DNA of 64,000 nucleotides from Malacoraja senta. Lineage: Eukaryota. Both the position numbers and the translations under genes were made by a program. The stretch covers positions 1,304,001 to 1,368,000 of the forward strand of contig CM075993.1 in the NCBI GenBank assembly GCA_038087875.1, given 5' to 3'. This document shows positions 1 to 64,000 of the stretch, piece by piece. The notes under the pieces were generated by a model that saw nothing but the letters and a program-made list of their open reading frames with translations, was not told where the DNA came from and ran no database searches. How positions within the stretch are numbered: position 1 is the first letter of the stretch; the number at the start of each line of letters is the position of its first letter.

Positions 1-172
1 CTGGGGAGATGAAATGGGACGTTTTAGGTTGAGCTTCTCTGGAGCTGTGAGGCAGCAGCTCTACCCACTGCACAACTGAACAGTGCAATAGGACATTAGA
101 ACCTTATCAGATAGATGAGCGACAATGACTGTATGGGTTTGTGTTCATATAGTGATGGTGATCTCTTATGTA

Positions 173-361
173 GACAAAAATGCTGGAGAAACTCAGCGGG
201 TGAGGCAGCATCTATGGAGCGAAGGAATAGGTGACATTACGGGTCTCGACCCGAAATGTCAGCTATTCCTTCGCTCCATAGATGCTGCCTCACCCGCTGA
301 GTTTCTCCAGCATTTTCGTCTACCTTCGATTTTTCCAGCATCTACAGTTCTTTCTTAAACA
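173..361. mobile_element. Fold-back Penelope-terminus unit with 15-bp TSD
   Basis: Inverted arms ~170-323; TSD gtgatctcttatgta at 158-172 and 362-376. Confidence 0.8.
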
Positions 362-471
362 GTGATCTCTTATGTAATCTGCCTGCCATCTCTGATATAA
401 AATTACCTATGTGTGCCTGCAATAAATATGGACAAGAATGTAAAGTGCTTTTGTTGCTTTTCAGGAGCAGC

Positions 472-1107
472 ATGAATTCGGTGATCCTAAGCTACCATGA
501 CAGCTTGATACGGCACTCAGACATGCTGCTGCTCAACCCACCCAACTGGCTGAATGACCACATCATTGGCTTTGCCTTTGAGTACTTTGCCACCGAGCAG
601 TACAAGGAGCTGCTGGGCAAGGTGTGCTTCATCAGCCCTGAGGTGACCCAGTTTATCAAGTGTACGACCAGTCAGGAGGAGCTGGCCATCTTCCTGGAGC
701 CGCTCGCCCTGAACCAGAAGAGCTTGGTCTTCCTGGCAGTCAACGATAACTCCGTGCAGGCGGCTGGCGGGTCTCACTGGAGCCTGCTCCACTACAGCAG
801 GGACAAGGACTGTTTCAGCCACTTTGATTCCTGCAGCAGCATGAACGAAAGCCATGCCCGTCAGATTGCCAGGAAACTGCAGCACTTCTTGGGAACCAAA
901 TCTGAAGTGCCTTTCTTAGAAGAGCTGGCGCCAGTCCAGAAAAACAGCTATGATTGTGGGATGTACGTTATCTGTAACACAGAGGTTCTTTGTGAGCAGT
1001 ACCTCAGGGGTGAGCAGAGGCCACTGATGATGGTCATCACACCATCTTACATCACCCAGAAGAGAGTTAGCTGGAAAAAGCTGATTGAGCGGTTGTCGAA
1101 GGAATAA
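472..1107 (+). CDS. SENP8: Sentrin-specific protease 8 (NEDD8-specific protease NEDP1/DEN1), 211 aa, single coding exon
   Basis: Translation MNSVILSYHDSLIRHSD...WLNDHIIGFAFEYF...FISPEVTQFIKC...NDNS.QAAGGSHWSLL...HFDS...QKNSYDCGMYVICNTE matches vertebrate SENP8, with the His/Asp/Cys catalytic residues. Acceptor ttgcttttcag ends at 464, 7 nt before ATG 472, so the ORF-track start at 409 is intronic. Confidence 0.96.
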   Translation: MNSVILSYHDSLIRHSDMLLLNPPNWLNDHIIGFAFEYFATEQYKELLGKVCFISPEVTQFIKCTTSQEELAIFLEPLALNQKSLVFLAVNDNSVQAAGGSHWSLLHYSRDKDCFSHFDSCSSMNESHARQIARKLQHFLGTKSEVPFLEELAPVQKNSYDCGMYVICNTEVLCEQYLRGEQRPLMMVITPSYITQKRVSWKKLIERLSKE

Positions 1108-2493
1108 CTACTTCTTGCCAAAATGTCTACCTTGTTTTGTGGATGAGTCAGCTATATTTTTGTTTACAGTCGTCGTTACCTTTACAGAGTTGGGGAATGC
1201 TTCAATATAAAAAGGCTGTGGATTTTTGAATGTTGTGAAAGTTGCCCCTTTTAAGATGGCTGAGGAATCTTGTTCCTCCACATCCCCCAACTCTTAGCAA
1301 AGTAAGTTTCCAGTTGGCTACCTTCCTTGTAATATTGAGAGTGCACTATATTACAGGTATACAACGACTCTGTCATGTAATCTGACCTTGCACAAAACTA
1401 TTTCACCAAAAATTACACCGCTATTGGTCCACGGGGGAGAAAGAGTAATAGAACTGATGGTAACATGCCATTGCTGTACCTGTTAACCAACTGTGCCATT
1501 ATTTATCCACGTGTGATAGTGCTCCACAACACCTCATTCACCCGTGGCTGAATTATGTGCAAATGACATTTAATCTGATATTTCCTTGAGGTTTCTTTGT
1601 TTTATCTTGAATCTGAAAATTCTATGTGTCGATGCAGCATCAAAAACAGAATCACAAGGGACTTGCATTGCAGTACCCTTGTTTTTGAGATTATATCCTC
1701 AAGATTTACCTCGGGCTTTCTATCATTCAATCCCCCTGATATCCAACAATCCACAGGCTTTCGAAACATGGAACTTGTTGTCATTTGATAGTTTTATGAT
1801 TTAGCATCTTCTCTGTGTTGGTTCTTCCTATTTTTCAGTCATGACAGGGGTTGGTTCATTATGGTTGAGTTGTCATTTTAACTATTTGTTACATTAGGGT
1901 GGGGGAATTGGAATTAAAAATATCATATTCACAAAATACATTTTAAACCAGCAACCTGTTATTTTCAGAGAATGTTTTGTGCTGTGCTTCATTATATTAC
2001 AGTAAAACACAAAGTGCTGGAGCAACTCAGCAGGTCAGGCAGCATCTCTGGAGGACATGGATAGGCAACATTTGAGTCAGGACCCTTCTTATGACCGGCG
2101 ATCTCCCTTCCTCAGCTTCCAACCTTATATAGTTCCGCAATCCTGTATTAACCGTTTCATCTCCTTCCAAAAAAGATATTGAGTGTGAAGAATGGTTCCA
2201 CCCAAACATCAGCAATCCATGTCCTCCAGAGATGATGCCTGACCACTGAGATCCAACACCACTTTGTGTTTTACTGAAGATTCAAGCATCTGCATGAATG
2301 TGACTGAATTACATTCATAGCTACTGTTTATACGCATGTTCTGATCGATTCTCTTCAATTGTCACAATCATGCTTTGGAATCTCTGAAACTGCAGAGTCT
2401 TGGAGTCAAACCGCGCAAACCAGGCCCTTCAGCATAGCATGCCCATTTTGACAATCAACTACCCATCTACACAATCCTATTTACCAGCAGGAT

Positions 2494-2738
2494 GTGTAGG
2501 AAAGAACTGCAGATGCTGGTTAAAATCAAAGGTAGACACAAAATGCTGGAGTAACTCAGCGGGACAGGCAGCATCTCTGGAGAGAAGGAATGGGTGACGT
2601 TTCGGGTCGAGACCCTTCTTCAGACTTGACCCGAAACGTCACCCATTCCTTCTCTCCAGAGATGCTGCCTGTCCTGCTGAGTTACTCCAGCATTTTGTGT
2701 CCAGCTTCGATTTAAACCAGCATCTGCAGTTCCTTCCT
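2494..2738. mobile_element. Fold-back Penelope-terminus unit (~245-bp hairpin)
   Basis: aggaaagaactgcagatgctgg...gggtgacgtttcgggtc / gacccgaaacgtcaccc...ccagcatctgcagttccttcct. Similar units at ~4014-4262, 18866-19048, 42126-42330, 51751-51925, 60829-60995, 62776-62982. Confidence 0.8.
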
Positions 2739-4378
2739 CTACCCTATTTTTCTAAAGCGCTCCATACCTGGTGAATCTTCTCGGCTCCCTCTCCATATCC
2801 ACCCTATCATCCTCAAACTGCACACAGCACTCTGTGTGATTTCCCGTTTGCAATTTTCCTCCCCTCCTTGCCTGAAGTTATTAACTCTTGCTGCATCTGG
2901 AGATATTTGTTACTTTGACTCCAGACATCACACTCATTCATAGATCAACACCCCACAACCTGGTTGTGTTTCTCACCGATATTCGTGAAAAGGGTCAGTT
3001 CACAGGGTCACAAACATCAGCCCTGGTTGACCACATCCTCTCCACTGAAGCTAACTTTTGTGCGCCTTCTAACGTGCTGGCTCAGATCAGCTCGCTCAGC
3101 ACAGACAGAATTGAATCTGAAAACTTATGTGCTCATTGGCTGAGCTTTTCAGAGGTTCATAGTTCTCGGAGCAGAATTTGGCTATTCGCCCATCAAGTCT
3201 ACTCCGCCATTCAATCATGGCTGATCAGTCTTTCCCTCTCAACCCCATTTTTTTGCCTTCTCCCCATAACCCCTGACACCTGTACTAATCAAGAATCTGT
3301 CAATCTCCGCCTTAGAAATATCCATTGACTTGGCCTCCACAGATTCACCACCCTCTGACTAAAGAAATACCTCCTTTCTAAAGGTATGTCCTTTTTGGCC
3401 TCTGGTCCTACACTCTCCCACTGGTGGAAGCTGATTGGCAACAGAATATCGACCCAAGCACTTAGCCTGACCTGTATTGAAAGAATAGTCTTCCTTTGGG
3501 AAGAAGCATCAGTCTGTTTTGGAGTTGTAGCCACATTCAGTAATTAAATGATGCTGATATATGGTGTTTAGTGGGGATCCAAGGAAGAACCTTTTCACCC
3601 AAGTGCGGTTGGAATTTGAAATGCATTGACTGCAAAGGTGGGGGCAGAGACAATTAGGATTGCAAGTTCTATATGTTGTGTAGAAATCTCGCATTGTGAT
3701 CAGATGCATGTCCAGAGGTGAGAGCAGACTGTATGAAGAGGCTGCCCACAAAACCCAGCTGAGAGCTGGGAGTTCCCCATGCTTTAGCTCACACAATGTT
3801 TCAAAGACCTCATCACTTTACAAAGCAGGAGAACGCACCACTTAAATGCAAAATAAAATTATATCCTAGCTCAATCAGTAAATTCACAGTTCAAGATTCA
3901 GGTTCCAGTTCAGACACTTGAGCCCATAATCCAGTTGAGAGCAGCACCGATGGAGGAGTCCAAGGTGGAAAATACCCTCTTCCAATCCTCCGCTGAAATA
4001 AATTAATCAGTAAGATAGACACAAATGCTGGAGTAATTCAGCAGGACAGGCAACATCTCTGGAGAGAAGGAATGGGTGACGTTTCGTGTCGAGACCCTTC
4101 TTCACACTGCTTCAGACTTCAGTCTGCTAGTCTGAAGAAGGGTCTCGACCCAAAACATCACCTATTCCTTCTCTCCAGAGATGCTGCCTGCCCCACTGAG
4201 TTACTCCAGCATTTTATGTCTGTCTTTGGTTTAAACCAGCATCTGCAGTTCCTTCCTACACACAAATGTCTCGGTATATCTGTTCAAAGGTGTTCATTCA
4301 ACAGCCCTTCTTCAAACGTTATGCAGATTACTTGGCCAATCGTCTTAACATTGATTCTGTGACTTTGCTGTTTATTTA

Positions 4379-4498
4379 CAGTGCCCTCCATAATGTTTGG
4401 GACAAAGACCCATATTTATTTATTTGCCTCTGTACTCCACAATTTGAGATTTGTAATAGAAAAAAATCACATTGTCTCAAACATTATGGAGGGCACTG
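4379..4498. mobile_element. Tc1/mariner-derived MITE (120 bp)
   Basis: TIRs CAGTGCCCTCCATAATGTTTG(G/A)GACAA with TA on both sides. One end of a longer relative lies at ~34560-34717. Confidence 0.88.
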
Positions 4499-5769
4499 TA
4501 TGTGACTCCATTGCTTCACCTATTTGAATGTTGACCGCAAATTTAATAAAAGTTTGTTCAGTGGTCAGATAATTTTTTTATAGCTTATGGAAGCAAGAGC
4601 CATACACCAACATCTCCAAGATCTCAAGTGCCTGAACTAAGTTTGGAGATTGCATGTCCTAGAGTTTTAAACTTATTTCTTTTTGGGTCTCTTCAGAATT
4701 CCAAGGATGGAGTTTAAATGTCATCTGGAACATATAAAAAGTTTGGAAGTTCAAATAACCCATATATTTGTAATGTTCTTGTAAGACATCTATCCATTTT
4801 TTGGGGGGGGCTTCTAAGCTACTTGTTCCCAAGTTGCTGCCTCTCTCTGATGGCACAGATACTGACCACCCTCTGGTACAGTCTGAAGAAGGGTCTCGAC
4901 CTGAAACGTCGCCTATTTCCTTTGCTCCGTAGATGCTGCCCCACCCGCTGAGTTTCTCCAGCATTTTTGTCTACCCTCTGGTACATTTGTGTTTGTCTTC
5001 CTTTAAACAACGCAATCTAGAGAGGTTTGCCATCTTTGTATTCAATGCAGTGGATATAAGTGAATTATTTCCGGTCCAAGAGAAAGGCAAGATTTGAAAA
5101 GTAGTCATAGTTGCAATATGCGACAAGTGACAATAAAATATATTCAACGTGCCAGTAATAAACCTAAACTAACATCCAAACATGCACCTTCCGTTCACCT
5201 TTATCCTCTGGGTGCTGATTGACTTTGGCTCCCAGGTAAGTAGTGCCTTAATTTTAAAATACTTAACCTTGTTTATTAATAAACTATGATCTTTCTGATC
5301 CCTGCAACTCTCAGAATCAGTTTTGATCCACTTCTCACCTCTATAATTACTCCAGCTTTAGAGACAGGGCGCTGGCTGGCAACACTCGATCCTCCGGAGT
5401 GAACTTCCTGAACTTCCCCTACTTTCTGTCCCATTAAATTCCCCCGACCCCACCTAATATTGACATGTGTCAACAGACGGTTGCAGGAACAATGGGGCTT
5501 TGTGAGTGCAGAATAAGTCCACCTTTTAGCTGGAGGCAGCAGATGGCAGCCAAGAGCAGAAAGTTGCAGATGAAAGGTTTGCTGCCCGTAGTATTTTCCT
5601 CACAGATCCGTAAGACGGAGCTCTCGCCTTTATATTCTTCAAAATGTCCGATTTCCAATCTCCCGAGTTCTCACTTCGGCCTTGACCTTAAACCAACGCA
5701 TTATGATTTAGACACAAGGATCTGCAGATGCTGATTTACAAAAAAAACACAAACAAGCGTGGAGTAACC

Positions 5770-5969
5770 NNNNNNNNNNNNNNNNNNNNNNNNNNNNNNN
5801 NNNNNNNNNNNNNNNNNNNNNNNNNNNNNNNNNNNNNNNNNNNNNNNNNNNNNNNNNNNNNNNNNNNNNNNNNNNNNNNNNNNNNNNNNNNNNNNNNNNN
5901 NNNNNNNNNNNNNNNNNNNNNNNNNNNNNNNNNNNNNNNNNNNNNNNNNNNNNNNNNNNNNNNNNNNNN
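5770..5969. other. Assembly gap (200 N)
   Basis: Run of N. Confidence 1.
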
Positions 5970-6039
5970 CACAGCGGAAAGATAATGTTGTGATTATAAT
6001 CGAGCCATTTACTGGGTACAGACACATGAAAAAGGAAGG

Positions 6040-6562
6040 TGTGGGAAGGAACTGCAGGTGCTGGTTTACACCGAAGATAGACACAAAATGCTGGAGTAAC
6101 TCAGTGGGACAGGCAGCATCTCTGGAGAGAAGGAATGGGTGACGTTTCGGGTCGAGACCCTTCTTCTGACTGAGGGGGGGGGGAGGGAGTCACAGAGATA
6201 AGGAAGGGTAAAATGAGACATCAATAGAGATGAAGTTTGAGGAAAATGTAGAATAGATTGTTTGCTCGGAGATGTTGACAACAAAGCAAATATAGAATGT
6301 AGTCGGAGGCAGTGAGACTGGTGGGAGAACTGGGAAGGGGATGGAGAGAGAGGGAAAACAAGGGCTATTTGAAGTTAGAGAAGTCAATGTTCATACCGCT
6401 GGGGTGTAAGCTACCCAAACGAAATATGAGATGCTGTTCCTCCAATTTGCGCTGGGCCTCACTCTGACAATGGAGGAGGCCCAGGACAGAAAGGTCAGTG
6501 TGGGAATGGGAGGGGGAGTTAAAGTGTTTGCCAACCGGGAGATCAGGTAGGTTCAGGTGCAC
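6040..6562 (-). mobile_element. Penelope-like element 3' fragment
   Basis: ORF 6365-6562 PDLPVGKHFNSPSHSHTDLSVLGLLHCQSEAQRKLEEQHLIFRLGSLHPSGMN, followed by the terminal repeat. Confidence 0.85.
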
Positions 6563-9500
6563 TGAGTTTTAGTTTAGTTTAGAGATACAGTGCGGAAACA
6601 GGCCCTTCGGCCCACCGGGTCCGTGCCGACCAGCGATCCCCGCACACTAACACTATCCTACACACACTAGGGACAATTTACACCTATACCAAGCCAATTA
6701 ACCCACAAACCTGCACATCTTTGGAGTGTGGGAGGAAACCGAAGATCTCGGAGAAAACTCAAGGGGAGAACGTACAAACTCTACCGACGGCACCCGTAGC
6801 CGGGATCGAACCCTGGTCTCTGGTGCTGCAAGCGCTGTAAGGCAGCAACTCTACCGTGCTGCCCCCAGAATGTGAGATATAATGTTTAGTGCAAGGTAAA
6901 GTCCAATCAAGGATAGTCCGAGGGTCAGCATTGAGGCACTGGGTCCATATTGCCTAGCACCGGGGACAGGTAGAACCTGCTTTCCCGTGAGTGAGAGGGT
7001 GAGCGGGAGATGTCCTGTCTCTAGGCGACCGGACAAGAGGAACTGAAACACGACACGTCACTGCCGTGGGTGGAGTTCAGCCTGTGGTCATCCCTGGACC
7101 TGCAATCTTCTCAGCTTTCCATTTCTTGGCCAAGGCCACAATCTGTAACTGGTTCTCACCCTAACACACAGCTAACAATGGCCTGTTTCCTTTATCATTA
7201 CTTTTGTGGTAGTGGGCCTGGGAAACAGAAGTCGCAGAAGCTGCCTGTCCCGCTGAGTTACTCCAGCATTTTGTGTCTTGTCTTCGGTTTAAATCAGCAC
7301 CTGCAGTTCCTTCTACACACTTTTTGTTCAATATATTTCCTTTGCCCACTATCGCCTCCTGGTGGTGACCACTGACCAGAAATCCCTTCTGTTAGAAGTA
7401 AGTAAGTACATTTTATTTATATAGCACGTTTAAATCAACTCACGTTGAAACCAACGTGCTTTACATAAAAGAAATAATTAAGTTTCCGTACATCCATAGA
7501 AAAATTAAAAACAAGAAAAATGGACACACCACATTATAGAATTCAACACAAACGTCCCCCCACAACAGAATCAAAATGTCCCACTGTGGGGAAAGGCATC
7601 AGATAGTTCAGTCCTCTTCCTCTGTGATCACCCGAGGTCGGGGCCTATTTGTGGCCTCCGCAGCCAGCCCGATGTTTTCAGGCCCTCTTTGCCGGGAAGA
7701 TGGAACTCCAGCGTCGGGTGGACATTCCTAGGTGGCTTGGAAATGTCTGGAGCGGCCGCTTCCTCCCCGGAGACCGCGGCTCCCAAAGTCCTCAGGAGTT
7801 GTGCAGTACAGAATGGGGCCCTTCGGCCCAACTCATCAATGCTAACTCATGGATGCCTATCTACATTAATCCAATACTGAAGAAGGGTTTGGGCCCGAAA
7901 CGTTGCCTATTTCCTTCGCTCCATAGATGCTGCTGCACCCGCTGAGTTTCTCCAGCATTTTTGTGAACCCTTATTAGGCTCGCTTCAAGAGAGAGTAAGA
8001 TTTAGCTCTTAGGGCTAATAGAATCAAGGGATATGGGGAAAAAGCAGGAACGGGGTACTGATTGTGGATGATCAGCCATGATAATATTGAATGGCGGTGC
8101 AGGCTCGAAGGGCCGAATAGCCTACTCCTGCACCTATTTTCTATGTTTCTATCACGACTCCTTTCCTATCCAAATACTTGTCCACTTTTGCCTTTTAAAC
8201 ATTGTAATTGTATCTGCCAACACTGCCTCCTAGTGGCAACTCTTTCTCATTACCCTCTGCATGGAAAAACCTGTCCTTCAGGTCTCTTTTAACTCTCCCG
8301 TCTCACCTTAAACCTCCCCCTAGACTTGCCCAATCTGGTCAAGGATTATCTTCCTGTACCTTTCCCTCTCTAACTTCTATAAATCTCTATAAGTTTGCTC
8401 CTCAGCTACCCGACGTTCCAGAATAAACCCAGCGTCCAGAAACATCACCTGTCCATTCCGTCCACAGATGCTGCCTGGCCCCGCTGAGTTCCTCCAGCAC
8501 TGTGTGCTTTGCTCAGGATTTCAGCGCCTGCGGTTCCCTTGTGTAACCAATCTCTCCTTATTTCAGTTCTCCTTTCCACGCCACATCCTGGTGAACATGT
8601 TTGCCTCCACGCCCTGCCCATTGTGCACTGCCCAGATGTGTACACAACACTCCAAATGCAGGCTGACCCATGCTTGTGTGTGTGTGCAACATCCCCGCTC
8701 AATATGTCAGCCTCTGGAGGCAAGGGTCTCTAATGCCTCCTTCACTTCCTAATCCACTGGGTCAAAGTGTGTCGGAAGGAACTTCAGGTTGAGAAGGGTC
8801 TCGACCTCAAAGGTTACCTGTTCCTTTCCTCCAGAATGTTGCCTGAACTGCTGAGACACGGCAGCACTTTGTGTTTATCTACCTGCGCCAACGTTTTCAA
8901 GGTGCTATGAACTTGTCACCCTAAGGTCCCTCAGTATATCAACACCCTTGACGGGTGTGGGGGGACCACCGTAGGGAGGAGGGGGGAGGGGGGAAGGACA
9001 ATGATGGACCCGGCGTGGGGGCACTTTGTAACTTTGTCAGTGCCCTTTATGTGTCACCTATTTGCATACCTCGGGTATGCAAGCAAAGAATTTCACTGTG
9101 ACTTGTCTCACGTGACAAAGTATTCCATTCCTACACATTGTCTCACATTTGCCCAGTCTAAATGCCATGTGCCACCTCTCCATCCAACATTCCAGTTGAT
9201 CTTTGTCCCTATGTATCTTTGCACAACTTTCTCCGCCAATGCTCCACTCATTCATTGTCATCCTGCAGTCGTGCTCATCGGGCCTCCGACATGCTCACTG
9301 ATCAGTTGTATACAAGACAAACAACAGAGGTCCCAGCACTGATCCCTGTGGTTGGCCACTGGTTACAACAGCAGCCTCTGCCTCCTATTACTGAGCCATC
9401 TTGTTGCCAACACATCTACGATCCAGAGACAGGCGAGACTGCAGATGCTTGAAGAAGGGTCCTGACCAGAAACGTCGCCTGTCCATTTCTCTTCATAGAT

Positions 9501-10209
9501 GCTGCCCGACCAGCAGGTTGTTTTATGCCTGACATCCCTGGTGTCTTGACCTAGAACAGTGGGATCTTATCAAAATCCTTCCATTCCACATACACCACAT
9601 CTGCCTTCATCAATTTTCTTAGTTACGCTCTCAAAAAGACTTTTGTAAGGCAGTGCGTGATTTATTCCAGAGTAGGTGACTGTACATGGCTGTCCACAGG
9701 TGGCCTTGGCAAGCAAGTCTTATTCCTTTGGGCAAAGGGGTTTCTGTTGACTGAAGGCCAGTGTTTCTCCTGGACCTGTAGCAAGCAGTCAGACAAATAG
9801 GTAGAATGTTGGCCTCTCCTGCACGGGAAATGAATGCAAGAATGAGGAAGTTGTGCTATGAATAACGAGACTGCATTGTCGAGGCCACACCCAGAGGGTT
9901 TTGTTCATTTTGCTCTCTCTCCATCTACAAGCCTGGATTAATTATATTTACAGTATAGATTCATGAGGGAACACAAAGTGCTGGAGAAACTCAGCAGGTC
10001 AGCAGCATCTCTAGAGAATGTATAGGTGACGTTTAGTTAGTTTATTGTCACGTGTACCGAGGTACAGTGAAAAGCTTTTGTTGCGTTCTACCCAGTCAGC
10101 AGAGGGACAATAAGTGACTTTGCGGTGCTGGCGCAAAGGGCCGAATGGCCTACTCCTGCACCTGTTGTCTATTGATTACAATCGTGCCATTTACAGTGTA
10201 CAGATACAT

Positions 10210-10826
10210 AGAATAGATTAGAATAGGATAGAATCTTTATTTGCCACACGACCAGGGTTGGTGGTATTTGGGTTCGGTACATGATGGTACACTGCTTTAG
10301 TCACATTAACACTAATAACAACACAAATCATAGTAATAAAGTGCATCCATACCACATCACAAATCACAAATCTCACCAACAATACATAGTGCAAAAGAAC
10401 AGACAAGACCATAGACAAGACACTGTATACATCAAAAGTCCTTAGTATTGTCTGTTATTGGAGGGAATTAAGTGTTCTTATTGCTGAGGGGAAGAAACTG
10501 TTTTTAAAGCAGGTGGATTTTGTAGCAAGTGACCTAAGGCGCCTCCCTGAAGGGAGAGACTGGAAAAGGTGGTTTGCTGGATGGGAGGGGTCCGAGATGA
10601 TCTTTATTGCCCGTTTTGAGGTAAGTTGGAGGTAAATGGTATGGATTGAGGGGAGGGGAGAGTTGATGATCCTAGAGGCCTTGGAGACAATGCGCTGTAT
10701 TCTGTGTAGTGAGTGACTGTCAGTGTTTCCGTACCAGACTGTGATTGAGGAGGTGATGATGCTTTCAATGATGGATTGATAGAAGCGGACCAGGAGGTGT
10801 TTGTGGACTCTGAACTTTGTGGACCA
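10210..10826 (-). mobile_element. Rex1/Babar LINE 3' fragment
   Basis: FYQSIIESIITSSITVWYGN...IQRIVSKASRII...IISDPSHPANHLFQSLPSGRRLRS...FKNSFFPSAIRTLN. Related fragments at ~18100-18650 and 24790-25330. Confidence 0.82.
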
Positions 10827-11535
10827 TGATAAGGGAATAACGTTTAGTGCAAGGTAAAGCCAGCAAAGTCTGTTCAAGGATAGTCCGAGGGTCACCAAAG
10901 AGGTAGATAATAGTTCAGCACTGCTCTCTGGTTGTGGTAGGATGATTCAGTTGGCTGAGAACAGCTGGGAACAAAATGTCCCTGAATCTGGAGATGTTTT
11001 GGGTCGGGTCCTTTCTTCTAATCCATGAGACTGATTTTTGAGACAAATTGAGATCGGCAACGATGGCTAAAACAACGGGTGGTTATTAGAATTAGAGGTC
11101 ATTTCATTAAAACATTCAGGTCACCCCACAGGGACACCGGCCCCTTGACGCACCAGGCCACCAAGCATCAAACATCTATTACACTCATCCTCTGCAGTGC
11201 CGTTTATTTCCCTCACATTCCCACCAGAGCTTAGGCTTTGGCAGCTGAAGCCACCTCGGCAAAGAACAATCACGAGGGCAAAACTCTGAGCATTCGCAAG
11301 TTGGAGGAGAATGTCGGGGTGGGTTAGGGAGGGCAACACAGAAACTCACCCTCATTCAGAATTTAAAATATATAATTATCAAAATTGTGCAGAGATTCTT
11401 CACACATTCTCCGTGCCTATAGTTTGGATAGTCTCACATTCAGTCGTATTCATACCTATCTTTAAACAAAACACCCTTGCCCTTGATGTGTAGGAAGGAA
11501 CTGCAGATGCTGGTTTACAACTGAAGATGGACACA

Positions 11536-11996
11536 GAGACACCACGACGAGTGCACCTCAAGTCACGGCACCCCTTTGCCACGCAAGCCCAAGAGCTGCT
11601 CTGCACAACACCGGCTGACGCTTCTAAGGCCGCCTAGGTCAAGACGAGATGGAGAGACCAGTGGAAGTCAGCGGAACCATCTAGGCTACACCATTACATC
11701 GATGACCCCATGGACGTCCCTGGCCAGGACCTGCCCCGAAAGCAGTGGACAACCCTCAACCGCTTGAGGACACGCATCGGATGCTATGGAGTAGCGATGA
11801 AGTGGTGGGGCCTCGTGGACAGCGCCTCCTGCGAGTGTGGGGACCCAACACAGACAGTGGAGCACACCGTCACCAGTTGCCCCAAACACCGGCCACCGAA
11901 TGGTGAACGAGGTCTGATTGACCTGGACGATGACACGTTGGCCTGGCTCGCCTCAACGGAGCTGCAGGTCTAAAACACACACGACAGAAGAAGAAG
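11536..11996 (+). mobile_element. 5'-truncated LINE 3' end (Ingi/Vingi-like, I group), (GAA)n tail, nested in a Penelope-terminus repeat
   Basis: ORF 11710-11973 LPRKQWTTLNRLRT...CECGDPTQTVEHTVTSCP (C-terminal zinc-knuckle-like); tail gaagaagaag; approximate TSD atggacaca/atagacaca. The clade label is from memory. Confidence 0.7.
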
Positions 11997-13688
11997 ATAG
12001 ACACACAATGCTGGAGTAACTCAGCGGGTCTGAAGAAGGGTCTCGACCTGAAATGTTATCCGTTCCTTTTCTCCAGTGATGCTTCCTGACCCGTTGATTT
12101 ACTCCAGCATTTTTGTGTCTACCTTTGCCACTCATGTGGGGTGATATTTAGTTTAGATAGAGCATGTTATCTCCTGCCCTCTCCCATCGGGCAAGTGGTA
12201 TTGGTGTGAAAATGCACACCTCCAGATTCAGGGACAATTTTTTCCCAGTTGTTATCAGGCAACTGAACCATCACTCATCAGCTAGAGAGCAGTACTAAGC
12301 CATTATATACCTCATTGGAGACCCTCGGACTATCCTTGACCAGACTTTGCAGGTCTTTATCTTGGACTAAACGTTATTCATGTTATTTCTCCTTTTTCAT
12401 CTATGTTTACACTGTGGATGGCTCGATTGTAATCATGTATTGTCTTTCCGCTGTGGTTAGCCCACAACAAAAGCTTTTCGCTCCACCTCGTTACACGTGA
12501 CAATAAACTAAACTCAAACTCAAAATATATTAACCATATAACCATATAACAATTACAGCACGGAAACAGGCCATCTCGACCCTTCTAGTCCGTGCCGAAC
12601 ACGTATTCTCCCCTAGTCCCATATACCTGCGCTCAGACCATAACCCTCCATTCCTTTCCCGTCCATATAACTATCCAATTTATTTTTAAATGATAAAAAC
12701 GAACCTGCCTCCACCACATATATTCCTGAATGTATTTCTGAAGAAGGGTCTCGGCATGTAACGTCACCTATTCCTTCTCTCCAGAGATGCTGCCTGTCCC
12801 TCTGAGTTTACGCCACCAGTCCGAAGAAGGGTCTCAACCCGAAACGTCGCTTATTCCTTCGCTCCATAGATGCTGCCTCACCTACTGAGTTTCTCCAGCA
12901 TTGATGTCCACCTTCGAATTTTCCAGCACCTGCAGTTCTTTCTTTTATTTCACTCCAGCTTTTTGTGTCTATCTTGGCTTTAAACCAGCATCTGCAGTTC
13001 CTTCCTACTACATATATTTTTGAAGTTTGAACGAATTTGTTTTGTTGTTTTGGACCACCCTTTTTATTAGAGGAGGGTTGTGTGACAGTCCAATGGTTTT
13101 CGTCCATTGCTTGTGTGATTGATTCAGTGAGCTGGTCTCTTGACTCCTCTAGTGGTGCGGTTGAGAAGGAGAATTCATTTCACCACCTCTCATTTTGTTT
13201 TTTTCCTTTCTGTCTCTGTGTGTGTGTGTGTGTGTGAGTGTCTTCAGTATTTGAACGATGCCAGGAAACCCAGGGCTGGTATTTGGAGCGGCAAGGATCA
13301 GGGGAGACGCAGACTTTTGCTGAGGGAATCTGTACTTCAATCAGACAAGGATATATTTGGATGCCACTGTGGAGAGAAGACAAGGAGAACTTCCATTGAC
13401 ACTCACTCAGTTGGAGAAGAGGAGCCCTTTGAGTGGCGAGCCAGCTGAATGTTGCTGCAGGATGGTCGTGCTGTTGTCTCTGTGACCAGGGCAGCTTTGG
13501 GGTCTGGATTTTGGCCACAGGCTCAGGGTCAGATCTTGGTTTTTGAGGAAGATTTTTGGAGAGAATATTAGGGGGACATTGAGACATCTATCTAGGGTGG
13601 GTGGGTGGGTTTGGTCAGAAATTGGTGTTTTTTTTAGATCAAGGGGCAAGGTTTGTAGTAAGTTTTTAATTTTTAAGGTGATTTTTAG

Positions 13689-13903
13689 TTTTTTGGGGGG
13701 GGGGGTTTGGTAGTTATATCTTGTCTGGGTGTTTTTTGGGGGGGGGTTTGGTAGTTATATCTTGTCTGGGTGTTTTTTGGGGGGGGGTTGGTAGTTATAT
13801 CTTGTCTGGGTGTTTTTTGGGGGGGGGTTTGGTAGTTATATCTTGTCTGGGTGTTTTTTGGGGGGGGGGTTGGTAGTTATATCTTGTCTGGGTGTTTTTG
13901 GGG
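13689..13903 (+). repeat. ~40-bp G/T-rich minisatellite, 5 copies
   Basis: Unit G(9-11)TT(T)GGTAGTTATATCTTGTCTGGGTGTTTTTT. Confidence 0.92.
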
Positions 13904-14039
13904 CAGATTGTAGAGTTTTAGTTGAAGTGGGGGGTTGTTGTTTTTTGGGGAGAGGGTCAGTTGTGTTGTTGTTGTTGTTGTTGTTGGGTCAGTGGGATTG
14001 AGGGAGGACTCTCACCCTCCTCCTGCTGCTGTTGTTGTG

Positions 14040-14335
14040 GAGATGGCGGGGAGTAGCTGCAGCCCCGGGCCCGGCTCTGGCGGCTCCTCTGGCGGCTCGG
14101 CTTCGGCCTCCAGCCCCGGGCCCGGACCTGGGCCTTGCAGCGGCGGCTCGGCCGCCTCCAACCCCCGCAAGTTCAGCGAGAAGATCGCGCTGCACACACA
14201 GAAACAGGCCGAGGAGACGGCCGCCTTCGAGGAGGTGATGAAGGATCTCAGCGTGTCGCGGGTGAGTGGCGGCGGGAGGCCGGGCGCGGCAATCACGCGA
14301 GCCCCAGGCTTTGCGGCCTAGTCAGGCCGGGCCAG
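14040..14335. promoter_or_regulatory. Small CpG-rich island over CRTC3 exon 1
   Basis: High GC and CpG density compared with CpG-poor flanks. Confidence 0.6.
14043..14261 (+). CDS. CRTC3: CRTC3 coding exon 1 (CREB-binding TORC_N domain)
   Basis: MAGSS...[42 protein letters not shown] start context; donor gtgagt at 14262, phase 0; CpG-rich. Confidence 0.93.
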
Positions 14336-14417
14336 ACTAAAGCAACAAGTCCACTCTCAGTAAAGTCGTCATTAAATAACTTGCTGCATTATATATTCCT
14401 AATAGTGATTCCTGTTT

Positions 14418-14705
14418 TAATTACAAGCATTACAGCATATTAAATATTGTCACTATTTGTAATATATTTGGCAAATAATTTGGTTGCACCTTAAACGTTT
14501 TAACTTTAATACCTTCTTAAATATTGTCATATTTAATGTCATATTAATTATATATCACATTAAATATGATAATATTTAGTATGACGTTAAATGTGACAAT
14601 ATTTAATAAGGTATTAAAGTTAAAACGTTTAAGTTGCAACCAGATTATTTGCCAAATATATTGCAAATAGTGACAATATTTAATATGCTGTAATGCTTGT
14701 AATTA
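14418..14705. repeat. AT-rich ~288-bp near-perfect inverted repeat
   Basis: taattacaagcattacagcatattaaatattgtcactatttg... / ...caaatagtgacaatatttaatatgctgtaatgcttgtaatta. Confidence 0.9.
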
Positions 14706-16837
14706 TCTAAACGTATTTAACTACAGAGACATGGAAATATATTGCATTGGTTGTAACTGAAGGACTTACAATAGAATAATATTTCCATATTTCCATAATA
14801 TTGCCCCTGATGTGTAGGAGTGGATGAAAAATTGGGGTAACGTAGAAATAGTGTGAATGGGCGATTGATTGTCGGTGTGGTTCAATGGGTCGAAGGGCCT
14901 GTTTCCGTGTATCTTTCAAGCTATTCAATCAAAAACCCCAATTGAAGAAATTCCTCCTCGTCTCTGTCTTGGTTTCCTGGTTTCCTGGTCCTCCAAAAAT
15001 ATTCCAAATGGAATTTAAACTGGAGGTGGCGGAGGGTGGACTTAGCAGTGGCACCTCATCCCAACAGCGTTCCACTCCCATTCCAGAATGTCCAGCCTGA
15101 CCTGGTCAGGAAGAGCAGAGGGTTGTTGTGGAGCAGAGGGATCAGAGCACAAGTACATACTGTCGTTCCTTGAAAGTGGTGCTGCAGATAGATAGGGTGG
15201 CTTTTGGCACACAGGCTTTCATCGGTCAGGGAACTGAGTATAGAGGTTGGAACGTCATGTTAGGTAAAGCTTTGTTTTGCATCGTCAGATAATACAAAAC
15301 AAGACGTTGGTGAGGTCGCACTTGTAGTACTGTGTTCAGTTTTGGTCACCTGCTGTGGGACATATAGCATTAAGCTAGAAAGAGTACGGATTTACGAGGA
15401 TGTTGCTGGGATTTGAGGGCCTGAGCTGTAGGGAGAGGTTTGGCAGACAGACTTTATTTCTTGGAGTGCAGGAAGCAGAGGAGTTACTTCGAGGTGAATA
15501 CAATCATGAGGTGCATAAATGGGGTGAATGTACAGAGTCTTTTTCCCAGGGTAGAAGAATCCAGAAAACATAGGTTTAAAGTGAGAGGTGAAAGATTGAA
15601 TAGAAAGCTGAGGGGCAACTTTTTCCACACACAGAGGGTTGTGAGTATATGGAATGAGCTGCCAGAGGAGGTAGTTGAGACGGGTACAGTACAGCATTTA
15701 AAATACATTTGAACAGGTAGATGGATAGGACGGGTTTAGAGGGATATGGGCCGCAGGCAGGTGGGACAAGCTTAGAACGTTGGTCGGCATGGACGAGTTG
15801 GGCCGAAGTGCCTGTTTCTTTGACTCTATGCCATGTGCTTAAACTGTTGGGCTCAGTTGCTTCTCTGTGGAATTCGGACTTAAATGTAGAGACCGCAGTT
15901 AAGGAATTTATTGATGATACCAAAACTGGCAGAGAGGCTCATGGTGAGGGGGAAACGTGTCACTGAGGGAGTTATCGATCGACCAGTTATGTGGAAACAA
16001 CATTGCCAAATGGAACGCAACCTGGAGATGATTAATGTGGATATTGATTGGGATGAGCTGTGGGGAGAGATTGGCAAGAGGCAGGAGTGACTACAGAGCG
16101 AAATGCTGGAGTAACTCAGCGGGTCAGGCAGCATCTGTGGAGAACATGGATAGGTGACGTTTCGGGTTGGGACCCTTCCTCCGACTAGATAGATTGGGTT
16201 TGTTTCCTGTGTACAAAGAAGGCTGAATGGGAACCCCAACTGAGGTGTACAAAATGATGAAGGGCATTCTAGATGGAATTCACTCACTGTATAAAACAAA
16301 ATTGTTTCCTCATTATGCCCTCCCAAGATGTGCACCCATTTATCCATGTCCCCTTCTCCCCCCATCCCCCCATCATCTTCCACCTTCATCCCTTCCTCTG
16401 GCTTCACGTTTCATCCCTCTTTCATTCCTATCTCCTTATCTCATGATATTTTTGTCTCTCCATCTCTGGCCTTTATCCAACCATTTGCCAATCAAAAATT
16501 CCTCTCACCTGTACCCATCTATCGCTCGTCAGGCTTTGTCCTGCCCCTCTTCTCTTCCGGCTTTCTCCCCCCTACTGCAACCAATCTGACAAAGGGTCCC
16601 GACCCAAAACATCACCTGTCCATGTTCTCCACAGATGCTGTCTGAGCTACTCCAGCATTTTGTTGCTTTTTTCCCCCACTGCCATGTTTGGTTTTGACAA
16701 GTGCCTTATCTCTCTGCTCTCTTGTCTATGATCTTGGAACAATGAGAATCGTTTCACCGCACCTGCTCTGTCTCTTCTTCATGATTATATATACTTAGAT
16801 CAGATCTCTTTGTAACCTGCGCTGCTCCGAGGAAAAC

Positions 16838-17490
16838 AATCCCTGCAACCGCAGGAGATGCAACACCTATCGCTATACCTCTTCCCTCGACTCTGTCCAG
16901 GGACATCCCCCCCCGACATTCCTTTAAGGTTAGGCATCTACTGTATCCGCTGTTCAAGATGTGGACTCCTATACATCGGCGAGACCAAGCGCAGACTGGG
17001 CGATCGTTTTGCGGAACACCTTCGCTCAGCCCACCTGAACCAACCTGATCTCCCAGTTGCAGGACACTTTAATTCTTCTTCCCAGTCCTACACAGACCTT
17101 TCTGTCCAAGGTCTCCTCCATTGTCAGAGTGAGGCCAAACACAAATTGGAGAAACAGCATCTCATGTTTCGCTTGGGCAGCTTACAGCCCAGTGGTATGA
17201 ACATTGATTTCTCTCACTTCAGGTAGCCCCGGCATTCCCTCTCTCTCTATCTCTCCCCCACCCAAGTCACACCAGCTTCTCATTTTCACCTGACAAACAG
17301 CTAACAATGGCCTGTTTCCTTTATCATCGTTACTTTTTTGCATATCTTTCATTCATTGTTCTTTATCTCTCCTAATCACTGTCTATATTTCTCATTTCCC
17401 TTATCCCTAACCAGTCTGAAGAAGGGTCTTGACCCAAAACATCACCCACTCCTCTTCAGAGATGCTGCCTGCCCGCTGAGTTACTCCAGC
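16838..17490 (+). mobile_element. Penelope-like element (Neptune-type) 3' fragment: Cys linker, GIY-YIG endonuclease, terminal repeat
   Basis: PCNRRRCNT linker, then GIYCIRCSRCGLLYIGETKRRLGDRFAEH...HFN...EKQHLMFRLGSLQPSGMN; followed by ctgaagaagggtcttgacccaaaac terminal unit. Confidence 0.88.
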
Positions 17491-20400
17491 TTTATCCCAG
17501 GTTTTCTATTCTATCCTGGATCAGAATTTCTTACAAATTCCTTATGCGCTCCCTCAAAACTACACTCTGGAGTTTAGAAGGATGAGAGGGCATCTTATTG
17601 AAACATATAAGATTGTTAAGGGCTTGGACACACTAGAGGCAGGAAACATGTTCCCGATGTTGGGGGAGTCCAGAACCAGGAGCCACAGTTTAAGAATAAG
17701 GAGTAAGCCATTTAGAACGGAGACGAGGAAACACTTTTTCTCAAAGAGAGTGGTGAGTCTGTGGAATTCTCTGCCTCAGAGGGCGGTGGAGGCAGGTTCT
17801 CTGGATGCTTTCAAGCGAGAGCTAAATAGGGCTCTTAAAAATAGCGGAGTCGGGATATGGGGAGAAGGCAGGAACGGGGTACTGATTGGGGATGATCAGC
17901 CATGATCACATCAGCTGGCTCAAATTGCCAAATGGCCTCCTCCTGCATCTATTGTCTATTGTCTAAAAGCCTTCGTGTTTGCTGAAATGTCCATTCAGAA
18001 CTGGATAATGTGCTCCACTCAAAGCCAAACATTGTAAAAGTTTACCAGTTCTTCCTTGTCTTTTATGTTTCTCTTTATAAAGCCCAGGATTCTGTTTCTG
18101 AACTACTAGGTATTGGTTTATTATTGATACAGTGAAAAGCTTTGTTCAACGTGCTATTCTGTCATACTATACACGGATACCATCAAACCAAACACAAGTA
18201 CTAGGTAGTGCAGCGGTAGAAACACAAGAGTGCAGAATATAGAGTTACAGCATTATACTTACGCAAAAAGTGCAGATAAATAAAAGTAGAAAGTCCACAA
18301 TCAGGAACGTAACAGGGAAGAAGCTGTTCCTGAATCTGGTGGTGTGCGTGCTGTCAAACTTCTGTGTCTTCTGTCCAACAGGAGGGGGGGGGGGGAGAAG
18401 AGGGAATGACAGGGGTGTGAGTGGTCATTGATTGCCAGTGTGCAGTTGGCAGTGAAGTGTAGATGGAATCGATGGAGGGGAGGCTGGCTGGTTTTTTTTG
18501 TGATGAAGTGGGCAGCATCCACGACTCTTTGCTAATTCTGTTGTCTTGGGCAGAGCTGTTGCCAAACCAAGCTACGATGCACCCGGATAGGATGTTTACC
18601 ACAGTGCGTCTGTAGAAGTTGGGAAGAGTTGCTGAAGACTTGCCGAACTTCCTTAAGGGCCTGTCTCAATTAGGCGATTTTTTGGGCGACTGCAGGGAGG
18701 GGAGGGGGGAAGGAATTGTCGATGTTTCGGGTCAAGACACTGCCACATCCAGAAACATTCATTCCTTTATGTTTGGTTTGATTGTACTCGCGTATAGAAT
18801 GACTTGACTGAAGAGCATGCAAACAAATGTATCACTGTATCTCAGTGCATGTGGCATAAATACCAAAGATAGACACAAAATGCTGGAGTAACTCAGCGGG
18901 TCAGGCAGCATCTCTGGAGGAAAAGGATGGGTGACGTTTCGGGTTGGCCCAATTTTCACATGTATACTATTTCTCCAAAGATACGGCCTGACCCGCTGAG
19001 TTACTCCAGCACTTTGTGTCTATTTTTGGTATAAATCAACATTTGCAGTGACATTAATATCAGTTTGTCTTTTGATCCAGATTCCAGCATCTGCAATCTC
19101 TTGTGTGTATCTATGTTTTCTCCCTGTACTTTGTCATCATTTCTCATTGCTTCTCATTTCCCTTTTTTATAAACCTTTGTATTTTCTCTGATCTGCCAGC
19201 CCCTCGTAAGAGCAAGCAGTATCTTTTTTTTACTCTATTTCCCTCCCCTCACTCGTGGGATTGTACCTGGGGTTGTAATATAAACATGTCCACTTTATGT
19301 GGAGAAGATGTTTCCACTAGTGGGAGAGTCTAGGACCAGAGGGCACAGCCTCAGAATAAAAGGATGTACCTTTTGGAATGGAGATGAGGAGGAATTTCTT
19401 TAGCTAGAGGGTGGTGAATCTGTGGAATTCATTGCCACAGAAGGCAGTGGAGGCCAATTAGGTATTTTTAAACCGGAGATTGATAGGTTTTTGATTAGTA
19501 AGAGCATCAAAGGTTGTGTGGAGGAGATTGGGGTTGAGAGGGAGAACCTGATCAATCATGATTGAATAGTGGTGCAGACTCAATGGGCCAAATGGCCTAA
19601 TTCTACTATGTATTCTGGTCTTTTAATGTTCAATCTTAGTTGTGCCTGCCAAGAAATGTGGCCAGTTTACCCAGATCTGTTCTCATCCAAGGAGAATTGG
19701 CTCTCCTCCCAGTGACTATTTTGACCTTAGATCTAAATCTGTTTCCAGAACTCTTTCTGAACTTTATGAGATATTGATGGCTTGACAGCTGGAAGCTATC
19801 ACTGGACTTGTTGGGGAGACACTACTGTGGCAAATGGAAGTAAGAGATGGTTTATGGGAAGATCAAACAAAACCAAGGAACAGGCAATGAGGTGGTTGGT
19901 TACGTGATGAATTGGTTAAGAAGAACACTTGTATTAATTGGCCAACACAACGATTAGACCATTGAGAGACACACAGTGCTGGAGAAACTCAGTGAGTCAG
20001 GTATCATCTTTGGAGAACATGGATAGGTGATGTTTTGGGTTGGGACCTTTCTTCAGGGAACCGACTCGAAACATCACCAATCCTTTTTCTCCAGAGATGC
20101 TGCCTGGTCAGCTGAGGGGGGGGGGGGGGCACAGTGGTCCATTGTTGAGTGTGGAAGAGGTGAAAACGAAGGGATATATGGATACAAACAGTGGAACTGG
20201 CAGGACTACTAGTGCCTGATTGGGTAGTCCATGTATCGGAGGCATCCAGGAAGGTGCTGCCTGATAGACCTTACATTATGAACCCATCTTGATCTTCATG
20301 AGGCAGACAAAAATGCTGGAAAAACTCAGTGGGTGAGGCAGCATCTATGGAGAGAAGGAATAGGCGACGTTTCGGGTCGAGACCCATCTTCAGACTGATA

Positions 20401-21191
20401 TCGGGATCTTCAAGAAATCTTTTTCATACAACTAAATCTAGAACCAAAAACCCACAGGGAAGAAGGGAAGATTTGATATTGAATCTTGGGACATTAAATG
20501 GAGCAGATAAAAGAGGTGGGGAGTAGTTACCATATTATTGTGTAGTTTATCATGATAATAGAAAAAGATTTAAGGATTACCGAGACTAAAGAGATTGAAG
20601 AAAAGCTTATTTTAAGTGTTATCTACTTGGGTAGATAAAGCAACCAACAATACTGGCCAACAGCAATGAGAGAACTGGTGTTTCAACTCCAGGAAAATAT
20701 ATTCTGATGAAACAGAAAGAACAAATTAAACAGTCATGAGACATGGATGAAAAAAAAGAGACTCGGGGGAACAATTGAGGGCAAGAATTTCCTCTCAGAA
20801 CAGAGGAGAGCATGATAAGAGAACACCAGGGGATCAGAAGTCAAGTCACGAAAAACAATTAGGAAGGTGAAACGGAAGCATGGAATTGAATGGTCAAGGA
20901 AAAAAACAAAATGATAAAGGAAAATTACAGACACATCAGTAAAATTTGCGATGCGTGGATGAGAATCCTTTCAGAATTAAAGGACGTTCCTTTGGGAAGT
21001 TGAGGAGGAATTTGTGGAATCTGTGGAATTCTTTGCCAGAGAAGGCTGTGGAGGCAGTCAATGGATATTGTTAAGGCAGAGATAGATAGATTATTGATTA
21101 GTACGGGTGTCAGAGGTTATGGGGAGAAGGCAGGAGAAGAGGGTTAGGAGGGAGAGATAGATCAGCCATGATTGAATGGTGGAGTAGACTT

Positions 21192-21846
21192 CAATTCAAT
21201 TCAAAGCACTTTATTCGTCTCCGAGGGGCAATTTAAAAGGGCGCATTACAGTAGCTTTTTAAAAAAAGGGACACAATCAACAAACATAAGCAGCACGCAT
21301 ACTGCACGATCAACCAACACACGCATTTCACAGACACACTGCACAATCACACAACACACACCGACCGCACATCAACATTCAACACATAGTAATAGTTTTC
21401 AACACATAGTAATAGTTTTTAAAGTGCTTCCTTAGTGCTTCAATTAAAAAGTGCATATAGAAGGTTATTTCATTTCATATGTTCATGAGTCAGTGATCAG
21501 CATTAAGAAGCTGGACAGCCCTGGGGATGAAGGTTGCCTTCCTCCTCTGTGTCCGGCAACCCGGACAGCGAAGTCTGCGTCCTGAGGGGAGCCACTCAAA
21601 CTCAGGAAACAGGATGTGAGAGGGGACCTGAAGAATCCTGCGTGTTAACTTTACAGACTGTTGGTCGCATAGGGCAGTGAGAGTTCGGACGGGCTGCTCA
21701 ATGATTTTTGAGCAGACCTTGACCACATTCAACAGGCGGTTTCTGTTTTGCAGGATGATGGAGTGGAACCAGCTAGTGAAAGAGAAAGTTATTACATTTT
21801 CAATGAATGCGTAGTAGAATGTGGTGAGAATGTCTTTGTTAATCCC
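21192..21846 (-). mobile_element. Rex1/Babar LINE 3' fragment nested in a CR1 tail
   Basis: SHILFPEFEWLPSGRRLR...TFIPRAVQLLN; (TTGAA)n tail; AGACTT duplicated at 21186-21191 and 21847-21852, where the CR1 tail resumes. Confidence 0.78.
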
Positions 21847-22535
21847 AGACTTGATGGGTCGAATGGCCTAATTCTGCTCCTATCACATGACCTTGTGAGA
21901 ATTGGTCATTAAGAGATATACTGGTGAATACTAAAGGAAATGTTTGAGATATATTACATTGGTAGAAATATTATATTGTTATTTTGCTTTGGTAGTTACC
22001 AGGGTGATAAAGTAGGTGGAGGTGACATTGGACGAGGAAATTAGTGTATTTTAAATAGAAAATTAAGTATCGACACTCAGTCTGAAGAAGGGTCTCGCAC
22101 CAAAAGATCACCCATTCCTTCTATCCAGAGATGTTGCCTGTCCCGCTGAGTTACTCCAGCATTTTATGGCTATCTTCAGTGTAAACCAGCATCTGCAATT
22201 CCATCCTACACATGGAGATTTATTAATTCAGCTAACCATACTTTAAAAAGAGATTAAAAACCCTGATGTGGGTGGACTATACCATTTGCATTAATAACAA
22301 ATAACTAAAAGAGTGATTCGAGAGAAGAAGGTATATTTAATCAGCTGTGAGATGTGGCAGCCAGCGAAATGGTGGAGAGCTGACCAGTCGTCTGCATTGA
22401 AGGTGAATGGAACATATTCAGGGAATTATAGACACCCTGGTTTAAATCAGTGATGGTGAAGATCACGGATACCTATTGAAGGTAAAAATAGAAGATGGCA
22501 GAAAGAGTGCTCTTACAGTGCGCTATAAATGCAAG

Positions 22536-23090
22536 CTCAGGCTCTATAAGGCGCTGATCAGGCCGCATTTGGAGTCCTGCAAGCAAATTTGGGCCCCATA
22601 TCTGAGGAAGGATGTGCTGGCTCTGGAGAGGGTCCAGAGGAGGTTTACAAGAATGATCCCAGGAATGAGTGGGTTAGCATATGATGAGCGTTTGACAGCA
22701 CTGGGCCTGTACTCGCTGGAGTTTAGATGGTTGAGGGGGGACCTCATTGAAACTTACAGAATAATAAAAGACATAGATAGAGTGGATGTGGAGAGGATGT
22801 TTCCACCAGTGGGAGAGTCTAGGATCAGAGGTCACAGCCTCAGAATTAAAGGGCGCTCTTTTAGAAAGGAGGAACTTCTTTAGTCAGAGGGTAGTTATTC
22901 TGTGGAACTCATTGCCACAGAGGGCTGTGGAGGCCAAGTCAGTGGATATTTTTAAGGCAGGGATAGACAAATTTTTGATTAAAAACAGGTATCAAGGAAA
23001 ATGGGATTAGAAGGCAGAGATCAGCCATGATTGGATGGCGGAGAGGACTCGATGGGCCGAATGGCCTAATTCTACTCCTATAACTTGTGA
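22536..23090 (+). mobile_element. CR1-clade LINE 3' fragment
   Basis: LYKALIRPHLE...WAPYLRKDVLALERVQRRFTRMIPG...YDERL..LGLYSLE...RGDLIETY...RGHSL, plus the gggccgaatggcct tail. Other fragments at ~15110-15830, 17560-17965, 19296-19620, 30700-30970, 41520-41895, 56080-56750. Confidence 0.9.
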
Positions 23091-24200
23091 AGCAGTGCTG
23101 TGGGGAGGGGCGGAAGAAAGGTTTTGTTTCAATTATTCCAAAATCAATGCTGCACTCAACTTCACCAGCAATATGTCAAATTAGTATTAAAACAGCACAT
23201 CTTTCAGCATTTTTGAATAACTTTTATGGAGACGGGACCCTTGTGTGGTTTTGAAATCTAAGCCAGCTGCAGGTTCCCTCAACACTATTGTATTTGGTGG
23301 TGTTTATCCAGCTTTCATACCAGAGACAAGGTGCAGTAGTGTGGATGCAGGACACCTTCTAACACTCCCATCGCAGCCATCTCCTGGAATCATAGGAACT
23401 CTTTGTGTATTGAAGCTCACAAGGCCATGAGAACACAAACTATCTCCAGTTATTAACTGGTTACCTTATCTATGCCTTTCATAACTTTATACACCTCTGT
23501 TCGCTCTGCTCTGAACCAATTCTCCAGAGAAAATGGTCCCCTACAATCATTCTGAAGAAGGGTTACGACCCGAAACGTCACCTATCCATGTTCTCCATAG
23601 GTGCTGCCTGACCCGCTGAGTTACTCCAGCACTTTGTGTCCAACCTCTCCTTATAGCTCATACACTCCAGTATATACACTCACTCCACTCTGCATACTGG
23701 ACAAATGAGGTACTGGGGCAGCAGCATGGTGCAGTGGTGGAGTTGCTGCATTACAGCGCCAGAGACCCGGGTTCAATCCCGACTACGGGTGCTGTCAGTA
23801 CGGAGTCTGTACGTTCTTCCTGTGACCGCGTGGGTTTTCTCCGTGTGCTTCGGTTACCTCGCACATTCCAAACAATTGCAGGTTTATAGGTTAATTGGTT
23901 TCTGTAAAAATGATCCCTAGTGTGTTGGATAGAACTAGTGTTCTGGTGATCACTGGTCGGTACGGGTTGTTGGAAACTATCGCCCGTGCCCAACATCCAT
24001 AGAAGCGAGGAGGAGGAGGGCAAAGTGGGAGAGTCTAGGACTAGAGGTCACAGCCTCAGAATTAAGAGACTCTCCTTTGGGAAGGAGATGAGGAGGAATT
24101 TCTTTAGTCGGAAGGTGGAATTCTGTGCCACAGAAGGCTGTGGAGGCCAATGGATATTTTTTAAGGCACAGATAGATAGTTTCTTGATTAGTATGCGGAG

Positions 24201-24510
24201 CGGCATGGTGGCACAGCGGTAGAGTTGCTGCCTTTCAGCTCTTTCAGCGCCCGAGACCCGGGTTCGATCCCGACTACGGGTGCTGTCTGTACGGAGTTTG
24301 TACGTTCTTCCTGTGACTGCGTGGGTTTTCTCCAAGATCTCTGGTTTCCTCCCACACTCCAAAGACGGGCAGGTTTGTAGGTTAATTGGATTGGTTTAAG
24401 TGTAAAAGTGTGTGTAGGATAGTGTTAATGTGTGGGGATTGCTGGTTGGTGCTGACACGGTGGGCCGAAGGGCCTGTTTCTGGGCTGTATCTCTAAAACT
24501 AAAAATTAAA
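24201..24510 (+). mobile_element. tRNA-derived SINE (HE1/V-SINE-like) with CR1-type tail
   Basis: A-box-like tggcacagcggtaga, B-box ggttcgatccc, central ggtttcctcccacactccaaagac, tail gggccgaagggcctgtttc...ctctaaaact. Other + copies at ~23717-23965, 27106-27390, 29398-29700, 48696-49002. Confidence 0.8.
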
Positions 24511-25801
24511 AACGAAAAAAAGTCACTTGATGGGCTGAATGGCCTAATTCTGCTCCTATCCCTTATGACTATGAATTCAGCCTCATTAATGGATCATATC
24601 ACTGCCAGACAGGGTGTGGATATGTTAACTAGGTTTCAACAACAGTGTGGAAGCTGCAATGTTAAGGTTGCTACGGCAGCTCGTTAATTCTAGGCTTATT
24701 TAATTAATTGAGTTTATGTTTTCCAAACGGCAGAGTGCGTTTCTCCAGTTGCTAGCCCAGTAACCTCTAATTGTTGCCCACATCAAGAGGCAAGAGTGTT
24801 TAATTGCTCTATGTACCGGCAACGGAACAATGGGCGGCTACTTTCTGTATCTTAACAGGCCCATTAGTGCCACAACACACAGATAACTATGTAATAATCA
24901 ATTATAAAACAATTTAATAACAATAATACCAGGGAACCATCATAGTGTGCAACCAAACTCTGTAGGGCGATCAAAGATTCAGTCCGTGCAGTGTCCAAGA
25001 GCCTGATGGTTGTTGGGAAGAAGCTGTTCTTGAACCTGGAGGTCACAGTTTTCAGGCTCCTGTACCTTCTTCCCGATGGTAGCAGTGAGATGGGAGCGTG
25101 GCCAGGGTGGTGTGGGTCTCTGATGATGCTGGCTGCCTTTTTGAGGCAGCGACTCCTGTAGATCCCATCGATGGTGGGGAGGTCAGTACCTGTGATGGAC
25201 CTTCGATGGTGGGGAGGTCAGTACTGTGATGGACCGGGCAGTGTTCACCACTCTCTGTAGATCCCTTTGTTCCTGGGAGTTTGTGTTATCGAATAAGAAC
25301 ATGATTCAACTAGTTGTTATTCTCTTTGCCTCAGAACTGTGGAAATGTGATAGAATATTTTATCGACAATCTCCTCAATCCTCCGACTATTGCAACTGGA
25401 AAAAGAAAGTCAGGATGAGTGACTTGTAATTCTAAGGTACTTTTCGCAACCTTGTCACATCAACAGCATCTGCAACCAGTCAAGTACAAGTATAGTGTCT
25501 TTGCCAGACACAAAATGCTGGAGTAACTCAATGGGACAGGCAGCATCTCTGGAGAGAAAGAATGGCTGCCTGTCCCGCTGAGTTACTCCAGCATTTTGTG
25601 TCTACTAGCCAGCATTTCTTCAGTTCTGGATTGTTTGCACTGAAATCCTTGGAGTCCGACCTTCTGACCTTTGGGGTGAAGGCATCATGACCAGGAGGTT
25701 AATTTTTAGTTTAGTTTAGGTTATCATTATCACATATACTGAGGTACAGTAAAAAAAACGTATTGTTTGTATGTTATTCAGTCAAAGAAAAGACCATACA
25801 T

Positions 25802-25927
25802 CTTCTTCTTGCGTATGGCGTGCACAGCCTAAAGTTGTGGGACAACTTGTTCTATTTGATCTTATTTGATTGCGCATGCCGGGTTGATTGCATTTGCAGG
25901 CCATGTGAAGGTTGCAATCTCCCACCC
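25802..25927 (-). mobile_element. Second copy of the HDV-headed short retroelement (ribozyme internally deleted)
   Basis: GGGTGGGAGATTGCAACCTTCACATGG...TGCAATC...CCATACGCAAGAAGAAG; TSD agaccatacat/agactatacat (25791-25801 / 25928-25938). Confidence 0.85.
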
Positions 25928-27900
25928 AGACTATACATGACTACAATCAAGCCATCCATAGTTGTGCAGATAAAGGCTATAACGTTTAGCTCAAGATGAA
26001 GTTTGAATAAAAATAGTTCACAGGTCTCCAATGAGGTAGATGTGAGATCAGAACCGCACCTAGTTGTTGAGGGGATGGTTTCGTTGCCTGATAACAGCTG
26101 GGAAGAAACTGTCCCTGAATCTGAAGGTGTGTGTTTTCAAACTGCTGTTGTACCTCTTGCCCGATGGGTGTGGAGAAGAGGGGGGGACCGGGGCGAGACT
26201 GGTCCTTGATTATGCTGGTTCTCCATTCTAAGGCATCAGAGTGAAGGGAAGGTAGACAAAAATGCTGGAGAAACTCAGCGGGTGAGGCAGCATCTATGGA
26301 GCGAAGGGAATAGGTGACGTTCTTCTTTAGACTGATGTGGGGGTGAGTGAAGGGGAGTGTGAGTCAGCAGTAGTGGTGGGACTGAGCCTCTGGGTGACAC
26401 CAGCATCTTCCCAAGGAAAGAAAGTACCTTGGACAGAGTAGCACGACTTTGCAATTAGTCGCTCTCCCTCGGGTTCTTGCACTGGCACGTCTCGTCTTTT
26501 GACTCGTGAGGACATGTGTGTTAATCACCAGCAGTTTAAATAATCCCTTGTTTAAGTCGTGCCCAAAGTGAAGTGAATAGTTTTCTCGTGTGAGTTAGGC
26601 ATTACACGTCTGAACTGCATTGATAATTAAGAAAGCACAGAGATCACTCGGAGATGAAATGTGTTCTGGCAAATTACCAGTTTACAAAAGGTCACATATA
26701 TATGAACACAAAGCAACAACTGCATTTTTGTTCATTCAACGAACTAGGTTTGGTTTCTGATACTGATTCTATCTGCGTTCTGTTGTTGCTGTGCCCATAA
26801 GACTTGTTAGGTTGCATCGGGCTGAGTTGGTCACGCATTGTTGAGGGTTTAAAGCTGCAGCTATACCTCTCTCAAGCCTTGACTAAAGTATTATGGAGTA
26901 ACTGAAAGCCCACGGTTCTTTATTGGACGCGGTCTTTAGCGAGGGCTGGCACTTGTTATCTCGTTCTATTTTCGCACAATTATTCATTTATAGCTGATGG
27001 GTGTTGTTGGCAAGACCGGTAATGTTGAACCGGACCTGAGATGGTGATGAACATCTTCCATCTTGCAGCAATGCAGTTATTATCTACAAGACCGTTTCAG
27101 AAAAAGTGGCGCAGCGGTAGAGTTGCTGCCTTACAGCGCCAGAGACCCGGGTTCGATCCTGACTATGGGTGCTGTCTGTACGGAGTTTGTACGTTCTTCC
27201 CGGGACCGCGTGCGTTTTCCCCGGGTGCTCCAGTTTTCACCCACATTCCAAAGACGTGCAGGTTTGTAGGTTAATTGGCTTTGGTTGTAAACTGTCCCTA
27301 TGTGTGTGTAGGGCAGTGCTAGTGTACGGCGATCGCTGGTGGCTGTGGACTCCGTGGGTCAAGGGGCCTGTTCACGTGCTCTAAACTAATCTAAGAACTC
27401 CTCGAGATAGAAGCAGGAGTGGAGAAAAGATGATGAGAGGCATAGATAGGGTAGACAGTCAAAATCTTTTTCCCAGAGTGGAAATGTCAAAGACTAGTGG
27501 GCATAGCTTTAAGGTGAGTGGAGGGTGCCTGGAACATGTTGCTGGAGGTGGTGGTGGAGGCAGATACAAGACTGGTGGAGGAGGCTTTTAGACAGGCACA
27601 TGGAGATGCAAGGGATGGAAGGATATGGACCATGTGCAGGCAGGAGAGTTTAGTTTATCTCATCATCATGTTCAGCATGGATATTGTGGGCCGAAGGGCC
27701 TGTTCCTGTTCTGTGTTCTCTGGGTAGACAATCGTGTACCAATATCCTGACTGGCTCTCAACTTCAGCCTTATTATTGCCTGTGCTCCATATTCTTATGT
27801 TTCCTATTAATTTCTCCTTTAAATGTAACAAAAGATTGAGCATCCACAGAGCTTCACAGGAAAGACTTCTGAAAAGTCATCTCCCATTTGAATCCGAATT

Positions 27901-28225
27901 CGACCTTTCTGTCCTGGGCCTCCTCCATGGCCAGAGTGAGTCCCACCGCAAATTGGAGGAGCAACACCTCATATTTCGCTTGGGTAGTTTACACCCCAGC
28001 GGTATGAACATTGACCTCCAATTTCAGGTAGTCCTTGCTTTCTCCCTCCATCCCCTCCCCTTCCCAGCTCTCCCACAGCCCACTGTCTCCGCCTCTTCCT
28101 TTCTTCTTCACGCCCCCCACCCCCCACATCAGTCTGAAGAAGGGTCTCGACCCGAAATGTCACCTATTCCTTCGCTCCATAGATGTTGCCTCACACGCTG
28201 AGTTTCTCCAGCATTTTTGTCTATC
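27901..28225 (+). mobile_element. Penelope-like element 3' fragment
   Basis: DLSVLGLLHGQSESHRKLEEQHLIFRLGSLHPSGMNID, then the ctgaagaagggtctcgacccgaaa terminal unit. Confidence 0.85.
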
Positions 28226-31032
28226 TCCCATTTGAAGAAAGTAGTTTCTCTCTATTTCAGACCTGACTAACCTAGCCCTGACTTTGAGAGCTTATATTGG
28301 CCGAAGGGTGATCTGACAGGTGTGTAAATTATGAGTGGAATAGATAGAATTATTGCACAATCTTGTATCCAAGGGAGGGGAAACAAGATCCAGGGGTCGT
28401 ATCCAGGGGTCGTAGGCTGAAGGTCATAAGTGATAGGAGCAGAATTATACCATTCGGCCCATCAAGTCTACTTCGCCAGTCAATCATGGCTGATCTATCT
28501 CTCTCCCTAACCCCATTCTCCTGCCTTCTCCCCAACCCCCGACACCCATACTAATCAAGAATCAATCTATCTTTCTCTGCCATAAAAATATCCATTGATA
28601 TTATATGATGTGAGAGGGAAAAGAGAATAGGAACCTGAAGGGCAACTTTTTCACACAGAGGGTATATAAAACAAGCTGCCAGAAGAGGTAGTTGAGGCAG
28701 GTACTATAACAATTAAAAGACATTTGGACGAAGACATGGATAGGAGAGATTGAGAGAGATATGGGTCAAATGTGGGCAAATGGATCTAGCTTAGTTGGGG
28801 CATCTTGGTTAGCATGGATGTGTAGGGCTGAAGGGCCTGTATCCATGTTATATGACTATGGTCCCTTGTTCTGGGCTCCTGGGCCAGAGTAAACTGATGA
28901 GTTTGTATATTTCAATTTCACCTGCCGTTCTTCTGAATGGTAGACCATGGAAAGTCAAACTGCTCAAACCTCTCCTTGTATGACAGTCCCACCAACCCAC
29001 AAACAAGCCATGTGGATCCATCAGTTCAAAGCCTACCACAGCAGCTGGGTAATTTAAAATTCCCATCATTAAGTGGATGTGAAATAAACAACCAGCATCC
29101 ACAACGAACCAAAAGCCGTGAAATTCTTGGCCTTTGGTTCAAACTCAGCATCTGCAACTTTGCCGACATTCTCACTTCCAAATACAAATGTCCTTTATGT
29201 CGGAATAGTCACGCTTCATGGTTGGAAATCTGTTCTGCACTTGGTCAGGCCTGCCTGGGACTCCAGTCCGACTGGTGGTTAACTCCTGATAATCTTCTGC
29301 TGTAGCCCAGAGGGTGGGCGGTTGGACCTATATCGGAGCTAGGGGCAGGAGTGGACCATCAACTGTAAGCTGCCATTCAGTAACATCACGGCCACCTCAC
29401 AGCGCCAGAGACGCACGCGTGATTGATCCTGACCTCGAGTGCTGCCTGTGTGGATTTTGCATGTTCTCCCTGTGACTGCGTGGGTTTCCTGCAGGAGCTC
29501 CGGTTTCTTCCCACATCCCAAAGACGTGCAGGTTTGTGGGTTGGTTGGTCCTCTGTAAATTGCCTCGCGTATGTTGGGAGTGGACGTGGAAGCGGGATAA
29601 CGTAGAACTCATGTGAACGGGCGATCGATGGTTAGCCTCAACTCGGTGAGACGAAGGGCCTGTTTCCATGCTGTATCTCTAAATTTACCCGAACTAAACC
29701 ACTGATCTGACCTTGGCTTGGCTTCATTCACAGAAAGCTTGACTTCCTCAACAATTGGTCTATTTTTGCTGTCAATGGCTCATCCTCCACAGTTGTACAG
29801 GCTAGAGAATTCCAAAGATTCACAACACTATGAGAAGTGCCTTCCTCCTCCTCTGTGTCTGCAGAGCCAGCCTTGCCTGTGACCTCCAAGTCCCAGAAAC
29901 ACATAAATAGGAAAATATTCCACAAGACGTGTTCAGTGATTAAAAATATTTTGTTTAGTTTAATTTAGTGTACGTTCTCCCCGTGACCAGCCATCCCCGC
30001 ACACCAACACTATCCTACACTAGGGACAATTTAGAATTTTAACAAGCCAATTAGATTACTAACTTGTAGGTCGAGCCTAGGTCAGATCAGTGGTTTAGTT
30101 CAAGTAAATGTAGAGATAAAGCATGGAAACAGGCCCTTCGTCCCACCGGGTCCAGGCTGACCATTGATCACCCGATCACACGAGTTCTATGTTACCCCAC
30201 TTTCACATCCACTCCCAACACAACAGAGACAATTTACAGAACACCAATTAACATACAAACCTGCACGTCTTTTGGATGTGGGAGTAAACCGGAGCTCCCT
30301 GAGAAAACCCATGCAGGTCACGGGGAGAACGTACACACTCCGTACAGACAGCACCAGTAGTCAGGATCGAGCCCGGGTCTCTGGCGCTGTGAGGCAGCAA
30401 CTCTACCGCTGTGCCACCGAGCTGACCACGCCATGCCAAGGTTATTGACAATATTTCCTCCTGCACAGCGAATATCTAAACCACAAGCAGACATTTCGGT
30501 CTTGAATCCTTGGCCCACATAGCCTGTCTGAAAAAGGGTTCCGACCTGAAACGTTGACTGATCATTCCTGCTGAGTTCTTCCAGGACTTTGTGTTTTGCT
30601 CAAGGTTCCAGCATCTGCAGTTTCTGTGTCTTCGCACAACCTGAAGTTTTGTAGAACATCTGAAACGCATTCAGTAAAGCCATATCAGGGAAGAGAGTAG
30701 GACTGAGATGAGGAAAAACTTTTTCACCCAGAGAGTTGTGAATCTGTGGAATTTTCTGCCACAGAAGGCAGTGGAGGGCAATTCACTGGATGTTTTCAAG
30801 AGAGTTTGATTTAGCTCTTAGGGCTAACGGAATCAAGGGATATGGGGAGAAAGCAGGAACGGGGAACTGATTTTAGATGATCAGCCATGATCATGTTGAA
30901 TGGCGGTGCTGGTTCGAAGGGCCGAATGGCCTACTCCTGCACCTATTTTCTATGTTGTCTATGTTTCTATGGATGCATTGTTGTTGATGTTTGAGTAACT
31001 CTAGACTGACTTCACTTCCTAATTGTTCCCAG

Positions 31033-31143
31033 GTTCAGTTTCACAAGTTGCACCACTTACGATTGGCACAGACCCGGGCACAGTATTATGGAGGATCGTT
31101 ACCGAACGTCAACCAGATTGGCAACAACTCACATGACTTTCAG
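31033..31143 (+). CDS. CRTC3: CRTC3 coding exon 2
   Basis: ttcccag|VQFHKLHHLRLAQTRAQYYGGSLPNVNQIGNNSHDFQ|gtacgc; 111 nt, phase 0-0. Confidence 0.95.
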
Positions 31144-31723
31144 GTACGCGTTGAAACGCAAGGCTCCAGCTTTTTGTTGTTTCCTCTCTGCCTTCCAGAG
31201 TTGCTTGCCTTCCCATCTCTCTCACTTAACCGTCAATGGGAGAGCTGCCTCGTCCTCTCAATAGTTGACTAAATCGTTTTATTTGTCACATATGCAACTG
31301 CACGGGGAAATTCTTTTTTTTGTGTTTAGTTTAGAGATACCACGCAAAAACAGGCCCTTCGGCCCACCGGGTCTGCACCAACCAGTGATCCCCACACATT
31401 AACTCAAGCCTACACACACTAGGGACAATTTGCACTTAAACCAAGCCAATTCATCTACAAACCTATACGTCTTTGGAATGTGGGAGGAAACTGAAAATCT
31501 TGGAGCAAGTCATCCTCAGTCTACCCCACGCCACGACAGAAGGAGGAGTAGTTGTAACGTTTGATAGCCACAGGGAAGAAGGATCTCCTGTGGCGTTCCG
31601 TAATCCACTGTAAATCTCTCCAGTAATGTCAGGGACTTGCAACTGTTTATTGGCAGCATAGTGTGTTTTTCCCTTTCCCTTCGGTATTCTGCAGCAGCCA
31701 CAACTGTTCCCGATGAGCCAGTG

Positions 31724-31850
31724 AAGGGCCTGTCCCACTTGGCGATTTTTTTCGGCGACTGCCGCGTCACGCGTCATTTATCGGTGACCTGATACGTCAG
31801 TCAATGATGCCAACAGTCGCCGAAAAAATCGCCGAGCGGGACAGGCCCTT
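31724..31850. mobile_element. Non-autonomous TIR element (PIF/Harbinger-like MITE)
   Basis: TIR AAGGGCCTGTCCCACTTGGCGATTTTTTTCGGCGACTG / CAGTCGCCGAAAAAATCGCCGAGCGGGACAGGCCCTT. Longer copy at 55022-55247, partial copy at 18654-18693. Superfamily is tentative. Confidence 0.75.
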
Positions 31851-33111
31851 CCTTGCCCAGTTCTATGGCTGACTATTGAACGTAGATCAAAGCTGTCCTG
31901 ATTTGAACTAATGTGCTGGAGTAACTCGGCGGGTCGGGCAGCATCTCTCGAGAAAAAGTTGCTGACTTTTCATCACCAAAACTTCACCCATGCTTTTTCT
32001 CCAGAGATGTCTGATCTCCAGCACTTTGTGTCCATCTTTGGTATTAACATCCACAGTTCTTTGTTTCTAGTCATTTCCTGATAGATAATGTTCATTCATA
32101 GAGTCATCTACACATTGCTTCATCACATTTCCCTGGACACACTTAACAAAGTGTCTCATGTTGATCACTAAGGTAGCTCCAGTCAATTTTAGGCAAGTTA
32201 AAATTGCCTACTCTTTCATTCCTACTCCTATCTGTAATTTAGTAAGGCTGCAATGAATTGCTGAGCAAATGCTTTCATCTTCTTATTTATGAGAATATTC
32301 ATTTTAAGATTGTAATCAAATCTTGTGGATCAAATGTCAATTTTGAACGACTTAAACTTGTTTCTGAGTGTTCAGATCATGGGATTAGATTACGATACCA
32401 CTAAACATCAGAAGGTCTGCCCTGCCCTATTTTATTAAGCAGTCCACAATTGTGACTGAAACGCTGCAGTTGTTAATATTTCAGTGAAATGCTTATCCTT
32501 TAGTTAAGATTTAGTACCATGAATAGCTTTCACTTATTTTGGATAATTTGCCATTTCCCTGGAAGTCGTCTCTTGTGTTTGCGACTGATTAATGACGTGG
32601 AGGTACTCAGCAGGTCAGGCAGCATCTGAGGAGGGAATGGGCAGGAGAAGTTTTGAGAAGAGTTCTCTGAGATTTGCTGGACTTTACAGTTTTCAGACTC
32701 CTGCACCTTCTTCCCGATGGCGGGAGTGAAATGAGAGGGTGGCCAGGGTGGTGTGTGTCACTAATGATATTGGCTGACTTTTTGAGATCGAGCTGCTAAT
32801 ACATCCTTTCGATGGTAGGGAGATCATTACCTGAGATAGACCAGGCAATGTTCACCGTTTCTTTTGTAGTCTGGAGATTCTTTCTCATTCTTCCCTCCTT
32901 CTCTCCAGAGATGCTGCCTGTCCCGCTGAGTTACTCCAGCATTTTGTGTTTAAGAAAGAACTGCAGATGCTGGAAAAAACGAAGGCAGACAAAAATGCTG
33001 GAGAAACTCAGCGGGTGAGGCAGCATCTTTGGAGCGAAATAATAGGTGACGTTTCGGGTCGAGACCCCTTCTGTGTCTATCTTCAGTCAATAAGTTCTCT
33101 AGTTTAGTTTA

Positions 33112-33427
33112 TTTTGGTTTAATTTAGAGATACAGCGTGGAAACAGGCCCTTCGGCCCACCGGGTCCGTGCCGACCAGCAATCCCCGCACACTAACACTA
33201 TCCTACACCCACTCGGGACAATTTTTACATTTACCAAGCCAATTAACCTACAAACCTGTACGTCTTTGGAGTGTGGGAGGAAACGGAAGATCTCGGAGAA
33301 AACCCACGCATGTCACGGGGAGAACGTACAAACTCCGTACAGACAGCGCCCGTAGTCAGGGTCGAACCCGGGTCTCCGGCGCTGCATTCGCTGTAAGACA
33401 GCAACTTTACCGCTGCGCCACCGTGAC
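33112..33427 (-). mobile_element. tRNA-derived SINE (HE1/V-SINE-like), minus strand
   Basis: Reverse complement of the 24201 family. Other - copies at ~6566-6864, 30093-30418, 31325-31510 (partial), 36515-36806. Confidence 0.8.
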
Positions 33428-36400
33428 CATCCATCTACTTTATATTCTATACATAAGTTCAGTGTTGGAGCTGGTATTAAAATAACCCGCTGAGCCTGAC
33501 TGACCCTGAAGGTGTGAGATGCCTCATCGGTGTCACAGTGCAGGAGAGGTGCAGACTGCACCAGAGCAACATTAGACCTGTTTACTGCGCCACTGACATT
33601 TTGATTCACTCACTTAACAGTTAACACTTCAGACTGAGGAAGTGCCAGGCGAGATGCTGGTGGGACAGAGGTTTTTGTGCTTGTGTTGTGACAACATTAA
33701 TCACCGAAACCATGGTGGTTCGGCCAGTGAACGATGTAGCTGGGTTGAACTGCGCCGAATAGTGCAGGAAAAATGTTCCCGATGTTGGGGGAGTCCAGAA
33801 ACAGGGGGTCACAAGTTTAAGAATAAGGGGTAGGCCATTTAGGACTGAGATGAGGAAAAATGTTTTCACCCAGAGTTGCAAGTCTGTGACTTAACTTGGA
33901 GGGTGCACTGATGGTAATGTTTTTGAGCGATTTATCAAACAGTGGATAATGATAATTAGGCTGGGATTGATGGAAAGTGAATGGAGTGCTGCATGCTCAG
34001 AGTGGGTGAGGTTAGAGGGGGTGAGGGGAGTAAGGGAGAGTGGACCAGTGGATGAGTCAGGATGAGGGTGAGGCTAGAGGGGGGTGGAGACACTGGCAGG
34101 GTTGACGTCACGCTACCAGTTGGAGATAGAATGATGAGGATGATCAGAATCCTGATGCAGGATTTCAAGCTGAGACATCCACGGTTCTTTCCCACCCACA
34201 GAAGCTGCCCAACCTGCTCGGTGCCTCCAGCACATTGTTGGTTGTTGATAAACCAGTAACTCTGGTTGCGTATGTGTGTGTGTGTGTGTGGAGTCAGTTC
34301 AGTTCACAATGTTGAAAGGCTTGACGTTGGGCTGACGTGCGCGGGCCCATGTTCTCCCTCGTCCAGTCAGACAAGGAGTCCATTCCTAATAGCTAGATGA
34401 AGGAAAACTGTTCCCCATGTTGGGGGAGTCTAGAACCAGGGGTCACAGTTTAAGAATAAGGGGTAGGCCATTTAGGATTGAGATGAGGAAACACTTTTTC
34501 ACCTAGAGAGTTGTAAAAAAATCATTAAAGTGCACATTGTCACAGCAGTAATTTCTACCCGGTGAAACCAAAATTGTATAAAAATACCCTTTAATAAAAT
34601 CTGACAATATGCACTTTAACCACATGTGATTTTTTTCTATTACTAATCTCAAATTGTGGAGGACAGAGGCAAATAAATAATGATGGGTCTTTGTCCCAAA
34701 CATTATGGAGGGCACTGTGTATACACACACTAAACTTTTTCCTCTCTCTCGTTAATTATATAGTTTACAGTGTACGATGTTTACATATTGTGTTGAGCTG
34801 CAGCAAGGAAGAATGTCATTGTTGTATCTGGGACACACACGTGACAACTTGCCTGTTGACCGGGGGCTGTGGCAGGCATGTTGTGTCACACACTGCTGGC
34901 CTTGGCAAGCTGGTGACTGAGCTGTATCATCCCTATCTGTGTTTACTGTCCTCCCCTGTCTGCTCATTCGCCCTGTTCAAGGTCTTTATGTTCCTGCTCT
35001 GGAGATACCCCTCCCCCTTCCCACATCACCGCACTCTTTCAGGGTACGAAGTTAATTATCAAAATATCTGCAGGCATCCGCTGCTGCCATTTCAAAACTC
35101 CGGTCTCTGCCCTTAAAGGTGCTGGAGGTGGAGGGCTCAACCCCACTTTTACTGAGGCAGTTTACTCGGGCATTCTGGGCTCATGGAGTCATTCATGGAG
35201 TCAGTCTTCTAGAGTCATGGAGTCATTGGATAGAGACAAAAAGCTGGAGTAACTCAGCGGGACAAAAGGAATGGGAGACCTTTCGGATCGAGACCCTTCT
35301 TCACCCATTCCTTCTCTCCAGAGATGCTGCCTGCCCCGCTGAGTTACTCCAGCTTTTTGTGTCTGTCTTCGGTTTAAACCAGCATCTGCAGTTCCTTCCT
35401 ACACATGGAGTAATTGGAGTCTAGGACTAGAGTCATGAAGTCATGGACTGTGTGGTCAACTTGGATCCAATTGTAGTCACTGGAGAAAAGTTTGTATTTG
35501 CTACCTATCTACTCCTGACCACAGGAGAACATCACAGTGAATGGGGAAGTGACCTTTCAGGTTGGGACTCTACTCCAGACTCTGTCCACATTTCATGCTG
35601 TGGAGCCTTCCCAGAGACCCGGTGAAAATGGAAAATAAGCTGATTGCTATTGTCCTGCCAACTCATTTGGTGTCACCTTATCACAGGCATTCCCTCTGTT
35701 CTATCTGCCTCTGCTCAGCCTTCTCCACTGCTTGAAACTAACTTGTTTTCTCCCGGGTGTGATGTAGCTCTTGGACGTCAAGTCTTGACTCCATTCATCT
35801 TTCCACTGATGTTTCTGAGTTGCTGAGAATTTCCAGCGACTCCTAATTTTCGAATCACAATTTTAATCAACACTTGTAACGTCAAATCATTTTTCATTCC
35901 CAATTTTAATCATGTTCATAAGTGATAGGAGAAGAATTAGGCCATTCGGCCCATCAAGTCTACTCTGCCATTCGATCATGGCGGATCACCCTGTTATCAG
36001 GCATCCTACCACAACCAGAGAGCAGTCTTGAGGTACTATCTACCTCATCGGTGACCATCGGACTATCTTTGATCGAACTTTACCAGCTTTATCTTGCACT
36101 AAACGTTATTCCCTTATCATGTATCTGTACACTCTGAATGGCTCGATTGTAATCATGTATTGTCTTTCCGCTGACTGGTTAGCATGCAACAACAGATATC
36201 ACTACCTCAGTACACGTGACAATAAACTTGGGGTACATGACGGGGTAAAACAATGTCTGATTAAGTTACCTGTGGAACACTTTAGAATGTTTACCTGTGT
36301 TGAAGGTGCCACAAGGGGTACATCAGTGGAGCTAGTTCATCTGCACCCTCAGGTGCCATTACCTGTGTGTGCAGGTGTGGAGCAGCCCTGTTGCCACTAC

Positions 36401-36838
36401 ATGAGTTGTCACCTGTCTGTATTGCATGGTGTGTAGCCGGCCCAGGGCCCTGCTGTGTGGATTGGTGGTGGCTCATTGATCATGCAAGGTAGAATGATTG
36501 CAGGTGGGTTTAGCTTAGTTTAGTTTAAAGAAACAGCGCGGAAACAGGCCCTTCGGCCCACGAGTCTGCACCGACCCGTACATTAACACTATCCTACACA
36601 TACCAGGGACAATTTTACATTTATACCAAACCAAATAACCAACAAACTTGCACGTCTTTGGAGTGTGGGAGGAAACCGATCTCGGAAAAAACCCACGCAG
36701 GTCAGGGGGAGAACGTACAAACTCCGTACAGACAGCGCCCGTATTCAGGGTCAGGATTGAATCCACATGTCTGGCACAAGGTAGTAGCTCCACTGCTGTG
36801 CCACTGTTTAAAACTTTATTTCTCTCTCCTCGCCACAG

Positions 36839-36973
36839 ACACTGTTGCATCCGACGCTGGACTCTATGCGGGGAACACGACACCATGGGTTGGTGGAGAG
36901 GGTGCAGCGAGATCGAAATCACCTGATGTCTCCCCATCGCCGCCAGTCCCCGATGGATAAGCACGGCCGACAA
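36839..36973 (+). CDS. CRTC3: CRTC3 coding exon 3
   Basis: ccacag|[45 protein letters not shown]|atatcctt; 135 nt; conserved [11 protein letters not shown] motif; U12-type donor. Confidence 0.92.
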
Positions 36974-39172
36974 ATATCCTTGACTCTGCCCCTGTCTCTT
37001 CCCACACTCCCACCTCACTGAAAGCCCTAGAAATTAAACGCTTCACTTGGATCCTGAAGGGCGGTAACGTTCGATTTGTTGCAGCCAGAGATGGAGGAGT
37101 TTGTGCAGTTCCGTTACAGGAAGGATGCGGAGCCTTTAGACAGGGTGCAAAGTTCACCAGAATGGAGGGTGGGAGAGGTGGAAAGATTCAGTTACAGTAT
37201 GAGATTGAAAAGGATGAAACAATGGATAATGAGGGCAGATTAGAGGAGTCTTGGGATCCATCATCACAGTTTCCTCAAAGTGTCACACCAGTCAAGAAGG
37301 TGTGTGGTTGCTCAGATCATTCAGTATAAAAGTTCTAAAGTCATGTTGCAGTTTTACAAACCTTTGGGTGAAGCCACACCTTCAATATTGCCTGCATTTC
37401 CGGTCACCCAATTACAGGAAGAATGTGGAGACTTTGAAGAAGGTGTAGACATAAAAAATGGAGTAACTCATCGGGTCAGGCAGCATCCCTGGCTCATCCC
37501 ATCTTCCCCGAGCTAACAATGATCCGTTCCATATTTTCCTTGACCTTCGTCCTCTTTGATGTCTCATTTTCACACTTTGTCCTTCCATATCTCTAGACTC
37601 CCTCTCAGATTGAAGAAGGATCTCGATCTGAAACGTCACCCATTCCTTTTCTCCAGAGATGCTGCATGACCCGTTGAGTGCCTCCAGCTTTTTGTGTCTA
37701 TCTTCTGTGTAAATGAGCATCTGCAGTTCCTTCCTGCGCAAGTTTACCAGAATGCTGCCTGGATTGCAGGACATTAGCTGTAAGGAGACGTTGGACTTTA
37801 ATTGTATTTCCTGGAACATCAGAGGTTGAGAGGAGACCTGATAGAAGTATATAATATTCTGAGAGGTATAGATAGTGTGGTCAGAACATTTTTTTCCAGG
37901 GGGTGGAAATGACTTCCGAGGGCAGAGTTTCAAAGTGAGAGAGACAATATAGAGAGATTTGTACGGCAAGAATCTCCATGTATACCTTTTTTCGAAGGTA
38001 GACACAAAAAGCTGGAGTAACTCAGCGGGACAGGCAGCATCTCTGGAGAGAAGGAATGGGTGACGTTTGGGTCGAGACCCTTCTTCAGACTGATGTCAGG
38101 GGAGGGGGCGGGACAAAGATAGAATGTAGTCGGAGATGTTTTTACTCTTTATGTTTTAATAACTTTTTTCTCTCTATATTGTTTACAAAGTACGATGTTT
38201 ACATATTCTGTTGTGCTGCTGCAAGTGAGAATTTCTTAGTTCTGTTTGATGCCATGGTACAATAAAACACACTTGAGGATATTTTTGCAGAGAGTGGAGG
38301 GTGCTTGGATCACACCCAGGAGAAGTGTTGGAACCAGATATGCTGGCAACATTGAGGAGGCATTGAGAGAAACAGATGAACAGGCAGGAAACCGATGGGT
38401 TGGGATCGTGTGCTGACAGATTGGATTAGTTGAGATTGACATCGTGACACGCACGTGAATGGTGGGACAAAGGGCCTGTAGCTTTGCTGGGTAACATATT
38501 CCAGTTTATTTATCCCGTCTAAAAATCAGCTTAAACCTATCACCAGCAGTTCTGGCGACGCAGGGAGCTGCTAGAATCTTGAACAAAACACAAACTGCTG
38601 GGGAACAGGAAGTTCTTGTTCATTGTAGCTTTACAAACCAAAAACCACCCAGATAAAACCGAATTCGGTGAAATTGTCAGTTTGACAGATTTTACTGTTT
38701 ATCATTGGTGTCAGATCTTTGACTCACACTCTCTTCGAGCCTTCCGTTCTACTCTCTACAACTGATCAGCACCCCAAGCAAGATTTTAAAAGCTTAGTTT
38801 ATATTTTAAGATCCGGCCACTGCCTCTTTTCCCCTCTCCCTTCAGGCAAGAGGTACATAAGTGTGAAAACGCCACCTCCAGATTCAGGGACAGTTTCTTC
38901 CCAGCTGTTATCGGGCAACTGAACCATCCTACCCCAACCAGAGAGCGGTCCTGAACTACTATCTACCTCATTGCTGACCCTCGGACTATCCTTGATCAGA
39001 CTTTACTGGCTTTATCTGGCACTAAACGTTATTCCCTTTATCTTATAACTGTGTCTTGATGTAATCGTGTATAGTTTTCCCGTTGACTGGTTAGCAGGCA
39101 ACAAAAAAGCTTTTCACTGTACCTCGGTACATGTGGCGACATACTAAATAAAGTCTAGTCCCAGTTATAATT

Positions 39173-39216
<44 letters not shown>

Positions 39217-39236
39217 GACACACACAGACACACACA

Positions 39237-39327
<91 letters not shown>

Positions 39328-40870
39328 AAACACAGACACAGACACAGACACACACACTTCCTCCTTACATTCATCTCCCATCATGTCTTTTAATTCTCTT
39401 TTATTCCACTCTCGTTCCCCTCCCCTTCAGAAAGATGGTAATGGAAGAGGAGTTAAAATGGTTTAGCAGCCGGGAGGTCTATCAAGGCCTTGGCAACAAA
39501 GAGGTGTAAAAACTCTCCCACCATGTACATGGTAATTTTTGTTTACCCCTCACGAGGAGCTGAACAGACCTACTCACACATAGTTTGATTCTCTCATGTG
39601 ATCAAACTTAAACGGGGGTCGATATTTTGGTCAGCAAGTTGTAGTTTATGTGGCAGTGGAAACGCTGACTGCTTTGTACCTGTTCAGTACATTAGTCATA
39701 TTTTCCATTGAATAGAGGAGACAGCAGCTTACTCATCGAGCTGAATGTGTGTTGTAGTTGATCGTGAGCTGGTGTGTTCAGCTTTTTCTTCAGAGATTAT
39801 CGCACTCACCTCGAATTCAGTAGGTTCTGGTCCACCAGAGATGTGAGCTTGGGTCCCTGTCTGGCACCATGGGTTTCAGCACTGAGGAAGCACTGACATC
39901 AGTATACTCTATTCGACATGTCATTAATCTGGATCATGGTAGATAAGGTGGTGAAGGAGGCTTTTGGCACACTGGCCTTCATCAGTCAGGGAATTGAATG
40001 TAGAAGAAAGGACACAGAGGGCTGGAGTAACTCAGCGGGTGGGTCAGGCAGCATCTGTGGAGAACATTCTTCTTTAGTCAGAGCATAGTTAATCTGTGAA
40101 TTAATTGCCACAGAGGGCTGTGGAGGCCAAGTCAGTGGATATTTTTAAGGCGGGATAGACAAAATCTTGATTAGAACGGGTGTCAAGGGTTATGAGGAGA
40201 GGGCAAGAAAATGGGATTAGGAGGCAGAGATCAGCCATGATTGAATGGCAGATTGGACTCGATGGGCCGAATGGCCTAATTCTAATATAACTTGTGAACA
40301 TGGATCGGCGACGTTTCCAGAGTTCCCCATGTTCTCCAGAGATGGTGCCTGACCCACTGAGTTACTCCAACATTTGCGCCTTTTTTGTAAACCAACATCT
40401 GCAGTTCCTTGATTCTCCAACTAACCTTCCAAGTTGAGACGTAATGTTGCAGTTGTACAAGACGTTGGTGAGATCACACTTGAAGTGTTGTGTTCAGTTT
40501 TGATCGTGCTGTGATCGGAGAGGTGCCATTGAGCTGGAAAGATTGCAGAGAAGTTTTTGCAAGAGTGTGGCCAGGATTTTGGAGCTTTGGAGAGAGGGAG
40601 GTGCTTTACTCCTTGGAGCTCAGGTGGTTGAGGAGTGATCATGTAGAGGCGTATAAGGTCATGAGGGGAATAAATAGGGTTCAGTCCTGCGTTTTTATGT
40701 TTTGCTACTTTGGTATTGGTGTTTTATCAGTCTGAAGAATAGTTTCGGCCCGAAAAGTTGCCCATTTCCTTCGCTCCATAGATGCTGCTGCACCCGCTGA
40801 GTTTCTCCAGCACTTTTGTCTACCTTGGTGTTTTATTTATTGTGACGATTGTTGTCCTTAACCTGTGCAC
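36974..40870 (+). other. U12-type (minor spliceosome) AT-AC intron, CRTC3 intron 3
   Basis: 5' end ATATCCTT (36974-36981); branch point TCCTTAAC (40855-40862); terminal AC (40869-40870). The junction gives in-frame ...KHGRQ|FDSSPYG.... Confidence 0.92.
39178..39357 (+). repeat. (CA)n microsatellite
   Basis: Long interrupted CA run. Confidence 0.97.
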
Positions 40871-40932
40871 TTTGACAGTTCCCCGTACGGATCAGTTTAT
40901 CTCTCCCCACCACCGGACACCAGCTGGAGAAG
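40871..40932 (+). CDS. CRTC3: CRTC3 coding exon 4
   Basis: ac|FDSSPYGSVYLSPPPDTSWR(R)|gtaaga; 62 nt, phase 0-2. Confidence 0.92.
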
Positions 40933-42655
40933 GTAAGACTATTTGAGATTCCACGTCTCTTGCCTTCTGCTCTCCGTCACAGGCTCTCTTCACGACTCTT
41001 GCGTTACGTCCAATTATTGTCTTTGTTGAACTTTCCATTCATTCTAAACGTCTAGTCTCTTGTTGTCACGTGTACCGAGGCACGGCGAAAAGCTTTTGTA
41101 TGGGTGTTATCCAGTCGAAGAAAAAGACTATTCATCAATACAATCGAGCCGTCCACAATGCACAGATACAGGGTGCAACATTTACGATGCGATAGAACTT
41201 TATTTATCCTAGGAGGGAAATTGATCTGCCAACAAGATACATGAAACATGGAATTAAAATGACGAGTGGAAATGATTGGGGATGTGCAAAGATTGGGGAG
41301 GGGAGGGGAGGGGGGAGTCAGTCTACCCCACGACAGAAGGGGGTAGTGCAAGATATAACACTGAAGTCCGATAAAGTCTGATTAAAGAAAGTTTACTGAG
41401 GTAGATGGGAGGTCAGGTGTGCACTTGAGGCAGGCAGGTCCCACACGGGGACTTGAGAATATAAATGTTCCCACGTTGGTATTCCAACCCGCTTGGATTC
41501 ATTGCTGGATTCATTGTCTATTGAAACATGTAACATTCTTGAGGGATTGGACAGGCTAGATGCAGGGAAAATGTTCCCCATGTTGGGGGAGTCCAGAACC
41601 AGGGGTCACACAGTTTAAGAATAAAGGGTAGGCCATTTCGGACTGAGATGAGGAAAAATGTTTTCATCCAGAGAGTTGTGAATCTGTGGAATTCTCTGCC
41701 ACAGAAGGCAGTGGAGGCCAATTCACTTGATGTTTTCAAGAGAGAGATAGATTTAGCTCTTGGGGCTTAAGGCATCAAGAGATACGGAGAAAAAGCAGGA
41801 ACGGGGTACTAATTTTAGATGATCAGCCATGATCATATTGAATGGACTCGAAGGGCCGAATGGCCTCCTCCTGCACCCATTTTTCTGTTTCTATGGTGGT
41901 TATAAATTGGAGTTGTTTGAAGAGATCGAAGAAGGTCTTCAAAATGGGGAATGGTTTTGATAGACGAGATGGTAGCAGAGGACACAGATCTAAAATTAAT
42001 CTACTGAAATCCCAAGAATATTTATGGAATTTGGAATAAAAAGTATGATCCCGGGCTGCCTGAGAGAGAGGCATACCCAGGTCCAATGGGAAATTGGAGA
42101 GATGAAGTGGGGAAGTGAGGAAGGGGATAGAGACAAAATGCTGGAGTAACTCAGCTGGACAGGCAGCATCTCTGGAGAGAAGGAATGGATGACGTTTCCA
42201 GTCGAGATCCTTCTTCAGACCCGAAACGTCACCCATTCCTTCTCTCCAGAGATGCTGCCTGTCCCGCTGAGTTACTCCAGCATTTTGTGTCCATCTTCGG
42301 TTTAAACCAGCATCTGCAGTTTCTTCCTACACGTGAGGAAGGGGACATCTCCAGGGTGTGTGCAGGGAGAGTACTTGGACGTATTCTGCAATGGCACCCA
42401 AGACCTTTGGTGTACGTTTCCGATGTGTTGTGCTGGAAAGGACTGTTCCTTTTCTGCATTGTTTATCCGTGGAGCTTTCCTGAACCAGCAGGTGTGATTG
42501 GTCTAGGTTTATCCGGGTTGTTAAAAGACTAAAGAAACTGCAGATGCTTGAATCTGGAAACAAAATCAAGAGGTGTGGAAGAACTCAGCAGGGCAGGCGG
42601 CATCTGTGGAGGCAAAGGATGCAAGTCGATGTTTCTGGGTCAAGACCTAGCGTTG

Positions 42656-42980
42656 CCCTTGTCCCACAGTACAAGGTAATTCAAGAGTTCTCCCGAGTTT
42701 TCCCCTGATTCGAACTCGGAGAATGTCCGTAGGAGTTCGTGGATGTCCCATAGCGGCTTGTAATGCTAACGGCAGGTACTCGGGACATCCGTTAACTCGT
42801 GACGTTTTTTCATCCCTGCAAAAAATGTCCACGAGTAAAAAAAATACTCGTGATGTAAAAAATTGTTGCTTTTTATACCTACTGTTAGCATTACGTGCTG
42901 CTACGGGACATCCACGAACTCCTACGGTCAGGGGAAAACTCAGGAGAACTCGTGAATTACCTCGTGCAGTGGGACAGGGG
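42656..42980. mobile_element. Non-autonomous TIR element with long inverted arms (related TGTCCCAC terminus)
   Basis: cccttgtcccacagtacaaggtaattcaagagttctcc... / ...ggagaactcgtgaattacctcgtgcagtgggacagggg. Confidence 0.75.
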
Positions 42981-45900
42981 GGACAGGGGCTCGTGGTAGA
43001 GCCAGATGAGGTGGAGGTGGGAGAAGGAGTGGGCGAGGATGGGGAAGGTAAGTGAACATACCTTGCCAGGCTTTGCCCCAATACCACCCTCTCTTCCAGC
43101 TTTCTCCACCCCACTCCCATCAGTCTGAAGAAGGATGGCGACCCGAACCATTCCCTCCACAGATGCTGCCTGACCTGCTCAGTTCCTCCAGCATTTTATG
43201 TTTTTCTCAAGAATCCAGCATCTGTGGTTCCTTGCGTCTAGATTTTTCTTCAGATCCATCTCGGGTGTTGTGGGCACGTTCCACAGTGTAGTGGTTGCAG
43301 GGTGAATGGGGCATGGGGTAGCGAGCGATGTGGGGTGTGTGTGCTTGGTGTGATGGGGTTCACGACTGATTTGATGGGAGCTTGGGTGAGTACAATATGT
43401 CTTTGAATAGTTCGATGCAGCGTATATAAATGCCACCACAATGTATGATCCGTGTTATAAAGTCACAAAGCATGGAAACAGGCCCTTCGGCCCAACTTGC
43501 CCATGCAGAATGAGATGCCTCATCTACACTTGTCCCACCAGCCTGTGTTTGACCCATATCACTCTAAACCTCAGACACAAAAAGCTGGAGTAACTCAGCG
43601 GGACAGGCTGCATCCTTGGAGAGAAGGAATGGGTGACGTTTTGGGTCGAATTTCTTCTTCAGACTGAGAGGGGAGAAGGAATGGGTGACGTTTCGGTGAA
43701 TGGGTGTGGTACAATAACAACATTTAAGAGACATTGGGACAGGTGCACGGATAGGAAAGGTTTAGAGGGAGATAGACACAAAATGCTGGAGTAAATCGGC
43801 GGGACAGGCAGCATCTCTGGAGAGAAGGAATGGGTGACGTTTCGGGTCAAGACCCTTCTCCAGACTGAGGGGAGAGGAAATGGGTGACGTTTCGGGTCAA
43901 GACTGAGACCTCTCCTCTCTCTCCCTCTAAACCTCTCCTACTCATGTTGTGCATTTTCAGTCTAATTCTTTGATCAGATATTTCCTGTTTACCTTTCATT
44001 GCTGGAAGGCATATTTTAAAGCCTATTCCACAGCAGCCCTACATCCTGAAATCTCCATTGAGCAACTGTGCAAATGTCCAGCTCCCAGTGAAATTAGAGC
44101 AGGATTGCAGCTCGCCACTGCCCCCCACAGGTTCTTCCTCAAATTGCGAGCACAGTTTGGAACTTTGTTGAGACCTGTCTTCAGACTGAGAGTCAGAGGA
44201 AAGGTTTTCACAAAGGAAGATACAAAGTGCTGGAGTAACTGATGCATCAATCTGAAGAAGGGTCCCGATCTGAAACATCACCTATCCATGTTCTCCACAG
44301 ATGCTGCCTGACCCGCTGAGTTACTCCAGCACTCTGTGAAACGTCACCTATCCATGTTCTCCACAGATGCTGCCTGACCCGCTGAGTTACTCCAGCACTC
44401 TGTGTCCTGAACTTCACTGAAGAATGGTGGTTATTTGAGTAAGATGGGGGGCGTCTGTACCCAGCCTCTGTGGAGAGGGAGGGGAGTGTACTGGGTGGGA
44501 CATGGGGGAGGGGGGAGGGATTTGGCCCAGTGTTAGCCGTGTGCGGTAAATGCCCCCCTGGACCTGCTGTGACGTTTGGACACCCACGTTGTGTGAAGTG
44601 GCCAAGTCCCGTAATAAACTCGTGGGAACTGGCAACGTGGTCCTTCCCAGCGGTCTGGTATGTTGGGTCTGAACTGGCCATGTCTGGGACAAGCTATCAA
44701 AGAAAAATCTAACTGAACCCAGATTTGTACATCTGCCAGGTTGCTCTTCACCAATGTGGAAGAATATTGCTCCAACAAGCCTTTATTTCTGACTGAAAAT
44801 GTGCACTGTTTTAAGGAATGTTAAACCTTGTGTTATGATGTTTTACTTCATGTTCTTTTAAATTCCTCGAATGATACAAAGCCCTGCTGGTCACTAATTC
44901 ACTCTACTAACCAGGGTGGCTGCCCGGATCCTCCCTGCTCTTTGGTCTTGTGCTTCTGCTAACCACAGCTGCTAACAAGCTTGTCTACCACTCCATGTCC
45001 AGAGTGTTGCTCCATGATGCTGTGTTATTATTATTACCCATGCTTGGTGCTTGATGTCACAGCAACCCCCTCCGTCCCGAACCCTGGTCTCCCTCATGTT
45101 TTAAATATCCTCCCTCTCAGAGGTACGGAGGTTAGCCAGAACTTTGCTCAAATACAGAAACTGGCAGGAGGGAAGAGCAAGCGACTTGAGTTGCCCCTTT
45201 ATTTGACAGCCCTCAACTCCCTCAGTCATGAGCCCAAACCGTGTTGGTGAATCAGCAGAGTGCTGGCTGATAATCTATGTAGAGAAATGATGAACGGGTT
45301 GGGGTACCGATCACTGTTAGTGATGAGAATAGCTGCAGCCAGTCGATTTATAATTTGGACACCAGTACTGATGGGAAGCCAATATTCAGGAAAGACGCTC
45401 AATGCTGGAGTAACTCAGCGGGTCAGGCAGCATCTCTGGACAACGGATAGGCGATGTTTCTGGTTAGGTCCCTCTCAGAAGGTCCCGACCCGAAACGCCA
45501 CCAATCCACGTTCTCCAGGACTGCAGCTGGACCCACTGAGTTACTCCAGCATTTTGTGGTTTTCCTCAGTCAGTCAGCATCTGCAGATACTTGTTTCGAC
45601 TCTAGCTTTACATTCAACTTTTTGCAAAGTTTTAAAAAGTCAGAACGGAAGCTGGGAACAAAATCCGGTTTTCGCTGTGGGAGAGGTTGTGTCCGGACAG
45701 TCCAGCGATACGTCCTGCAGGTCGGGGTTGTGGCGGGTGAGAGGAGGGTGCCTGTGGGGAGAGGTCTCATCATGCCACCGCACTCACATGCATCTCCTCA
45801 CTTCTCACTGGGAGTTCAGTTGCAATGTGGCCGCAGGACGCCAGTGCCTGCAGGTTGGACGGTCACACAGACAGGCCAGGCAGCAGCAGCTTTGAATGGA

Positions 45901-46184
45901 CACTCTGCTTCTTCCGTCCATCATCCATGTTTCAAATGTTGACATCTCTGTCATCGTCTGTCCCGAAAAGGACGGCAGCTTCCGGCGACAATCAGTGGGA
46001 GCCATCACTTGTTGCATTAGATGATGGTGGTAGCAGAATTAGCTCAGGATACTTCCAGTTTCCAGCCCCGCCACCTGGACGCTTCTGCTATGGGGCCTGA
46101 ATGGACTCTGTGTGGGCGTTACAGGGACTCACTCTGTGTCATGGGCTCCACCAGACGCCTCTCTCGCTCCTAATGCTGCGCCAG

Positions 46185-46720
46185 CTCTCTCCCTCTACTC
46201 CCTCCCTCTCTCTACTCCCCCCCCCTCTTCCCCTCTTCACCTCGCTTCTACCCTCTACCCTTCCCTCCCTTCCTCTCTCTCTCTCCCTTCCTCTCTCCCT
46301 CTCCCCCCTCTCCACCTCTCCACCTCTCCTTCTACCCTCTCCCCTTCCCTCCCTTCCTCTCTCTCCCTCCCTCCCTCTCTCTACTTCCTCCCTCTCCCCC
46401 CTCTCCCCCTCTCCACCTCTCCTACCCTCTACCCTCTTCCTTCTCTTCCTCTCTCCCTCCCTCCCTTCTCCCTCTCTCCCTTCCTTCCTCCCCCTTTCTC
46501 TACCCCTGTCATGGTCTCTCCCTCTCCTTGTCCCCATCCGCTCCCTGTCTGCTCCACGTCTACTCCTCTCCCCATCTCTCTCCTCCCAACTCCATGACTG
46601 TCCCTTCCCTTTCCCCGCCTCTCTCGGTCTCTGTCTCTCTCAGTCTCTCTCCCCCTCTCTCTCCCCCCCCCCTCTCTCTCCCTCCTCTCTTTCTCTCCCC
46701 TCTCTCTTTCTCTCTCCCCC
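46185..46720 (+). repeat. Polypyrimidine (C/T) low-complexity tract
   Basis: ~530 nt almost entirely C/T, ending ~80 nt before exon 5. Confidence 0.9.
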
Positions 46721-46801
46721 TCACACACACACACTCTTTGTGGAGGGTGAGAGTGAATGAAGATCTCTCTGTTTGAAAGCTTGTTTTTCTGCTTTGTGAA
46801 G

Positions 46802-46867
46802 GAGATTCCCACCCTGGGACAGTGAGGAGAAACCACCTGGATTGAGACTGATCCCGGCCCTCAGCAG
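46802..46867 (+). CDS. CRTC3: CRTC3 coding exon 5 (symmetric 66-nt exon)
   Basis: tttgtgaag|(R)RFPPWDSEEKPPGLRLIPALS(R)|gtgatg; resembles recalled human CRTC3 QQPPWKDEKHPGFRLTSALNR; phase 2-2. Confidence 0.82.
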
Positions 46868-48216
46868 GTGATGTGTTTTCACAATCTTCCTCCTCATCAG
46901 CTCAGACCTTTAGAGTAACACCCAGTTACACCCTGCAGTTCATTGCGGACGTACACCAGCGCTGATCTCCACGAGGTCTTTACTGCCTCTGCCCCTTGCT
47001 CTGCCACACTCAGCCTAGAACCCACCCAGACCCGACCTTGCCCAGAGCCAGGGACTGTTCACCAGCTCCACCGTCATGTGGACTGAGGGACTTTGTCAGA
47101 GATTTCAAGCTTTGCCATTCTTAATTAGTACGGATGCCAGGGGGTTATGGGGAGAAGGCAGGAGAATGGGGGTGAGAGGGGAAGATAGATCAGCCATGAT
47201 TGAATGGCGGAGTAGACGTGATGGGCCGAATGGCCTAATTCTGCTCCTAGAACTTAACTATTCAAAGAACATGCTTCAAGGAAATGGGGGGGGGGGAGAG
47301 AGAGAGAAATAGAGAGAATGTAAGAGAGAGAGAGAGTAATCCTTGTGAATGGTGATCATTGACACTGTAAAATCCCAACAAATTTCCCCGTGGCCATATG
47401 CTATTCAGAATCGGGATGGCTCTGCATCTCGAGTATTTGCAGTGACATTGGAAGTTGAGCAGAGAGAGGGGTGGGCAGGAGGGCAGTTGTCCAGGTGCCC
47501 GGTCACTTGCGCTGGGACCACCGTGTGCACACACCAATACCCACACCATGCACGGACGGTGTTACAGCAGAGAGTTTCCATTTCCCACACGTTAGCTGGT
47601 GGAAGTTTAAATTCAAGTCTTGAAATACGATAGAATATTTGTCCCAGGAGGGAAATTGCCGACAGTCATAAAAACACAAAAACACAAAATACATGAAGCC
47701 TGACATGAAGTCTGTAATAAAAGGCACAGGTGGGCACAAAGTCTAGATTATTGTCTACACCCACCTTGTTCACTAATGGCCTCAAGGGAAGAATTTCTGC
47801 TGTCCATGCCTCTGCTGTGTGAGTGGACACTTGTGGAGGGAGGGGCAATGAGTGCGGGGGTCACTGCGAATGTCCTTGCCCTCTGGGTGATTGTGTCGGA
47901 GAGGTGTGATACACAGGTGCTGGAGTGGTAGTGGACAAGGAGTCGGTGCCAGGTGGTAAAATAACTTGACCAGTTACCCTCTGACAAGCCCGCCTTCCTC
48001 CAACCCTCCCCTCCCCTCCCCTCCCTCCCCACCAATCGCAAGTGGCTCAGTGCTGGAGAATGTGGTAAAGGTTTGGCAATGGCAGAAGGGTTTTGACTCG
48101 TGTGGGGTGGGTGGGTGGGGTGAGGGGGAGGTGTGTGTGTGTGCGTCTTGTCACCCTCGCATGGTGAAGCTGCCGTCTGTGGGCTGACCTCCCCTCTCCC
48201 TCCCTCTCCCCTGCAG

Positions 48217-48320
48217 GACCAACTCTGACTCTGCTCTGCACACCAGCGCTCTGAATCCCAGTGCACAGGATGCCTTCATGGGAGGGGGCCAGACCTTCTC
48301 TCAGCAAGACCGGCGTCACG
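48217..48320 (+). CDS. CRTC3: CRTC3 coding exon 6 (SIK/14-3-3 site RTNSDSAL)
   Basis: ccctgcag|(R)TNSDSALHTSALNPSAQDAFMGGGQTFSQQDRRH|gtgagt; 104 nt, phase 2-1. Confidence 0.94.
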
Positions 48321-48418
48321 GTGAGTTGTCCGTTGGTAGCCACGGGGCACGGAGCCACAAGGGCTCCCTGGATCTCGCACGCACTGCCCCGAGTGGGAGT
48401 CTGAGAGGGTCGATCAGC

Positions 48419-48686
48419 GGGTTGTCCACTGCTTTTGGGGCAGGTCCTGGCCAGGGACGTCCATGGGGTCATCGATGTAATGGTGTAGCCTAGATGGTTC
48501 TGCTGACTTCCAGTGGTCTCTCCATCTCGTCTTGACCCAGACAGTGGAGCACATAGTCACCAGTTGCCCCAAACACCGGCCACCGAATGATGAACGAGGT
48601 CTGATTGACCTGGACGATGACACGTTGGCCTGGCTCGCCTCAACGGAGCTGCAGGTCTAAAAGACACACGGCAGAGGAAGAAGAAG
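48419..48686 (+). mobile_element. Same LINE family, copy with 5' inversion
   Basis: ~48419-48535 is the reverse complement of ~11638-11755; ~48536-48686 is direct and ends in gaagaagaag; TSD gatcagcgggt/gatcagtgggt. Confidence 0.8.
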
Positions 48687-49428
48687 ATCAGTGGGTAGAG
48701 CCGCTGCCTCACAGCGCCAGGGACCTCGGTTCAATCCTAACCACGGATACTCTTGGTGCGGAGCTAGCACGTTTTCGCTGTGACCGCGTGGGTTTCCACC
48801 GGGTGCTCCGGTTTCCTCGCACTTACCAAAGACGTGCGGGTTTGTAGGTTAATTGGCTTCTAGAAATTTCCCCCCAGTGTGTCGGGAGTGGATGCGAAGG
48901 TGGGGTAGCGTAGAACTGGTGTGAACGGGCGTTCGGTGGTGAGAGTGCATTCGACGGGCCGAAGGGCCTGTTTCAACGCTGTGTCTCTTAATTAAACTAA
49001 ACATTGAATGGAGAGAGAGTCAAGGTTCGTGATCTCAGGTCTGCGCTCAGATCGTGAATAGGAATTCAGACAATTCAGAAGGTGGCACGATGGCGCAGCG
49101 GTAGAGTTGCTGCCTCACAGCGCCAGAGTCCCGGGTTCGATCCTGACTACGGGTTCGTACATTCTCCCCGTGACCTGCGTGGGTTTTCTTCGAGATCTTC
49201 AGTTCCCGCACATTAACACCATCCTCCACACACCGGGGACAATTTTACATTTATACCAAGCCAATTAGCCTACAAACCTGTACGTCTTTGGGGTGTGGGG
49301 GGAAACGGAAGATCTCGGAGTAAACCCACGGGGAGAACGTGCAAACTCCGTACAGACGGAGCCCGTAGTCGGGATCGAACCTCGGCGCTGTGAGGCAGCA
49401 ACTCCACCGCTGTGCCACTGTTGAAATG

Positions 49429-49551
49429 TTCAAAGACTTTGCTGTACGCTGGGGTTTTCGCCACATCACCAGCAGCCCTGAATATCCTCAGTCAAATGGG
49501 CTGGCTGAACGAGCCGTCAGGAGTGCCAAACAATTAACGGAACAATCGCAC
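49429..49551 (+). mobile_element. Ty3/Gypsy integrase core sliver
   Basis: Translates FKDFAVRWGFRHITSSPEYPQSNGLAERAVRSAKQL (rve-type motif with the catalytic Glu). Confidence 0.85.
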
Positions 49552-49798
49552 TTCTGACACCATGTTGAACGTGATCAAACTCACACAGTGTGGTTAGAAT
49601 CCCAAGTCTTTTATCAGCAACTCTACAGAGGTAACCATCTCAGCATGCATAACTAAACTAAGAGAGAGAGAGAGTGAGTTCTCTAATAAGCCTGTGGGCA
49701 GAGCCACGCTGTGACACTCATCTACATGGGTGCAGTGAGATTTCCCACTGGTGTCTGGCCTACTACCCAGCCTGATTGTCTTCTCTTTGCTTCCACAG

Positions 49799-49834
49799 TG
49801 AACTATTACGATGAAATGGACAGTCTGGGAGAAG
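49799..49834 (+). CDS. CRTC3: CRTC3 coding exon 7 (36-nt micro-exon)
   Basis: ttgcttccacag|(V)NYYDEMDSLGE|gtgagt; strong splice sites; phase 1-1; position matches the short GFCDGENNGHGE segment recalled for human CRTC3. Confidence 0.75.
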
Positions 49835-50159
49835 GTGAGTTCTAGACGGCATTGTTTTGTGTCGAGCTTACCTGCAGGCTGAAGGTTTGTGAGCAACGTA
49901 TGGGCCCCAACCCTGAGGCCGGGAACCTCTGCTGTGGTGGGCTCCAGGTTCTGAGCTTACAGTAGCTGCTGCTGTGTAACCTGTGGACAAGCCGCTGGGC
50001 TCCAGGGACACGTGTTGGCTGCTCGAGGTCCAGTGTCTGAAAGGCTTCACCCAAGTCCATCCACATCAAGGGAGACAACCAGTGGACCAGTCACCAAGCA
50101 ATGCAACAATCAAACAGATGTGGGCAAACTGAATTCAGGTCGATGGCCTGTATTAACAT

Positions 50160-50710
50160 AGACACTAGGTGCAGGAGGAGGCGTTTGGCCCTTCGAGCCA
50201 GCACCACCATTCATTGTGATCATGGCTGATCGTCCCCAATCAATAACCCATGCCTGCCTTCTCCCCATATACCTTAATTCCGCTAGTCCCTAGAGCTCTA
50301 TCTAACTCTCTTTTAAATTCATCCAGTGAATTGACCTCCACTGCCTTCTGTGGCAGAGAAGGCCACAAATTCACAACTCTCTGGGTAAAAAAGTTTTTTC
50401 TCATCTCAGTTTTAAATGGCCTCCCCTTTATTCTTAGTCTGTGGCCCCTGGTTCTGGACTCACCCAACATTGGGAACATTTTTCCTGCAACTAGCTTGTC
50501 CAGTCCTTTTATATTTTATATGCTTCTATAAGATTCCCTCTCATCCTTCTAAATTCCAGTGAATACAAGGCCAGTCTTTCCAATCTTTCCTCATATGACA
50601 ATCCTGCCATCCTGGGGATTAACCTCGTGAACCTACGCTGCACTGCCTCAATAGCAAGGATGTCCTTCCTCAAATTAGGAGATCAAAACTGCACACAATA
50701 CTCCAGATCA
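50160..50710 (-). mobile_element. CR1-clade LINE 3' fragment, minus strand
   Basis: MFPMLGESRTRGHRLRIKGRPFKTEMRKNFFTQRVVNLW. Similar - fragments at ~56373-56665 and 61890-62330. Confidence 0.88.
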
Positions 50711-50840
50711 GCATCTTTAAGTTAGGTAGGGGATGGGACAGGGAAGGCAGGGGGACAGGTAGCTGAGGGACAGCCAAGTCACATTGAGGAGCCAAATTGT
50801 CTTCCGCAATGGTGGAAAATCTGGACTTCAGCAGAGAGAT

Positions 50841-50965
50841 CTTCCTGCGTATGGCGTGCACAGCCTAAAGTTGTAGGCCAGCTTGATCTATTTGTTTGTG
50901 CACGTCGGGTTGATTGCATTAGTCAAAACAGGGTGGACCAGGTGAAGGTTGCAATCTCCCAACCC
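50841..50965 (-). mobile_element. Short non-autonomous retroelement with 5' HDV-like ribozyme fold and GAA-type tail
   Basis: Flanked by direct repeat agcagagagat (50830-50840 / 50966-50976); homologous to 25802-25927; ends CCATACGCAGGAAG. Confidence 0.85.
50912..50965 (-). ncRNA. Predicted HDV/CPEB3-like self-cleaving ribozyme (54 nt, minimal P4)
   Basis: Minus strand: GGGUUGG(P1) GA GAUUGCA(P2) ACC(P3) UUCACCU(L3) GGU(P3') CCACCCU(P1') G UUUUGA CUAA(J4/2) UGCAAUC(P2'). Confidence 0.75.
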
Positions 50966-51391
50966 AGCAGAGAGATGTCTGTCAGTCTTGGTCATTTTCA
51001 GCTATGACGTGCCAGGTTCCCACGGTTGAAATCTTATCTTTGCTCCTTGCCAGAGTGATTCGATTGTTGAAGTCTGGTTAATTACATAAAGCACAGGAGA
51101 TGATTTTCTATTGTGCTGCTGGTGCTCCGTGTAGACTTCTCAGACGTGAAACTCCCTTCCATCTTCATCAGAAGACAGCTCATCATGCCTTTTGGCAGAG
51201 AGGTTTCCTATTAATCGATTCAGCGATCGATTAAATATTTCAGTAATCGATTTGATGTTCGATTATGAAATTATTTCATGTTATCCTGATCATTTATTTT
51301 GTTTCGTAAAAGGATTTTATTTGTCTCCTACTTTTTTTTTAAATTTCTCCATCTTCATTGCATTATTAATAGATTACTGCTTTTTACTCAG

Positions 51392-51477
51392 TCTTTTCAT
51401 TCCCGGTCCCAACGGCAGAAGATAATCTCTTAAAGCTGAACAAACCTTTGCCAAAACAGCTGTGGGAAGCGAAGAAG
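51392..51477 (+). CDS. CRTC3: CRTC3 coding exon 8
   Basis: tttttactcag|(V)FSFPVPTAEDNLLKLNKPLPKQLWEAKK|gtgagt; KPLPKQLWE is CRTC3-like; 86 nt, phase 1-0. Confidence 0.92.
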
Positions 51478-52191
51478 GTGAGTGGCTGATTGCTTCAGCA
51501 AACATCTCTGATGTTTGGTTTCCTGCATCTTTCTTTTGGAATCCATGTTTCCCCTGGTGAAGCCTCTTCATGTCATTCTCACCCAGTGCTGGTTTCACAG
51601 TCACTTCAGGGATTGAGTTTCACACAAACTAAATCGACTGTAAAACCACGAGTGCTATTGGAGGGGGGGTGGGGAGGCTGGGCTTTCAGTTTTGATTCTG
51701 CTGTTAAGGAGTACGTACTATATTGATGTGTAGGAAAAAACTGCAGATGTGTTGGAAGGAACTGCAGATGCTGGTTTAAACCGAAGATAGACACGAAATG
51801 CTGGAGAAACTCAGCAGGACAGGCAGCATGTCTGAAGAAGGGTTTCGACACGAAAGGTTGCCCGTTCCTTCTCTCCAGAGATGCTGTTGCCTGTCCCGCT
51901 GAGTTGCTCCAGCATTTTGTGTATCTCAGACTATATTGATGTCGGTTTATGAAGTGCCGATCTGGACTCTTCCCTCCTTCCCACCTCTACACTTGCTTCG
52001 AAAGCTTGCACACTCCGCATCTGCAGTTCCTTCCTACATATATTGAGAGGGGGTGGGGACAAGACTTGAGCTAGGTATGATGTGTTTCCTACGTTGACTT
52101 GCTGTAGCCAGGGTCGCTCCTTCTCTCAGACCCTCCCCCACAATGTTCAGAAACTGGGTATTTTAATCTTCACCCTTGCTCTGTCCCTCAG

Positions 52192-52241
52192 GTTCAATCT
52201 TTGTCATTGCGTCCCAAATCCTGTGAAGTGCCCGGGATCAG
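52192..52241 (+). CDS. CRTC3: CRTC3 coding exon 9
   Basis: ccctcag|VQSLSLRPKSCEVPGI(S)|gtgagt; 50 nt, phase 0-2. Confidence 0.92.
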
Positions 52242-52279
52242 GTGAGTGGATTTGCTACTTTGTGCTCTGCCTTCTCTCG

Positions 52280-52650
52280 TTTTTTTATCTATAACAAAAA
52301 TAAATGGAATCAATTATTGCAACAATAATATATGCAACACAAAACAATACCAAACAAATCCACCACCATAAAACAAAATCACCCAACTACTGTATCAAAA
52401 CAAATATTCCTAAATGCTACACTCTTAAACAACTGTGTTACAATCCTTGCCAAGGCTGCATTCCACCCCCCGTGGTGCCAAGCGGTCCCGGAAACCCCCC
52501 AGGGCGCCCGTGGACAGCGCGTAGTCCCTCTCTAACACCACCCGAGCGCGGACATAACCCCGGAAAAGGGGCAGGCAGCCGGCTCGGGCAGAGCCCTCTT
52601 CCGCCTGGCGCCGTGACTCACGGATGGCCAGCTTGGCCAGGCCAAAGGTT
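52280..52650 (-). mobile_element. Tx1-like (L1 group) LINE 3' end
   Basis: GLAKLAIRESRR...CLPLFRGYVRARVVLERDYALSTG...FRDRLAPRGVEC* followed by a T/G-rich 3' UTR and short poly(A) on the minus strand; CpG-rich. Confidence 0.65.
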
Positions 52651-53136
52651 GCACTGTCCTGTAGTGTAGTCCTTGACCACTTGATGATCATTGGGAAATT
52701 TGACCAATATAAATTGGTCACTACAAATGCAAAATATTGTCTCCTAAGATGGTTTAACACTTTCCATGTGGTGTTGACGGTGCTGTCCCCCCCCCCCCAC
52801 CCCCCCCACATATCTCTCCACCTCCACTGACGGGATGGAGTATATTCTGTGTCCCACCTCACTCTGCCTAGGCAAGGCCAGCCATAATCAAGGACCAGTC
52901 CAGCATCTCTGGAGAGAAGGAATGGGTGACGTTTCGGGTCGAGACCCTTCTTCAGGCTGGAAGTCACTCCAGAGATGTTGCCTGACCCGCTGAGTTACTC
53001 CAGTATTTTGTGTCTATCTTGGATTAAAACCAGCATCTGCAGTTCCTTCCTACTCACATCTCGGACACTTGCGGACGTGGCAATGTGCGAACATCTGGTG
53101 TTGAACTCAAGGTTGTGTTTTGTTTCCCGGTCCCAG

Positions 53137-53354
53137 TATCTACCCGTCCCAGGACCAGAACGCCGGCTTGTCCCATTTCCAGGGCTCGCTGAACACGGGC
53201 GGCTCACTGCCCGACCTCACCAACCTCCACTTCCCGTCGCCTCTGCCCACCCCGTTGGATCCCGAGGACAACCCGTACCCCAACATCAGTGGAGGCAGCA
53301 GCACCGGCAACCTGGCAGCCACCATGACACATCTGGGCATCAGCAGCTCCCAAG
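53137..53354 (+). CDS. CRTC3: CRTC3 coding exon 10
   Basis: tcccag|(S)IYPSQDQ...[27 protein letters not shown]...[10 protein letters not shown]|gtgaga; 218 nt, phase 2-1. Confidence 0.95.
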
Positions 53355-53605
53355 GTGAGAGGAAACATCCAGCTGTGGCTCCCGGTTCATGTGCTCTTCT
53401 TCTGTGAACCATGCTGTCGGGAATGCCTTACTGTTCACTAGTGGGTGAACACTAGTGTCCACTGGTGACCCTCCGCCTCCTCCTGGTATTCTAGTTCCTT
53501 GACCGGGACTTTGGCCAGCCGCCCGCCGTGGGTCAGTGTTGCCCTTTGTCTGCCAACCATGCGGTTTCTCAGCGTTGGGGATGTTAAACGGTTCATGTGA
53601 TTTTG

Positions 53606-53849
53606 AACATGTGATCATTCAACATGTGATTATTCAACATGTGATCGTTCAACATGTGATCATTCAACATGTGATCATTCAACATGTGATTATTCAACAT
53701 GTGATTATTCAACATGTGATTATTCAACATGTGATTATTCAACATGTGATTATTCAACATGTGATTATTCAACATGTGATTATTCAACATGTGATTATTC
53801 AACATGTGATCGTTCAACATGTGATCATTCAACATGTGATTATTCAACG
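53606..53849 (+). repeat. 15-bp minisatellite AACATGTGATYRTTC, ~16 copies
   Basis: Direct reading; gives the spurious (QHVII)n ORF. Confidence 0.95.
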
Positions 53850-54368
53850 TGATTATTGAACACGCCAACATCAAACATGTGGACTTTTGAACACGTGAAC
53901 ATTGCATGTGCAGGAAGGAACTGCAGATGCTGGTTTAAACAGAAGATAGACACAAAATGCTGGAGTAACTCAGCAGGACAGGCAGCATCTCTGGATGAAC
54001 ATTGACATGTTCAAAGTTGACATGTTCATCCAGAGACGCTGCCTGTCCCGCTGAGTTACTCCAGCACTTTGTGTTTTTTGTAAACCAGTATCAGCAGTTC
54101 CCATTTCTACGTGTGAGTGTTGAAGGCGTGAGTGTTGAAGGCAACATGTTGAGTGCATGTTCGGAAGAAGGGTCTCGACCCAAACGTTGGCATTTCCTTC
54201 TCTCCATAGATGCTGCCTCACCTACTGAGTTTCTCCAGCATTTTTTGCCTACCTTTCGATTTTTCCAGCATCTGCAGTTCTTTCTTAAACAGGTGGAGCG
54301 TATGTTGCTTTCCCCGTCGCACCAAGCTGATGATTAAATCCGTTGTGTGTCTGTTTGTTCCTGCCCAG

Positions 54369-54661
54369 GTCTGTCGTCCTCCTTGCACAGCTCGCTGAGT
54401 AACCCATCCATACAAGCCTCGCTCACCAACTCCATGGTGCCCTCTCCACTGAGCAACCACTCCCTCAGCAACCCCCCAATGCAGTCCGCCCTGCGATCAT
54501 CGCTCAGCAACCCGTCCATCCCCACCGCCTTGAACAGCTCGCCCCGCCGTCGCCAGACCCCGGTCAGTCCGCTGACCCTCTCGCCGGGCATGGAGCCTCG
54601 CAGGTCACTGACCAAACAGTTCTCGCCAACCATGTCGCCAACGCTGTCTTCAATCGCACAG
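54369..54661 (+). CDS. CRTC3: CRTC3 coding exon 11
   Basis: ctgcccag|(G)[18 protein letters not shown]...[17 protein letters not shown]...[16 protein letters not shown]|gtgagt; 293 nt, phase 1-0. Confidence 0.94.
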
Positions 54662-55690
54662 GTGAGTCTCCTCTCCCGTCAGCGTCGGCTCGGCTGTGCA
54701 TTGAGGATCAGTTTATTGTCGCGTGACAGTGAAAAGCCTTTGTTGCGTGCTAACCAGTCAGCGGGAAGACAATACAGCGATACATTTACAGTGCATAGAT
54801 ACATGATAAGGGAATAACGTTTAGTGCAAGGTAAAGTCAACAAAGTCCGGTCAAGCCGTCCACAAGTGTACAGATAAAGGGAATAATGATCCGTGCAAGA
54901 TGAAGTCCAATCAAAGATAGTCTGAGGGTCACCATTGAGGTCGATAGTAGTTCAGGATTGGTCTCTGGTTGTGTTAGGATGGTTCATTTGCCTGATAACA
55001 GCTGGGAAGAAACTGTCCAGTGCCTGTCCCACTTGCCGATGTTTTCAGCGCCTGCCGGCGTCATTGACTGACGTATCAGGGCTGCCGAAAGATTTTGAAC
55101 GTTTCAAAATCCAGCGGCGACAAAAACAAATGTTGCGACACTTGAGGAGATCGATACGTCATCACGCCACGACTTTACCGGTGACCTGACACATCAGTCA
55201 ATGATGCCGACAGTCGCCGAAAATATCGCCAAGTGGGACAGGCCCTTCCCGGAATCTGGAGCTGTGCGTTTTCACACTTCGGCACCTTTTGCCTGATGGG
55301 AGCGTGTACCAGTAAAGCTGCAACTCTGCCGCTACACCTTGGAGAAATTGGAAATTATACCCTGACTTAAGGAATCCGAGTTTGAGTTGAGTTTATTGTC
55401 ACATGTATCGAGGTACAGTGAAAAATCTCACGCTTTCATTAGATTAGTCAGGGCGTCAAAGGCTACAGGGAGATGGGATTGAGAGGGAAAAATAGATCAG
55501 CTGTGATCGAATGGTGGAGCAGACTCGATGGGCCGAATGGCCTAATTCTGCTCCTATATCTTGTGATCTTATGGTCTCAGTTGCTGCCCTGCTGGTTGAC
55601 GAAGGGGCAGAAGATGAGTGAGAGTGTTCTCTGGGCAGTGGGCTGGAGGGGAGAATCCACCCGGTCTAACCCTGGCCTTTGGTCTTGCAG

Positions 55691-55870
55691 GGAGTGGCCT
55701 TGGACACCAGTAACATGGCAATGGAACATCTGCCGCCTTACCCGATCTACCAGCACCTACAGCAGCCCCAGCACTTGATGCACCAGACTCAGCAAGCATT
55801 GCTCCAATCACCAATCTCCACTATCCATCAGCTCTCTCAGCCTCTGCCACTTGAGCTACCATCCCCCAAC
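55691..55870 (+). CDS. CRTC3: CRTC3 coding exon 12
   Basis: tcttgcag|GVALDTSNMAMEHLPPYPIYQ...ELPSPN|gtaagt; 180 nt, phase 0-0. Confidence 0.9.
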
Positions 55871-56811
55871 GTAAGTCTCCAGATGTTTAAACATGTTACA
55901 CACCTGTATTTATTCTCATGTTTATTTTTTGGAGATACAGCATGGAAACAGGCCCTTCGGCCCACCATGTCCTTTATAAAAGGACAGACGGGAGCAATGC
56001 ATTTGGTCTGCATGCATTTGGTCCATATTCCTCCAAACCTGCCCGATCCATGTAAACCAGTCCTATCCACATTGAAACGTATAGAATAGTGAAAGGCTTA
56101 GATAGAGTGGATGTGGAGAGGATGTTTCCACTAGTGGGAGAGTCTAGGATTAGAGGTCATAGCCTCAGAATTAAAGGATGTTCCTTTAGGAAGGAGACGA
56201 GGAGCAACTTCTTTAGTCAGAGGGTGGTGAATCTGTGGAATTCATTGCCACAGATGGCTGTGGTGGCCGAGTCAGTGGATATTTTTAAGGCTGAGATTGA
56301 TAGATTCTTGATTAGTACGGGTGTCAGAAGTTATGGGGAGAAGGCAGGAGAATGGGGTTAGGAGAGATAGATAAAAACATAGAAAATACAGGAGTAGGCC
56401 ATTCGGCCCTTCGAGCCTGTACCGCCATTCAATATGATCATGGCTGATCATCCAACTCGGTATCCTGTACCTGCCTTCTCTCTATACCCCCTGATCCCTT
56501 TAGCCACAAGGGCCACATCTAACTCCCTCTTAAATATAGCCAATGAACTGGCCTCAACTACCTTCTGTGGCAGAGAATTCCACAGATTCACCACTCTCTG
56601 TGTAAAAAATGATTTTCTCATCTCGGTCCTAAAAGACTTCCCCCTTATCCTTAAACTGTGACCCCTTGTACTGGAGATCAGCCATGATTGAATGGTGGAT
56701 TAGACTTGATGGGCTGAATGGCCTAATTCTGCTCCTATCACATGACCTTATGGCCATGTACTCCGGGCGTTTGTGTGTGTCTTCTCTCACCCTGTGTGTT
56801 CTCTTTGACAG

Positions 56812-56895
56812 AACGACATCGTGGATAATTTCTTCAGCGATCCGTACTTTGAGCAGCAGTTACTGGCCAGTCAGTCCAAGCCTCTGTGCCAGCAG
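56812..56895 (+). CDS. CRTC3: CRTC3 coding exon 13
   Basis: ctctttgacag|NDIVDNFFSDPYFEQQLLASQSKPLCQQ|gtaaag; 84 nt, phase 0-0. Confidence 0.88.
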
Positions 56896-57134
56896 GTAAA
56901 GGAGTTTGCCATCAGCAGGCCTGTGGACATCCACAGCTGTGTAGGGATAGCAGAGTATGACCGGGCAGTGGTAGGCTGACTATTGTACACCCTGATGTCC
57001 TTGCTGATCACAATGCGACGTGGTCTTCACCCTCACCTGTAGAGTCCAGGTCTTGTGTTGACGTCAGCCCATCTGTTACCTGCGTTACCTTGCAGACGTT
57101 GTGGCTTGGAACATTGTCTCCCCCTCAGCAACCC

Positions 57135-57255
57135 CCGTATCCCCCCTCACCTGACCCCCCTCACCTGTCCCCCTCACCTGTCCCCCCTCACCTGACCCCC
57201 CTCACCTGTCCCCCCTCACCTGTCCCCCTCACCCCCCGCGCTCACCTGTCCCCCC
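57135..57255 (+). repeat. C-rich ~14-bp minisatellite (CCTCACCTGWCCCC)n
   Basis: Direct reading. Confidence 0.8.
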
Positions 57256-57775
57256 ATCACCCCCCGCCCCACTCTCCTGGACCCCTCACCCCACCCCCCT
57301 CCGAGCCAGCACCGCCATTCAATGTGATCATGGCTGATCATCCTCTCCAGGAGCTTCTTGATCTACATTGAGTGTGGAGCCGGCTACAGGCTCGTCCCTC
57401 ACATCCCACCCGCTCCCCTCCACTGTAGAACACCATGTGCTGGAGTAACTCAGCCGGTCAGGCAGCATCCTTCTGTCGGTACCCTATACGTGGAGACTCT
57501 TTGCATCCTTTGTGTATAGTATAGTATACAAAACAAAGTATTTCACCGTGACTTGTCACATTTGATAATAACGTATCAATCAGGAGATGGGCAGGTGACA
57601 TTACAGTTCTGGGGAAAGTCACAAGCCTACCCCAATCAGTCTGAAGAATCAGTCCAAAACGTCATCTCCACAGATGCTGCCTGACCAGCTGAGTTACTCC
57701 AACACTCGGTGTTTTGCTCCAGACCCCAGCGCATGCAGTCTCTTGCGCCCCACTGTAGCGTTATTTCTCAAGGTT

Positions 57776-57959
57776 CACAAAAATGCTGGAGAAACTCAGC
57801 GGGTGCAGCAGCATCTATGGAGCGAAGGAAATAGGCAACGTTTCAGGCCGAAACGTTGCCTATTTCCTTCGCTCCATAGATGCTGCTGCACCCGCTGAGT
57901 TTCTCCAGCATTTTTGTGCACCTTCGATTTTCCAGCATCTGCAGTTCCTTCTTTAACAC
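57776..57959. mobile_element. Fold-back Penelope-terminus unit with 14-bp TSD just upstream of exon 14
   Basis: TSD tatttctcaaggtt at 57762-57775 and 57960-57973; near-perfect inverted arms. Confidence 0.82.
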
Positions 57960-58012
57960 TATTTCTCAAGGTTGTTCTGTTCCTCTTCCCCCCCCCCCCC
58001 CCCCCCCCCAAG

Positions 58013-58226
58013 CTGAACCAGTTCAACGTGCTGGACCGGCAGTCTAGCTCCCTGCCGATGAGCGGAAGTAACTTCTACAACCTGGGCTCCAGCCTTCACT
58101 TCTCGCAGGCAGCCTTGCTGGGTCTGAGCGGGAGTTACGGCAGCCTCCAGGACCCGCTGCCACAGCTGAAACCCAACCAGTTCTACTCCACCTGCACCGG
58201 AAACATCCCCAACATCATCCTGACAG
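58013..58226 (+). CDS. CRTC3: CRTC3 coding exon 14
   Basis: poly(C)-aag|LNQFNVLDRQ...GSSLHFSQAALLGLSGSYGSLQD...GNIPNIILT|gtgagc; 214 nt, phase 0-1. Confidence 0.9.
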
Positions 58227-58840
58227 GTGAGCAGTCCCAGGTGTGACAGGTGAGGGAGGTGAAGTCTTGGTGGGAGGATGCTCAGGAAGCACAAATTTGC
58301 CAAGGACATCCCTTACCACATGCCCTTTCACCCTGACTGAGATCAGGGGTGTTCCAAGAATTACTGTGTGTCCATAAGAACTTGGGGTCGGGGCAGCGCA
58401 GCAGGTAGAGCTGCTGCCTCACAGCACCAGAGATCCGGGTCTTCTTGTCTCAGTATCAGACCCGGAGTCCTGGCAGTACTGGGTGGGTGATTCATGGCGA
58501 GGGGGCTGCTGGTAACATTTGCCAAGCTCTCAATCCTTAAATCCTTTAATCTCCCTAAATGTCAAACAGCAGAGGGGTAAAAGGGCAGCAGATGGGTAAA
58601 GTGTAAAGGAGGTCTTTGGGGCAAGTTTTCTATACACAGAAGGTGGTGAATGCCTATCCCTATGCTAGGCTAAAGCTGGGCTTAAGTTAGGCTAAGGCTA
58701 ACCTAAGATAATCTAATCTAAAACCAGGCCCAGCTAAAGTGAGATCTTCAGGGAGGTAAAGTACCATCAGGACAGGACAGGATGAGGGTAGAGGTGTGAA
58801 TTACCGATGGTCACTTCATTCTGCGCCCGTTACTCCCCAG

Positions 58841-59049
58841 GTGACTCCCCCCCCAGCCTGTCCAAGGACATCAGCAGCGCGCTGGCCGGAATCACGGACA
58901 CCACCTTTGACACGGACACCCAGTTCCAACTGGACGATGATCTGAAGATGGAGCCACTGAGCCTGGACGGCCTGAACATGCTGAGTGACCCTGACCTGGT
59001 GCTGACTGACCCCTCCATCGAAGACACATTCAGGACTGACCGCATGTAA
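58841..59049 (+). CDS. CRTC3: CRTC3 terminal coding exon 15 (TORC_C transactivation domain)
   Basis: ctccccag|(G)[16 protein letters not shown]...[38 protein letters not shown] at 59047-59049. Confidence 0.95.
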
Positions 59050-61193
59050 CCAGTGTGCCCAGTGCCTAGCGCGACAGGGTGAGAATGTTTCTGGACACTT
59101 GATGAGTGAAGAATAACATTTACAGCAGGGCACCGTTGAAGCTCGACTTATTTTTTTAATCATTAAAGCACTAGCCGTTGCTTCCGTTTTGGTTTTTAAC
59201 TATGTGCATTGAGACATTGGTTTAGCTGGGTTACGGCCGATATGTTTTTCCGTGTATTCTGACTGTTGTCACGGGAAAGGCCAGTACGTTAAAGACAGGA
59301 AATCCTAGTTCTGTAAATTATTGGCGTAGCTACATTGTCCCAGTCCACCGGTGGGAGTTAATGCAGGGCGAGTCCCACACACTGCCCACCGCGTTCCCTC
59401 ATTCTACCAGGCTCGGCTGGGTCGGGAGTGAGTGCCACAGAACCAGTGGGAGCAGAGAAAACAGGCAGCGTCCGGGGATAGACTGGGAGGACGGTTTAAC
59501 CCCTCCCGATCCTGTTCAATGTTGGCCCACAGTCTTGCTCACACGGCGCGCAGGTACCGCTGACATCGACCCGCAACCCGCCCTTCCCTGACCACCAGAG
59601 ATCGGCCGGACCTACACAGACCCGCTGTCCTTTCATTAATCACTGGGAAGCCAGTGATTGAAATTGTGTCGGACCAGGAGGCGGCCATTAGACACTGGGT
59701 CTGAGACTGGACACTGGGTCCAAGGGCAGTCACTGGGTCCGAGACGCCACTGGGTCTGAGAGATCACTGGACATTGGGTCTGGGGAGAACAGACACTGGG
59801 ATCAGTGACCTGCCATGTTTATATTGAGGTCAATGGTCAGCCAGTCAGAGGGTCGGTATGGTGCCAGTGGTCACAGGGCCAGAGGTCACGGAGCCAGTGG
59901 TCACGGAGCCAGTGGTTGTGGTGCCAGTGGTCAGTCAGTGGTCATGGAGCCAGTGGTCAGCCAGTGATCCCAGGGCTAGTGGTCAGTCAGTGGTCTTGGT
60001 TTCAGTGGTCAGCCAGTGGTCGCTGGTTCTCTAACAACCCCCCTGAGGACGTTGCAGTTTTGTCTCCCAGTGAAATACACACGAATTATCGCAGTAACGA
60101 GCTCCGGCCATTATTTTTAATTATGAAATGGAAGGATTTTAAATGATATTATGGGGGGGGGGGGGGGGGGGGTGTTTTGATCTCCACTGACCAGTGGCAT
60201 CTTGCTCACTCCCCGTTACAATATGTATAAAATTTATAACTCTTTATTAGCAAAGCAATTCCTCGATTGTATAGGGAGGAATTAAAATAAACTATCAGCA
60301 TTACTGATATCGAGATGGTGAAAAAGTATATTTTTAAATGACTATATTGTACAGGTTAATAGATTCTGGATGCCTTAACAGCTGCTTCCTGTTTGTTGAG
60401 AGGGAAGGCAGATGTTTGTACGATGGGCAGCAGCCAAAAGTTTGATTAGAAAGTTTCTCTAAATGTTTGGGCTTTCTCCCAGACGTTGAATGTCCTTGTG
60501 TTTGAGATGTGCCAACATGGTGTAGAATGTATGCAGCTCACAGCTGATCACACCTCTTCATCTGGAGTTCTCAATAACTATTTTTTTAAGTAAGTGTGGA
60601 CTCTTGTCTAATTCTATGCGTTTTGTCCAGAGTAAAACCTTCACCCAAATTGGAGCAGGCAGGCGATGTCTTTCTAACCGCCAGGCACTGAACTGTCGCC
60701 AGGGCTCGCTGCCTCTAGTACCTGTTTTTTACTTTCTGTAAGATAAGCTGATGATGATCTTGCTTCAAAGTGTATTTAATCCTGGCACTCTTTGGGGCTT
60801 GTCTGTCGCCGCCTATTACTATGGGAATATAGACACAAAATGCTGGAGTAACACAGCGGGGGGTCGGGCAGCATTCCTGGAGAGAAGGAATGGGTGACGT
60901 TTCTGAAGAAGGGTCTCCACCCGAAACGTCATCTATTCCTTTTCTCCAGAGAAGCTGTCTGACCGGTTGAGTTTCTCCAGCTTTTTGTGTCTATCTCGCA
61001 CCTCTGGGGACTATGGATAGGGGACGTTTGGGGTCGGGACCATTCCACGTTGGTGGGATGGATTGTTCACCCTTCACCCAAACGTTTGGCAAGGCCCGTG
61101 TCCTCAGAAACACCAGTGTCCATCTCTGGGGCAGTCACTGTCCACTCAGATAGCACCCACACACACACTGAGCACCCACCAACACACGCACGC

Positions 61194-61230
<37 letters not shown>

Positions 61231-63379
61231 GCAGGTGCCTTTGTTCATAAACTCACAGGGACTTTTTCAAACTATACTGTGGCCTCCATCAACAGAACAC
61301 CAAACTTCAACTTCTAACCAATGATATTTAATTTTCCTCTAACACTTACATTAACTATAACCAAGCCACTCTTTCCTCCTCCAAGGTGTTTTGCTGAGAG
61401 TTGCATCTGTAGCTTCTAGTAAAGGATTAATCCCAGCCGGGTCAGTAGACAATAGGTGCAGGAGTAGGTCATTCGGCCCTTCGAGCCAGCCTGTAGTCAC
61501 GGGTTATTGCGTCCTGCATGCGTTTTATCAAACGTTTTCTTACACGATGTTTGTTGGAAAGTTTTCATCCCAAACTACATCGATTGGGGAATTTCTGCCT
61601 GTCCGTCCTCGATCCCTTTGAGGATAGGATTCTGCCGCGGTGTCCTTACCACTAACTCCAGCGACATGGCCAGGCTTATCCTCACCCGGTGTGGCAGGGA
61701 TGTGGGGACCCTGTCCAGTCCCACTCTGCCTTGCTCCTATGGGAAGTCCAAACACACTGCCCCTTCAGTCACCGTCCATGTTACACCTTCATAAGATAGA
61801 CACAAAAAGCCAGAGCGGCTCACGCAGCGGCTCTGGGGAGAAGGAATAGGTGACGTTTAGGGTTGAGACCCTTCTTCAGACTGAGAGTGGTTCATAAGTT
61901 ATAGGAGCAGAATTAGGCCATTCAGCCCATCAAGCCTACTCCGCCATTCAATCATGGCTGATCTATCTCACCCTCCATAAGTTATAGGAGTAGAATTAGG
62001 CCATTCGGTCCATCAAGCCTACGCCATTCAATCATGGCTGATCTATCTCTCCCTCCTAACCCCATTCTCCTGCTTTCTCCCCATAACCCCTGACACCCGT
62101 ACTAATCAAGAATCTGTCAATCTACACCTTAAAAATACCCAATGACTTGGCCTCCACAGCCATCTGTGGCAATGAATTCCACAGATTCGCCACCCTCTGG
62201 CTAAAGAAATTCATTCTCATCTCCTTTCTAAAGATACGCCCTTTTATTCTGACGCTATGGCCTCCAGTCCTAGACTCCCCCAATAGTGGAAACATCCTCC
62301 CCACATTCACTCTATCCAGGCCTTTCACTATTCGGAGTTATCTCAGGACATATTCCATCGGCCAGTCTGCCTGCAAGAGTTAATATTGCCTGGACTCTAC
62401 TAACAACTAGGCCCCTGTTGAGGCCACACCTGGACCATTGTGCACAGGTCAGGTCCTCCTGACAACAAGGAGGTGGAATCTATGAAAGCAGAGAGCAGCC
62501 AAGGTTCACCAATTTAATTCCAGGGATAGAGAGCCATGGGCCAAACGCAGGCAAATGGGACTAGTTCAGATGGGCATCTTGGCCCACTTGGACGAGCGTG
62601 GCCGAAGGGCCTGTTTCCGTGCTGTGTGACCCTATGACCTTTTGACATGTTTTCAAAGGTGGCTAAGTCTTCAGTCTGGAGTTTAGAACAGTCAGAATGA
62701 TCTGGGTATGTAGACAACTAGTGTGGACCATTTGGACAGCCTTGGTCCCATGAGTGAGCCTGGCAGGAGACATGCGTAGGAAGGAACTGCAGATGCTGGT
62801 TTTATCCGAAGATGGACACAAAAAGGCTGGCGTAGAACTCAGCGGGACAGGCAGCATCTCTGGAGAGAAGGAATGGGTGACGTTTCGGGTCGAGACCCTT
62901 CTTCAGACCTGAAACGTCACCCAATCCTTCTCTCCAGAGATGCTGCCTGTCCCGCTGAGTTTTACTCCAGCCTTTTGTGTCGACCTGCTGGCAGGTGGGA
63001 ACGAGTGTGGTGACTGGGGCAGGATGTGCACTTTGCCACCTATATGACCATCGCTTCAGTCATTATTTTCAAGCTGGGTTGTCAAGATCTCTTCAATTGT
63101 ACCCCTCTTATCATTGAATTTTATCAATGTTCGTTTTTTTCAATTCTTTTAATTTATTCTGACCTCTTGAACTATTAAGTCCCAGTTCCCCATTGTGTAT
63201 TACCACCTGATCCATTTGTTTTTTAAAGTACTGCTAATTTTATTAATATTTACGATTAAATATCTGTTCCTGTGCTAACCTTATGAGTTCAGTTATTGTG
63301 GTGTACAGTAATATTTAAATAGGATAAGACTGCGCTGGTGTTATCTTTAGTAAAGTGTCATTTTGCATTCTGTCTTTCA

Positions 63380-63395
63380 AATAAAATATATTAAA
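63380..63395 (+). terminator. Candidate distal poly(A) signal of CRTC3 (AATAAA + ATTAAA)
   Basis: AATAAA 63380-63385 and ATTAAA 63390-63395 end an AT-rich UTR-like tract and are followed by a T/GT-rich stretch. A proximal ATTAAAATAAA lies at 60281-60291. Confidence 0.5.
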
Positions 63396-64000
63396 TCAAA
63401 GAAATTAGTTCATATTTGTTCTCTTTGTGCATTATGTAACGCTACAAATGATTAACAGTTTGGTTTAGTTTGTCACGTGTATCGAGGTACAGTGAAAAGC
63501 TTTTGTTACGTGCTAACCAGTCAGCAGAAAGGCAATACGTGATTACAATCGAGCCTTTCAAATGTATAGACACACATGATAAGGGAATCGCGTTTAGTGC
63601 AGGTTAAAACTAGTAAAGTCCAATCAAATATAGTTTGAGGGTCATCAAAGAGGTAGATAGTAGTTCAGCACTGCTCTCTGGTTGTGGTAGGATGGTTCAG
63701 TTGCCTGATAACAGCTGGGAATAAACTCCCCGAATCTGGAGGTGTGCGTTTTCACACTTCTGTACCTTTTTGCCGCTGGGAGAAGAGAGAGTGGCCAGAG
63801 TATGACTCGTCCTTGATTATGCTGCTGGCCTTGCCATGGGAGTGAGATGAGGCAATGCCGTAAACCCTTCTTATAATGGACCAAACAGGGGGAGGTGATG
63901 TCTGTTATTGCCGGTTGTCCATTATAACCAAGTAGAGGATTATCATTCTATAAGTAGTGGAAACAAGGAACAACAGAAGCTGGTGAATGGACCAATGGAC

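What the first reader, a model, noticed from the sequence alone, without database searches (positions are those of the whole stretch)
50841..50965. A ~125-bp retroposon whose head is a minimal HDV/CPEB3-type ribozyme
Seen: the minus strand begins GGGUUGG-GA-GAUUGCA-ACC-UUCACCU-GGU-CCACCCU-G-UUUUGA-CUAA-UGCAAUC. This gives P1 with a G1.U wobble (one U-C mismatch), a perfect 7-bp P2, a 3-bp P3, and a C-U-A-A J4/2 placing a candidate catalytic C. P4 is nearly absent. The predicted cleavage G1 is the first base inside an 11-bp TSD. The element has no tRNA/7SL/5S head, has a 3' stem (GUGCACA/UGUGCAC) and ends in a GAA-type tail. Known: this is the nested double-pseudoknot order of HDV-family ribozymes; L3 is one base from the CPEB3 loop UUCACGU as I recall it; such ribozymes process the 5' ends of R2, RTE and Ingi/L1Tc retrotransposons. 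Inference: a promoter-less SINE that cuts itself out of host read-through transcripts and is mobilised in trans. I do not know of a description in elasmobranchs, but cannot exclude a Repbase/Dfam entry.
Basis: partly seen in the sequence, partly recalled or inferred. Interest (0 to 1): 0.88.

Follow-up and report, generated by a model that had tools for sequence, protein, structure and literature searches.

The report
Ribozyme-headed miniature Vingi retrotransposon
This 125-base insert is a worn copy of a very small jumping element, present in thousands of copies, that consists of little more than a shortened self-cutting RNA fold joined to the tail of a Vingi-type LINE; the design is known from trypanosomes and flies, but the shortened fold had been described mainly from gut phages.

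Summary
The element belongs to a 125-135 nt family with at least 2,837 exact-tail copies. In 64 of 68 loci chosen by tail only, it starts at the ribozyme G-run, with TSDs of mostly 11-12 bp. Intact copies form a complete HDV-like double pseudoknot of 54 nt with no P4; 0 of 20,000 shuffles do. The window copy fails that test (G4U, G25C). Its last 41 nt are the final codons, stop and 3' UTR of a Vingi-type LINE in the same genome. Four of 18 such LINE copies carry the head inverted at their 5' break. Metagenome relatives of the LINE carry homologous ribozyme folds, with P4, just before the ORF, showing compensatory changes. One scores 55.6 bits on Rfam's mammalian CPEB3 model. Best reading: an internally deleted non-autonomous Vingi (NARTc/SIDE type), released from host transcripts by self-cleavage and copied in trans. 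Not shown: cleavage, lack of a promoter, a colinear full-length partner. A test for selection on the catalytic C gave no support.

The parts
50966..50976 (-). 5' target-site duplication, 11 bp (12 bp if G1 is included)
50959..50965 (-). P1 5' strand; G1 at 50965 is the predicted cleavage position; private G4U change at 50962
   Evidence: other organisms read the family base at 50962
50950..50956 (-). P2 5' strand (7 nt), after a 2-nt J1/2
50937..50949 (-). P3 (3 bp) and L3 (7 nt); family loop UUCACGU, this copy has G25C at 50941
50929..50936 (-). P1 3' strand and G37 (single P1.1 pair with C22)
50923..50928 (-). 6-nt linker in place of P4 (P4 is present in the LINE's relatives)
50919..50922 (-). 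J4/2 CUAA; candidate catalytic C at 50922 (CGAA in the other subfamilies)
50912..50918 (-). P2 3' strand; end of the 54-nt ribozyme fold
50886..50911 (-). Spacer inferred to be LINE 5' UTR; holds the 5' arm (50897-50904) of the end-to-end stem; inverted heads on LINE copies reach to about its 3' end
50841..50881 (-). 41 nt shared with the Vingi-type LINE: last codons, TAG stop (50865-50867), 3' UTR with the 3' arm of the stem (50855-50862), and GAA tail
50830..50840 (-). 3' target-site duplication, 11 bp
25805..25928 (-). Second, more decayed copy of the family, with deletions in the P1 3' strand and the linker

Best explanation
The family is a bipartite non-autonomous derivative of a Vingi-type LINE: about the first 80 nt and the last 41 nt of the LINE, joined across a deletion of about 3 kb. 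Step 1 (inferred): a copy is transcribed passively inside host RNA. Step 2 (fold shown by comparison, catalysis inferred): the 54-nt P4-less HDV-like ribozyme cleaves 5' of G1 and frees an RNA with a fixed, structured 5' end. Step 3 (shared tail shown, binding inferred): the Vingi endonuclease-RT protein binds the 3' UTR, helped by an 8-11 bp stem between the 5' and 3' parts, and does target-primed reverse transcription from the GAA tail. Step 4 (shown): the result is a nearly always full-length insert that starts at G1, with a TSD of mostly 11-12 bp. Because the ribozyme stays downstream of the cut, each intact insert can in principle be a new source. The window copy is a decayed member.
For: Copy number: 2,837 exact tail matches, control 0. 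5' ends: 64 of 68 unique tail-selected loci have the head; in 46 of 64 the TSD ends at G1 or overlaps it by one base, 2 overlap by two, 13 have 1-6 extra bases, 3 have no TSD found. Fold: 0 of 20,000 shuffles pass; 28 of 64 copies pass. Partner: 103 tail matches with non-family upstream sequence, 49 of the 100 listed sharing one LINE 3' end (counted by eye; 18 of the 30 fetched confirmed by script). Its RT is 74-84% identical in pieces to a 1,019-aa EN+RT protein without RNase H. It falls in a 100/100 clade that lies apart from this genome's RTE, Nimb-like and L2-like RTs; RNase H-bearing proteins, its closest BLAST matches outside the clade, branch beside it without resolved order. Head belongs with the LINE: 4 of 18 LINE copies carry it inverted at the 5' break, one inside a single 11-bp TSD. 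Relatives L359 and L424 have the fold within 100 nt upstream of the estimated ORF start, on the sense strand; L424 matches the head at 28 of 37 positions. Covariation: 97.8% of cells paired, 11 of 18 pairs change on both sides, 0 of 500 shuffles. End-to-end stem 11 bp in L058, 0 of 5,000 shuffles reach 10. The family with the same two boundaries is in contigs of 4 of 4 public runs laid.
Against: No cleavage assay exists. No colinear full-length LINE with the head was found: 0 of 18 fetched copies and 0 of 29 probed 2.85-3.25 kb upstream, though 2 of 29 reach the endonuclease. The CpG test does not single out the catalytic C: G45A 265 against C44T 115, but the control CpG gives 355 against 97. 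Among copies the paired core is no more conserved than the body (2.5% against 2.8% substitutions). Nested-only folding gives P1 a pairing probability of 0.03-0.15 against competing helices. The covariation rests on three lineages, and the relatives were picked because they fit the fold. P2 and P3 of the head are identical to the 5' end of an RTE family of this genome. No named Vingi sequence was in the tree.
Confidence: 0.7

Rival explanations
1. The head is a dual element like Pr77 of L1Tc/NARTc: an internal Pol II promoter starts transcription at or near G1, and the ribozyme only trims read-through RNA. The origin from Vingi is the same; the element is not promoter-less.
For: Pr77 is both promoter and HDV-like ribozyme in the related L1Tc/ingi clade (PMC4035085 passages; PMC8256844 passages). 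5' clustering at G1 fits either cause. About 25 nt after P2 are kept in nearly all copies.
Against: Extra bases before G1 are more often T than G, which is weak evidence against a capped template. No promoter test was possible.
Confidence: 0.25
2. After loss of P4 the fold no longer cleaves. It persists as a protein-binding or 5'-protecting structure, and the fixed 5' end has another cause.
For: No sign of selection on the catalytic C in the CpG counts or substitution rates. Competing helices in nested folding. G37 could pair with the catalytic C across a UUCG loop (seen in the sequence).
Against: All three subfamily consensuses keep every defining position. Changes shared by 10 or more copies lie at positions 8, 25, 32, 41, 42 and 45; only G25A is harmful, and it is not linked to any subfamily marker. 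P4-less HDV-like ribozymes are active (10.1101/2023.06.13.544163 passages; PMC6326823 passages).
Confidence: 0.15
3. A true composite SINE: a ribozyme head of separate origin, perhaps from an RTE 5' end, joined to a Vingi tail. The inverted heads on LINE copies would then come from this small RNA by template switching.
For: 19 of 21 nt across P2-P3-L3-P3' match RTE family 2 in the same register. No colinear head-plus-ORF was found in this genome. Earlier unchecked notes describe ribozyme-headed RNAs fused to truncated fungal LINEs.
Against: Over the first 37 nt the head is closer to the Vingi relative L424 (28) than to RTE2 (19-21). The RTE folds have C1-G and G22-C where this head and the Vingi relatives have G1.U and C22-G. 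Two inverted heads continue with bases not found in the common small element but found in the odd copy L053. No head with the RTE-type continuation exists (0 hits).
Confidence: 0.13

Closest known systems
NARTc / RIME / SIDER of the L1Tc-ingi clade (PMC4035085, passages read)
   Same: Short non-coding element made of the 5' and 3' ends of an APE-type LINE, HDV-like ribozyme at the exact 5' end, mobilised in trans, dispersed.
   Different: Vertebrate-sized genome, Vingi-type partner without RNase H, only 125-135 nt, no P4, GAA tail; promoter activity unknown.
R2 SIDEs (PMC3414825, search listing only; PMC6765202, passages read)
   Same: Internally deleted LINE that keeps the ribozyme to cut itself out of a co-transcript.
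   Different: Not site-specific, APE-type partner, thousands of dispersed copies with TSDs.
Bipartite non-autonomous Vingi and RTE elements (PMC5786205, passages read; Kojima 2011 not held)
   Same: Internal-deletion derivatives are reported for RTE, Ingi, Vingi and R2 and usually keep the LINE's 5' end.
   Different: [quoted passage not shown] Four short motifs of this family and of the RTE head were absent from its supplement text.
Minimal HDV-like and theta ribozymes (10.1101/2023.06.13.544163, passages read)
   Same: No P4, short J1/2, catalytic C first in J4/2.
   Different: Those lie in gut phages beside tRNAs; that study found none in the human, mouse and protist genomes it searched. 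Here the fold heads a retroelement.
Mammalian CPEB3 ribozyme, Rfam RF00622
   Same: L3 UUCACGU, one P1.1 C-G pair, G-rich P1; the partner's relative L359 passes the family's gathering score and L424 scores 25.2 bits.
   Different: This family's head has no RF00622 hit at E<=10; P2 and P3 sequences differ; P4 absent; multicopy.

Membership tests
HDV-like ribozymes | Nested double-pseudoknot order P1, P2, P3, P1.1 | tested here: met
   Descriptor passes L058 and 28 of 64 copies, 0 of 20,000 shuffles; covariation with relatives
HDV-like ribozymes | G1-pyrimidine pair at the cleavage site, which is the element's 5' end | tested here: met
   G1.U in 5 of 5 rows; TSD abuts G1 or overlaps it by one base in 46 of 64
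HDV-like ribozymes | L3 with U20 and G25 (reverse wobble; PMC6326823 passage) | tested here: met
   Met in all three subfamily consensuses; not met in the window copy (G25C)
HDV-like ribozymes | P1.1 with two C-G pairs (standard descriptor of PMC6326823) | tested here: not met
   Only C22-G37; the second position is U.U, as in the Rfam CPEB3 consensus
HDV-like ribozymes | Catalytic C followed by N-R-A in J4/2 | tested here: met
   CGAA or CUAA; CUAA is also in the RF02682 consensus and in L359
HDV-like ribozymes | P4 helix (absent in minimal forms) | tested here: not met
   6-nt linker only; fits the minimal subclass
HDV-like ribozymes | Rfam gathering score of a curated HDV-type family | tested here: not met
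   14.4 bits against 44 for RF02682; none for the window copy
HDV-like ribozymes | Mg2+-dependent self-cleavage lost on C-to-U change | not testable with these tools
   Needs a bench assay; the indirect CpG test gave no support
Bipartite non-autonomous LINE (SIDE/NARTc type) | 3' end identical to an autonomous LINE's 3' end | tested here: met
   41 nt at 88-98% identity
Bipartite non-autonomous LINE (SIDE/NARTc type) | 5' end identical to the same LINE's 5' end | tested here: inconclusive
   Head inverted on 4 of 18 LINE copies and homologous heads on relatives, but no colinear full-length copy
Bipartite non-autonomous LINE (SIDE/NARTc type) | TSD and microsatellite tail, no small-RNA head | tested here: met
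Vingi clade (partner LINE) | Single compact ORF, APE endonuclease plus RT, no RNase H (PMC13708176 passage) | tested here: met
   Closest intact relative P0001: 1,019 aa, RVT_1 plus endonuclease, no RNase H; genome copies cover parts of residues 131-1019
Vingi clade (partner LINE) | Sister to RNase H-bearing Ingi; groups with named Vingi elements | tested here: inconclusive
   100/100 clade apart from RTE, Nimb-like and L2-like RTs; the RNase H-bearing group P0108/P0109/P0113 shares an unresolved node with it; no named Vingi or Ingi row; the name also rests on recalled C-terminal features
RTE-derived non-autonomous element | 3' end shared with an RTE LINE | tested here: not met
   Three RTE families examined, none shares the tail
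Classical SINE (tRNA, 7SL or 5S head) | Pol III small-RNA head with A/B boxes | tested here: not met
   ARAGORN none, pattern scan none, Rfam none

The most novel reading that the evidence does not exclude
This is an active P4-less HDV-like ribozyme amplified in an animal genome, with roughly a thousand fold-intact copies, each able to cut host pre-mRNA and reseed itself without a promoter. It marks Vingi as a ribozyme-headed clade whose two RNA ends pair and are held together at the target (hence full-length small copies and inverted 5' captures), and whose 5' ribozyme is the source of the mammalian CPEB3 ribozyme.
Probability: 0.3. Interest if true: 0.85.

Novelty: new variant of a known kind. 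Interest (0 to 1): 0.6.

Why it matters
It gives the shortest cis-sequence set seen here for trans-mobilisation by a Vingi-type protein (about 80 plus 41 nt); Vingi proteins are being developed for RNA-templated gene insertion, where truncation is a known problem (PMC13708176 passages), and 64 of 68 of these inserts keep the head. It offers a 54-nt natural ribozyme with hundreds of single-change variants for structure-function work. It places a P4-less fold in an animal retroelement. The side finding that a Vingi-type LINE head passes the CPEB3 Rfam model makes the origin of that mammalian ribozyme testable.

Tried and rejected
RTE as partner: three RTE families found through PF20049 and a protein search; none shares the tail. 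Nimb/I-like and L2-like families from PF14529: no shared ends, apart from one truncated small copy fused behind an L2-like tail. Head with RTE-type continuation: 0 hits. Head with a long P4: 34 hits; the 30 fetched are deleted, mutated or interrupted small copies. Selection on the catalytic C by CpG decay: the control site is at least as skewed (Fisher p 0.004 in the opposite direction), so no support. Core versus body conservation: no difference. Colinear full-length partner: not found in 18 plus 29 copies; the head seen in L341 was a separate small copy. Exact 20-nt head motif in metagenomes: 0. Relatives in viral contigs: none. Rfam gathering search of 20 relatives, L359 not among them: 0. 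The strict descriptor on 23 relatives passed only L359. Expression: no RNA holder listed; the contigs laid cannot show starts or strand. Earlier-findings look-ups by sequence and place: nothing. Not held: Ruminski 2011, Kojima 2011, Webb 2009, Webb and Luptak 2011. Repbase and Dfam could not be searched.

Full report
Observation. Numbered from G1, the parts are P1 1-7/30-36, J1/2 8-9, P2 10-16/48-54, P3 17-19/27-29, L3 20-26, G37, a 6-nt linker, and J4/2 44-47. A second, more decayed copy lies at 25805-25928.

Family. A DNA search of the own genome (1.94 Gb) gave 2,381 candidates, and an exact 25-nt tail pattern gave 2,837 matches with 0 for the control. To avoid selecting for full length, I fetched the first 70 tail matches on contig 1 and dropped 2 duplicates. 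Of these 68, 64 carry the head (two loci that passed the script's threshold by chance were counted as headless). A TSD was found in 61 of 64, mostly 11-12 bp. It ends at G1 or overlaps it by one base in 46, overlaps by two in 2, and leaves 1-6 extra bases in 13. Among 94 copies there are three subfamilies, 2.9-6.5% from their consensuses, with J4/2 CUAA or CGAA and an A/G change that keeps P1 paired. Contigs of 4 of 4 public runs cover the same interval and stop at both ends.

Fold. A descriptor for HDV-like ribozymes accepts a consensus-like copy at its first base and 0 of 20,000 shuffles; 28 of 64 copies pass. Extrapolated, about 1,200 copies are fold-intact (inference from contig 1). The window copy fails: G25C removes the U20.G25 pair called crucial in PMC6326823 (passages), and G4U weakens P1 and creates a competing helix. 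Rfam finds nothing for it. For L058 the single hit at E<=10 is an HDV ribozyme model, end to end but far below threshold.

Partner. RTE, Nimb/I-like and L2-like families (labels from Pfam hits and recall) do not share the tail. A tail pattern that excluded the family's own upstream bases gave 103 matches; 49 of the 100 listed share one other upstream sequence (by eye; 18 of the 30 fetched by script). These are variably 5'-truncated LINE copies whose ORF stops inside the last 41 nt of the small element. Their closest intact relative is a 1,019-aa protein with endonuclease and RT and no RNase H. In an RT tree of 27 rows they sit in a 100/100 clade of such proteins, apart from the RTE, Nimb-like and L2-like rows; the RNase H-bearing group branches from the same unresolved node. 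This matches the description of Vingi in PMC13708176 (passages), but no named Vingi was in the tree. The LINE copies are about 95% identical over their last 235 nt, the small copies about 91%, so both were active in a similar period.

Is the head the LINE's own 5' end? No colinear full-length copy was found: none of 18 fetched, none of 29 probed at the expected distance, although 2 of 29 reach the endonuclease. Two indirect results say yes. First, 4 of the 18 LINE copies (14 checked by BLAST, 4 by eye) carry positions about 4-16 to 77-80 of the head inverted at their 5' break, one of them inside a single 11-bp TSD. Second, among 80 metagenome relatives, 18 have sequence upstream of the ORF start. 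A relaxed scan of all 329 kb gave 3 sense and 1 antisense hit, and 2 of the sense hits lie within 100 nt upstream of the ORF (L359, L424). About nine more show partial folds by eye. Aligned with the small element, these heads keep 97.8% pairing with two-sided changes in 11 of 18 pairs (0 of 500 shuffles). The caveats are three lineages and rows chosen for their fit. All relatives aligned have P4; this family does not. Against this reading, P2-P3 of the head is identical to an RTE 5' end of this genome, though the whole 37-nt core is closer to L424 (28 against 19-21 matches).

Mechanism. Shown: bipartite anatomy, fixed 5' end at the predicted cut, TSD, shared tail, and an 8-11 bp stem between the 5'-derived spacer and the 3' UTR (0 of 5,000 shuffles reach 10 bp). 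Inferred from L1Tc/NARTc and R2 (PMC4035085, PMC6765202, PMC8256844, passages): read-through transcription, self-cleavage, trans TPRT. Inferred from my data only: the two RNA ends are held together at the target, which would explain the deletion, the full-length inserts and the inverted captures. Tests for selection on catalysis were negative: the CpG at the catalytic C decays 265 to 115 in favour of keeping the C, but a control CpG decays 355 to 97 in the same direction, and the core is no more conserved than the body among copies. Dead-on-arrival copies would give the second result in any case.

Comparison and novelty. It works like NARTc/RIME and R2 SIDEs and files best as a bipartite non-autonomous Vingi; the 5' criterion is inconclusive. 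PMC5786205 (passages and supplement text) reports such derivatives for Vingi but does not list Vingi among ribozyme-bearing clades. Searches for Vingi with ribozyme, HDV-like ribozyme with SINE, HDV/RTE/non-autonomous and skate/cartilaginous/SINE/RTE showed no description of this family in listings or in the passages read. Four key papers were not held, preprint supplements are closed, and Repbase, Dfam and patents were not searchable, so a prior entry is quite possible. Minimal P4-less ribozymes are described from gut phages (10.1101/2023.06.13.544163, passages).

Side finding. The head of L359 scores 55.6 bits on RF00622, the mammalian CPEB3 ribozyme (gathering 35, E 7.9e-15), and L424 scores 25.2. 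A word search of PMC8233481 found no mention of transposons or origin; the listings did not show this link. It suggests, but does not show, a Vingi origin for that ribozyme.

Verdict. Real feature; new variant of a known kind; interest 0.6.

Noticed in passing
L359:2106-2190 (+): 5' end of a Vingi-type LINE from a metagenome passes the Rfam mammalian CPEB3 ribozyme model (55.6 bits); L377 holds the 3' half of the same head. Possible origin of the CPEB3 ribozyme.
   Followed up: partly
L270+L312, L284:1219-1292, L288:1088-1158, L267:1140-1202: Inverted ribozyme head fused to the 5' break of truncated LINE copies, always reaching to about position 77-80; resembles twin priming (recalled) but with the extreme 5' end and a long gap.
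   Followed up: partly
family positions 41-45 (window 50921-50925): Sense-strand G-to-A exceeds C-to-T at two CpGs, 355 to 97 even in a palindromic TCGA context, equally in both genomic orientations. Unexplained; hidden sub-lineages or a change on the cDNA strand are possible.
   Followed up: partly
L143, L147, L150 (RTE family 2) and L154 (RTE family 1), 5' ends: HDV-like folds with a long P4, a C1-G first pair and a reversed G22-C P1.1 pair; 1 of 4 copies passes a relaxed descriptor. P2-P3 nearly identical to this family's head.
   Followed up: partly
L053/L054: Variant small element with a different junction that aligns further into the LINE 3' end; may be an independent internal deletion.
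   Followed up: partly
5' junctions of tail-selected copies: T is the base before G1 in 39 of 66 rows, mostly as the last base of the TSD: a target-site preference.
   Followed up: no
L107:1247-1295 (-): A 49-nt 5'-truncated copy of the element fused directly behind the tail of an L2-like LINE; similar fusions behind other repeat tails in L040 and L268.
   Followed up: no
L074, L101 and others: Young Nimb/I-like LINE family with many intact 1,277-aa frames.
   Followed up: no
L345:424-560 and L349:286-362: Further Vingi-type relatives with ribozyme-like heads, L345 with long insertions, missed by the descriptors.
   Followed up: no
window 170-360 and many other places: Very abundant palindromic repeat of about 190 bp, dozens of pieces in the window.
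   Followed up: no
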